From: the human T2T-CHM13v2.0 reference genome, Homo sapiens
Reading direction: 5' to 3' (one strand)
Assembly (NCBI RefSeq): GCF_009914755.1
Contig: NC_060933.1
Length of the DNA stretch: 64,000 bases
Position numbers and translations under genes: made by a program. The notes beneath the pieces were generated by a model, which saw only the letters and a program-made list of their open reading frames with translations, did not search any database and was not told the DNA's origin. Positions 1-64,000 of this stretch are shown piece after piece; position 1 is the stretch's first letter; each line of letters starts with the position of its first letter.

Positions 1-1377
1 TCTTCTGAAAACCCATACTCATAGTGCGTGATTATCCATTAAGACAAGGTGATGGAATGTGTGAATACAGCTGAGGAGACACCACAAGGCAAACGCTCAA
101 TGGTTCCCATTAATATTGGGGAAATCAACATTATAATACAGAAAACCATAGGCATTATTTAATATTTGGTTTTGGAAGGTATTTTTAGTGACACTGCATA
201 CAGTTGTACCTAATAATTGCAAAATTACAGATGTAAAAATAAAACAAAGGCACATTGTGTTTGAGTAGGAAATCTGTAGACGTCTAGCTGGTTTTCTATT
301 CCAGGCCCAAAATTCTAAATATAATCATGGTACCCGCACACAAATTTATGTTAAATACCAACTTCAATGAAATTACTCTTTCTCCTCATTCTCTTTGTTA
401 TTTATATGTTGCTTTCCTTAAGGGAAGAATACAAATGCCTTGCTAAGAAGCATTTTGTTTGGTTGTAGGCTGCATAAAGGGAGTAAACACAAAGTACATT
501 TGACCACAAAATGACTTTTTAAAAGCCAGAACTATGGTAGCATGAAGCCAACTGAGGTAATCTAGAATAAAATTTTCTATGTTTGTTTCCCTTCTTTGCT
601 CTCTTTCTACTCTAATAAGTGCGATTCACAGAGATAATGAAGAGTATAATTCCCTGATAAAAACACAGCTCCAAGATTAATCCTTTCTTTAACTATGAAG
701 TTCGTGTGTCCAAAGTCTTGTAGTTGCTGTCTGATTTTTGATCACGAATGGTGATACAGATATTTATCATCAACTCACAACTTCCCAAATCTTTGAAAAG
801 TCTTACTATTGATGGTTCAACTAGTAGAAACATAATCTAAAATATCTGAAAATAAAGTTTTTATTAGAATGTAAATAGTAATACAAATTGTAGTAAGGTG
901 TAAAAGTTCTTTCTTCATTGAAGCAGGACCATGATGTCCTCTACCCCACAAACACACTACTCCCTCATGGTCTAATGTATCTTAAAAGTCCTGTAATTGC
1001 TATTAACTCAGACAAGTTTACTTAACTTGTTCTAAGCTCCTGTTATTTACTACAATTTACTTTATCACTCAACAATCTCTATTATATATGTTGTTTTCCA
1101 TGAGAAATTTTTTTATTAATAATTAGGATTCTTCAGGGATAAGAAAATATTTGAATAACTAAGTTTGTGCATAAACACATTAAGGTCAAATACCCATGAC
1201 AATATTGTGTGTTTCTGTGTACTAGAGACAAAAACTTCAAAAAAATTTTTAATGAATATACATTAAAAACTGCTTTCATTAAACTGAGATGATCTTCCCT
1301 CAATGCATGAATACCTTCAGAATTCACATAGACCAAAGAATTGTATAAAATATAATAGCCTTAAAAATCTTATTTGT

Positions 1378-1685
1378 ACCTGGCACAGTGGTTCCTGCCT
1401 GTAATCCCAGCATACTGGCAAGCTGAGGCAGGCAGATCACCTGAGATCAGGAGTTTGAGAGCAGCCTGGCCAACATGGTGAAACCCCATCTCTACTAAAA
1501 ATAGAGAATTTAGCAGGGTATGGTAGCACATGCAGGTAGTATCAGCTACTCGAGGGGCTGAGGCAGGAGAATTGCTTGAACCCGAGAGGCAGAGGTGGTA
1601 ATGAGTCAAGACCGAGCCACTGCACTGCAGCCTTGGTGACAGAGCAAGACTCTGTCTCAAAAACACAAACAAACAAACAAAACAC
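1378..1685 (+). mobile_element. AluS
   Basis: Dimeric Alu with CAAA tail. Confidence 0.9.
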
Positions 1686-3175
1686 CTAATTGTTCCCACA
1701 TAAGTCTATATTCACACAAGATCTGAAGAGTACACAACACCGTGAGACAGGACAGACATAAATTTTAAAAGTTATATTCCCGGTTTCTGTAAAAATAAAA
1801 CGGTTGAATTTAAGCTTTTAAGACAAGTCAAGGAAAAGAGCAAAAAATGCAAAAGTGAAACTTGAAAGGTCATTTTCCCATCAAGGGCTCATGATCCACT
1901 GGACATTCACAAACTATATTGTTCAAAACATTAGTTCTGAATTTTGATCTGAGTATCCCTGGAGTTGCAGTTTCATTCAAAGATGTCCAAGAGGTCAAAT
2001 AAGACAATATCATTTGCTATTTTCAGTTTTCTTTTCTGAGAACAGCACAACAAACTTCTTCAGAGAAATGAATTGCCCTAACTTCATAGGCTAAAGGCTC
2101 ATGAGTCACAGTACTAAGGGCATTTATAAAATATGGTGGTGCATGCTTGTATTCTGAACTTTTCAACTTTAAACTCTCATATAGTAAATATTAATAGATA
2201 CAAACTGATTAAAGAAAAGCCCACTTAATCTGACATTATTTTTATTTTTCTTTCTTTCTTCATTTATCAGCAACAGGAGAGTCTAACTAAATGTGGTAAA
2301 GTGGTATAAGGGAATACAATGAAAAGTGTAAAATGAATTAAACCAGAGATAATCATATCAATGTGGATACATCTGGAAAATATAATACAAAACACACCAA
2401 AGAAAGTGGCAGAAAGGTATGTAAAGTGTATAACCACTCACATACCATTTTGGGACACAAATAAAAAATTCTGCATATTATTTCTGAGCATCACAATATA
2501 GTTAAAGATTTCAAAAGGGCATTGAAATGAAAAACAACCAACTTATGATGTCAGTAGCCTCTATGCAATCATGTTTTAAAAACCTTAACACCAAAAAGTC
2601 TCAAAATCACCATTTTAAAAGACTGTGTCTACCAGTTATAAATGAATCATTACTTTCCTCATTTTTAATAGTCAAAGATACCACAAACACACACATACAC
2701 ACAGCTATATATACACCTACACACACAGTCTTGCTCATTAGAACATCTGATTGGCTTCAGATCATCAGTGTAATAACACTAGCAGCAAGCCTCTAAAGTT
2801 AAAACAGAATCTGACATGTTAATAAGTAAAGCTTTCCTCTAGGTAAAGTTCAGAACTCCAAGTAGCACTTAACTCATTGGAAATATCTTAAGAGTCTCAA
2901 AATTCACTGCTTTGAATCCCTGACAGGTATAAAAATTTTATACTGAAAACTTCATGCTATTCAAAACATTAAAAGAGAAACATCTGAGTTAAAGCTTACA
3001 TTTTTAAAATCTTTTTTATGCTTCTAAATTTATTTTTATTCAAATATGGATACCAACAATAACATTTATGTCAATGCCTTCCATTCAATTTTGAACAAAT
3101 AGAATTAGGAATAAGAATAATGTGAGTACTTCCAATCATTGAATGTACTTATTTCCAGTATTCCATTAAATGTAC

Positions 3176-3248
3176 CTGCTCTCAATGTCTGTACATTCTT
3201 TCTTTGTACTGCTCCTTTCACAGCAGGATCTTCCACTTCAGTGCTAGG
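3176..3248 (-). CDS. ANKRD20A: ANKRD20A exon 11 (PSTEVEDPAVKGAVQRKNVQTLRA); gene continues beyond window start
   Basis: 73 nt; cattcag|CCT ... G|gtacat; phases 0/1. Confidence 0.9.
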
Positions 3249-3339
3249 CTGAATGGGTTTTAAAAGAAAATGATTCATAAATCATATATATTTTATACAA
3301 CATGGAGTTAGTGATTCAAAAATATACATAATTAATTAC

Positions 3340-3368
3340 CTTCAAGGAAGGATGTTTTGCAGGAGGCC
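3340..3368 (-). CDS. ANKRD20A: ANKRD20A exon 10 (GPPAKHPSLK)
   Basis: 29 nt; ttgtag|GG ... AAG|gtaatt; phases 1/0. Confidence 0.9.
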
Positions 3369-4794
3369 CTACAAAGCAAAGGGGATATGTCATCAATTAT
3401 ATGTAAGTATGACAGGGCCAACCAAACATTCATGCAGTGGTACTATCGAGCTGAATTCTCATGCCTGGCTATAAAAATAATTACTTAAGGTTTTGAGGGT
3501 TCTTCTTGGCATCTTTTCATTGCCTAGGATGGCAACATGACAGAAACATAATGAGGAAAATAGGAATATAGGATTCCTAAAATGCACAGTTTACATTTCA
3601 GTAGTGAGATTATGTTTCAAATGCCTATACCTAAAATAGAAAAGCATGGATATCACCGTGAACACGTGGACTGATGAGGAGAAAAGGGACCATTAAACAG
3701 AGGAGCAAATCAAACATGAGGGAATCGACGTCAAAGCTGATGGTGAATGTACAGAGTATTTTAACTCAACACAGCAGAGGCATTGCTGCCAGCATGCCAC
3801 AAACAAATTCCCCTTGTCTTGTCACTGAGGAAATACACAGTTGGGATGACAGTTCAGGTGAATGTGTGATTCACCTCTCATCAAAGAAAGTGTTCTACAT
3901 TGATCAGCTAGTATACACACTTATGAAATGACAGCTAATCAAACTACTCATTTTCCCATGATCACATGGGCTACTGCAGTACCTACATTTCTCCTATCCC
4001 CTCATTTGGCCTTGAGTTAGAGCTCCTTGATCCACTCATGCAAGGCGGTCCATAAAACACATAAAATAAACCATGTCGAATAAGCTTCCGATATCAAAAT
4101 ATTTATCAAAAAAGAAAACACTGAATTACCACAGACTTGCTGGATATGAATACATATTTATATTTCAAAATCAGTGCAGTATTTATTGAAAAAGAGAATT
4201 TTGGTATTCACAGAATGAATTTTGTAATATCAAAAAAAATTAGCCAAAGCATCTATATGCAACTTAATCACATCTTATTCACTCATGTCAGTGAAACTTC
4301 TCTCTCTGAGGCCTGACAGTTATCAAGTGAAATGAGCTGCTGTGGTTTACCGCAACTCTAGCACTCCCTCCTGCCTCCAGTACTCTCCACAGCAATAACC
4401 TCTTTTGTGAGACTGGACATATGCTGAAGCAACTGGAAGTGAGTTGTCTCAAGTTTACTTGGCTTCAACTCCCAAGACCCCAGCAAATGTCTTTCTTTCC
4501 TCCCTCCGTGTCCTTTCACAATCCCTCTCCCTTTGAAAAAGTGATTTTTAGAACTGTCATCCTGATGCTTCCCTTCCTAACTGCTTTTTATGGATAATTG
4601 TGACCACTTTTTTCATCTGTATTCAGCAGTAGTATACACCTGTAATCTCTCTGTTTTCATCTCATTCTCCTTCCCCTGTGGCTAGAATCATGCTCAGAAA
4701 TAAAAGGAAATTAATGCTTTCCCTGGATTCTGTTATTTTTTAAATTGCTCTCCAAAGGTTCTTTTTCCAGAGTTCTCTAAAGGAAGGCTATTCC

Positions 4795-4940
4795 CTTGCT
4801 ATTCAGAGCTGTGTCCAAGGACCAGCACCAAAAATCACCTGAGTACTCATGAGAAATGCAGACTCCCATACCTGCTGAATCAGAATGTGCACCTTCCAGA
4901 AGCTCCTCAACTCATTCATGACAATTTGAATGCCCTGTTC
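4795..4940. mobile_element. MER5A-like hAT element
   Basis: ggaccagca..atcacctg..gagaaatgcagactccc..acctgctgaatcagaa. Confidence 0.55.
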
Positions 4941-5692
4941 TACACTGATGTGCTTCCATATTGGTTTCCCCTAATTGCCCTTTTGGCCTAGCCTCAATTT
5001 CTTCCCTATTATGTCCCTCAATTTAATACTACATTATAAGCCATAATGTTTCTAATGAACTTTTAATCAGGCAATAACTTCTCGAATTAATTTCTTCTCC
5101 ATACATCACCCAACACTATTCAATTATGTTAATTTGGCCTATATGATACTATCCTATGAGGTTACAACATTTTCTATAAAAACAAATTATAGCCATACAT
5201 GGCTGACCATTTTTGGTGATGTTCATCTATGGTAGATAAAACACAGGTCTGTGTGGGGAGGTGCCTCAATCCTTAATGCCTCCCCAGTAGTGAGGATGAC
5301 AGCAAGAGAAGGAAAATGTTACTGTAATTCTCTGACACATTTTGGTACTGGAAGCTCACTTTATCTTCTTTCCTGTTTCTAACACCATGTTCTTCCTTCT
5401 TCTACAGATCAATTTGCCTTTACTATCCTCTCTTACTTACCTCTGCATATGCTTTTTTATTTATTCCATGTACACTCCGCTCTCCTCATTCTTTCTTTCT
5501 CTTTATTCATTTCCTCTTCCCTCTCTCCTGACTTGCCTCAGGTCTTGGAGTATCTTAAAATGGAACTCACAACTCAGCTCCTTTAGTGGTACTCCCAATA
5601 GAATCAACTGCTGACCCTTGGTTAGAGACACAACTTATCACCATTTCACTTCTCCTTTACTTATTATACAGTTAATAGGACACTTTCTTTAG

Positions 5693-6047
<355 letters not shown>

Positions 6048-6085
6048 TCCATCAAAAGACTTTTTAAATAAAATACGGTTCTCAC

Positions 6086-6170
6086 CTTCTCCTTGTCCAT
6101 TGACTATTCTGTTTCCTTTTTCATGCGAAGATCCAGGTAAAGGCTCTGACACTTTCTCGGGGACACACTG
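6086..6170 (-). CDS. ANKRD20A: ANKRD20A exon 9 (QCVPEKVSEPLPGSSHEKGNRIVNGQGE)
   Basis: 85 nt; ccttag|CAG ... G|gtgaga; peptide visible in ORF 5928..6152; phases 0/1. Confidence 0.9.
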
Positions 6171-6244
6171 CTAAGGTAATATCAAGAATTAGTTTCCATT
6201 TTAAAATTATAATGAGTTGCATCAAGAGTTTCTTATCAATCTCT

Positions 6245-6539
6245 TTTTATGAAACTGGGTCTCACTCTGTCAACCCAGGGCTAGAATGCAGGGGCCTGAT
6301 TATGGCTCACTGTTGTCTCAAACTCCTGACCTCAAGCAATCTTCCCACCTCAACTTCCTGAATAGCTGGAACTACAGGTGCGTCCCTTCATGCCATGCTA
6401 ATGTTTTTATTGTTATCTTTGCAGAGACAAGGCCTCATTATACTGCCCAGGCTGGTCTCAAACTCCTGGGCTCAAGTAAATCTTCCACTTCTGCCTCCCA
6501 AAGTGTTGAGATAAGCAGTGTGCACCACCACACCCGGCC
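6245..6539 (-). mobile_element. AluJ
   Basis: Diverged dimeric Alu; ctcctgggctcaag. Confidence 0.85.
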
Positions 6540-6555
6540 CTAATCAATTTCTTTA

Positions 6556-6920
<365 letters not shown>

Positions 6921-7241
6921 TCAATGAAATATGAGCTTAAGCCAAGAAAGAAAAGAAACAACATGAAGTACAATAAAGTACATGGGGAAATAGATCTATA
7001 ACAGAGCCTTTTGCTCTTTCATATCCCTGATAATACTAATTAATATTTATGCTACAATTAGTTTTTTGTAAGTACTTCTGTGATACAGTTTATTACTATA
7101 AGACATTCAATTAGCTAAATATGGTCATCGACCACTACCTGAAAGAACATTATTATAACCCAGAGAGAAAACTAGAACTTTCAATCAACTTTCCACCCAG
7201 AAAAAAATTGGTCACCAGAATTCTAAAGAGTAACATATGGC

Positions 7242-8012
7242 AGACACATGAAAAAATGCTCATCATCACTGGCCATCAGAGAAATGCAAATCAAAACCAC
7301 AATGAGATACCATCTCACACCAGTTACAATGACGATCATTAAAAAGTCAGGAACCCACAGGTGCTGGAGAGGATGTGGAGAAATAGGAGTACTTTTACAC
7401 TGTTGGTGGGACTGTAAACTAGTTCATCCTTTGAGGAAGACAGTATGGTGATTCCTCAAGGATCTAGAACTAGAAATACCATTTGACCCAGCCATCCCAT
7501 CACTGGGTATATACCCAAAGGATTATAAATCATGCTGCTATAAAGACACATGCACACGTATGTTTATTGCGGCACTATTTACAATAGCAAAGACTTGGAA
7601 CCAACCCAAATGTCCATCAATGATAGACTGGATTAAGACAATGTGGCACATATACACCATGGAATACTATGCAGCCATAAAAAAGGATGAGTTCATGTCC
7701 TTTGTAGGGACATGGATGAAGCTGGAAACCATCATTCTGAGCAAACTATCGCAAGGACAAAAAACCAAACACTGCATGTTCTCACTCATAGGTGGAAATT
7801 GAACAATGAGAACACTTGGACACAGGATGGGGAACATCACACACTGGGGCCTGTCGTGGGGCGGACAAGGGGGGGAGGGATAGCATTAGGAGATATACCT
7901 AATGTAAATGATGAGTTAATGGGTGCAGCACACCAACATGGCACGTGTATACACACGTAACAAACCCACACATTGTGCACATGTAACCTAGAACTTACAG
8001 TATAAGAATAAT
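7242..8012 (+). mobile_element. 5'-truncated L1PA (approx. L1PA4-5): ORF2 C-terminus plus 3'UTR
   Basis: ORFs 7248 and 7560 give ORF2p peptides ([21 protein letters not shown]); 17-bp TSD 7225-7241 / 8013-8029. Confidence 0.95.
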
Positions 8013-8377
8013 AAAGAGTAATGTATGGCTTGAAAACGTATATTTAATAGAACATGAGTTAGAGCTAATAAAAAGCTTAAGAAATGTTAATCTAAAATCT
8101 CAATGTTAAGATTCCAGTTGAATGATACTAGAAAATATATTGTAACCCTATTTGCTACTGATGACCTATTTCTATTTTATTTCCTTTTTAATTATGGCAT
8201 AATTTCTCAACATAACATATCAAAACTTATACACCCTTAAATATTAAAAAATACAATGTAAGCAATATTTTAAATACAATATTTAATTATTAGATACATT
8301 AGGTTTATTATATTAATTATAACATTCCATTATATAAAAATTCATTTGTCTATTTATTCAGATTAAACAACTATTAA

Positions 8378-8670
8378 GGCTGAATGTCTTATGCCTGTAA
8401 CCCAGCACTTTGAGAGGCTGAGGCAGGCAGAACACTTGAGCCCAACAGTTAAAGACCAGCCTGGGCAACAAGGCAAAACCCTGTCTCTACAAAACTCAGC
8501 TGAGCATGGTGACACAGGTCTATGGTGACATAGCTCTATTGTTTAAACTACTTGGATGGCTGAGGTGTGAGGATCACCTGAGCCCAGGAAATGGAGATTG
8601 GAGTGAGCCAAGATCTCACCAGTGCCCTCCAGCCTGGGGGACAGAGTGAAACCCCATCTCAAAAAACAAC
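8378..8670 (+). mobile_element. AluJ
   Basis: Diverged dimeric Alu. Confidence 0.8.
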
Positions 8671-8831
8671 AACTAAAATGCTTCTTACATGGAATACTGT
8701 ATTCTAGGTACTCCAGGATACACACAAATATGTTTACTGACCTCCAGTAGCTTATGGTATGCAGGAGCTTCCAATGATTATTTAAACAACTAAATAGAAA
8801 ACCTTCTGAAATTCAAAATTTCAGAATATGA

Positions 8832-9168
<337 letters not shown>

Positions 9169-10112
9169 GTGAAGTAAATATTTTAAATAAACTACAATGA
9201 CAAAATTATGATGATAAAGTCTTACCATCCATTGGTATTAAGAGACTCTGCTTCTAGAACTGGTTATTTGCAGCAAAATACATGTTATTCAATTAGATGA
9301 AGTGCCTTATATAAACTCTTCATAGACAACTCATAAACCACACAAAAATTCCTTTGCAATACACATTTTGAGAACATAAATTTAAATTTCTATATTTCCA
9401 AAATTTATATTTTTAAATCAGATACGATGTTGCCCAGGCTGTTCTCAAACTCCTGGGTTCAAGCAATCTTCCTGCCTCAAATTCCCAAGTAGCAGGGACT
9501 ACAGGTGTACACCACCACACTCAGTTATTTTTCTACAATTTTTAATTTTTTTGTCTCACTACAGAACCAATAATATAAGCAGAAAAACAATCTCTCGTAA
9601 AAACAATATGATACCAAAATAATAAGTTTCCAAGAACAAAAGCTATATGCTATGTGCTGAATATTCTTGCCACTAAAAATCACCAGGAGGATCCCATGAT
9701 TACTGCAAATAATTTAATCCACTGAAGATTTATACAGGCATAAATATTAAGAAAGTCACACTCGTATGATTTAAAAGTCAAAGTATTAGTATTTATCCAA
9801 ATAAACCTTAAGCAAATTTCATATTTCCTCTATTGGAGAAAGCATTTCCTAATGTGATTTTCCTGTCACTACTAATTTTCCAGTTCATTTTTTTTCAGCT
9901 CCCACCCTGTCACAGTACTTATCAATCTTTGTTAGTTACCAAAGTTAAACACATTTTTTGAATCAACTAGCCATATGTATGTTTTTCTCTGACCAACTTT
10001 CCATTACCACCATAAAACAATGATAGGTAAACCACTGCTAAATTTGAAAAGTAAATACTATGCAAAAGTACATTCAGAGTGAGAAAATTAATTTTACAAG
10101 AGACCACTTTAC

Positions 10113-10182
10113 CTTAGTAGCAACATTCAAGTCTTTGTCATCCGATGCAGGCAATGAATCCACACGCAGTTCATGGAAAATG
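10113..10182 (-). CDS. ANKRD20A: ANKRD20A exon 8 (IFHELRVDSLPASDDKDLNVATK)
   Basis: 70 nt; ctctcaag|C ... AAG|gtaaag; phases 2/0. Confidence 0.9.
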
Positions 10183-12868
10183 CTTGAGAGCAAAAACACA
10201 CAACGAAAATGAGCAAGTTGATTTCTTTACAATTTTTTTAACTGCCAGTTTATATCCAGCTTCCCCCTCAAAAAAGGAAACCATAATCTAGGGAAAGGTC
10301 AGCAATCTATATATTAAATAGTGATTCTTGATATAATTAAAATATGTCCTCTTCTAAAAATAGATTTTAGTTACCTATTTCTGCCTCCACTTGTCTAAAT
10401 CTATAAAATATTCAATGAAAACTAACCTTGAGCTTTATAACAAATAGTGACAGTCAATAAATTGGCAGAGCCTGACAATGATTTGCCCTCACAAATTATC
10501 TGTCCTGAAGCTGAACTTAAAATTCAATTAATGGATGACATAAATTTTGTTACCTAAACTGGAAGAAAACTAATAACCTAAAACAAGGTAGAAAGATCCA
10601 CTGTCTCTTTTCCATGATCTGTCTCTGGATAAAAGACTAATCTGCATCACTTCAATATGGCAGTCTTGATTCCTCAGCATGGAACCCACTTAGGAAGGTC
10701 CTATTGCTTTCCTTTGCCCTAAATCAGTACAGGAAAGCCCCTACAATATTTGAAATGTATGAAAGCTAAATGTACAGAAGTCAAATAACAAAGGTGTATG
10801 TTCTTATTGAGAATACTTTTCCCAGAAAGATTGAAATATTAACAATTATAAAATCCCATTATTTTCACCCTATAGGTCCTACCTTACTCAGGTCCACATA
10901 AACTAGCAAGCCCTTAAAACTTTTCATAGGCACTCAGACACCCAAGGAGAGAGACTGTCAGAAAAAAACAGAGTCCTGGTAGGTGTACCTCTATTTCCCT
11001 AAGTACTCTCTAAGTATCTGTCTTCCTATGGGCTCCCACTTCCAGATTCCACTTCTGCAGGGCTCCACAGAAGTCTCCAATCTTTAAATCTTCAGTCTAT
11101 GAAAGCACAGATTCCTGAAAGGATGGCCTCAAATGACCAGGACTAGGAGCTCTCTATATCCCTGCTCCTGAAAAACAAGCTAACTGGAGTCTCCATCACC
11201 TGCCCCCAGCTAGACACACTACCAACTACCCAACTGAAATCCATGACTGATTTGCCAGCCAATCATGCCCCTGACCCAGCCCACATGGACATGGGAAGGA
11301 CATCAGTGAATCGGGAAAAGAGGCAGAGGTGAGGAGACACCTGTACTGGGCCACAGATCTATGTAGTTCAGCAATCTCCAGCCCCTTAGTACTCCAGGGG
11401 CTCTAAGCCACCCCTTTCTAAGTCAGGATGGAAGTAGATGACACCACATTTCTATCTGCTGCAGACGCTCCTCCCAGTGTCTCAAAATGTTTTAGCATCT
11501 TTCAGTAAAAATCTTCAAGTTTGTCAGTCCTTGATTTAAAAAAAAGCAGCAAACTTTTTAGAGCTCCCTTGAACCTTCTATTTTAATGTGCCTTCGTAGA
11601 TAATTCCCAACATCTTGTGTCCTTCATTTTTATAATTTATCTTTATCAAACTTGTCATAAACCCCAATATTTTGATCTCTTATAGAAGAGTCTGTACTCC
11701 TATCCAATCTAGTGTTGTTTATCTTCAAACTTGGACTTCCCCTGCTCATTCCATTCTTATCTACTTCCATTGGGTTCCCCAGCTAATTCCATTCTCATTC
11801 TACCCACAGACTCACTCCTGTTTGTATTATTAAAACACACGCCAATAGGATATAAAAAGAAGCAAGAGTACTGGGCTTTAACATGAGTTCAAATCTCATT
11901 TCTGCCAATTCCTATGTCTAAAAAAAAGCATCCTAAACTCTTTGAGCCTCACATTCTCTATCTAGAGAATCATTTGACCAGAATGTTCAACACAGGTAAA
12001 AATACTAGAAGGTATTTTAATTCATTCCAAGATTCCTTAAAATTCTGTAATTCTATGTCCTCTTGATTCTGTCTATAGAAAAACTTAGAATACATAGCCA
12101 GCAGAGTTTGAAAAAATAATAGAACAAAAGAAATACCAAGAAAAGCAGAGAAGAAAGTTTTAAAAAATGAAGGCAAGATTATAGAAAAGTCACGGAAAAA
12201 GCAACAAGACTAAAAAATGTATTATGGAAGTAAGCAGAAATACTTGCCTAAATGGAAAACCAAACTGGGAAGTCAAATAATTTGTCTCTAAGACTTGCCT
12301 AAACTTACTTTTGTAAAACTTACACCCCTATGGCAAAGCTAAGTAAGATCTGCCCTAGAGCCTTTGATGGTAAGAATAAGATACTGGTTACCACTGAAAT
12401 TGTCAAATTTATTAGGACAAACTCTTGGACTAACCACATTCTAATGATAAACTTAAATGAGAGTTCAAGGTATTTAAACTCTCATTAATTTAGACATTAA
12501 TCAAATTAATCAATCTGATTAATCTGATTCAGACCTATACCTTGATCCAAGGGCTGCACAGATATCTGTCAATCTATGCTGAGGAGCAAGAGACAGGATT
12601 TGGAAGGCAGGCAGGCTGATGGTCAAACTGTAGGCCAGCTACTTTGTTAACTATGGGATCATGAGGCAATTAATCAGCTCTAATCCATAGTTGTTTATTT
12701 AATAAACAGTAGGTTATAGGAACACAGATGTTGTGATGGCTTTATGAGATGATAAATGCATAGAACATATTAGGATGTCTAGCCCAGAATACAACACTCA
12801 ACAGATACTCGTTTCTTCCATCTATATTTTCTTAGTTAACATAATTTTTTAAATCTATAAAATCCTAC

Positions 12869-12899
12869 CTGACTGCAGATTCATCAGAACTTCCAACAT
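12869..12899 (-). CDS. ANKRD20A: ANKRD20A exon 7 (DVGSSDESAVS)
   Basis: 31 nt; ttaatag|AT ... AG|gtagga; phases 1/2; matches recalled protein. Confidence 0.88.
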
Positions 12900-13490
12900 C
12901 TATTAAAGAAAAAGGTAAAATGCATTTTAAATCAATAACAAATGTACAGAATATTAAAAGCATAAGAATGCACAGTGATGCATCCCTCTAATCCAAACTA
13001 CTTGGGAGGCTGAGGCAGGAGGATCACTTGAGGAGCCCAGAAGTTTGAGACCAGCTTGGGAAACATAGTAAGACTCTACCTTCATAAAAAAATTGTGCAC
13101 ACTTGTATGTATGCTTTAGATCCTGTTTTTTGTTGTTGTTGTTTTTGTTTTGGTTTGGTTTGGTTTTTTAAAGCATAAGACTGATGCTTTGTTACAAAGC
13201 ATTCCTTTGGGAGCATGCCTGGGACCTTATTAGAATTAACATTCGTTATACATATTGGTAGGTAATTAACGCAGTAAGAACTCTTCCCTTTGTATTTATT
13301 AGATGCAAAGAAGAATAAATTTATTAAAATTTGGTATCTACAAGTGAACTGCAGTATGCAAGTCATCTTAGCCAAACCCTATGAGGTTGAGTAAAAATGG
13401 TATTGTTAGCAGAACAGGTGTGATGAGTCAACAGTGTCAAAGAGCATGATTTCTGGACCAAAATATGAGGCGCCATTAAAACAGAGTACA

Positions 13491-13834
13491 CAGTAGTACC
13501 CCTTATCCACTATACGTGCAGAAAGACATACTTGACACATTTTTCTCTGCTGTCACACCACAGCAACAATCATCAACAAAGAAGGCTTCTGTGACCAAAT
13601 GTGTGGAGGGTTTTTCCCCACCAACAAGCAAGCAATCATTCCTGCTGATGACACAATTCAATTCTCACACCTTATCTGCTGGTAACATCAGATTCAATTT
13701 AATTTATAAATTAAACTTTAGCATAGATATGTATGTATAGGGAAAAACAGTTTGTGATTCAGTACTATTCATGGTTTCATGCATCCACTTGGGGGTCTTG
13801 GAATGTATCTCCCACAGTTAAGGGGGAGCTACTG
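13491..13834 (+). mobile_element. MER44A-like Tigger element with an internal MER21-like LTR fragment (~13540-13690)
   Basis: TIRs cagtagtaccccttatcc / gttaagggggagctactg; middle has cttctgtgaccaaatgtgtgg typical of MER21. Confidence 0.6.
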
Positions 13835-14859
13835 CACTTATTTTGTTATAACACAACACAGCCTCTCTAGCTCTTCAGTTCAAACTGCTCAGTTTAGAAT
13901 AAAACACCCTAACACCAGATGTCAGCAAAACATAGGAATCAGACCAGAAACAGGAATCCTTGCAAAGACTTTCCAGCCGCTAGTGGAAAAGAGCTCAAAA
14001 GAGATCAATGTATTACTCTGGCTACTACTCTTTGGGGAAGGTGCTGGGTGGTTTACTTAGTTGTAGCTATTTGCTCTGCCCTACATATAGCAAGGCCCAA
14101 ATTCACCTGCCATTTTACCTCCCACAGAAAAACCACTGGAAAGATCACTCCTTTAAGAGCTTATACGCTAGGAACCACACCTCACATTCAGAGAGAAGCT
14201 GAAGAAACACCAGGGAGGTGTGGCAGGCTGCTGGACAGTACTATATGATGTGAAAAATATACAGAAAGAAAACCATCAATGCCCTTTTACTACCAGAATG
14301 TTCCAGTGCTTGCCCTTCTCCCTAGTAGGGGAAAAAAATTCTTTTTCACCTCACAGAAAGCAAAACTCTCTTGCTATCCCTCATGACAGAATCTAGTTGT
14401 AGGTGAGTCACATCATCATAATACAGGCTGTTGTCAACCTCATCCCTCAAAGGAAGAGGATCAGTGAGGAACCTATGTACTTACCTATAGCATTCACTGT
14501 CTGGTCTTATTTCCAACCAAAGGTAAGTATGAAAGACTTTGTGATTCCAGTTTTATAAAGTACAACCCCTTGCACTTGTCCCCTTCCATTGCTAGAGAGT
14601 CTATCTGGACCCACCTCACAGAGCAAGATGCTCCAGTTTGTGCTGTGTGGTACAGCATGGTGTCCTTTTCCTCAACCCTTTCTATTATGTGCCACATATC
14701 TATACAAATCATGTTTTCTAAGTATGTAAAGCATATATCATCAGAATATATCATTCTTTACAATGATAAAGAAGCAAAAGAAAAACAAAAGGACAAAGAA
14801 CATCTTAAATGACTACATTCAACTGCCATGGAGCTTTAATTTTTTAACTATTCAAAAAG

Positions 14860-15300
14860 ATATCCACTGTATTATTCCAACTATGTGACTCTTCTGAAAA
14901 AAGTAAAACTATGAAGACAGAGTAAACATCAATGGTTGCCACGAGTTACTAGGGAGAAAGGGAAAGATGAACAGGCATAGCACAGAGAATTTTTAGGGCT
15001 GTGAAACTGTTCTGTCGATAATATTACAGTAATAGATACATGTCATGTCATTATACACTTGTCCAAATTCACAGAATGTACAGCATCAAGAGTGAAGCCT
15101 GATGTAAACTATGAACTTTGAATGATTATAATGTGTCAATGTAAGTTCATCAGTTGTAACAAATGTACCACTCTCTGGTGGAAAATAGTAATAATGGGGG
15201 AGGCTATGCATGTGTGGGAGGCATGGGATATATGAGAAATCTCTGTATCTTCCTCTCAATTTTGCTGTGAACCTAAAACTGCTCTAAGAAATAAGGTTAT
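14860..15300 (+). mobile_element. L1MC 3' end
   Basis: ggttgcca.gagtt, gtgtcaatgtaagttcatcagttgtaacaaatgtacc, aattttgctgtgaacctaaaactgctctaa. Confidence 0.8.
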
Positions 15301-15320
15301 TGATTTAAAAAATGATATTC

Positions 15321-15612
15321 AGCTGGGCTCAGTGGCTCATGCCTGTCATCTCAGCACTTTGGGAGGCAAAGATGGGTGGATCACCTGAGGTCAGGAGTTC
15401 AAGACCGGCCTGGCCAACATGGCAAAACCTCGTCTCTAATAAAAATACAAAAATTAGCTGGGCATGGTGGCTGGCACCTGTAATTTCAGCTACTCAGGAG
15501 GCTGAGGCAGGAGAATCGCTTGAGCCTAGAAGGCGGAGGTTGCAGTTAACTGAGATCGCACCACTGCACTGCAGCCTGGGAGACAGAGTGAGACTCCATC
15601 TCAAAAAACAAA
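15321..15612 (+). mobile_element. AluS
   Basis: Dimeric Alu. Confidence 0.9.
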
Positions 15613-15656
15613 AAGATATTCACTGTCTATGCATCCCAGGATCTCCAGAACAATTA

Positions 15657-15995
<339 letters not shown>

Positions 15996-16552
15996 AAGAT
16001 ATTCACTGAACCTGTTACTATGATATATTTAAGCAAGACACGGTGACCCTAAAAATTAGAGATCATTGAAGACCAAAGTAACAACATGTGGTCATTACTT
16101 CTCAAATTGAACTATATAAAATATATAAAATAAATAAATTTAATTGCATGCTTAGGTAAGAAAATATTGATAAAAATAATTGAATATTTTATCTTATTTC
16201 ATAATTCTAAACAGGGATTTAGCACAATATGAAAACTAGACTATTCATGTAATCAAAATAAAAGACAATTTTTATTCTAACGTTAACTCAGAAATTATTT
16301 TGTTTATTTAATTTAACAATTTTACTGAAAGGTTAATGAGATAAATAGGACAGATTATAATTACCTAACATTGCTATGGTAACTTATATACAAATAGCTG
16401 TTCATCACCAAAAGTCAAAAAAGTAACAAGCACTGCAACTTAAGATGGATCATACAACAGAAATTAGTACCAAGTTACCTTATCTTATAATATTATGTTA
16501 TTAAAATGAAATTTTAAAACAACACCAAAAATTAAGTTGGGGTTACAAGTGT

Positions 16553-17092
16553 TGTGCAGAAAAGATTTCATATAGCAGGCAAGAGGCTGCCATCCTTAGA
16601 AAGGCCCGCATGCAAGGCTGGCCCTTGGCTGGTGTTTAGGAAATTGGAAATGGGAGGGTTTCCACCATTCCCTGAGAAGAGTGGCTCACTGTGTCTAAAG
16701 TGCTTATAGAAACAGTGTATTTACTCTAAACAGCTGCTTTCCTTGTAAGAGTCTGGAATTTGGGTACATGTGAGGGAGAGTAACCTCCATAGAAAAACTT
16801 GGGCACTTAGTCTCTAATGAAACTCTGGTACTGGTAGACATCACTGCACATATGTTGTCAAAATGTGAGCCTGGGAGAATTAAGCAGATCCCGGGAACTC
16901 CACAGGACAGAACTCCTGGAGGCTTGTGCCTTGTTTCCTCCAGAATTGACCACATGCACCTTTTTCCTCTACTAATTTTGCTTGTCCCCTTCCTTGTTAT
17001 CAATTAAAGATCTGAGTATGACTATTTGTTGAGTCCTGTGAGTCCTTCTAATGAACCACCAAACCTGGGGTGGTCTTGGGAAACCTTGACAC
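16553..17092 (+). mobile_element. Solo LTR, MER68-like (ERVL)
   Basis: Starts tgtgcagaaaaga..tagcaggc..ccttagaaaggcc; ends ggtcttgggaaaccttgacaca. Confidence 0.7.
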
Positions 17093-17446
17093 AAATTCAT
17101 TGTGTAAGATTTGTATTAAGTTGATATGATACGTGTAACTGTAATCAGATGGTTATTTCACAGAATAACTTTACCTAATCTGTTTTTCTTTTCTTTTTTT
17201 GCCTTGATATTTGACTTGGAGATTCTTGTATTTCTATATCTATCCAATTGAATAAAGCCATAGAAGGAATAAATGAAAAAATAATGTCAGAAAATAATGT
17301 GAAATGAGCAGCAATCCTCTTTTATCTGAATAAACAATAGAGAATCTGGGTGATTGACAATATGAATGTTTCTAGAAAAAAAATGAAAAAGTGGTCAATT
17401 TTCTGCAACTCAACTGGGCTTCATTCCTTTTTATAATAATTTTGAA

Positions 17447-17945
17447 GGCCAGGTGCAGTGGCTCACACTTGTAAATCTGAGCATTTTGGGAGGTTGAGGC
17501 AGGAGGATCACTTGAGCCCAGAAGTTCCAGACCGGCCTCGGCAATATAGTGAGACCTCATCTATTAAACAAACAAACAAACAAAAATCCCTTAAAAAGAA
17601 AATTAGCCAAGTGTGGTAGTGCATGCCTGTAGTCCAAGCTACTTGGGAGGCTAAGGTGAAAGGATCATTTAAGGCCAGCAAGCAGAAGTTGCAGTGAGCC
17701 AAGATGGCACCACTGCACACCAGTACTGACAACAGAGGGAGACCCTGTATTAAAAATAAATAAACAAATAAATAATTGTGTATCAGGCCAGATGTAACCA
17801 CACAAAACTGTAGTCCCAGCTACTCAGGAGGATGAAGTAGGAGGACTGCTTGAGCCCAGGAGTTCAAGGCTACAGTGAGCTATGATTGCACCAATGAATA
17901 GACACTGTATTCTAGCCTAGGCAACATAGAGAGACCCCATCTCCT
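17447..17945 (+). mobile_element. AluJ followed by a free Alu monomer
   Basis: Alu 17447-17765; monomer 17787-17945. Confidence 0.82.
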
Positions 17946-18552
17946 ATGATAATAATAATTGATTAATTGTGCATCATTCAAGTAAATTGTATAACTGGAG
18001 AAAAACATATGACTATTGAATATACTATTATAGTCTACTACTGACCATAGAGTTCCTGTTTACTTGCTTCTAATCTTTTTCTTCATTTCTCATAAAACTG
18101 AAAACATGATTTAAACCCATTAAAGGCAGTTCATCACAAAACAAGTCAAAAAGTCAAAAGAATTGCATCCAAACAGTAGGATGCGTTATCCACCGCTCTC
18201 TGTGAACAGTTGGATTTGGTCATTAAGAATCAGCAGGACTTTTAACTTTGTGTCTGTGTGCACAGGTGTGTGCACATGTGCACGTATGTGTATGTATGTA
18301 AACTATGACAGATAAAATCATTTTGCTTGTGTACGAATATGTAATATAACTTGTGCTTCTCACAAAGGAATTGCTTTTCCGTCTCCTGTGCTCAGTAGCT
18401 GTCTTCAAAAAATAATCTCCTATTTGTATGGGTGCACACTGGTTCAGTTCTACAGTTCTTATTGCCATTTATTTATGGTACCAGAAAGGGATTGCTGAGT
18501 TCCTGGTTCTAAAGATAGTTACTTTCTTAGTGACACAAATCAATATGTAATA

Positions 18553-18976
18553 CAGTTCACCCTTGAACAGCAAGGGTTTCAACTGCAGGGATTCACTTAT
18601 ATGCAGATTTTCTTCTGCCTCTGCAACAGAGAGACAGCAAGATCCACCTCTCCTCTTCCTCCTCAGCCTAATCAACCTGAAGATCATGAAGACCTTTGTC
18701 AGGACTACTTATGCTTTATGAAAAGTCAATATGTTTCTCCTGATGATTTCCTTTCTAACAGCTTCATTTCTCTAGCTTATTTTATTGTACGAACACAGTA
18801 TATAATAATGCAGCACAAACAAAATAGGTGTTCATCAACTGTTTATGTTATCAGGAAGGCTTCCAGTCAATTGTGGGCTATTAGTAGCTAAGGTGAAGGA
18901 ATCAAAAGTTATACTCAGATTTTCAACTGCACAGGGATCAGAGTCCCTCACCCCCACATTATTCATGGGTCAACTG
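18553..18976 (+). mobile_element. Tigger2a-like DNA transposon
   Basis: Terminal inverted repeats cagttcacccttgaa / ttcatgggtcaactg flanked by TA on both sides. Confidence 0.8.
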
Positions 18977-19420
18977 TAGTTATTTGTTTACTAAATATAA
19001 ACAATTTATTATAAAAATGAAATCGAAGATCCATTTGTATAACAAGTCCAATTTGTTATAATGTGACTATAGAGGAAACATACAACATACTAACTTAAAA
19101 ATCTTTTTTCTTATTTATGCAAAAATATATAGGATTTTAGGGATCATAATTAAATAAATGAATGTTTTCAGACAATAATGTTTGAGATTATAAATTAGCT
19201 ACAACTACCTTCTTAAATAAATCTGAATTTCAAACTAAAGAAGTTAAATTTTAAAAATTAATTTACATATGTATATACATATATACACATTCAATTTACA
19301 CATATTTTTAAACTGGTCTTTTTTGACTGAAACTACCTTAATCTTACATCTTACTTTGTATTTTCTTATCAAGAGTAGGACCACCAAGAGAAGTAAGAAA
19401 TTCACAATCAGAAGTCTTAC

Positions 19421-19476
19421 CTGATTTCTCCTTTTTAAGTATCTTCTTTTTATGTTCCAAAATTTGTTGTTGAATT
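19421..19476 (-). CDS. ANKRD20A: ANKRD20A exon 6 (IQQQILEHKKKILKKEKS)
   Basis: 56 nt; catag|A ... G|gtaaga; peptide visible in ORF 19344..19571; phases 2/1. Confidence 0.92.
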
Positions 19477-19689
19477 CTATGTATACAAAAGTAATAAATA
19501 AAATTGCTATTTTTATAATGAAATAAAAAATATTCACCAAACATATTAAATTCCAAAACACTTTCAAGCAATATCAGACCTAATATCAGAATTTTAATGT
19601 CCCATACACTTCAAATTTGTAAACCTTACAAGCTTATTAAGCTTATAATTAAAGAAGAAAAGAAAGTGAAGTACTCATAAATGGAGGAA

Positions 19690-19930
19690 GCACAGCTCAG
19701 TAAATGAACTCTAGTTAGCTGGATATCATGCAAAGTGTCCTGCACTCAGAGTAAGTCCTTGCTCTGTAACCAAAATACCTCGCTCTGTAGGTATTTTGTC
19801 TTCAGACAAGTTGCTTCTCTTAGGCTCCATGGTTTCTTCTAAAAAATAAGGATTCTGCTACCTTACTTCACTAGGTTGTTTGGAAGATGTAATGAGATTA
19901 CATGTTTAAATGTTCAGAGAAATAGTAAAG
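19690..19930. mobile_element. MIR (other MIR remnants near 11860-11970, 12600-12810, 27880-28100, 48920-49070)
   Basis: MIR core-like: agacaagttgcttctcttaggctccatggtttcttc..aaaataagga..ctaccttacttcactaggttgtt. Confidence 0.5.
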
Positions 19931-20580
19931 CAATGGAATAATTTATTCTTGAACTTTATTGCTGAAACCATTTTAGAATCCCAAATAATGCTTGGTGTGT
20001 GTTTTTCTGTAAGTTCTAATACTCAAATGTTGCAGTTTTCAGAAAATGTTATTAAGTGCTAATTTTGGTTATTACTTGTATTCATTGTGGCTTGTAATTC
20101 AGGGCATTTTACCTAATTCATAACTTATTACTAAATTTCTATACATATAAATTTAGTGAGCTCATCACTGAGCTCATCAATCACACCAAGGGCAGAAAAC
20201 TAATAGGTGTCAAAACCTGGCTTGGACAACTACCACTCCTTCTCTACCTCCTCAAACTCTGAGCCAGCAGATCTGTGCTTGGCTGCTGGATCTCCATGGT
20301 CCTCTCCAACTAACAGACAAGACAAAACCCTGCTTTGATTGTTTTTCAGTTCCATGAAGGAAATACAAGTTGACATTTTCTCATTTCCAAGACATGTACT
20401 AACAACATGTAACATCCCCTTATTACTCAGCTCTGTTCCCATTTCAGAGATCACCATACATCAATAGTTTCATAGCGATAATCACAATTTCAATATTGCA
20501 TGTCACCTGTTTTGGTTTTGCTCACACTGCTTCCTTGGAGCTACTCAACAAATAGTCAAATGGCCTTCCTGGGACTAGGC

Positions 20581-20686
20581 AAAATATGGAATGTTTTCTG
20601 AATTTGTGTGCCATCCCTAGGCAGTAGCCATGCTTATCTGCTCTGTATTGATCCAATTTTAAAATATGTGCTGTTGAAATAAGTAC
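20581..20686 (-). pseudogene. RNU6: Full-length U6 snRNA retrocopy in ANKRD20A intron 5
   Basis: Ungapped 106-nt match to recalled U6 with 24 mismatches by hand count (~77%); keeps ACAGAG box and terminal TTCCATATTTT. Confidence 0.92.
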
Positions 20687-21634
20687 AAAGCCCTGTTTGA
20701 TACATGGATACTCATGAGTCATGGATGAGGCTTAGCTCTATTAAATCCAACTCACTTACTTCAGATTCAGAGAATTTTATTGAATGGCTTCCTGTGAGGT
20801 AGAATTTTAAAATATATTGAAAACTTGAGGAAGAGCTGCAAGTAGCCCAGGAGATTTTCATGATTATAGAGACACATTACTTGAGGGGCCAACTGCAAGC
20901 TGGTTCCCACTACTCCGTGGAAAGATAACATGGAACATTCCGCTATCTAACCAAAGCTGCTGCACAGGATATAAAAAAGCCTCAAGGTACAGATCTGATA
21001 GCAAAAGAGACAGGGAACTCTGATCTCTTCCTGCAACATTATTTGAACATCCCTGACTATTGAGAACAATCCCAACTAATATTGGTTAAAGGAAAGACAA
21101 ACATGGCTCTCAAAGGATAACATACCATGAAGGCCTAGGCAAAGTCTAGCTAAGACGTGGGCTCCAAATAAGGTTTTTAGTGTAGGGTGAGCATCAACTT
21201 GCTCAATATTTGTGTGGATAAAGCTAGGAGGCCTAGCTGCCAGAGCAGGGTGCTGGGAACAATGACTGAGCACAAGTACATAAACTAATAAACACCGTAG
21301 CTTTGACCTCTATATATGAATCACCATGAAAACTGAGGGGTCTGAATCAGTGAAGGCATCCTGGTGGCAAAGGTCAATCATTATCAGATTGCAGGACCGG
21401 TTATAATGGCAATAATACAGCAAGTGAGTCCATGGAAACAACAGAATGATTAGAATGGACTTTTTTCCCCTTCTTCTGACTTGTAAAGAAAGATTGCCTT
21501 CCTTGGACTTAGGAAACCCCTTAGCTTCTTGGAAAATTCAAAGAAGGAAGACACAGGAGAGAGCCCCAGCGGAAAATACAAGACTTTCTGTTAAACTGGA
21601 CATTACAAGACTCAATAACTAATTAGAAAAGTCA

Positions 21635-21760
21635 GGCCAGGCATGGTGGCTAGCACTTTCAGAGGCCGAGGCAGGGGGATTACTTGACCTCAAAAGTTCA
21701 AGACCAGCCAGGGCAACAGAGTGAGACCTTGTCTCTACAAAAAAAAAAAAAAAAAAAAAG
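21635..21760 (+). mobile_element. FLAM / Alu left monomer with poly(A)
   Basis: ggccaggcatggtggc...gagaccttgtctctac(A)n. Confidence 0.8.
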
Positions 21761-22070
21761 GAAAGGAAAGGAAAAGAAATCAAAGACATGGCTCTTTTTA
21801 TCCCATGCATGGGGATTATACTTAGAATAAAATGAATAACATTGAGATCCCTAGGGATAAAGGTCTCAAAAATCCAGAAAAAATCTCGCACTCTACTTCT
21901 AACTAATCTAGACTTCTGCTTGATTTCTGGCTAAAAGGTAGACTAACTCTTCGCTATTTCAAACTATCTGAACCAAACTATGAACTCTCACCTAATGTAT
22001 AAGATGGAGTAGTTGCAATTATTTTAAACTTCAATTTAGCATTAACTGGCCTTTTAACATAAACACTTAC

Positions 22071-22208
22071 TTTGTCAAATGATGAGAAATAGCATAATCT
22101 TCTGCATCTCGTCCACACATGTCTTGAGCGAAGACATCAATATTTTGCTTAAGAAGGATATTGACAATACCTGGTGAGTCATAGTATACAGCAAGCATGA
22201 GAGCTGAC
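22071..22208 (-). CDS. ANKRD20A: ANKRD20A exon 5 (SALMLAVYYDSPGIVNILLKQNIDVFAQDMCGRDAEDYAISHHLT-K)
   Basis: 138 nt; ttttag|G ... AA|gtaagt; phases 2/2. Confidence 0.93.
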
Positions 22209-22681
22209 CTAAAATAACAAAGAAATAACTCCACTCAAGAACTTTAATAAAGACTTTTTAAAAAAGCTAGTTTGATACACTTTACCAGTTTAATATCCGC
22301 CTGTCAGTATAGATGTAATAACCATTTGCATGTACTAGCTTGGGTCTATAAGCATCTAGGGTGCTCAAGTGTTCATCTTTGTAAATTGTCACCAAGGCTA
22401 AAAGAAAGGGACAACAGGGAAGCCTCTTGTCCCACTGGGGTAAGACATAATACAAGTTGCTATCTTATAGTCCTTTGATGGCCAAGAAACTGTGCTGAGG
22501 TCACTTATCTAAAGTAGGCAAAGATTTAGATGAAGATTTCCCCATTGCTTTCCTAGTCAAATCAGCTAGGGGTCAGATAAGAGTTATCTGCAGGCTGAAA
22601 ACAACAACAACAACAACAATAATAATGACAATGCTAGTAGTCATAAACTAAAAGTCCACACTTTAAAAATGAATAAAACTT

Positions 22682-22971
<290 letters not shown>

Positions 22972-23253
22972 TTAATAAAACTAATACAAAACCCTTTAGC
23001 TAATAAAAGATTACAGTACCAAAAACATCTGATTATAAATACCAAACACTGTATATTATAAGAGAAGATGAATCCTACTATATACTATTCTTTATGTTAC
23101 TCAGTCCAAATATTTGCTGGTCTACCTGATTATTCATGGTGATATTTTTCATTATATGCCAATAATTATGTTAATCTTCTTATTAATATTTCTGACTTGA
23201 GTGACCACTCTAGAATACTCAGGTTTTATTTTTAAAAAAAAGAACTACTGTAC

Positions 23254-23360
23254 CGTCTCAGCCTATCAACGGCATGTGTACTTGCTTTCTTTTTCAATAA
23301 AAATTCCACCATTTTCTCTTTCTTGCAAATTATAGCAAATAAAAGTGGGGTATTATTGTC
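23254..23360 (-). CDS. ANKRD20A: ANKRD20A exon 4 (DNNTPLLFAIICKKEKMVEFLLKKKASTHAVDRLR-R)
   Basis: 107 nt; ttttatag|GAC ... CG|gtacag; phases 0/2. Confidence 0.93.
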
Positions 23361-26300
23361 CTATAAAACAGCAGAAAAAAATTAATAATTCACAAAATTA
23401 CATATTTCTCAACTGAACTGAAAATCTTCTCTAGGATGCTTTGAAGTTCAACATACAATATAGAAAGGAAGTAAATGAAAAGCAGTCCCTTCATTCTCAC
23501 TCCTCTGTGCTTTCTGATGTGCTGCGCTTTGCCTTGCAAACAACCCTCCTCTGTCTCCCCGGATTAACTGTGGTCATTGCCAAAACTCACTTTAAACATT
23601 TACTAGTCCCAAGAATCCTCGCTTTGATCACAGCACTTAGCATGGTACATTGTAGTCATTTCACTGTTTCCCACTGAAACCAAGAGCTTCTTGAGGCAAG
23701 GGCCTAAAACCCTAAGACACAGTAGCAAATATTTTAAGTTTTTTACATTAATTAATGATCTAAATTACTATCTCTAAAGCAGTGTTTCTTAAACTACATT
23801 CCAAAGAATATTTGCTTTATCAGAAGTATTATACCGCAAGAGAAAGACTCCATGACCATCTGTATTTGAGAAGTATTACAAAACTGTATTTTATGTCCAA
23901 TAATCAAGAAATCTCTTTAATTTCACCTAATCCCCCTTTCACAATACTATTTGTGGCAAATATTAACATTTGAGGAATTAAGAGTTTCAGAGATACAGTT
24001 GCCAGAGCTTCCCAATACAGGTGGCAGTTTCCTCTGGGTGGTACAAACTTGCTTGATTCACTTCTATCAATGGTGTGGTGTCAGGATCCCAGATGCCAAT
24101 GTCAGGCACTCCTGCTCCAAATGGGTCACCATGGAAATGAGTTTTGAATTAAGAGAGATTGGCTTCAAATGCATTTATTTTCCTTATTATTAAATAGTCC
24201 ATGGGTTTTTCCCCTAATACAAGAGAAGAGATTTTTATCTTTACTGTTAGAAAGCTCAGTATATTCTGTGTAAGAGAGATAGGTTTAAAAAACTTAAGAA
24301 CAAATATTTTAAAAACCAAAACTCAGTAAGAAATACTATTCTCAATTATAATGGTAATCCCGGGACCCTAGTGCAGCTCTACTTTTTAAATCCATTTTTA
24401 CTGGCTTCCACTTAAATGGCTACTTAAAATTATTTTTTATTTTAGACAAAATATAAATCGGAAATAAAAACATAATGGCTTATCAATAAAAGTTCTCATA
24501 CTGATCCATATGGATTATTTCTGGCATAATACAAGCCAATAAGTCACTTGCATCCTTAAGGAAGAGCACTGAGGAGAAAGATGTACTGTCTGCAATATTC
24601 ATAAATTATCCAACTATAACCAGGAATAACCTAAAAAGGCTTCTAGGCATTCTTATGGGCAGAGAATTATTTGTGGTATATATAAAGAAAAGAGTTAAAA
24701 ACTTCTAAACTCTAAAATTCAACTCCATAACTGAGGGATTTATATACTCTATAGACTATATATTATAAACAAATACATGCTGACTTAAAAACCTTGAAAT
24801 TTTTATCAAAATATACTATAACATAGGAGTTGTAAACTCAGATACTTACAAGGACAAAGGAAGGTTGCCTGAGTAAGGGAAGTACTAAGGTGGGCACAGT
24901 AGCAAACTGGAGAATACCTGCCTTCTATAAAGGGGCAACTTCTGCACAGCAGACCAAAGAATGATAGAAACTCAGGGGACACCAGATTTGATTTTTTAGG
25001 ATACGCATGAAGTCCACATTTCTTCACGAGTCTTCTAAATTTTACATGTTGATTCAACTTATAGAGGCAAACAAACAAATCTGTGTACCACATTAGAATA
25101 TAGCCCTTGTTTTTTTTATATTCGCTATTAATGTGTTACTAAATGGTTGTGTATAATCCAAGTATTTGCATGTAAAATATTTTCTTTCTCTGGTATCATA
25201 TGTTCTACCAAAAAATCAGGCTCTCATATATAATAAAAATTGCTAAAAAGACTCACAATACCTGCTTCAAGAATTTTTCTAACATGTATTCATTTAAAAT
25301 ATGTTTGTATATAATTTTCCCAGATTGTTAACCAAATAGATAATTGGTTCACAAGACTGCTAAAACTAAATTATTAAAAGAATTCCTATCTATATTCTTA
25401 TTAACTTCATGGATTTCAGTGTTTAAAACTGACATTTTGGGTATGCTAAAGTTCTATAAACTTAACAAACATACTGAGATAGTTCATAATAAAACTTCAA
25501 CTAAAAAAAATAGTTTAGGATTTGCTACTATCTTAATTGAGAAAGCCAAACTTGTAATGAACATTTGTTGACACATAATCACCTGCGTGGTGACAAAGGG
25601 ACATGAAATCATGAAAGGGTCAGCCTCTACCTGTTGAAAGATTACTCATAAGCAAATTTCTGAAGACTCTCTGAATGGTAGTGAATGATTCATGGTGGGA
25701 AGCAAAACATGTTATTCTGTAAGCTGAGAGATATTGCCAATGATATTTCCTTTCACTTCCCAGTCACAGATGTAGAGAAAGACAGATAAGTCAGGCTAAT
25801 ATAATTGAAAAGGAGAACTTTGAAGGAAGTGGCAACTATCAAATGCCAACTCTTCTAGAGATTTCTTACATTTTTGAGATACAGAAATTTATATATTGCA
25901 CTTATCTATTCTGGGGTTTTTAATCAAGAGTGTATCCCAACCTTGAAGGTTTTTTGTTTTTTTGTGGTTTTTTTTTTTTGGCTATTATTGTTGTTAGAGA
26001 CAAGAGTCTCACTATGTTGCTCAAGCTGGATTCAAACTCTTAGGCTCAAGCTGGGACTACAGGAATACACCACTGTGCCCAGCTTCAAGAAAACATTTTT
26101 AAACACGTTCAGGCCTTATTAGGTCTATTACATCAAAATCTTCAGGGGAAAGCCTACAATTGTAGATTTTTAACAAAATGTCCTCAGGTCACTGTAATGC
26201 ACAATTCTGAGAATCAGTGCAGCAGACAATCACTTCAGTCTCACCTCTCACCCACATGGCTAATTCCTTTATCAGTTGGAGATGTGGCCAAAAAGAGAAA

Positions 26301-27245
26301 AGAGTAAGAGATAGTGTCATTTATTAAAACTCCAGTTAAGTTTCCTGGCTATGGGTAGAACAGGGACAAGTAAACTCAAAATCCCACTTGATTTTGCTAT
26401 TTACAAGCTCCTTATCTCCCACCTTCCCACTAAGACATTCTAGATTTGAGAGGAGGCTTTAGGTTCTTATCTAAGTGGCTGTTTCTGCCAGGATGAGCAA
26501 TAAGTCAGTTAATAATTTGTTCCACCTTCTGCTGAAGTGTTTCTCACTTCGTCACCACATATTCACTGCCAATCTGGTTTCCTCAGAGTCCTCCTAAAAT
26601 TCATCTCTAGGCAAGTTGCAACTCATTCTTTTTCAAACCAAAAATTATTAGACCCAAAGCTAAACAGCACCTTGTCTCAACACATAAAACAAACTTAAAA
26701 ACAAAAAAAAACCTCTTCCTGGCATTTTCCCTCATTATCTAATATCCAAGTGACCTGCATATTTCTGATTGCTCTCTTTCTCCCCTCCCATTTTTCCCTC
26801 TTAAGCCTTGCCACTGAAAGATGATACATCAGTTTTTCAGAAAATTAGCAGCAGCAGCAACATGTCCCTTTATTGTAAGTTGCTTTAGTTTTGTTTGAGT
26901 TTTAGGATAAAGCCTATTTCCGGGGAATATTTTCTTTCCTTTGTTGTTTTACACTAATTAAGAAAAAAAAAAAAAAAATAAGCCTGTGTAGAAAAAAAGT
27001 TGAAAAGGTTTTACTTTTAACAAATTCACAAATATTTTCCAAAGTGCATTTTATAAAGCTGTGCCCTTTAATGCTTCTTTAAAAGTATCAATATTTAAAA
27101 TAAAATCTTAGACAATTAAGTTATTTCAAAATAACTTAATTTGTATTTGCATTCAGGGAATGGTTGAGCTTCCAAATATAAAAAATTGACCCTTACCTAT
27201 GTCAATGTTAAAACAAATATTTTGGAAAGAAAGTTGATTGACCTA

Positions 27246-27431
<186 letters not shown>

Positions 27432-27578
27432 TTAGACCAAGAAACAGATTGTAAATTCCAAGAATTCAAAATACACATTCCACAGGTTTCACCAACTAGT
27501 TATATGTAAATGAGATCAATTTATTTTAATTCTATATATGTAAATCAAATCCATGTCATGCTAAAAGAGTTGGCTCTA

Positions 27579-27743
<165 letters not shown>

Positions 27744-28104
27744 TCAAAACATACAATCATTCATGTAATGTAAAAACTGAATAGCATGTTTTTCCTCTGC
27801 CTTCAAAACAAATAAATTTTTTGAAGAAAGTACAATACTTACTCTTATTGCTCACTGCCTTAATGAAAACAGCAGCCTATTTGAGTAGAAAGAGCTCAGT
27901 CTTTGGATTCGGTTCAACTAGGGCTTGAGTCCTACTTTAAGCCTTGACACTTACCAACTATTGCTTAGCCTTTCTGTACCTCAACTTCCTCATTAATAAA
28001 GATGACAATAGTAGCTATCTCATAGGACACCATCATGATGCTTAAATGAGAAGCTATGTAAAGTATGCAGAACAGTTCCTACGACAACTCAATAATTGTA
28101 AGAT

Positions 28105-28386
28105 TTTTGTTTTTTGAGACAAAGTCTCACTCTTTTGCCCAGGCTGGAGTGCAATGGTGTAACTATACCTGGAACTCCTGGGTCAAATGATCTCCATCCC
28201 CAGCCTCCTGAGTAGCTGGGACTACAGATGAGCACCAGCATGCCCAGCTATTTATTTAAAAATTTTTGTAGAGTAAGAATCTCACTTTGTTGCCCAGGCT
28301 GGTCTCAAACTCCTGGCATCAAGCAATCCTCTCACCTCAGCCTCCCAAAGTTCTGGGATTACAGGTGTGAGCCACTGCACCCAGCC
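28105..28386 (-). mobile_element. AluJ
   Basis: Diverged dimeric Alu. Confidence 0.82.
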
Positions 28387-30272
28387 AGATATTATAATTA
28401 TTACTATTACTACTACTTAACAAAACCATTTTAATTAGGTAGAATGATACAATTACACCTACTTTGCAAGATGACTTAACGAGTAGGTCACATTTTAACA
28501 CCTCTGACATTGGAATGCCACTTATAATTCATGATTTGTTATAACTATAATTGGTAGCATTTTAAAAATTATCTTATTGATATATAAAATATCGGGGCAT
28601 CACGCAATCCATGAGACCTTACATTAAGTAGAATATGGTATACTCAGCAGGTCTAGGGCAGTTCTAGGCATGTAACTGAAACTTAAATACATTTTAGTTC
28701 TTAAAGGTACTATGGGGAAAGAGCACTGAAATAACAATAATGCATTTTTTAAACAAATTAATTATTTGATTTTCAAACAACTTGAAGCCAAAGGAAACTC
28801 ATGATTCAAATGAATACATATGGCTCATTGTATTCAATATTTATACTTAGAAAATATATGCAAATAAGACTTTCCAATGATTAATATTAGTATTTAAGAC
28901 TGACAAACTTTCGAAAGAGCAGTTAAAGGTTATCTTCTACTATTTTCTAACTTCAGAAATGCTTTTGTTTGAAAGGTGGGAGATAAAGTTTCAAGGAGAT
29001 TAAGTCCCAATATTCCTATTTTAAATCTCTCAGCTTGTGCAGGCGGGGCAGGTAAACATGAAGTGTTTAAGGATGGACGGGTCCTGAGAGATGACAGAAT
29101 ATGTCTGCTACATAGCAGGTACTCAGGTTATGCTTGATCCATAAATGGAATGAAAGAATGGATAAATACAGTTGGGGAGTTCATTATTTTTAAATAAACT
29201 CCTATAAAGCAATATTTTTGCAATAGTAATTATTTATATGTGTTGTTTTATTTTTAAAGAATACAATTAAAATGAAATGATTATGTTTGCATAAATGGAA
29301 CGAGTATATAAGCAAAACATATGTACATAATAAAATATATAGATAATAAAATCTGGAAACAGATAAAAACATTCCCTTTTTACTTCTGAAGAGGCTAAAA
29401 GCTCAAAGAAGATAACAACACACACAATAATGATAAAAAATAGAAAGTGAGAAATTATTTTCATCAGCACAAGATTCATATTCCTCTCTTCCCAAGGATT
29501 AGTCCATTAATAATAAACTTTTACTAGAAGTTTTGTACTCACTGCAGCAATCACAGATAAGAAAAAGGAAAAAAACTTTACTTAAAATACAAATGCTCAG
29601 AAATTACAAATTTTATATTTTGTACATATTTTTGCTAAAACAAGACCATAGTATGTTTGTGTATGTATAATTTAACTAATTTTTTCTCCTTGCTAGCTAT
29701 AACAAAATACATCTTTGCACATCAACGTACTTCTGTATCTATTGCCACCTTCAGTGGTCACATATTATTCCATCCTATGGATGCAACTGAAATTTATTTA
29801 TAGGATCCATTCTATGGGTTCTCTTTAAAATAAGTACTGTGAAAAATAAAGTGCATGTATCTTTATTTCCTAAGGGTATTTTAGTATAATGGAATTGGTG
29901 GGTAAAGGGCATACACATTTTTTAAATGTAGTACTTACCATTTTCAAATGAGTACTTTGAAAAGTAATCAGCAACTTTAAGCAGCAGTATAAAACATCCT
30001 CACAAATATTGTGGATAGAAAACTGTTTCATTCCTCTTTTAGTTTAAATTCTTATACCAGAAATGCGAAGGATTTTTTCCTATGTATATAAGTAACTTGT
30101 AGATCTGGAAAAAGGTACTTTGCCCACTTTTAGAGTGTTTGATAATTTGATTTGAAAGAATTCCCTGTAAAATGAAGAGGTACTTTTCATCTAATGTGTA
30201 TATATAACTGATATATATAACATATTATATGTGTTATATATGTATACATATCAGTAATATATATATATCTTA

Positions 30273-30615
<343 letters not shown>

Positions 30616-31003
30616 TCATCTGAAAAAATATATATATATAATATAGTAAATATTTTTCAAGTAAGCTCTCTTATCTGAGAACTTTTCGCCCACTGAAACA
30701 ACTCACGGTTATTTTTGATAGGGGAACAAGTACTCTCATTAGGCACCTCCTATAATGTATATAAACCATGTTTTAAACGTGTACGTTAAAAATAACAACG
30801 CTGTATATGCTTAACTTTGTGAGTTAAATCACTCAAATTCTCCAACTGCTCCAGCCAGGGAATTATGAGGGATGGAAAACAGCTGAGAGTCCGTTTGGCT
30901 CCGCCGCTCCGAGGGTGCCCGGCGCCCTGCACGGCCCCGTCCCAGGGTCTGCGGGGAAGCCGGGCCTGGGGGCCCCCTCCCACCCCGGGCTGAGCCCCCG
31001 CTA

Positions 31004-31222
<219 letters not shown>

Positions 31223-31544
31223 TCAGACCCCCAACCACCGGCTCTTGAGCGAGGGCAGCTCCCTGTCACCTTTTCACCAACCCCCTCCCCGACCCCGGCC
31301 GACCCAGCCCCAAATCCCCTATCCAACCCCAAAGCCCCGATCCAACCCCAACTCCGCTATTTCAAATCTATAATCTACACAATCCGCGATCCAGCCCGGT
31401 CCACCACAGCCTTCAGCAGCGACACTCGCAGCCTCCGACCTCTCAGACCGAGTGAGCCTCGCAAAGCCGTTGGGCGCGCGCCTGCACGGCAGTTGCTGCC
31501 GGGCTCCCAGAAGACGCTCCCTGGCGGCGCGCGCCAGCAGGTGG

Positions 31545-32900
31545 GGCTGCAGCTCTGGGCGTGCGCCGATGGGCTCGCCGGTTCTCCTGGGATCGCCCGG
31601 GCAGCCCCAGGATCGCAGGCGCGCAGCCAGCCCGGCCTGAGAAGGAGGGCCTGTCTGGCCTTGCAGCCCGCCCCGCTCCTCCTCAGAAGGGAGATAGGGT
31701 GCTGGCAAGGGCACTCCGCGGCCACCTGAGTGGCTTCGCGGATTGGCTGAACGCTGAGGCTCTGACCCTGAAGTCTGTGTGGCTAGTGTCAGGTAGCTGG
31801 AGAGGGATGGAGGCAGAGTCAGGGACTGCTCCTTCCCCCACCCGCCCTCACTGCTGCCAGTGCCACACGCGCGGTTTGCAGCTGCAGATCTGGCACTGGC
31901 GCAGGATGGCGGAGCTTCCTTTGGATGGCCTCAGGGCCGCAGAGCGCACAGCCCACCTGGCCTCAAGGTCCGCTCCTCTTGGACATCTTTCTGGATCCTG
32001 GGCCCTGGCGCTGGGCACTCTGTGTCCACACGGATGAAACAGCGGCTGCTGGCGGGGCCGGTTGCCTGATTTTGCCGCCTGGGGGTCTGGCCTCAGGATC
32101 CACGCTACTGCGGGGCGGGCCTGGTCTGGAGTGTCCAGTCACTTGCTGCCGGTGCACCACGTCTAGACTGCAGCTGCGGCTCCGATGCCGGCGTGAGCTG
32201 GCGGGCCTGGTACCTGATGTCCTCAGGGTCAAGTGCATCGCCCTCCCACTTGAGAGGTTGCTCTGACTTGGCCTCCTCCAAGAACGCAGGGGCCGCCGGG
32301 ACTGGCTCTTCGTGGTAACCGGGATGGTACCGAGCAGCAGGTTTTCACCCTGGTGCCACTGCTGTGCGGACTGCCTGACTTGGGCACCCAGGCACCCGCC
32401 CCAGGGTCCGCGCGGCAGGTGTGCAGGTAGGGTGAGTGGCGCGGAGGGTCGGGGGTTGCTCCGTCATCTCTGCCCGTGTGCAACTTGCAGTTTTGCAGTT
32501 TTCTGCAGCAGCCGAGGCGCTGGCGCGGGAAGGCGGAGCTCCCCTGGATGGCGTCAGGTTTGCAGGCACAGAGCACAGCCCACCAGGCCTGAAGGTCCGC
32601 TCAGGGGCCATAGTGGTTGAGTTCTCTGTGGAACTGGGATGGGGTGAACGGCCAGTTCCCGTCCTTTGGCCACCTGGCCAACTGCCAGACTTAACCGCTG
32701 CCGCCCAGGAATCTGTCTCTAGCGTAGCCACTACTTGGGTAGAAGTGGGGGTCGGGGTGGGGCGTCACCGGTTGCCAGGCCAGCACTGTCTTTGCAACAT
32801 ATTCAGATGGCGGCGGGCAGCTCAGGCGCCAGCATGGGCTGGCGGGGCTCCCCTGGACGGCCCTCAGGTCGCTCACAGCATTGTCCCAGGACTTCCTCGG
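31545..32900. repeat. Degenerate ~310-bp GC-rich tandem repeat (~5 units)
   Basis: Related cores at ~31545, 31875, 32165, 32500, 32810; 31892-31975 and 32516-32602 align closely (ggatggc..tcagg..gcacagcccacc.ggcct.aaggtccgctc). Confidence 0.65.
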
Positions 32901-33079
32901 CCTGTGCCAGGTGGGCAAGATACGGGGGTAGCTTCGAAGGCTTCTATCCCAACTCTACCTATTTCTATCTATCTTCTCTTGAGTTATTTTGCCTTTATCT
33001 CAGTTTTATTTGCAAAAATAGTATACGCAAAATACATCGAGTGAATGCACATCAGGCATATAGAAGATCTGGCAGAAAC

Positions 33080-33650
33080 ATGTTTTCTCCTGCCCATTTC
33101 CAGTCAGTATTTGAACACAGAGGCTTCCACGGTTTTGATTCTTTCCACAAAAGGTTAGTTTTGTCTGTTTTCACCATTTATGTAAGTGAAACTATAAATT
33201 ATATAATTTTTATGTTCACTCACTAAACATGCTTGTGACACATCATTTTGCTCCTATTGATTATTCATTATTTTGTAATATTCAACTTTATGACTATACC
33301 ACAGGTTTGAGGCCTTTGCTTGTTTTGTTTTTAATCCATTCCACTATTGATAGACACAAAAGCAGTTTCTGATTTGAGGCTATCATGAATAAACCTGCTA
33401 CGAACAAATCAGATATACATATTTTTTTCTGTAATAATATTTTCACTTTTCTTGAGTTTAAGTACATAAGAGTGGATTTTCTGGGTTATAAAATAAGTAT
33501 ATATTTGGCATTGTATGAAATGGGGAGACATTTTCCTAAGTGGTTATGCCATCTTAAACTACAATGAAAATGAGAGAATCAGTTCCACTTTCTAACCAAT
33601 ACTTGATGCTGTCAGTTGTTTTAGTATTATCCATTCTTATGGGATATAAC
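33080..33650 (-). mobile_element. Old L1M fragment
   Basis: atccattccactattgatagaca, ctatcatgaataaacctgctacgaaca, ccaatacttgatgctgtcag. Confidence 0.55.
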
Positions 33651-33958
33651 TGCTGAGTAGCTGTCTGCCTTCTCCCATGACACAGAAAATTGAGGGCCCA
33701 GAGGACAGTTTTATTTTCATATTTGACATCTTCTATTATTTTTTATAGAAGGATGATTTCAGTAGTAAAATTTTCTTTCAATTTTCTAGGTTGTCTCTGA
33801 ATCTTACTGGGGTTCCTTGTCCTAAACCACGTTCAGAAATTTTCACGACCGACTTCTTATCTTTGTCATACCAGGCCAATGAGGGACAGCATTCCTGAGA
33901 CTTTTTAAGTACTTTGTGTGTGTGTGATGGTCTAATAATCATAGCCTTAAAACTTTCT

Positions 33959-34277
<319 letters not shown>

Positions 34278-34334
34278 AATCTCACACTTCTGGGAGACAC
34301 TGAATTTGTGAATGTGTACAGCATATCACAATAA

Positions 34335-34622
<288 letters not shown>

Positions 34623-35109
34623 AGAAAGTTTTAAGGCTATGATTATTAGACCATCACACAAAGTACTTAAAAAGTCTCAGGAATGCTGTCCCTCATTGGG
34701 ACCACAACACCCAGATGATTTTTTTTTTTTTGTAGAAAGAGGAGCCTTGCTATGTTGCCCAAGCTGGCCTCAAACTCCCACCCTCAAGAGATCTGCCCAT
34801 CTCGACAACCAGAGTAACTGGTTCTACAGGAAAATACCACTATCCCATGATAATTATATTTTATTAATTTTTATTTGCATAGACAGGAGGTCTTGCTATG
34901 TTGCCCAGGGTGGTCTCAGACTCCTGGACTCGAACAATTCTCCCATCTGTGCCATCTGTGCCTCCCAAAGTGCTCCCAAAGTGCTGACGCCACAGGCGTA
35001 AGCCACTGCACCTGGCCCGACTTAAGATGTCTTTAATCTAGCATCCCATACTTCATATAATCAGGAAAAGCAGTAGTGTTTTTTTTTAATTACTTAGTAT
35101 CTCAACAAG

Positions 35110-35620
35110 AATCAACCATCTCTCACCATTGCCAGGACCCTGGTCAGAACCACTATCATCTCCTACCTGGATGTTGCCACAGCTTGGCCTCCGTGCTTCT
35201 ACCCAAATCTTCCCACAATCTTTCTCAACTCAGCCACCATGGGATGCTTTTAAATCAATAGACAGTTCGTGTCACCTCTCTGCTCAGAACCCTTCCGCAT
35301 CTCCCATCTCAGACAGCATAAAAGCCAAAGCCCCAGCAATAGCCTCCCAGGGCTTGCACAATCTGTACTGATCTGAGTCCCACAACTCCCTGGCCTCCTC
35401 CCCTACCTTCTCTCCCCCTCTCTGCTCGACAATCCTCTTTCCTGAGCTTCAGACACACCACGGAGTTCCCTCTTAGCATCTTTATTCTGTTGTTTCTGCC
35501 TATAATGCTCTTCCCTCAGTACCTTGGCCAGCTCCTTCCCCTCCTTCAAGTCTTTGCTCAATTTTCACTTAGGAGGCCAACCCTGACCACTCTATTTAAT
35601 ATTGCTATGTGTCCCCATTC
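35110..35620 (-). mobile_element. L2 LINE fragment
   Basis: accactatcatctcctacctgga, tgtcacctctctgctcagaaccct, ctgcctataatgctcttccc. Confidence 0.65.
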
Positions 35621-35944
35621 CTGCCATGCTCACTCATTTCTTTTTACTTTTTTTTTAAGATATAATCTCGCTGTGTCACTCAGGCTGGGGCACCATGGCA
35701 CGATCACAACACACTGAGACCTGGAACTCCTAGGTCAAGAAATCGTCCTGCCTCAGCGCCTCTAGTAGCTAAGACTACAAGTGCATGCCACTACACCCGC
35801 TAATTTTTTTTTCCCATGTAGACAGGGTATCACTTTGTTGCCCAGGCTTATCTTGAACTCCTGGGCCAGAGCAACCATCCTGCCTCAGCCTCCTAAATAG
35901 CTGGAATTATAGGTGTGGGCCACTACCCCTGGCTTCATGTTCAT

Positions 35945-36295
35945 TTCTTCTTGCTGCTGTTACAAACTACCCTACGTTGAGTGGCTTAATACACCACAAA
36001 TCTACTACCTAACAGGTCTGGGGGCCAGAAGTCCAAAATAGGTCTATTAAGGCTAAAGTCAAGGTGTCAGCAGGACTGCATCCCTTCTGGAGGTTCCAGA
36101 GAGAAGGTGTTCCCTTGCCTTTCCCAGTTCCAAAAGCCACCCCTATTCTTTGCCTCATGGCCCCTAAATGCATCTTCAAAGCCAGAAGCAAAGCATATTC
36201 AAATCTCCCTCTGTGACCTGTGCTTCCACCATCAAATCTCCTTCAATTCTGACTCTCTTACCTCCCTCTTTCACTTATAAAGACCTCTTGTGATT
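35945..36295 (-). mobile_element. MLT1 (MaLR) LTR fragment
   Basis: gctgctgttacaaactacc..gtggcttaa; aaggtgtcagcaggactgcatcccttctggagg. Confidence 0.75.
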
Positions 36296-36589
36296 GCTGG
36301 ACACAGAGGCCGGGGCTCACAACCATAATCCCAACAGTTTAGGAGGTCAAAGCAGGAGAAATGCTTGAGGCCAGAAGTTCGGGACCAGCCTGGGAAACAC
36401 AGTGAGACCCCCCCCCCCTCAATTAAACAACAAAAAGAAATAAGAGAAAATTAGCTGGGCATGGTGGTATGCATCTGTAGTTTCAGCTACTTGAGAGGCT
36501 GTGGTGAAAGGATTGCTTTAGCCCCAGAGTTCAAGACCAGCCTCGGCAATATAACAAGATCCCATCTCTACAAAAAAATACAAAAATCA

Positions 36590-36679
<90 letters not shown>

Positions 36680-36754
36680 TTAGCTACGACTGCATCATTG
36701 CACTCCAGATTGGGTGAAACAGAGACTCTGTGTTCAAAAGAAAAAGAAAAAAAA

Positions 36755-38265
<1,511 letters not shown>

Positions 38266-38353
38266 TAACCATAACTACTATTCACGAAAAAGGTCTACTC
38301 ATTACAACTGAAAATCATAAAATTGTAAGTTCTACAAAAATAAATCAACCTTA

Positions 38354-38620
<267 letters not shown>

Positions 38621-38721
38621 TCACAGTTTTCTTGAATCAGGGGAAAAATAAGACTCAGAAACTAGGAATTCGTTTTGCCCAAAACTCTCATCAGATAGAG
38701 AATCCATCCACTAACTTTCTA

Positions 38722-39134
<413 letters not shown>

Positions 39135-39759
39135 TTACAACCCAGTGATGGACTACCACAACTCAACACAGCAAAGAGGTGCCAAGCTCCCTTTCTCCCC
39201 TGCACAACCCGACACAGAAGAGTTGGTGCAGTGGAATGAGGTTGAATGGAGAGAAGTTCCTCTTCTTTCCATTTTTTTTTTTTTTTTTGAGATGGAGTCT
39301 CACTCTATCACACAGGCTGGGTGCAGTGGCGCAATCTCAGTCACTGCAACCTCCGCCTCCCAGGTTCAACCAATTCTCTGCCTCAGCCTTCCGAGTAGCT
39401 GGGATTAGAGGTGCCCGCCACCACACCCAGCTAATTTTTGTTTGTTTGTTTGTTTAGTAGAGACTGGGTTTCACTATGTTGGCCAGGCTGGTCTTGAACT
39501 CCTGACCTTGTGATCCACCTGCCTCGGCCTCCCAAAGTGCTGGGATTACAGGCATGAGCTGCTGCACCCAGCCGAGAAGTTCCTCTTCTTACTGAGAAAA
39601 TGGATCACAGGGCATCAAGTAACACATAAAATTCTTTATAATAAGCAGTATTATTTTTGGAAAACCTTTCCTAATATTTTGGTATCAGCAAAAACCCTCA
39701 GATTAATTTCAAACACTATAAAAATACAATACATAAACAGAAAATATTAACTGTCAGCA

Positions 39760-40075
39760 ATGCTATAGAGAAATTGGAAGCTGTATGCATTGCCTTTTGG
39801 AATGTAAAATGGTACAGCCCACTGTGGAAAATGGTTTAGCAGCTCCTTAAAAATATTAAGCACAGAATTATATGATCCACCAACACCCTTTAAGTGTATA
39901 TACCCAAAATAACTGAGAGCAGGGACTCAAACAGGTATTTGTACACCCGTTTAACAGCAGCATTATTCACAGTGGCCAAAAGGTAGAACCAACCCTAATG
40001 CCCATCAGTAGGTGAATGGATAAAGAAAATGTAATATATACATACACAGAGTATTATTCAGCCATAAAAAGAAAA
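39760..40075 (+). mobile_element. L1MB fragment
   Basis: ggaatgtaaaatggtacagcc..actgtggaaaa; gcagcattattcacagtggccaaaagg. Confidence 0.75.
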
Positions 40076-40342
40076 ATATCTGGCCAGATTCAGGGGCTTA
40101 CACCTGTAATCCCAGTATTTTGGGAGGCCAAGGTGGGCAGGTCTCTTGAGCCCCAAATTTTGAGACCAGGCTGGACAACATGGCACATTTGGTCAGAAGT
40201 GTTTGACCATAACTACTATTCAAGAAAAAGATCTACTCATTAGAACTATAAATCATAAAATTATAAATTCTACAAAAACAAATCAACCTTATCTACCACC
40301 CAGTACTACCCAATTACAGAATGTTAGAACAGAAGGTCTCAC

Positions 40343-40494
40343 CATGGACTCAAGAGCTGATATGAGCAATGTCACCACCATCCTGTTCTCTGCGGACTCA
40401 TCTTCAACAGACTCATCTTCAACGGACTCCTCATCTTCCATGGACTCCTCATCTTCAATGGGCAGGGTGGAAACTGCAGCTTGTGCCATGATCC
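40343..40494 (-). pseudogene. GTF2IP: GTF2I first-coding-exon duplicate, copy 2 ([49 protein letters not shown])
   Basis: As copy 1; intact acceptor gcacag|GGATCATG and donor ATG|gtgaga. Confidence 0.88.
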
Positions 40495-41340
40495 CTGTGC
40501 AAGAAAAGTAGTAAGAAATTGAATTGTAGAAATCCAGTATCTTAAACTCACATCCAGAGCTGTGAGAGTTTTTCACTGGCTGGCAAATTGTTTCTTTGCA
40601 TCAGAGAAAAAAACAAAACTTGGTAACTTGGTATTCGATTTGCCCAAAACTCTCATCAGATAGAGAATTCATCCGCTAACTTTCTATCTAGTACTATTTC
40701 CATGAAGTTAGATGAATATCACTCCCAAAATAAATCCACGTGGCAACCAGAATCAATGCATTTCTCCCAAGAGGAGGTGTCCAAGCGCCCACATCTGTAA
40801 TCCCAGCATGTTGGGAGGCCGAGGTGGGTGGATCAGGAGGTCAAAAGATTGAGACCATCCTGGCCAACATGGTGAAACCCTGGTCTCTACCAAAAATACA
40901 AAAAAATAGCTGGATGTGGTGGTCTGTGCCTATAATCCCAGCTACTTAGGAGGCTGAGGCAGGAGAATCACTTGAACCAGGGAGTCAGAGGTTGCAGTGA
41001 GCCGAGATCGTGCCACTGCACTCTAGCCTGGTGACAGAGCAAGACTTCGTCTAAAAAAAAAAAAAGAAAAAAACAGTAAAATACTAAATGTCTTTTTCTC
41101 CTAACCTTCTTAGCCTTCTGCTGGTACTTCAATTTCTGCTGGTACTGTTTGGTCATTGCCCTCTAAAGAATGATGGCTTCCTAAAAAGAAAACAAACAAC
41201 ATATAAACCAATAAAAACTCACATTGAAAGATAAAAAATAATCTAGGTGACGATGCAAGCACTTTGAAGACATAATAGGCCAGGTGCAGTGGCTCACACC
41301 TGTAAACCCAGCAGTTTGGGAGGCTGAGGAGGGCGGATCA

Positions 41341-41633
<293 letters not shown>

Positions 41634-42852
41634 CTAATTCAGAAGAAATATATAACATGTCTATTTGGTAGCTTAAAAACATTCTTTTAAAATACAAATA
41701 CAGTAGACCCAAGTAGGCTTGGGGACTTAATATTAGTTACTCTAGCTACATGATAAAATTACTGGATATTGGAATCTGAAGCAGCACAATTATGCTACAA
41801 GTACCATGCTCATCTGTCACTGACACACACACACAAGTGTGAATGCCTGCTTTGCTCAATTAACTCTGTAAATAAGTTCAGGATTTGCTGTGGAATGTTC
41901 CCTGCTTTCCATTTTCACTATGGTGAAAGTTATGGAAACTCGATCCCCATAATTTAAGCAAAGTTGTACTTAAAGTAACTCATATGTAAAAATTTAAGAT
42001 ACTACCTTTAGTGTCAAAAACATTTTAATCCAAGTAGCGTAATCTGCCTGCTTCTAAAAACTGGCATATAAAGCAACAGATCTGTTAGGCAGTCACAAGG
42101 TAAACAGGCTCATCCTACTGGAGCAGAAGTTTTACTCACAAATATGAAAGAAATAATCTAAAATATCAGAGTGCCACTTAGGATTAAGACCACAAACTGC
42201 CCCCAGTACACATCCTCTGTCCTTAAAGATCTGAGCTACTAACATGGAAAAGATTGAAAAACACTGTCTTCAAGTATAAATAAAAATATATTACATTTCG
42301 GTAAGAATACATTGTTTAGGGGGAAGGGAAGCAGATGCTCATCTATTTTGTCCTATCTATTGATAACTAAATTCAGAAGCTGTACTAAAAGTCAAACAAA
42401 AGTTATAAATACATCTCAATTTTTAAAGAGCAATGATTACAGTCAGAAAAACTCATTTGGTGGCTAGTATTCTTGAATTAAAAGTGCCATACCAAAGTGA
42501 AATCTTTTTGGTTTTCAACATCTAGCTTTTTCATGTCACAATTATTTTGGGATTCTTTTCCACTTACTGCATATTGTGAAAACTCACCTGAACTCAAAAC
42601 TCTAGGTAAATCTATAAACCTGTATCTCAGAATCCACCTTTAATTCATTTGTAAAATACGCTTTCTCTGCACACATTTCCTCTCTCTTCTTTTAACCGTA
42701 ATATTTGGATTTAGGGAGCATCAAGTTCCTTGACTGTAAAGTCAACGAAAAAAGAGATATGAAGTCAAAAGAATGGGAGATAATGAACAAGAGGCCAGTA
42801 GTTAAAAAGTAAAATTTCAATAAAGAATAACAGTTAAGATGGTCGTTCATGT

Positions 42853-43239
42853 TATTACCCAAACACTAGGGGTTTCGTCCAGGTCCTCCTGCTCATCGGA
42901 GAAAAAGCCAGTCACTGAGGTGACAAGTACTGCCAAGGAAGAAAGCTTTAACCTGGTGCTGCGGCCCAGGAGCTGGGAGCTCAGTCTCAAATCCATGGGC
43001 TTGACTAATAGGGGCACGAAAAAAATTTAACAATGTATAAGAGAACAGAAATTAGGGAGGGGCAGGAGGCATGTGGTGCTGTGATCTGGTATGTTTCAGT
43101 TATCTGATACTTCCTGAAGGTCTTTTTTTGAGGAGAGAACTCAGATACAACAGATCCAAGTTTCAAGCTTTAACAGCAGGGTCAATTTTGACGTTCATCC
43201 AAAAAAAAACCATCCATTGGGACAACAGGGCCGGTGTCA
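42853..43239 (-). mobile_element. ERV1-type solo LTR with 4-bp TSD
   Basis: TSD atgt at 42849-42852 and 43240-43243; termini t(a/g)ttacc...gtca. Confidence 0.7.
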
Positions 43240-43898
43240 ATGTAAGCAATGATTCTGTAGTTCCTCTTTGTTCTTTCAAAATCTGAAATAAACAATTGAA
43301 TTTATATTATATGCTAAATCTAAAGAAAATACATCTTGTTGTACTTGAGGCCAGAAGAGATAGAAGTAAGGCAGTCAAGTTTGGGAACATTATAAAAAAT
43401 TCAAAAAAAGTAATAAATGCATAAAACTTACAGAGTAACAAGTGCTATTTCAGAATTCTTCTAAATACTAAGTATTGACATGACCTTATCAATATTTGCA
43501 TTACTAACCATACAATAAGAACCTGACTTCTGACTGTTCTGAGATAAGGGATAAATGTGTACTTTACCTTAAATGGGAAAGTGCATCATGTACCCACTTC
43601 GAGATTCACAACAGGGAAAACTGATTTGAAAAATTGTTGCTTGTGAAGTTCATTTATATGTTAAAAAAAGGCCAATACATTTTCCCTTTTCCACATAGAA
43701 AAGGAACACTATACTTATAAATACTAAAACACAGTCTGTGGAATACAAGGAACCAATAGAAACAGTATGTAGGAAAATGGAAGTGAAAAGATTATACATT
43801 GCAAAGACTTCAGTAGAAGGAGTTTTTCATCAACATCATCGGTTTCAGAAGGGCCTGCTTTGGGATACAAAGACAATACTTCAACAGTAACTCCCCCA

Positions 43899-44087
43899 AG
43901 CCAGACGCAGTGACTTATGCCTGTAATCCCAGTAATTTGGGAGGCCAAGGCAGGCAGTGAGGTCTGGAGTTCAAGACAAACCTGGCCCAACAGGGTGATA
44001 CACCGTCTCTACCAAAAAATACAAAAATTAACCAGGTGTAGTGGCATGCACCTATACAGTCCCAGCTATATGGGAGGCTGAGGCAAA
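43899..44087 (+). mobile_element. 3'-truncated Alu
   Basis: Stops abruptly at gggaggctgaggca. Confidence 0.82.
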
Positions 44088-45559
44088 TGTACTCATTTTT
44101 TCATTCCTGCACCCAAGAAACTGCAACCAATCTACTCTGTTAAGAGCAGAGATAAAGGGTTTAGACTCCATATTACATGTGAAATAGAAGAAATGAATCA
44201 GTTTAGTATGAACTTGTATGCACTTTTGGAGAGGAAAGTAGGTCAAGAAGCCATTAAGATACATGAAGGAAGGTCAAATCTTAAAGAAAACTAGAAATTC
44301 AGATTTATTTACATAGCTCTAGAAGGAAGAACCAGGAATAGTGGAGAATGAATGTAGAAAACATTTTTAGTGAATGAAAGCATGAGATGATAACACAAGC
44401 AGCCACCAATGGAACAAACTGATGTGCAACAGCGGATTTGCCGTCACTGAAGCTATCCAGTTTCCAACTGTTGCAGGTATTACAGAGCTATCGAGAGTTT
44501 TAGTAGGCGGCTGGGGTTCCTTTCAGATCTGACATGGCATGATGCCAAAATGCTGTACATGCTCTCATCTTTTTCTGGCTCATTTTTTTTCTCTCTTCAG
44601 GTTTCTTAACCTTTTATCTACTTCCCTCTATTAATAATCACCTAAACCATACACTCAGTCTTCTGAAGTAAATTTCTTTATCTTTCACTTCACAAATAAA
44701 CATCTTTGATGGATGAAAACACCGCAGGAAAGCCACCTAAGCAGATATGACTTCTCAACTTTTTTTTTTAAGTGATTTCCATTCATCACTAATTCCAAAC
44801 AAAACAATTACAAACTATCATAAAATTATTAGAAAGTGAAAATGGGAAGCATTGGTTAAATATGTGTTTAGTATGCTTCACCATGTCCTCAAACATATTT
44901 AAAAAGTTAATCCACACTTCTTTAAGTGCATTGGGGGACTTGCTTTAGATTAAGAAATATGTTAACTATTTCAGGACACTAAGGACCTTACAAATCTGAA
45001 TTAGCTCAGATTGGCTGCTATCTCCTCAATTATTTTCTGATAAATAAGAAACAAACAGTAAATAGCAACTTGCAGAAAATCTACCAGTAGTACACAAGGG
45101 CAGCCAAACTTCAAAATTCTTGCCACTCAAACTCTAGACGGTTACTATTTACTAAAATGTAAATAATAAAAAGACTTTTCTCAATCTTGTCCTCCAGAAA
45201 GAAAAGCCATAAGGTTCAAACACTAACCAAAAAAAGGGTAAGGAGAAACGTTTATATATTGGCGTTCCTTTTATTAGTGTCTTCACATACAACACTCCTC
45301 AATTTTAAACACCGCTTTCTTTCAGAAGACAAAACCAAGACAAAATGGTAGAAATCAAAGGGTTACAGACTTTGATTTAAAAGGCATAACCTTTTCAAAA
45401 ATGAGAGCTATCGATGGATCACTTCTGAGAAGAAATTCCCTGGCACTAGGATAGAGGTTGGAAAACCATCTTTCCAGGTGCTCTAAAATAGAATCCTCTC
45501 ATAGTGCAAGAGTCCTTCTAATTCTAGGGGTCTAGGATTATTTTTATTATTATTGTTAC

Positions 45560-45620
45560 CTTTCCCGTTCTGGAAAATCCTCAAGACTCTGTCTTGTAAA
45601 TGTCACCAACCCAGTAGGTT
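45560..45620 (-). pseudogene. PARG: PARG exon duplicate ([20 protein letters not shown])
   Basis: 61 nt; ttctgtag|AA ... AG|gtaaca; matches recalled PARG [21 protein letters not shown] with W>R. Confidence 0.9.
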
Positions 45621-48216
45621 CTACAGAAGCAATAAAAGAAAAACATACCCAAAATAAGTTTCAATTTTGAAAACATTATACACACACACGTGCACGCGCG
45701 CGCACACACACTCGATAAAAGAATAGGTCTAACATTGACTATAAAACCAACCAGGAAATACAAAGCCTAGCATTGGAAAATAACAGAATATTGATTGAAA
45801 ATATTATCCTTACAGTAGAAACTCCTATAAAACAGTAAGACTTCACTAAACGAAACTATACAAATAACAGCACAACAGTAGGATTTGAGTGCTGGTACTT
45901 TTTGGTAAAGTTTTGAAGCTGAATACACTTTTAAAAACAAAACCATTGAAAAAAAGGATGTATAACTGGTACAGCTTATGCAGTAAAGACAAAACTGAAT
46001 TCAAATTTGTAGACTCCTTTACAAAGAAAGGACTTAACCCTACATTCAAAGACTGGTGAATAAAGACACATTTATGTACTTTGTAGTAAAGTGAAATGCC
46101 ACAGCTTTAAAAAGAAAATCATTTGCACATCCTCTGAAGTTAGTAAAGCTAAGTTTCAGGCTTAGATAGTGGGCAATCACTCTACTTGTTAGTAGCAGTC
46201 TTAGCCAGAGAAGAAATTACTGGTTCTAAGAGTTTACAGAATAAAGATGACATATTTTTCAAGAAGCAATACATTTGGGAGGATCAAAATGGAGTAGTAT
46301 TAATGTAGTCAATAATTTTAAGAGGATGAGATCCTTTTCTAGTCAGATTTATTTATTTTTTAAAGCTAGTAGCAAAAGAAACAAATATATCAGCTGGCCA
46401 GAAGTAATTTGTCTGACTCAAATCAAAGAGCAAACTAAAAAGGCTATGCCATTTCTGTTTTCTTGAATAGAAAAAAGCTCTTAAGGAAAGAGAGAGATGT
46501 CAGGAACTATTACTGATGACAGTGTATAACCCAGTGAAAGCCTGGCCATCATTTCATTCCTATGCACAATTCCACATTTCCTTGTTCTCAGTCAAAAGCA
46601 GGAACCACTCAAAAACCATACGGAGCAGTTGCAGAAGAAAACAAAATTTTTTGTTAACATAGGTCTTACATTCTTTAGATATCTAACTTTAAGATAAACG
46701 GATAACATATTTAAAACTCACGAGTAAGTGGTCAAACAACTCTAACACTAGAGATGCAATTCCATGAATATAATAGAAAACATCTCTCTTGTCATTCGGT
46801 AACTTAGCAGAGAAGTAAGAACACCAAATGTCCTTCATATATACTAAGAGATGCTAAGAGAAATTCATAAACACTGCTGGCAAAGCAAGAAAAGGCAGAA
46901 GAACATGGTTTCTCAGATTAACAAAAAATGCCTTGAGAGCATGTCTGTTAGCTTTCTTTTTCATAACAAGGCAACTTTCATCTCAGAATAGGATACTCTG
47001 ATTAATCAAATACTTCCCATAATAAAATCACAATATATACTACATACAGGTCATAAATTTTCAAAAATCTGATCTATAAGATACTTTATCTAAAACTATA
47101 TAAAAAGTAATTTAATTCAGAAGGCTTTTTAAAACATTTCAGTCTCAAGATCCTCATCAAATATAAAATACACGTTTAACAACACTGAAAAGTTGGTCCT
47201 GATGGAATTCTATTTTATCAATTCTAAAAGGCGGGTTTTTCCACATACTACATTTCTGAAACTGGAATACATCTTTTATAATGGAGGTATCTTACCATAG
47301 GTCTAGACTAGAGGAGAATTTTCCCAGAGAAGATGTGCATCTGCTTCTGCTGTCATCTGGGAACACTATCAGCCCAACACCATCTGAATTAATCCTTTGT
47401 GGCAGGCCTTTGTGGACCACACTGGTGGTAAGGCTGCACACCCAAAGCTTAGGGCTTGTGGTTCAAATTCTCAGAGAAATGTTTTTTTCTTTCTCTATTT
47501 AGTGTCAAGGTTGAGACTTGCATGCTTCTTTATGGTCCCTTTTCTGGATGGTCAAGTTAATTTCTCATTTATCCCTAGGTGTACCAGCCTTGTGGGTTAG
47601 GTCTCCTACTAAACTCCCTGTCCTGAGTGTTTTTTCCTTCTTAGAGGTATATAATGTAATAGCACTTTTTAAAAATAATCTATGACATCTTAGATTCGAT
47701 GAAATATGGTACCTTAAATAAGCTTCTCAAGTCTATTGAGTAGGCTCCAGAACTTCTACACAACGACTCATTATACTGCAACCTCTTTTATTCTCTTTAG
47801 GATTTCCTCTTTAAACCGTTAGCTTTACATACTGCAGACCAAGAGCAATGTTGTACTGTATTTCTACAAAGAACTTAATTAACATGTACAGTAAAAAAGT
47901 CAGAAAATAAAATGTCTAGTTATAATTTATTTCTTCAAATTCCAAATACTTATAATGGCATATACATTTCTAGTTTAAAAAACAAACTTTTAGCTTTTTC
48001 CTCAAAGTATCTGAAATCCTAAAATGTAGAAAGCCAAGTTAGTTTTTAGAGAAGACATACATGATTTGACTCCCAGGACAAAAAAGTAAACTCTGTACTA
48101 CTTAGTTATAACATTTCTACTTAAAACGGCAACTCAAAGTACTGTAAAAACAAAACAAAAAAGACCAACAGTAATAATTCTACTTAGACCTAGAATAGCC
48201 AAAAAAAAGTAGTCAT

Positions 48217-48462
48217 TTTTTTTTTTAGACATAATCTTGCTCTGTCACCCAGGCTAGAGTGCAGTGGCACAATCTCAGCTCACTGCAACCTCCACTTCCT
48301 GGGTTCAAGTGATTCTTGTGCCTCAGCCTCCTGAGTAGCTGGGATTACAGGTTCCTGCCACCACGCCTGGCTAATTTTTTTATTTTTTATTAGAGACAGG
48401 GTTTCACCATCTTGACCAAGCTGGTCTGGAACTCCTGACCTCGTGATCCACCACGCCTGGCC
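48217..48462 (-). mobile_element. AluS with left-arm deletion
   Basis: ctcgtgatccacc joined directly to acgcctggcc. Confidence 0.85.
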
Positions 48463-49635
48463 TTACGTAGTCATCTTTTTAACAAGTCATTACAAATTCT
48501 AATTTGATTTTGTGTCTCATAGGTCCAAATGATTCTGCATTTTAATATTTCATTCAGTACAGGGCACAAAACTGAAATTCAATAAGCTATGAGACAAATA
48601 ATTCCGTATCAGAGAAGCATATAATTTTCCCTTAAATATTAAAATCCTGATAATTGATTTCATTCTAAAAATTTAACAATGTCCAATAGCAATACATTCA
48701 AGGGGGAAGATGCCAAGTACACTGTAATGCAAGAGTAAAAGAAGGATATGAGAAAAATGACCTTAAAATTATTCAAAGACATGTTTTAAGAAAATCCTAC
48801 AACCCAGAACTGAAAAAAAGCCATTTCACTTGACCAGGTTGACATTACCTACTTAGCACAAAGAAACTTTTAAGGTGTTCTGGTTTACATCCACTTGTAG
48901 GAAAGGCTACCCATTGATAATAGCTTACATTTATTAAGCATGTATCTCCTTGTTTAATATCTATAACTACCCTGTAAGATAATAACATTATATTATTTCA
49001 TAGGTGATAAAACTGAAGCTTAGAGGTGTCAAGAAACTTGACCACAGTCATTCAGCTTCTGAGATAAGAGTGGCAATACCAATCTATTATCAGCTGGTCA
49101 TTACCAGTATTTGTTGGACATTTACTATTACTGCCTCAGCTGCTATCAGGTTTTGGGGAAGCAAGAATGTTAAGGTTCAATAGAGGAAGATGGATATAAA
49201 ACTCAGTACAAAACAGTTTTATGAGAACTCCACAAAGGGCTTAGGGGGGCACAAAAGAGAGGAATGGGTAGAAAAGCAATGCGTTAGTTGACTTATACAA
49301 ATAAACTAGTGAATGCTTCTTTAAATAAAGAGCATCCAAAATTTATTTCCTGGTCAATATACTTTCTCTGGTTTTTATTCATGAAAATGTTTTGATGTAT
49401 AGAATATGTGTCCGATTTCAGAGTATGTAAACCCCGCCCCCCTACATTTATAGCACACATTTATGCTTATACACAACACAAGCATAAAACCGAAGTTACC
49501 TTGTCGCATCATTACTGTTTCAATGTAGTTGGGACAGGAAGGTTTACGTTAAACACAAAATGTTCCTCACATGTCACTTGACTTGAACTGTTCCCATCAG
49601 CAAGAAAAATTACTGCAAGAATGAAAGGAGTTCAC

Positions 49636-49715
49636 TTTTCTCTGTGACTGTTCCAAAGAAGCGGAAGAGCATTTTAAGTTTCTCCGGTTTCCTTGATGAA
49701 TGTCCCTCAAACAAC
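49636..49715 (-). pseudogene. PARG: PARG exon duplicate ([26 protein letters not shown])
   Basis: 80 nt; gtcctttag|G ... A|gtgaac; matches recalled PARG [26 protein letters not shown] at 20/26 residues; splices in frame to the 45560-45620 exon. Confidence 0.9.
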
Positions 49716-50233
49716 CTAAAGGACTTAAAAAATAAGAGAATGGAAGATGAGTTAAAATGCCTTAATGATTCAGAAAGCTACATCCATATTGCTACCAAGT
49801 AACAAAAAGAAATAATTGTTCCAGAAGACAATTCTGTAATGATAAGAACTAGAAAATTGGTTTAGATTCAAATGGCATCTGGAGAGAACCGAAATCAACT
49901 AGAACCAGCCTTCTTTAAAGCTGTTCAAATCAGACAGCATTTGCTACCAACCACATTTCTCCAACCTATCTTCCACCACAGAGAAGGCACCATCTAGCCC
50001 TCCCAGTCAATTGGGGTCAGTCAGTGCACAGCTACTTTCTCAATGGCTAATAACATTTATAATTCATAATGTTACTACGTAGTTTGATAAGTAACAATAA
50101 CAGAATCTGAAAAAAAAATCCTTATCTGAGTGTTTTTGAGGAAATGAGAGTGGAGGGGAATGGGGGAAGGACACAGGCAGGTATAACAAGATATCAGGGC
50201 TCAACAATCCTTGTTAATTAAACTAGTTTCTTT

Positions 50234-50587
50234 TATGGACTGAATGTTTGTGCCCTCTCAAAATGTATATGTTGAATCTTTAATCCCTAATATAGCTAAA
50301 TTTGGAGACAGGGCCTGTGAGGAGGTACTAACAGTTAAATGAGGTCATGGGGTGGGACTCTAATCTGATAGAACTGGTGTCGTTTTAAGACAAGGTGAGA
50401 CTACAGTACTCTCCCCTTTGCCATGTGAGGACAAGATGCCAGCCAAACTATAAGCCAGGAAGAAAGCCCTCATCAGGAACCAAAGCAGCAGCACCCTGAT
50501 CTACAGCTTCTAGCCTCCAGAACCATGAGAAAATTAAGCCACCCAGTTCTATGGTATTTTATTATGGCAGCCCAAGCTGACTAATAG
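50234..50587 (+). mobile_element. MLT1A/MST (MaLR) solo LTR
   Basis: tatggactgaatgtttgtgccc ... ggtattttattatggcagcccaagctgactaa. Confidence 0.8.
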
Positions 50588-52565
50588 AGATCCTTTGCAC
50601 GGTAACCAAAACAGTGCCTACCCTGTGTCATCTAGTTTTCAGCAACCCGGACTTGGATTACTTAATTCAGTTTCCTTTGAAATGATGTGGCATTGTTATT
50701 GGTAACATGTAATTCAGTTTATTCTGAGGAAAGAAAAGCAGGGCTTTAAAAGCATTATGACCTGAGTAAGTAGTTCACTAAAAAATTTGTAACACAAAAG
50801 CATGCTTTTGAGTATGAGATCTAGCTTTCCAAAGGCATTTTGAAATTATAGAGACTCAGTGGCTATGAATGATGAGGTACTCTTCATCTGCCTGTAGCCA
50901 TGTGCTCTGACTTTAAAACCAGAGACCCTTCAAGTAAAGTCCACGTTAGTAAGTGCTGAAATGGGTAATTATTTTTCATGATCACAACAGCAAGCTTATG
51001 TAACTACGCTGAGAGGGAAAAGTTAATTCCATGAGAAAATCCTATTGAGCGACTGAAATAAATTAGGAAAAGGAAAGGAAATGCAGATTTCAAATGGTTC
51101 CGTTTTCAACGATCTGAAATCTGTATTCAAGGCCAATTTCTGGAAAAACAATTTATGTGAATATTTATTTCCTAGAAAGAATACTAATGTAGGCTAGTAT
51201 TTTAACCAAATCTAAAATCAGATCTCTTTTTTAAAAGTTTAAGACAGCCTGTGTGATAATTTTTATTTATTTAAAAGAATCTGTCTTCTAAAATATTTAA
51301 TACACATACTCTTATAATCCAGTTGCTAGTTGAAACAGGGTACAGGTTAAATAAGATAGTATTTCTAAATGGATTCTGAACGGATTAAAACTCAATAAAA
51401 TGGACATTTTATTGAGTGAATGGAGAGATCTAATCCATCTGGCAAGTCAGTTAAGAGAGCTTCTGCTGCCATTTTTATTGACATGTAATAGTGTAATAAG
51501 CTCACATGTAATACTGTAAAGCTCTGTAAAAAAATTTTAACCTAGCCTATTTGTTTAAAGGAGATGTTAACAATTCATGCTCCCTTGAACCACTTCATTT
51601 TTGCTTTTAGGACAGGACTGTTCATTAACACACACAATCAATTACTAAACACAATTACTGAAATAAATATTATCAAGCAGTAACCAAAAAATTCAACGTA
51701 AGGCTATCATACCCAAACTCCAATATCCAGAAGCCAATTTAAGTAACCCATGCCTCCTTGGCAAAAGTGTATGGATATTACCTTTTCCTTGTGATAGTAA
51801 AACCTATCCATTTTCTTACATCACCCAAGTATCAGCTTTTACGCTTCTACAAATAAAGCAGACAATGAACATACTGTGTAGAAATCTTGAGCCCTTAATT
51901 AAAAGGTACTCACAGAGTTGTATCTAAATCATTGGCTACAATGATCTAAAACACACACACAGTTATAGCTAGGTCATTTGCTACAGTGATCTAAACCACT
52001 TCATTTACATCTTAGTATTAATCACAGGACAAAAACGCTAATATTTTCAGAACTACAGCCAGTGTTGCTATCTGGCACAGGCAACGTGTCTTCAAAACCC
52101 CATGATACTATGTGTTTGCCCCCAAGTAAATAGGAGGGAGATCCAGGAGCCCCTTCCAAAAGCAACAGCTTAGAGGAGAGAAGGAAAATCAAAGATACTG
52201 AGACGATTCATTTTAGCCAAAAGCGAACCTGCCACCCCAAAGAGCAAAAAACAAAATCTGAAAACTAAGATGTATGTTATTATATGTTATTCACAGAACT
52301 TATTTGCAATATTTTTAAAGAAAAAATTACAAAACCGTGTTTCTCAAAATGTTACAATAAAATTTTATGTGTGTAAAGTCTATCTATTTTACGTGTACAT
52401 TTGTGTGTGTGTAAAAGAGAGGGGATTATGAATAAGGAAGCGTATGTACCAAAACATTAGAAGTAGTTATCCTTGGGTAATGAGATTATGATTTTCACTT
52501 TCCTCTTTATACCTTAATATATCATCTCCAAATTTACAATCAGAATTCATTATAAAGCTATTGCA

Positions 52566-52712
52566 TTTTTATTTATTTATTTATTTTGTGAGACATGGTC
52601 TCACTCTGTCACCCAGGCTGGAGAGTGCAGTGGCGCAATTTCAGCTCACTGCAACCTCGGCCTCCCAGGCTCAAGTGGTCCTCCCACCTGAGCCTCCTGA
52701 GTAGCTGAGACC
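52566..52712 (-). mobile_element. AluJ right arm, truncated against L1
   Basis: Ends at gagtagctgagacc, then L1 sequence begins. Confidence 0.82.
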
Positions 52713-55700
52713 AATCAAAGTTAAGTTTTCTTCGGTTTAAAGTAACTTGTTATAATTATGTTGTTTAGCCTCATGGTAACCAGAAAACAAAAATCAACAG
52801 ACACTCTAAACATAAAAAGCAAGGAATTAAAACACTACCAGAAAAAATTACTTCACTACAAATAAAGACAGGAAGAAAGGCAAAGAGGAAAGAGAAGAAA
52901 TAAAAAGAGATCAGAAAGAAAAGAGGAAGGGAGAAAGAACAAAAGAAAAAGTAGCAAAACAATCAAGAAAGTAAAAAATGGCAGTAGTATGTTTTTATCT
53001 ATAATAATCTTGAATGTAAATTAAATTAAGACAGAGTGGCTGAATGGATTAAAAGACCCAATTATGTCCTGCCTACAAGGAACTCAGTTCACCTATAAAG
53101 ACATACACAGACAAAGTCAAGGGATGATAAGAGATCTTCCATACAAACGGAAACAAAAAAAGCAGGAGTAGCTATACTTAGATAAAATAGCCTTTAACTC
53201 AAAAAAAGAAAAAATAAAGATAATTATATAATGAGAAACAAGTAAACAGCCGTTAAGTGCATATGCAACCAACACTCAAGCACCTAAATATAGATGCAAA
53301 TATTAACAGGCTTTAAAGGACAGAGGGACTGCAATACAATAATAGAGTACCTCAACACTCCACCGTAATCAACACCCCACTATCGCGAACGGACAGATCA
53401 TCCAGACAACAAAACATCATCAGTTAAACTGTACTCTATACAGAATGGACCTAACAGACATTTACACAGCTTTTCACTGTGCAACTGCACAATGCTCATT
53501 CTACTGAGTGGCACATCGATTATTCTACAGGGCAGACTGTGTTAGGCCAAAAAACAAGTCACAACACTTTTTTTTTTTTTGAGGTGGAGTCTCTCTCTGT
53601 CTCCCAGGCTGGAGTGCAGTGGCACTATCTCGGCTCACTGCAAGCTCCGCCTCCCGGGTTGACGCCATTCTCCTGCTTCAGCCTCCGGAGGAGCCGGCCA
53701 CCACGCCCGGCTAATTTTTTGTATTTTTAGTAGAGACGGAGTTTCACCGTGTTAGCCAGGATGGTCTCGATCTCCTGACCTCGTGATCCCGCCTCGGTCA
53801 CCCAACACATTTTTAAAAACTGAATTCATATCAAGTATCTTTTCTGACCACAGTCGAATAGTATTAGAAATCAGTAACAGATAGAACTTTAAAAACTGTA
53901 CAAATACATGGAAATTAAAATACACGCTCATGAACAACCAATAAAAGAAATGAAAAAAATACAAGGGAAATTAAATATTTATTGAAACAAGTAAGAATAG
54001 AAACACAACATAAATCCTGTGGGATGCACCAAAGGCAATTCTAAGAGGAAAAGTGTATAGTTATAAATGCCTGCATCAGAAAAGTAGGAAGATCTCAAAT
54101 AGCCTGACAGTACACCTCCAGTAATGAGAAAAACAAGAACAATCAAATGCTAGAATTCGCAGAAAAAATACCATAAAGATTAGAGAAGAAATTTTAAAAA
54201 TAGAAACAAAAAATACAAAAAGTCAATGAAACAAAAGCTGGAGTATTTTAAAAAAAAATCAAAATTGACGAGTTTTAACTAGATGAACTTAGATAAAAAG
54301 AAAACAAAGTCATAAAGAAGGCATTACAACTGGTAACCCAGAAATACGAAGCATTAAAAGATTACTAAAAACATCACAAACAAATTGAAAAATCTGGAAG
54401 TGAATACATTTCTAGACACATAACGAATTCCCAAGATAGAATGATAAAAAATAAAAATAACCTGAACAGACCAATAATGAGGAATGCAATAAAGCAGTCA
54501 TAAAAAGTCTCCTGGCAAAGAAAAACACAAGAATCATGGTTTTCCTGCTGAATTACCAAACATTTTTAAAATAGCTAATATCTATTTTACTCAAAATATT
54601 CCCCATAAAATGAAGAGGAAGAAAGGCTTCAAAACTTGTTCTATGAGGACAGCATGACCCTGGTACAAAAACCAGACCAGAACACAACACAAAAAGGAAA
54701 CCACAGGCAAATATCCCTCATGAACAGAGGTGTAAGAAATCCTCAGCAAAATACTTGAAAATTGCATTTGACAATGCAATAAAAAGATCATCTGCCATGA
54801 TCAAGTGGATTTCATTCAACCCAGGAATATGAGGATGATTCAATAAACACAAATAAATATGCAACATCACATTCAGCAAATCAACAACAAAAACCATATA
54901 ATCATTTCAGTAGACGCTGAAAAAAATAAAAGTCAACATTCCTTCATGATAAAAACTCAACAACATGAGTACAGAAGACACATATCTCAGTGCAATAAAG
55001 GCCATATATGACAAACCCACAGCTAACATAATCAATAAGGAAAAGTTAAAAGCTCTTCTCCTCTAAGATCTGGAACAAGTGTGGCTACTTTTACACCACT
55101 TTTGTTCATCATAATACTGGAAGTCCTAGCTAGAGCAATTAGGAGAATGCAATAAAAGGCATCCAAATTGGAAAAAAGGAGTCAAATTGTCTGTTTCCAG
55201 GTGACATGAACATATATAGAGAGAACCCTAAAGATTCCACAAAAAACCTACTAGAAATAATAAATTAGTCAAGTTCCAAGATACAGTATCAAAATATAAA
55301 AATGAATACTACACCCATGCACCAATAGTGAAATATCTAAGAAAGAAATCGAGAAAGCTATTTCATTACCAAAAAAATGATATCTAGGAATAAACTTAAC
55401 CAAAAAGGCAAGAGATCCCAAAATGAAAACTTCATAAAACATAGATGAAAGATACTAAAGCAGACACAAGTAAATGGAAAGATATCCCATCTCTATGCAC
55501 TAGAAGAATGTTAAAATATGTGTATCACCCAATGTGATCTACAGAATCAATGCAATCCGTGTTCAATTACAAGACATTCTTCATTGAAATAGAAAAATAA
55601 TCTCAAAATTCACATGGAAGTTCAAAATACCTCAGATAGACAAAAGAATCTGGAATAAAAAGAAAAGCTGGAGGCATCACACTACCTGATTTCAAAATAT

Positions 55701-56314
55701 ACTACAAATTTATAGTAAGGATGGTACTATCAAAACAGTATGGTACTCTCAATAAAAGGGGCGGGGGAGAGACAAGAGAGATGAACGAATGAGACAGACA
55801 GACATAGACAAGTGAAACAGAATAGAGAAATCATAAATAAATTCACGCGTTTACGGTCAATTCATTTTTAACAAAGGCCCCAAGAACACACCTTCGGGAA
55901 GGACAATCTCTTCAATAAACTGTACTAGGAAAACCCAACACCCACATGTACAAGAATACATCTAGGCCATTACCTTACCATATACAAAAATCTACTCAAA
56001 ATAAAGATTTAAATACAGGACCTGAAACTATGAAACTACCAGAGAAGAAAACATAGGATAAATGCTTCATGAAATTGGTTAGGACAAGGAATTTTCAAAT
56101 AGACATCAAAAGCACAAGCAACAAAAGCAAAGATGTAATTACATTAAACTTAAAACCTTTTCCAAAGCAGAGGAAGCAATCAGCATAATGAAGACAGAAC
56201 CCGAGAATGGAAGAAAGTCTTTGCAGCTATGCATCAGGCAAGAGGTTAATACACAAAATATCTAAAGAACTCAAACTACTCAAAAGTGAAAATACAAATA
56301 ATCTTATTTTTAAA
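52713..56314 (+). mobile_element. Old degenerate L1 (L1M/L1MA-type) spanning endonuclease to late ORF2
   Basis: L1 motifs: gagtggctgaatggatt, gcaggagtagctatactta, gacaaacccacagctaacat, ctggaggcatcacactacctga; many frameshifts. Confidence 0.85.
53568..53797 (-). mobile_element. AluY, 5'-truncated with internal deletion, inserted in L1
   Basis: caagctccgcctcccggg, gttagccaggatggtctcgatc; caacac(a)tttt on both flanks. Confidence 0.88.
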
Positions 56315-57550
56315 AATCTACCCAAAACTTTTGTCCCCCACCATTTCCCCACCTTCTTTTCCCGACCGCATTTCGCCCTCTCCCTCTCACCACCCTTTCT
56401 CTTCCTCCATCTACCCCCAAACGTTTTCACCGTTTTCTCCCCACCATCATTTCGTTTTCTCCCCGCCCCGCCCCCGTCATTTCGCAAAGCCTTCTCTATT
56501 CTCCCGCTCACCACGCTTTTCCCCAACCATCTACCCAAACACTTTCTCCCGTTTTTTCCCACCGTGTTTTCCCCCTTCTCCCTGGCCACCCTCTTTTTTC
56601 CCCCTCCTGCTGTCATCATGCCCTTTTCCTCCTCCATCTAAGCAAAAACATTTTCCCCCCGTCTTTTCCCAAAGCCTTTTCCCTACTCCTGCTGCTCACC
56701 ACCCTCTTTTCCCCCTTTATCTACCCAAAAACTGTTTTCCTCATTGTCTTTCCTCCTGCTCCTCCTTGCCACTCTTTCCCTTCTCCATCTACCCAAAAAC
56801 ATTTCCCCACCATCTTTTCTCAAAGCCTTCTCCCCAATCCTGCTCACCTCTCTCTTCCCCCCATCTACCCCCCAAAATTTCCCCATCTTTTCACAAAGTC
56901 TGCCCCCTCTTCCCACTCGTCCTCTTCTCTCCCCTATCCTGCTTGCCACCCTTTTTTTTGCCCTGCATCTATCCCAAACTATTTTCCCGTCTTTTTCCCA
57001 CCCTTCTTTCCCTGCTCCCTTCTCGCCACCCTCCTTTCTCCTCCTCGTCACCCTCTTTCCCTCCTCCATCTACCCAAACACGTTTTACCTACCGTCTTTT
57101 CACCACCATCTTTCTTTTCTGCCACTGTTTTTTCGCAAAACCTTGTCTTCCTCCCGCTAGTTACCCTCTTTTTCCTTCTCCCACTTGCTATCTTCTTCTG
57201 CTCCTCTATCTACCCAAAAACTTCTCTCCCCACTGTCTTTTCACAAAACCCTCTCTCCCTACTGCTAGCCCATTTCCCCCACCTCACCACTCTCTCCTCT
57301 CCCCAATTGCCACCATCTTTTCCCCCTTCATCCACCCATAAACTTTCTATCCACCGTCTTTCTGCAAAACCTTCCCTCACTCCCGCTCCACACCCTGTCT
57401 TTCCACCTCCATCTACCCAAAACCTTTTTTCCCCACCATCTTTTCCCCATCGTCTTTTTGCAACGCCTTCTCCTCCTCGCTATCCTTTTTTCCCTTTGGC
57501 AATAACCAGACTCTTTACCCACCCCTCTATCTATCCCAAAACTATTTTCC
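56315..57550. repeat. CT-rich degenerate tandem array, ~13 units anchored on (c)atctacccaaaaac
   Basis: Anchors near 56317, 56409, 56529, 56635, 56719, 56786, 56862, 56966, 57067, 57208, 57328, 57410, 57529; plus strand is nearly G-free. Confidence 0.85.
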
Positions 57551-57557
57551 TCTTCCT

Positions 57558-57700
57558 ACCCCTCCAGCCGCGCTGCAATCGCAATCTCCACTGCCACCAC
57601 CAACCATAGTGAGGCGAGCTGCGCCGCTGTGCCGTGTCTCAAGCCTCCAGCATATGGCCGGTGACTCCTTTTCCTGGTCCTCTAAGCTGGGCACTGAGCA
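57558..57700 (-). repeat. ACRO1-like satellite unit (left arm)
   Basis: Reverse complement aligns to 58140-58275 (atgctggaggct..cctc.ct...g.tggtggtg.ca...gaga); ACRO1 name from recall. Confidence 0.55.
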
Positions 57701-57751
57701 GCTCAACAGTAAAACACCGAACCCTAAAAAAAAAAAAACCGTAACACCTTT

Positions 57752-57954
57752 TCAGCATCATTTATATACGGAGGTTATGCGCATGCCGGTTCCTAGACTT
57801 CATGTTCTGATTGCATGAGAGCAAGTCTTAAGATAACCAATCACAGCATGAAAATAAAGTCCAATCAGAGTAGGCCTAGAGGTTTTTCTCTCATCCAATC
57901 AGAACATGTAGTCCAGGATCCGTAACTTCAGTATATAAAGCATGCTGAGGAAGT
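57752..57954. promoter_or_regulatory. Candidate symmetric bidirectional TATA/CCAAT promoter
   Basis: TATATAAA on minus (57761-57768) and plus (57932-57939); CCAAT at 57837, 57861, 57895; NRF1-like tgcgcatgc at 57778; ETS-like ggaagt at 57949. Activity not shown. Confidence 0.6.
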
Positions 57955-58042
57955 GGTGCGTCATTTTTGGGTCTTCTGTGTCGGTGTGCTCAGCTGCTAG
58001 GTACCTGGGTTAGAGAACTAGAAGGGTCCATTAGTTTTCACC

Positions 58043-58275
58043 CGCTGGAGCCTGGAGCCTGGAGCCTGGGGCGCTGCCTCCCTGTTGGTGGTGTTGGTGA
58101 CGGAGCGGTAGGAGGGAGGCTAGCAGCGGGAGCTTCTCCTGCCGGGCTGGAAGACGAGGAGAAGGAAGAGACACCGCTGCATGCTGGAGGCTGGAGCCAG
58201 AGCCTACGCCTCCGTGGCTTACCTCGCTGCAGCTGGTGGTGACATCAGAGACCACAGCTCGGCTACAGTGGTAGC
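58043..58275 (+). repeat. ACRO1-like satellite, ~1.5 units (right arm)
   Basis: gctggag motif recurs at ~140-160 bp period, consistent with the 147-bp ACRO1 unit; name from recall. Confidence 0.55.
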
Positions 58276-58280
58276 AATGT

Positions 58281-58358
58281 GGTTGCAGTGAGCCAAGATT
58301 GCATCACTGCTCTGCAGCCTGGCGACAGAGCAAGACACCATCTTAAAAAAAAAAAAAT
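58281..58358 (+). mobile_element. Alu 3' fragment
   Basis: ggttgcagtgagccaagatt...(A)14 directly after the ACRO1-like unit. Confidence 0.85.
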
Positions 58359-59627
58359 TGACCACAGTGTTTTGCATCTGTTTCAGAAAAACAAATGATA
58401 CCATTATTTAATATGCTGCAGTAACTAGAAGCCTACTTATAAAGTTGGTGGCAAATAAGTCATTGGTATATGTTAACTTCCTATAATCACTTACATGTTC
58501 CTAAGAGTCACTTTGTGTATTTATATAAGAAGGTCAGCATGTAAATGATTATAGAGAAACTTTTTGTTGAAAAGTAAGAAAGCTTGTCTCCCTTTTCCTA
58601 GTTATGAAGGAACCACCACCACAACAAAATAAAGCATACACTTTGTTTATAACCCTGAATCATGATTTATGGCCAGATTATCCTAGCATCCAACTGCCTA
58701 CCTTGGCATTTATCAGTTGAAATGAGTCCAGAGAAAGAATTTATAACAATAAGAATAACTGTTAGAATGCCAGTCCTATCAAGAAATGTTAGAAATATAT
58801 AAGCAAAACTCAAAAGTAAATATCACTGTTTGTCTAACCATATTCCATGCATAGCTTCTACTAGTGTTCCCCAGAATTGTCTGTTTTATCATTTCTCTTG
58901 ACTTTTGATACTTTTATTCATATATTCTCCATCCTCACTTAGTCCTTACTGTTTGTACTTCGGCATCATATCAACCCTATCTTGCCACTTAAAAGACAAA
59001 GTAATACTACTTTTTCAGTTTTTTTTCATTTAATGTAAGAAGTTATCATTTCCCCAATAGTGAAATGATGCAAAATGATTATTTCATGTATTGTCCAAAT
59101 GGGTTCAGGTTTGTGACAGTCTCAAACGCATCAGGGAGTAGGGACACCCTTCAGTTAAAGCACCAAGTTGTATTTTAATCTGTATTTTATTTTTAAAAAA
59201 GATTTTTTCTCAATATCACATAAACATTAAGCTTTTTATTTTACCTCTCTATTTACTTATTTACACGATTTAAGATTGAACATTTTTCGTTATCAAAAAT
59301 ATTTTCATAATATGTGTAAAATTGTTGAAATCTTAATTTTTCCAAAATGACAGCTGACTCCTCTTAAAGGTAATGGGAATCTTAGAATGTTATTTGCAAG
59401 TCAGTCTACAGCATTATTTTCATACATAAAATGTTGTGTACTAATTTTTGAAATATTTGTAAATTAAATAGGTCATTTTTCTTTCAGGAGAAAGGAGACT
59501 TTGAGAGATTTTTGTGCAGGAGAAGAGTAGTTTTAAAAATAGGTAGTTTGCAATAGGGCAGACTAGTTTTAAAATTCTAAAATGAGAACAAGTCAATAAG
59601 AGTCTCTTGATTAAATCTAGTGATCTT

Positions 59628-60260
59628 ATTATTTATTTATTAATTGACATGTAATAATTGTACATATTCATGGGGTACAATTTGATACCTGGATACCTAT
59701 CCATGTTGTATAATGATCCATTCAGAGTGAATCTATTATCTTACATATTTGTCATTTCTTTGTGGTGAGAACATTCGAAGACAACTCTTCAAGCTATTTT
59801 GTAATATACGATATTTCACTGTTAACCATACTTGCTCTACATGCAACAGAACACCAGAATTTATTGCTCTTATCTAGTTGTAATTTTATACCATCAATCA
59901 AAGTTTCCTCATCCTTCTTTTTGTCCTCCTGTCTTTAGTCTCTGGTAACATTTTTCTACTCTCTGCTTCTATGCTATTAACTTTTTAAAATATTTGTATT
60001 TTCTTTTTTTTTTAGACTCCACTTATGAGTGAGATCATGCTGTACTTGTCTTTCTGTGTCTGGCTTATTTCACTTACCACGATGTCCTCTAGATTCATCC
60101 ATATTGTCATAAATGGCAAGATTTTACTTTTTATGGCTAAAGAGTACTTCATTGTATACAGATAGTGCATTTTCTTTTTGCATTCATCTGTTGCCAGACA
60201 CTTCGGCTTATTCTGTATCTTGGCTATCATACATAGTGCGCAATAAAAATGACTAGGTGC
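59628..60260 (-). mobile_element. L1MA 3' end
   Basis: taattgtacatattcatggggtaca and ccacttatgagtgagatcatgc; ORF 60012..60293 resembles the ORF2 tail. Confidence 0.8.
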
Positions 60261-60825
60261 ATCGCAATTAGCTTTAAAAAGATGGAACGGCATTGTAAGG
60301 ACAGACCATGAATCTAAGCCCTTAGGTTGAATACTTAGGTTGAATAAAATTTTTGGAAGAAGTGGCTATTTGATGTATGTAATGAAAGGGATTCTTACAT
60401 GGCAGGTATTATTAGGAGAAAAAAAAGAGAGAGAAAGTTGAAGGAGAGGGGAAAACTGCCACAGCAGGTTAAGCAACTTGCTTTGAAATAATTGGGATTA
60501 GTAAGTGTGCAGAGATAGAACTGGTGATGAAAGAGTGAGACTGGAATTAGAAAGTAATTTGTAATACTAATGTTGCAGGTTGGGTCCTGGTTATGAGACT
60601 AAGCAGATGCTCATTCCTTGGAGCTATAACTGTGACCAGTGCCACATTAACAGATTTGGAAAATATGAGATTAACTATGAAGGTACAGAAAATAAAGGTA
60701 TTAAAATTCTTTCTATATTTTAGATCTAATTGTTAATAATATGGTATATACACATCCATACTATATTTTTTATATATATATATATAACATATGTATGCGA
60801 AAAGAGATGGTAAATAGAAAACATT

Positions 60826-61120
60826 AGCTGGGCATGGTGGCTTACACCTATAATCCCAGCATTTTGGGAGGTGGAGGCAGGAGGATACTTGAGCCCAGGG
60901 ATCTGAGACTAGCCTGGGTAATATGGCAAGACCATGTCTCTACAAAAAGTAAAGAAAAGTAGCTGGGCCTGGTGGCACACACCTGTCATCAAAGCTACTC
61001 TGGAGGCTGAAGTGTGAGGATCACTTGAATTCAAGAGGTCAAGGCTGTAGTGAGCTGTGTTCCAGCCACTGCACTCCAGCCTGGGTGAGAGCACAAGACC
61101 CTGTCTAAAAAAAAGCAAAA
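60826..61120 (+). mobile_element. AluJ
   Basis: Dimeric Alu; aaacatta on both flanks. Confidence 0.85.
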
Positions 61121-64000
61121 GAAAAAAGAAACATTATTGAGGAGAAGAGATAAATAGAGTCTTAGAAATTTGAATTGATACATGAGTAAAGAATGACCCA
61201 ATTATTTTATATCGGGAATGGGAAAATAAATTTTATTCAAGTCCACAATATAGTTTTTAAAGCATAGACAATATAATACAGGGGTTGGGGGCGTGGTTAC
61301 AACAATGTTAGAAACACTGAAAGAGCAAAAGGGGCCTGCTACTCCAGATGATGAGCAAATGAAGGAAGCCACTTCCATCCTTAACTGTGAAAAATGAGTA
61401 GGGGAAGGTGGTGCATTCTGGGTCCCATGATTCCAGACTGACCATTGGCCCTATTTGAGTGCAGCTGCTGTTAGGCAGAAACTCTGGACTCCAAACTCTC
61501 AGTAAAACTTCTGAAGACACTGCTGTTGCTATTGCAGCTGTCAGCACCATTGATTGAGCTGAGAAGAAGTCCAGAATATCACACTGACACCCACGCTGTT
61601 GGTTGTGTTTTTTTGAACCAGATTGAAATTAATATCTATTGTATGGTTCAATTTCTATGAAGTTCAATGTCAAGCAAATGTAATTTATAAAGATAAAAGT
61701 AAGAACAGTGGTTGCCTATAGTAATGATTGGAGGTTCACAATAGAGACTCCTGGATTCTAGTAATACTCAATTCATATTCATGTAGGTTGTGATGACATT
61801 AGTATTTTACATTCTAAAAATGTTTAATGCTATATGCTCAAGATCTGTGTCTTTCACATGTGCATATCATATTTCATATTTCAATTAATAAATCAGTAAA
61901 GAAGTTCCAGTTCAGGATACAATACTGTAGAACAATCCAAAATATTAATTTATTCTTAAAGTTTTTAAAATATTAGAATAAATACAGAGCATTTTGTTAA
62001 AACAATATGGTAAACCTAAATGTAAAAAAAAATTAAATTGAGTTAGGAATTTCAAAAAGACATTTCATGTGCCTTTTCAACTTTCAATTTCGTATGAAAG
62101 TTGAAAAAACTTGAAATCAGTAAGTGTGCATGTGTATGTAAAACAAAATTATTGCATATAAAAACTTTTTTAAGGCATCTAGAAAATGTTTAGCAGTGTG
62201 CCATAGTTTAGAGGCATTTTAAAATGCTTTTTAGTGGTACATAAAAAATTAATTAATGACAGAGTCTATGAAAAACAAGTAGAGCAGCTTGAAATAATTC
62301 ACATATTTTTCATGTTAAACTTTTAGGAGAAGTCCAGTGATGTCACGATAGCTCTACAATGTTGATTTATTTTGTCGCTTTCATATGCTTATTTTATATA
62401 TAAAATAGCTGAAAACAGCTATGAATTCTAAAGCATGGTAACAGGGGTAAAAGGTCACACACATTTCTTTTAGATGCTGCAAATATTGCTTCTGTTCACA
62501 CGTTATCGTCCAAAAATTAGTTACATTGCCTCATCAAAGTGCAAAGAGGCTGGTAAATGTACTTTAATTTGCTAAATGCCTTGCAAGATATAGGGATGTA
62601 TATTGAGGAGACAAAGAATGGAAGTGAGAATTACTTGTTATTTTGACTTCCAACTATCGGAGAACATTCCCAAAGAAATATTATACTAAATTTCTGCCTG
62701 AATAATTATTTCAGCATCTCTTTCATGGTCTTTGCTTAAGGGCAGTGCTTCCAGCTGAGGTTGCATGCAGTCTTATATTCCATAGACTAAATGTCTAGGG
62801 TAATTCAGACTTATAACCTAAGTTTATGTTACAACTTTTCTAACTTATGTTCCTTTGATGGAGTTTATCCTCATTGCCCCACCCCCCAAATGGTTTACTA
62901 ATAAAGTATAGTCTAAAACAGGAACATTATTCTTTTTATATTCTTTAATCTCCATTGAAATAAACACAATTTGTAGAATTATTAACTAATAGAAATTAAT
63001 TGAAAAGAAGCATCTTTCTTTTATATGAACAATGACACAGTTCAAATTTATCTTGAAAACAGTTTTAAGCACAAGTAATTACCCTGAATTTGTAAATAAC
63101 CCATTTATAAGTAGGTCAATAAGAAAACATTTCAACAAATTTCAAATGTGATATCATTTCTAGATCTTATGAAATAATGGAACATGTTTTGGAAGATAAG
63201 AGAAGTTTACTTAGCCAATAATAACAGGTCTCAATCAATTATTTTTTAACAGCTAGTTTATCCCTGGATATACCTTACTATATCCTGTTTTTAGATATGG
63301 CATTTGAAAACCTCCAAGAATATAGAGATAATTTTAATTGAGCTATTATGGTTAGTATTTATTTTTAAAGTTCTGAATTTTTTTAAAAAATTCAATATTC
63401 TATGGTATATTAACAAGATTGATTGGAATAATGCATTTTTTTAATGTAGTGGGTTGGTGATATGTTTTTCTGCTGAGAAAGAAGGCTGTTCATAATCTTA
63501 AATTATATTAGGTTTTAGAAACAACGAAAATTGTGGGATTCCCTTAATGGCTTTCTTACACTTGAGTTCTAAAATATTTATCAATCTCAAATATATTTTA
63601 CATTATGTTGAAAAATGACTATTAATAGTTTCTGCTAAAAAGAATTATCAACTTTTTATGCATCACCATTTCAGAGTTGGGCTTATAAAAATATCAGTAT
63701 CTGTCCTACATATATACCAATGTTTTTCAATTTTTAGTCAATTAAATATGTTTCATTGATTTTCTGCTGTGTGCCTAAAATTGTGCATGATGATATTATA
63801 GAAGGTACTGTGAGAAGGCTTAAAGCAGTATATTTAACCACTGCCTACCAGAGTAGTACATAGAGAAGCAAGCCTAATCTATAAGCAACAATGAGAGCAT
63901 GCTACAGATAACTTTTAATATTGTAAATATATATGATACAGATGATAAAATCTTTATGAAATAATCTATAGGAGAGGTGAAATGGGTCTCTGCCAGGAGA

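What the first reader, a model, noticed from the sequence alone, without database searches (positions are those of the whole stretch)
57558..58275. ~720-bp imperfect palindrome forming a mirror-image bidirectional promoter with satellite arms
Seen: reverse complement of 57752-57821 (ctctcatgcaatcagaacatgaagtctaggaacc..cataacctccgtatataaatgatgctga) matches 57888-57948 (ctctcatccaatcagaacatgtagtccaggatccgtaacttcagtatataaagcatgctga). Symmetry continues outward (gagctgctcagtgcccagcttagaggacca vs cagctgctaggtacctgggttagagaacta) into ACRO1-like units on each side. The 66-bp spacer has two more CCAAT boxes, and the TATATAAA boxes face outward ~170 bp apart, like divergent histone H2A/H2B promoters. 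Inference: an inverted duplication of a TATA/NF-Y promoter plus first exon, meaning the 'satellite' could be a transcribed leader and the unit a portable promoter cassette.
Basis: partly seen in the sequence, partly recalled or inferred. Interest (0 to 1): 0.8.

Follow-up and report, generated by a model that had tools for sequence, protein, structure and literature searches.

The report
REP522 repeat with two-way promoter core
The palindrome is real, but it is one copy of the known human repeat REP522, whose centre is a two-way TATA/CCAAT promoter, and one half of this copy already serves as the annotated start of the LOC642929 transcript.

Summary
The inverted repeat is real. RC(57558-57855) against 57856-58281 scores 63, against 18.7±2.1 in 300 shuffles. 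It is one of at least 52 related places in the genome.

The family fits REP522, described in print as ~1.8 kb, largely palindromic and enriched among cancer-activated CAGE promoters. It is tied to REP522 through miR-5701.

The family core has an outward TATA box, three CTGATTGG boxes, three CCAATCAG boxes and a second outward TATA box. The window copy lost two left boxes in a 51-bp deletion, and its third reads ATTGC.

The left half works. The RefSeq start of LOC642929 (57738, minus strand) lies 30 nt past the TATA box, and exon 1 ends at a GT donor. The right half keeps its TATA box and three CCAAT boxes. It is cut at 58282/58283 by an Alu fragment and has no annotated transcript.

Across 28 non-redundant copies the inner core is 0.88 identical, against 0.65-0.72 for the arms.

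The flanking C/T-rich array lies on the left only and shows no regular tandem period, so "ACRO1-like" is not supported.

The kind is already known. Interest is modest.

The parts
56250..57555 (-). C/T-rich, strongly strand-asymmetric block of degenerate 80-150-bp units. It is the left part of the repeat unit and lies in intron 1 of LOC642929.
   Evidence: GC skew is -0.7 to -0.85. Direct-repeat families D1-D11 have irregular spacing. TRF finds no regular array. The block is collinear with other copies at 75-81% identity.
57560..57738 (-). Left-arm leader, which is exon 1 of LOC642929 (NR_027472.2). A GT donor follows at 57559-57558 on the minus strand.
   Evidence: Hub gene table and the sequence. 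It mirrors the right arm.
57761..57768 (-). TATA box facing left (TATATAAA on the minus strand), 30 nt upstream of the annotated start at 57738.
   Evidence: and the hub table. Exact in 15 of 28 non-redundant copies.
57799..57800 (.). Site of a 51-bp deletion that removed left CCAAT boxes 1 and 2. It lies between direct repeats of the box context.
   Evidence: Alignment. Shared by L001 and L006 and also seen in L030. The core alignment starts at core position 71-72 in L001-L006.
57810..57814 (-). The remaining left box, degenerate (ATTGC instead of ATTGG).
   Evidence: The relative L006 keeps ATTGG.
57837..57899 (+). Three intact CCAAT boxes at 57837-41, 57861-65 and 57895-99 in CCAATCAC/CCAATCAG context.
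   Evidence: Intact in 22, 27 and 26 of 28 copies.
57932..57939 (+). TATA box facing right. An initiator-like TCATTTT lies at 57961-57967 (A at 57963, 31 nt downstream).
   Evidence: TATA is exact in 15 of 28 copies. GTCATT is shared by most of the 15 copies shown. The initiator consensus itself is textbook knowledge, not a call.
57962..58282 (+). Right-arm leader (putative, not annotated). The mirror of the left donor is at 58269-58270 (CAGTG|GTAGCA). The stronger family donor further out is lost.
   Evidence: L006, L013, L016 and L024 continue past this point with a TAG|GTGAGT-type donor. The window does not.
58271..58357 (+). Alu 3' fragment with an A13 tail that replaces the family's continuation. 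The junction is at 58282/58283.
   Evidence: Homology to all dispersed copies ends at 58274-58287. Calling it Alu rests on my recall of the Alu 3' end.

Best explanation
Window 56250-58282 is one copy of the human repeat REP522. RepeatMasker classes it as 'Satellite/telo', and it is described in print as an unclassified, largely palindromic interspersed repeat of about 1.8 kb.

Its centre is an old inverted duplication that forms a self-contained divergent RNA polymerase II promoter. A cluster of consensus CCAAT boxes, probably bound by NF-Y, sits between two outward-facing TATA boxes. There are three boxes per half in the family. This copy has three on the right and one degenerate box on the left. 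Each TATA box is followed by a GC-rich leader that ends in a GT splice donor. Wherever the repeat is duplicated, it can therefore supply a promoter and a first exon to whatever exons lie downstream.

In this window the minus-strand half does this for LOC642929. The start is at 57738, exon 1 is 57560-57738, and it splices to GTF2I-pseudogene exons.

The plus-strand half keeps its TATA box, an initiator-like site and all three CCAAT boxes. Its leader is truncated at 58282/58283 and no transcript is annotated, so I rate activity in that direction as possible but unproven.

Shown here: the anatomy, the family, the conservation pattern and the fit to the annotated start. Inferred: NF-Y binding, plus-strand activity, and the RepeatMasker name.
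For: Family and name:
- I count 40 distinct places, 10 more and 2 more, giving at least 52. They lie on chromosomes 2, 5, 7, 9, 10, 13, 14, 15, 17, 18, 20, 21 and 22, mostly near centromeres.
- REP522 is described as about 1.8 kb, largely palindromic, and strongly enriched among the most cancer-activated FANTOM5 CAGE promoters (meeting abstract in PMC4896275, passage seen).
- A preprint says hsa-miR-5701 overlaps the Rep522 repeat (passage).
- Primers for miR-5701 are printed in another preprint. The 13-nt primer end occurs 22 times in the genome. Of the 14 hits I examined, only the two on chromosome 15 continue as the second primer requires. Both lie in the central palindrome of copies of this family.

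Anatomy:
- Alignments give the layout of TATA, three boxes, three boxes, TATA. Box spacings are 33, 24, 27, 24 and 34. TATA to TATA is 236 bp in the family and 164 nt here.

Promoter use:
- The RefSeq start at 57738(-) lies 30 nt from the TATA box, and a GT donor sits at the exon end (hub table).
- Other papers, passages only: REP522 is enriched in lncRNA exons. REP522 leads to cancer-specific lncRNAs, citing Horie 2017. REP522 RNA rises at the 8-cell stage. The REP522 region at BAGE is silenced by H3K9me3 in liver and active in Tc1 mouse.

Conservation in 28 non-redundant copies (12 near-duplicates dropped from 40):
- Inner core 0.884 identical, against 0.649 for the left arm and 0.723 for the right arm.
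- Without CpG-prone columns: 0.890 against 0.676 and 0.777.
- Core divergence is below arm divergence in 370 of 378 pairs. The ratio of means is 0.41.
- CCAAT pentamer columns 0.949 against 0.871 for other core columns.

Age of the inverted duplication:
- Left against left 0.834 and right against right 0.850.
- Left(rc) against right is 0.773 within a copy and 0.773 between copies, in 24 copies. So the duplication predates dispersal and the arms do not correct each other.
Against: - No RepeatMasker, Dfam or Repbase library was available, so the name REP522 rests on an indirect chain. That chain includes my recalled knowledge that the miR-5701 genes lie on chromosome 15.
- No transcription or binding data could be examined. 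NF-Y binding is inferred from motifs only.
- In this copy the left half has no intact CCAAT box of its own, and exact TATA boxes survive in only 15 of 28 copies on each side.
- No plus-strand transcript is annotated, and the right leader has lost the stronger family donor.
- The palindrome is about 0.7 kb of a unit of about 2 kb, so 'largely palindromic' fits only loosely. In L016 the G-rich right extension is not the reverse complement of the C/T-rich array (score 22 against 22.4 in shuffles).
- The copy pairs used for the conservation figures are phylogenetically dependent, and the arms align less reliably than the core.
Confidence: 0.85

Rival explanations
1. The palindrome is only structural. 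It would be a cruciform-prone junction or breakpoint of pericentromeric segmental duplications, and the TATA and CCAAT strings would be incidental.
For: - The copies lie in duplication-rich regions.
- This copy ends exactly at a junction with an Alu fragment.
- Intact copies fold into a very stable DNA hairpin: L013 at -48.1 kcal/mol, z -13.3.
Against: - The annotated start sits 30 nt from the TATA box, with a splice donor at the arm's end (hub table).
- The CCAAT columns are the best-kept columns (0.949).
- The arms do not homogenise each other (0.773 within and between copies).
- The hairpin is half-destroyed here (-24 kcal/mol, z -5.9), yet the copy is still an annotated promoter.
- CAGE promoters are reported in the family.
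Confidence: 0.05
2. It is a MITE-like non-autonomous DNA transposon. The arms would be terminal inverted repeats, and the roughly 300-bp 'core-only' matches would be the mobile unit.
For: - The element has a palindromic shape.
- Several matches on chromosomes 22, 10, 13 and 5 covered only about 270-370 bp around the core at standard settings.
Against: - With more sensitive settings, 5 of the 8 'short' copies (L055, L056, L057, L059, L060) align collinearly with L016 over 1.1-2.1 kb at about 61-65%. L053 and L058 matched only the C/T array among the rows shown, and L054 aligned over about 0.6 kb.
- All copies share the same left/right asymmetry.
- The unit carries a one-sided C/T array.
- I did not search formally for target-site duplications.
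Confidence: 0.03
3. The core descends from a real divergent histone H2A/H2B gene-pair promoter. That promoter would have been captured and amplified.
For: - The layout is similar: outward TATA boxes 164-236 bp apart with several CCAAT boxes between them.
- A younger subfamily carries an octamer-like ATTTGCAT just upstream of the right TATA box. That position is typical of H2B promoters, which is my recalled knowledge.
Against: - Whole-genome searches with the 718-bp element and with the 196-bp core returned only family copies, with none on chromosome 6 or chromosome 1. Only the best candidates are scored, so this is weak evidence.
- The octamer is absent from the older copies, and its bin is only 0.72 identical.
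- No histone-coding sequence flanks the core.
Confidence: 0.04
4. The locus is a microRNA precursor of the mir-5701 type, and the palindrome is kept for its RNA hairpin.
For: - The central palindrome of the chromosome 15 copies carries the sequence implied by the miR-5701 primers.
- 18 of the first 30 loci carry a version with 2-3 mismatches.
Against: - In the window and its chromosome 9 relatives the 51-bp deletion removes the 5' part of that site. There is no match within 3 mismatches in L001-L006.
- No Rfam family reached its threshold. The sub-threshold hits are to plant miRNA models and a bacterial leader, which are generic hairpin matches.
- Conservation extends well beyond a miRNA stem and peaks on the CCAAT boxes.
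Confidence: 0.02

Closest known systems
REP522 (Repbase/RepeatMasker; 'Satellite/telo'; unclassified interspersed repeat)
   Same: - The unit is about 2 kb, against the published figure of about 1.8 kb, with a palindromic centre.
- It is multicopy and lies mostly near centromeres and on acrocentric short arms.
- It carries promoters. CAGE promoters are reported for the family, and there is an annotated start here.
- The core of the family hosts the miR-5701 hairpin, which is reported to overlap Rep522.
   Different: - This copy has a 51-bp deletion in the left half-core and one mutated box.
- It lacks the 8-10 bp that hold the octamer-like site.
- It is truncated on the right at 58282/58283.
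- I could not run the consensus comparison that would formally name it.
Divergent histone H2A/H2B promoters
   Same: Two outward TATA boxes lie a few hundred bp apart and share a central cluster of CCAAT boxes. This is a working likeness.
   Different: - No sequence similarity to histone loci was found.
- It drives non-coding or chimeric leaders rather than histone genes.
- It is a dispersed repeat, not a single-copy intergenic region.
LTR12-type and other repeat-borne NF-Y/TATA promoters that supply alternative first exons (recalled from the literature, not from a call)
   Same: A repeat carries CCAAT boxes and a TATA box and donates a promoter and first exon to nearby genes. It is often silenced in soma and active in germline, embryo and cancer.
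   Different: REP522 is not an LTR, is palindromic and can fire both ways. It spreads with segmental duplications rather than by retrotransposition, as far as the shared flanks show.
ACRO1 satellite
   Same: Both are repeats near centromeres and on acrocentric arms, and both are transcribed in early embryos.
   Different: ACRO1 is described as a 147-bp tandem satellite. The C/T-rich block here has irregular 81-148-bp spacing and no TRF array, and it is an integral part of the REP522-like unit.

Membership tests
REP522 | Match to the Repbase/Dfam REP522 consensus | not testable with these tools
   No repeat library is on hand, and Rfam holds no such model. There is only an indirect link through miR-5701.
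REP522 | Unit of about 1.8 kb that is largely palindromic | tested here: met
   The unit is 56250-58282, about 2.0 kb. The palindrome spans about 720 bp and scores 63 against 18.7 +/- 2.1 in shuffles. The outer parts are not mirror images (L016), so the fit is loose.
REP522 | Dispersed multicopy family in pericentromeric or subtelomeric regions | tested here: met
   At least 52 places on 13 chromosomes. This is a lower bound, because only the best candidates are scored.
REP522 | Carries transcription start sites | tested here: met
   The RefSeq NR_027472.2 start at 57738(-) lies 30 nt from the left TATA box (hub table). For the family, only the passage was seen. The primary paper is not held.
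Divergent (bidirectional) Pol II promoter | Two outward-facing core promoters less than 1 kb apart with shared upstream elements | tested here: met
   TATA boxes at 57761-57768(-) and 57932-57939(+), with CCAAT boxes between them.
Divergent (bidirectional) Pol II promoter | Initiation on both strands | not testable with these tools
   The minus strand is annotated. For the plus strand there is no annotation and no CAGE or PRO-seq data here.
Histone H2A/H2B intergenic promoter (descent) | Sequence homology to histone gene-pair promoters or flanking histone genes | tested here: not met
   No hit outside the family. The search is not exhaustive.
ACRO1 satellite | Tandem array with a 147-bp period | tested here: not met
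   TRF finds only short 7-22-bp repeats in 54000-59000. Unit spacing is 81-148 bp and irregular.
ACRO1 satellite | Similarity to the ACRO1 consensus | not testable with these tools
MITE / DNA transposon | Sharp symmetric termini with target-site duplications | tested here: inconclusive
   Of the 8 'short' copies, 5 prove to be diverged collinear copies of 1.1-2.1 kb. I made no formal search for target-site duplications.
mir-5701 precursor | Hairpin that carries the mature sequence | tested here: not met
   The window and L002-L006 have no match within 3 mismatches, because the deletion removes part of the site. The feature is met in L073 and L074.

The most novel reading that the evidence does not exclude
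The roughly 180-bp six-box CCAAT core of REP522 may be held by purifying selection in dozens of dispersed copies, and may not simply be decaying like a satellite.

In the copies on chromosomes 22, 10 and 13 that are most diverged from the window, non-CpG arm divergence from the window copy is 0.31-0.43, while the core differs by only 0.08-0.11.

REP522 would then be a host-maintained, NF-Y-dependent divergent promoter module. It would switch on in the 8-cell embryo, the germline and cancer. It would also seed first exons for pericentromeric chimeric genes such as LOC642929.
Probability: 0.3. Interest if true: 0.55.

Novelty: already known. Interest (0 to 1): 0.3.

Why it matters
The main result is housekeeping. 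An eye-catching palindrome turns out to be a copy of a catalogued repeat whose promoter activity is already in print, and one arm of it is the annotated promoter of a RefSeq transcript.

Two things go slightly further. I did not find either in the passages I could read.
- The explicit layout of the core: three plus three consensus CCAAT boxes between outward TATA boxes, each followed by a leader and a donor.
- The core diverges about 2.5 times more slowly than its arms across copies, even after CpG-prone sites are removed.

If that slower divergence reflects selection, REP522 would be a reusable two-way promoter. That would help explain how newly duplicated pericentromeric gene fragments become transcribed.

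Tried and rejected
- Rfam gave only sub-threshold hits to plant miRNA models, a bacterial Phe leader and others on the central hairpin of other copies. I rejected these as generic hairpin matches.
- The primary REP522/CAGE paper (Kaczkowski 2016) could not be read by DOI, PubMed id or a guessed PMC id. A guessed PMC id for the T2T repeat paper also failed. Whether these papers already show bidirectional starts or the box layout therefore stays open.
- 'HSREP522' gave 0 papers. A search for BAGE / TPTE / bidirectional promoter gave nothing useful.
- The gastric-cancer miR-5701 paper and the TLR paper print no sequence in their main text.
- TRF on 54000-59000 found no array that explains the C/T block.
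- Mirror symmetry beyond the roughly 0.7-kb palindrome was tested in L016 and rejected (22 against 22.4).
- The idea of MITE-like solo cores lost most of its support once sensitive alignment showed 5 of 8 short matches to be old, long collinear copies.
- The promoter/terminator scan tool covers bacterial sigma-70 sites only, so I did not use it.

Full report
**1. Observation**

The repeat finder gives two arm pairs:
- 57787-57824 / 57885-57922: 38 nt, 87% complementary.
- 57732-57777 / 57923-57968: 46 nt, 74% complementary.

A gapped alignment of the reverse complement of the left side against the right side joins these pairs.

I ran 300 dinucleotide-preserving shuffles for each control:
- The whole palindrome scores 63 against 18.7 ± 2.1, maximum 27.
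- The outer arms alone (57558-57700 against 57985-58281) score 35 against 19.0 ± 2.6, maximum 28.

The palindrome is therefore real and about 720 bp long. The right arm carries about 160 extra G-rich bases.

Motif positions are as follows:
- TATA boxes at 57761-57768 (minus strand) and 57932-57939 (plus strand).
- CCAAT boxes at 57837, 57861 and 57895.
- A degenerate left-arm box, ATTGC, at 57810-57814.

**2. It is a repeat family**

A search of the window's own genome with 57558-58275 gave 143 matched pieces. By my hand count these fall in 40 places:
- Four near-identical chromosome 9 copies at 96-98%.
- chr9:106.72 Mb at 84%.
- chr2:95.45 Mb at 85%.
- Many copies at 70-77% on chromosomes 2, 7, 9, 13, 14, 15, 17, 20, 21 and 22, with fragments on chromosomes 10 and 18.

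A second search with the 196-bp core of a chromosome 15 copy added 10 places, including chromosomes 5 and 18 and acrocentric short arms. A pattern search added two more on chromosome 15. The total is at least 52, and it is a lower bound because only the best candidates are scored.

In the dispersed copies, homology to the window runs from the C/T-rich block on the left through the palindrome to 58274-58287. The repeat unit is therefore the C/T-rich block plus the palindrome, about 2 kb here (56250-58282; composition).

**3. Name**

- A meeting abstract describes REP522 as about 1.8 kb, largely palindromic and an unclassified interspersed repeat. It says REP522 is strongly enriched among the most cancer-activated FANTOM5 CAGE promoters (PMC4896275, passage).
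- RepeatMasker lists REP522 as Satellite/telo (PMC4240582, passage).
- A preprint states that hsa-miR-5701 overlaps the Rep522 repeat (passage).

The link to miR-5701 was tested as follows:
- Another preprint prints miR-5701 primers.
- The 13-nt end of one primer occurs 22 times in the genome.
- Of the 14 sites I fetched, only the two on chromosome 15 continue as the second primer requires.
- Both sit in the central palindrome of copies that align to this family. They match the window core at 83% over 146 bp and L013 at 69% over 631 bp.

I could not run RepeatMasker, so the name is an inference. I rate it at about 0.85-0.9.

**4. Anatomy of the family and of this copy**

Alignments of 15 copies and 28 non-redundant copies give this core layout:
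- A left-facing TATA box.
- Three CTGATTGG boxes.
- Three CCAATCAG-type boxes.
- A right-facing TATA box.

The 28 copies come from 40 fetched, after 12 near-duplicates were dropped. Box spacings are 33, 24, 27, 24 and 34 bp, and the TATA boxes lie 236 bp apart.

The window copy and L006 have a 51-bp deletion between direct repeats of the box context. L002-L005 appear to share it, because their core alignments start at the same position. L030 has the same gap. The deletion removes left boxes 1 and 2. The remaining left box reads ATTGC in the window and ATTGG in L006.

They are the inner right-hand boxes whose left partners were deleted.

The window also lacks a short segment upstream of the right TATA box. 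In a younger subfamily that segment reads as an octamer-like site.

The central DNA hairpin is correspondingly weaker here: -24 kcal/mol (z -5.9) against -48.1 (z -13.3) in L013.

**5. Leaders and donors**

The left arm 57560-57738 is exon 1 of LOC642929 (hub table). The start at 57738 lies 30 nt from the TATA box. The exon ends at a GT at 57559-57558 on the minus strand. The C/T-rich block follows directly and is therefore intronic.

The mirror of that donor exists in the right arm at 58269-58270. In L006, L013, L016 and L024 the right arm continues into a stronger donor of the TAG|GTGAGT type. In the window that continuation is replaced at 58282/58283 by an Alu 3' fragment with an A13 tail.

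L006 (chr9:106.72 Mb) is 89% identical to the window over 2.3 kb, shares the deletion, and keeps the right continuation. It looks like the source lineage of the pericentromeric chromosome 9 copies.

**6. Conservation**

Mean pairwise identity in the 28 copies is:

| Region | All columns | Without CpG-prone columns |
|---|---|---|
| Inner core | 0.884 | 0.890 |
| Left arm | 0.649 | 0.676 |
| Right arm | 0.723 | 0.777 |
| End of the C/T array | 0.659 | 0.676 |

- Core divergence is below arm divergence in 370 of 378 pairs. The ratio of means is 0.41, Spearman correlation 0.55 and slope 0.31.
- Within the core, CCAAT pentamer columns are 0.949 identical against 0.871 for the rest.
- Each box is intact in 22-27 of 28 copies. 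Exact TATA octamers survive in only 15 of 28 on each side.
- Five of the eight copies that matched only around the core at standard settings align collinearly over 1.1-2.1 kb at about 61-65% with more sensitive settings. Their cores are 86-89% identical to the chromosome 15 core.

Three caveats apply. The pairs are not independent. The arms align less reliably. I cannot separate selection from a local low mutation rate.

**7. Age of the inverted duplication**

In 24 copies with all six boxes:
- Left halves are 0.834 identical to each other.
- Right halves are 0.850 identical to each other.
- A left half reverse-complemented against a right half is 0.773, whether from the same copy or from another copy.

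The duplication therefore predates the spread of the family, and the arms do not correct each other.

**8. What is not symmetric**

The C/T-rich block lies on the left only. In other copies the right flank is G-rich (skew +0.35 to +0.45) and is shared for at least 1.5 kb at 76-89%. In L016 it is not the reverse complement of the C/T array (22 against 22.4 ± 2.5).

TRF finds no regular array. ACRO1 is described as a 147-bp tandem satellite. 'ACRO1-like arms on both sides' is therefore not supported.

**9. Mechanism**

The best-supported reading is a self-contained divergent Pol II promoter carried by a repeat. A cluster of consensus CCAAT boxes would recruit NF-Y, which is my inference from the motif. 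The cluster would serve two outward TATA-driven core promoters, each with a leader and a donor.

Here the minus half drives LOC642929. The plus half is structurally competent up to its truncation, but no transcript is annotated for it.

Published passages fit a promoter that is usually silenced and is active in embryo and cancer.

**10. Verdict**

- The kind is already known.
- The layout of the core and its slow divergence are small additions that need checking against the papers I could not read.

Noticed in passing
window 56250-57555: A 1.3-kb block that is C/T-rich on the plus strand (GC skew -0.7 to -0.85). It is built of degenerate units sharing a CATCTACCCAAAAAC-like motif at irregular 81-148-bp spacing. 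It is collinear in most family copies and forms the start of LOC642929 intron 1.
   Followed up: partly
window 58271-58357: A fragment that looks like an Alu 3' end, with an A13 tail, sits exactly where the family homology stops (58282/58283). About 10 nt resemble both sequences, which suggests a recombination junction rather than a clean insertion.
   Followed up: partly
L006 (G000 chr9:106.72 Mb): A non-pericentromeric relative that is 89% identical to the window over 2.3 kb. It has the same 51-bp core deletion but an intact right-arm continuation and an intact ATTGG box. It is the likely source lineage of the five pericentromeric chromosome 9 copies. Its A-run at the start site is expanded to about 36 nt.
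   Followed up: partly
L008, L013, L014, L016, L021, L023, L029 (right of the palindrome): Dispersed copies share at least 1.5 kb of G-rich sequence to the right of the palindrome at 76-89% identity. It has repeated GGGCTGCACTGCC-like units. It is not a mirror of the left array. Whether it is part of REP522 or a separate duplicon is open.
   Followed up: partly
L053-L060 (chr22 21.07, 22.54, 25.14, 32.59 and 32.82 Mb; chr10 37.77; chr13 23.16; chr5 179.39): Old copies whose non-CpG arm divergence from the window copy is 0.26-0.43 while core divergence is only 0.08-0.11. Their cores are 86-89% identical to the chromosome 15 core. This is the strongest sign of constraint on the CCAAT cluster.
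   Followed up: partly
L073 and L074 (G000 chr15:18.86 and 19.73 Mb): The only two of 14 examined genome hits that carry the full sequence implied by the miR-5701 primers. It lies in left box 3 of the REP522-like core, so the 3' part of the mature miRNA overlaps a CCAAT box.
   Followed up: yes
window 57779-57786: An NRF1-like GCGCATGC lies between the left TATA box and the boxes. Of the 15 copies shown, only L001, L006 and L007 carry it, so it is not a family feature.
   Followed up: partly
L024 (G000 chr17:22.76 Mb): In this copy the left half-core, from just inside the TATA box to box 2, is replaced by unrelated G-rich sequence. This is a second, independent loss of the left boxes.
   Followed up: no
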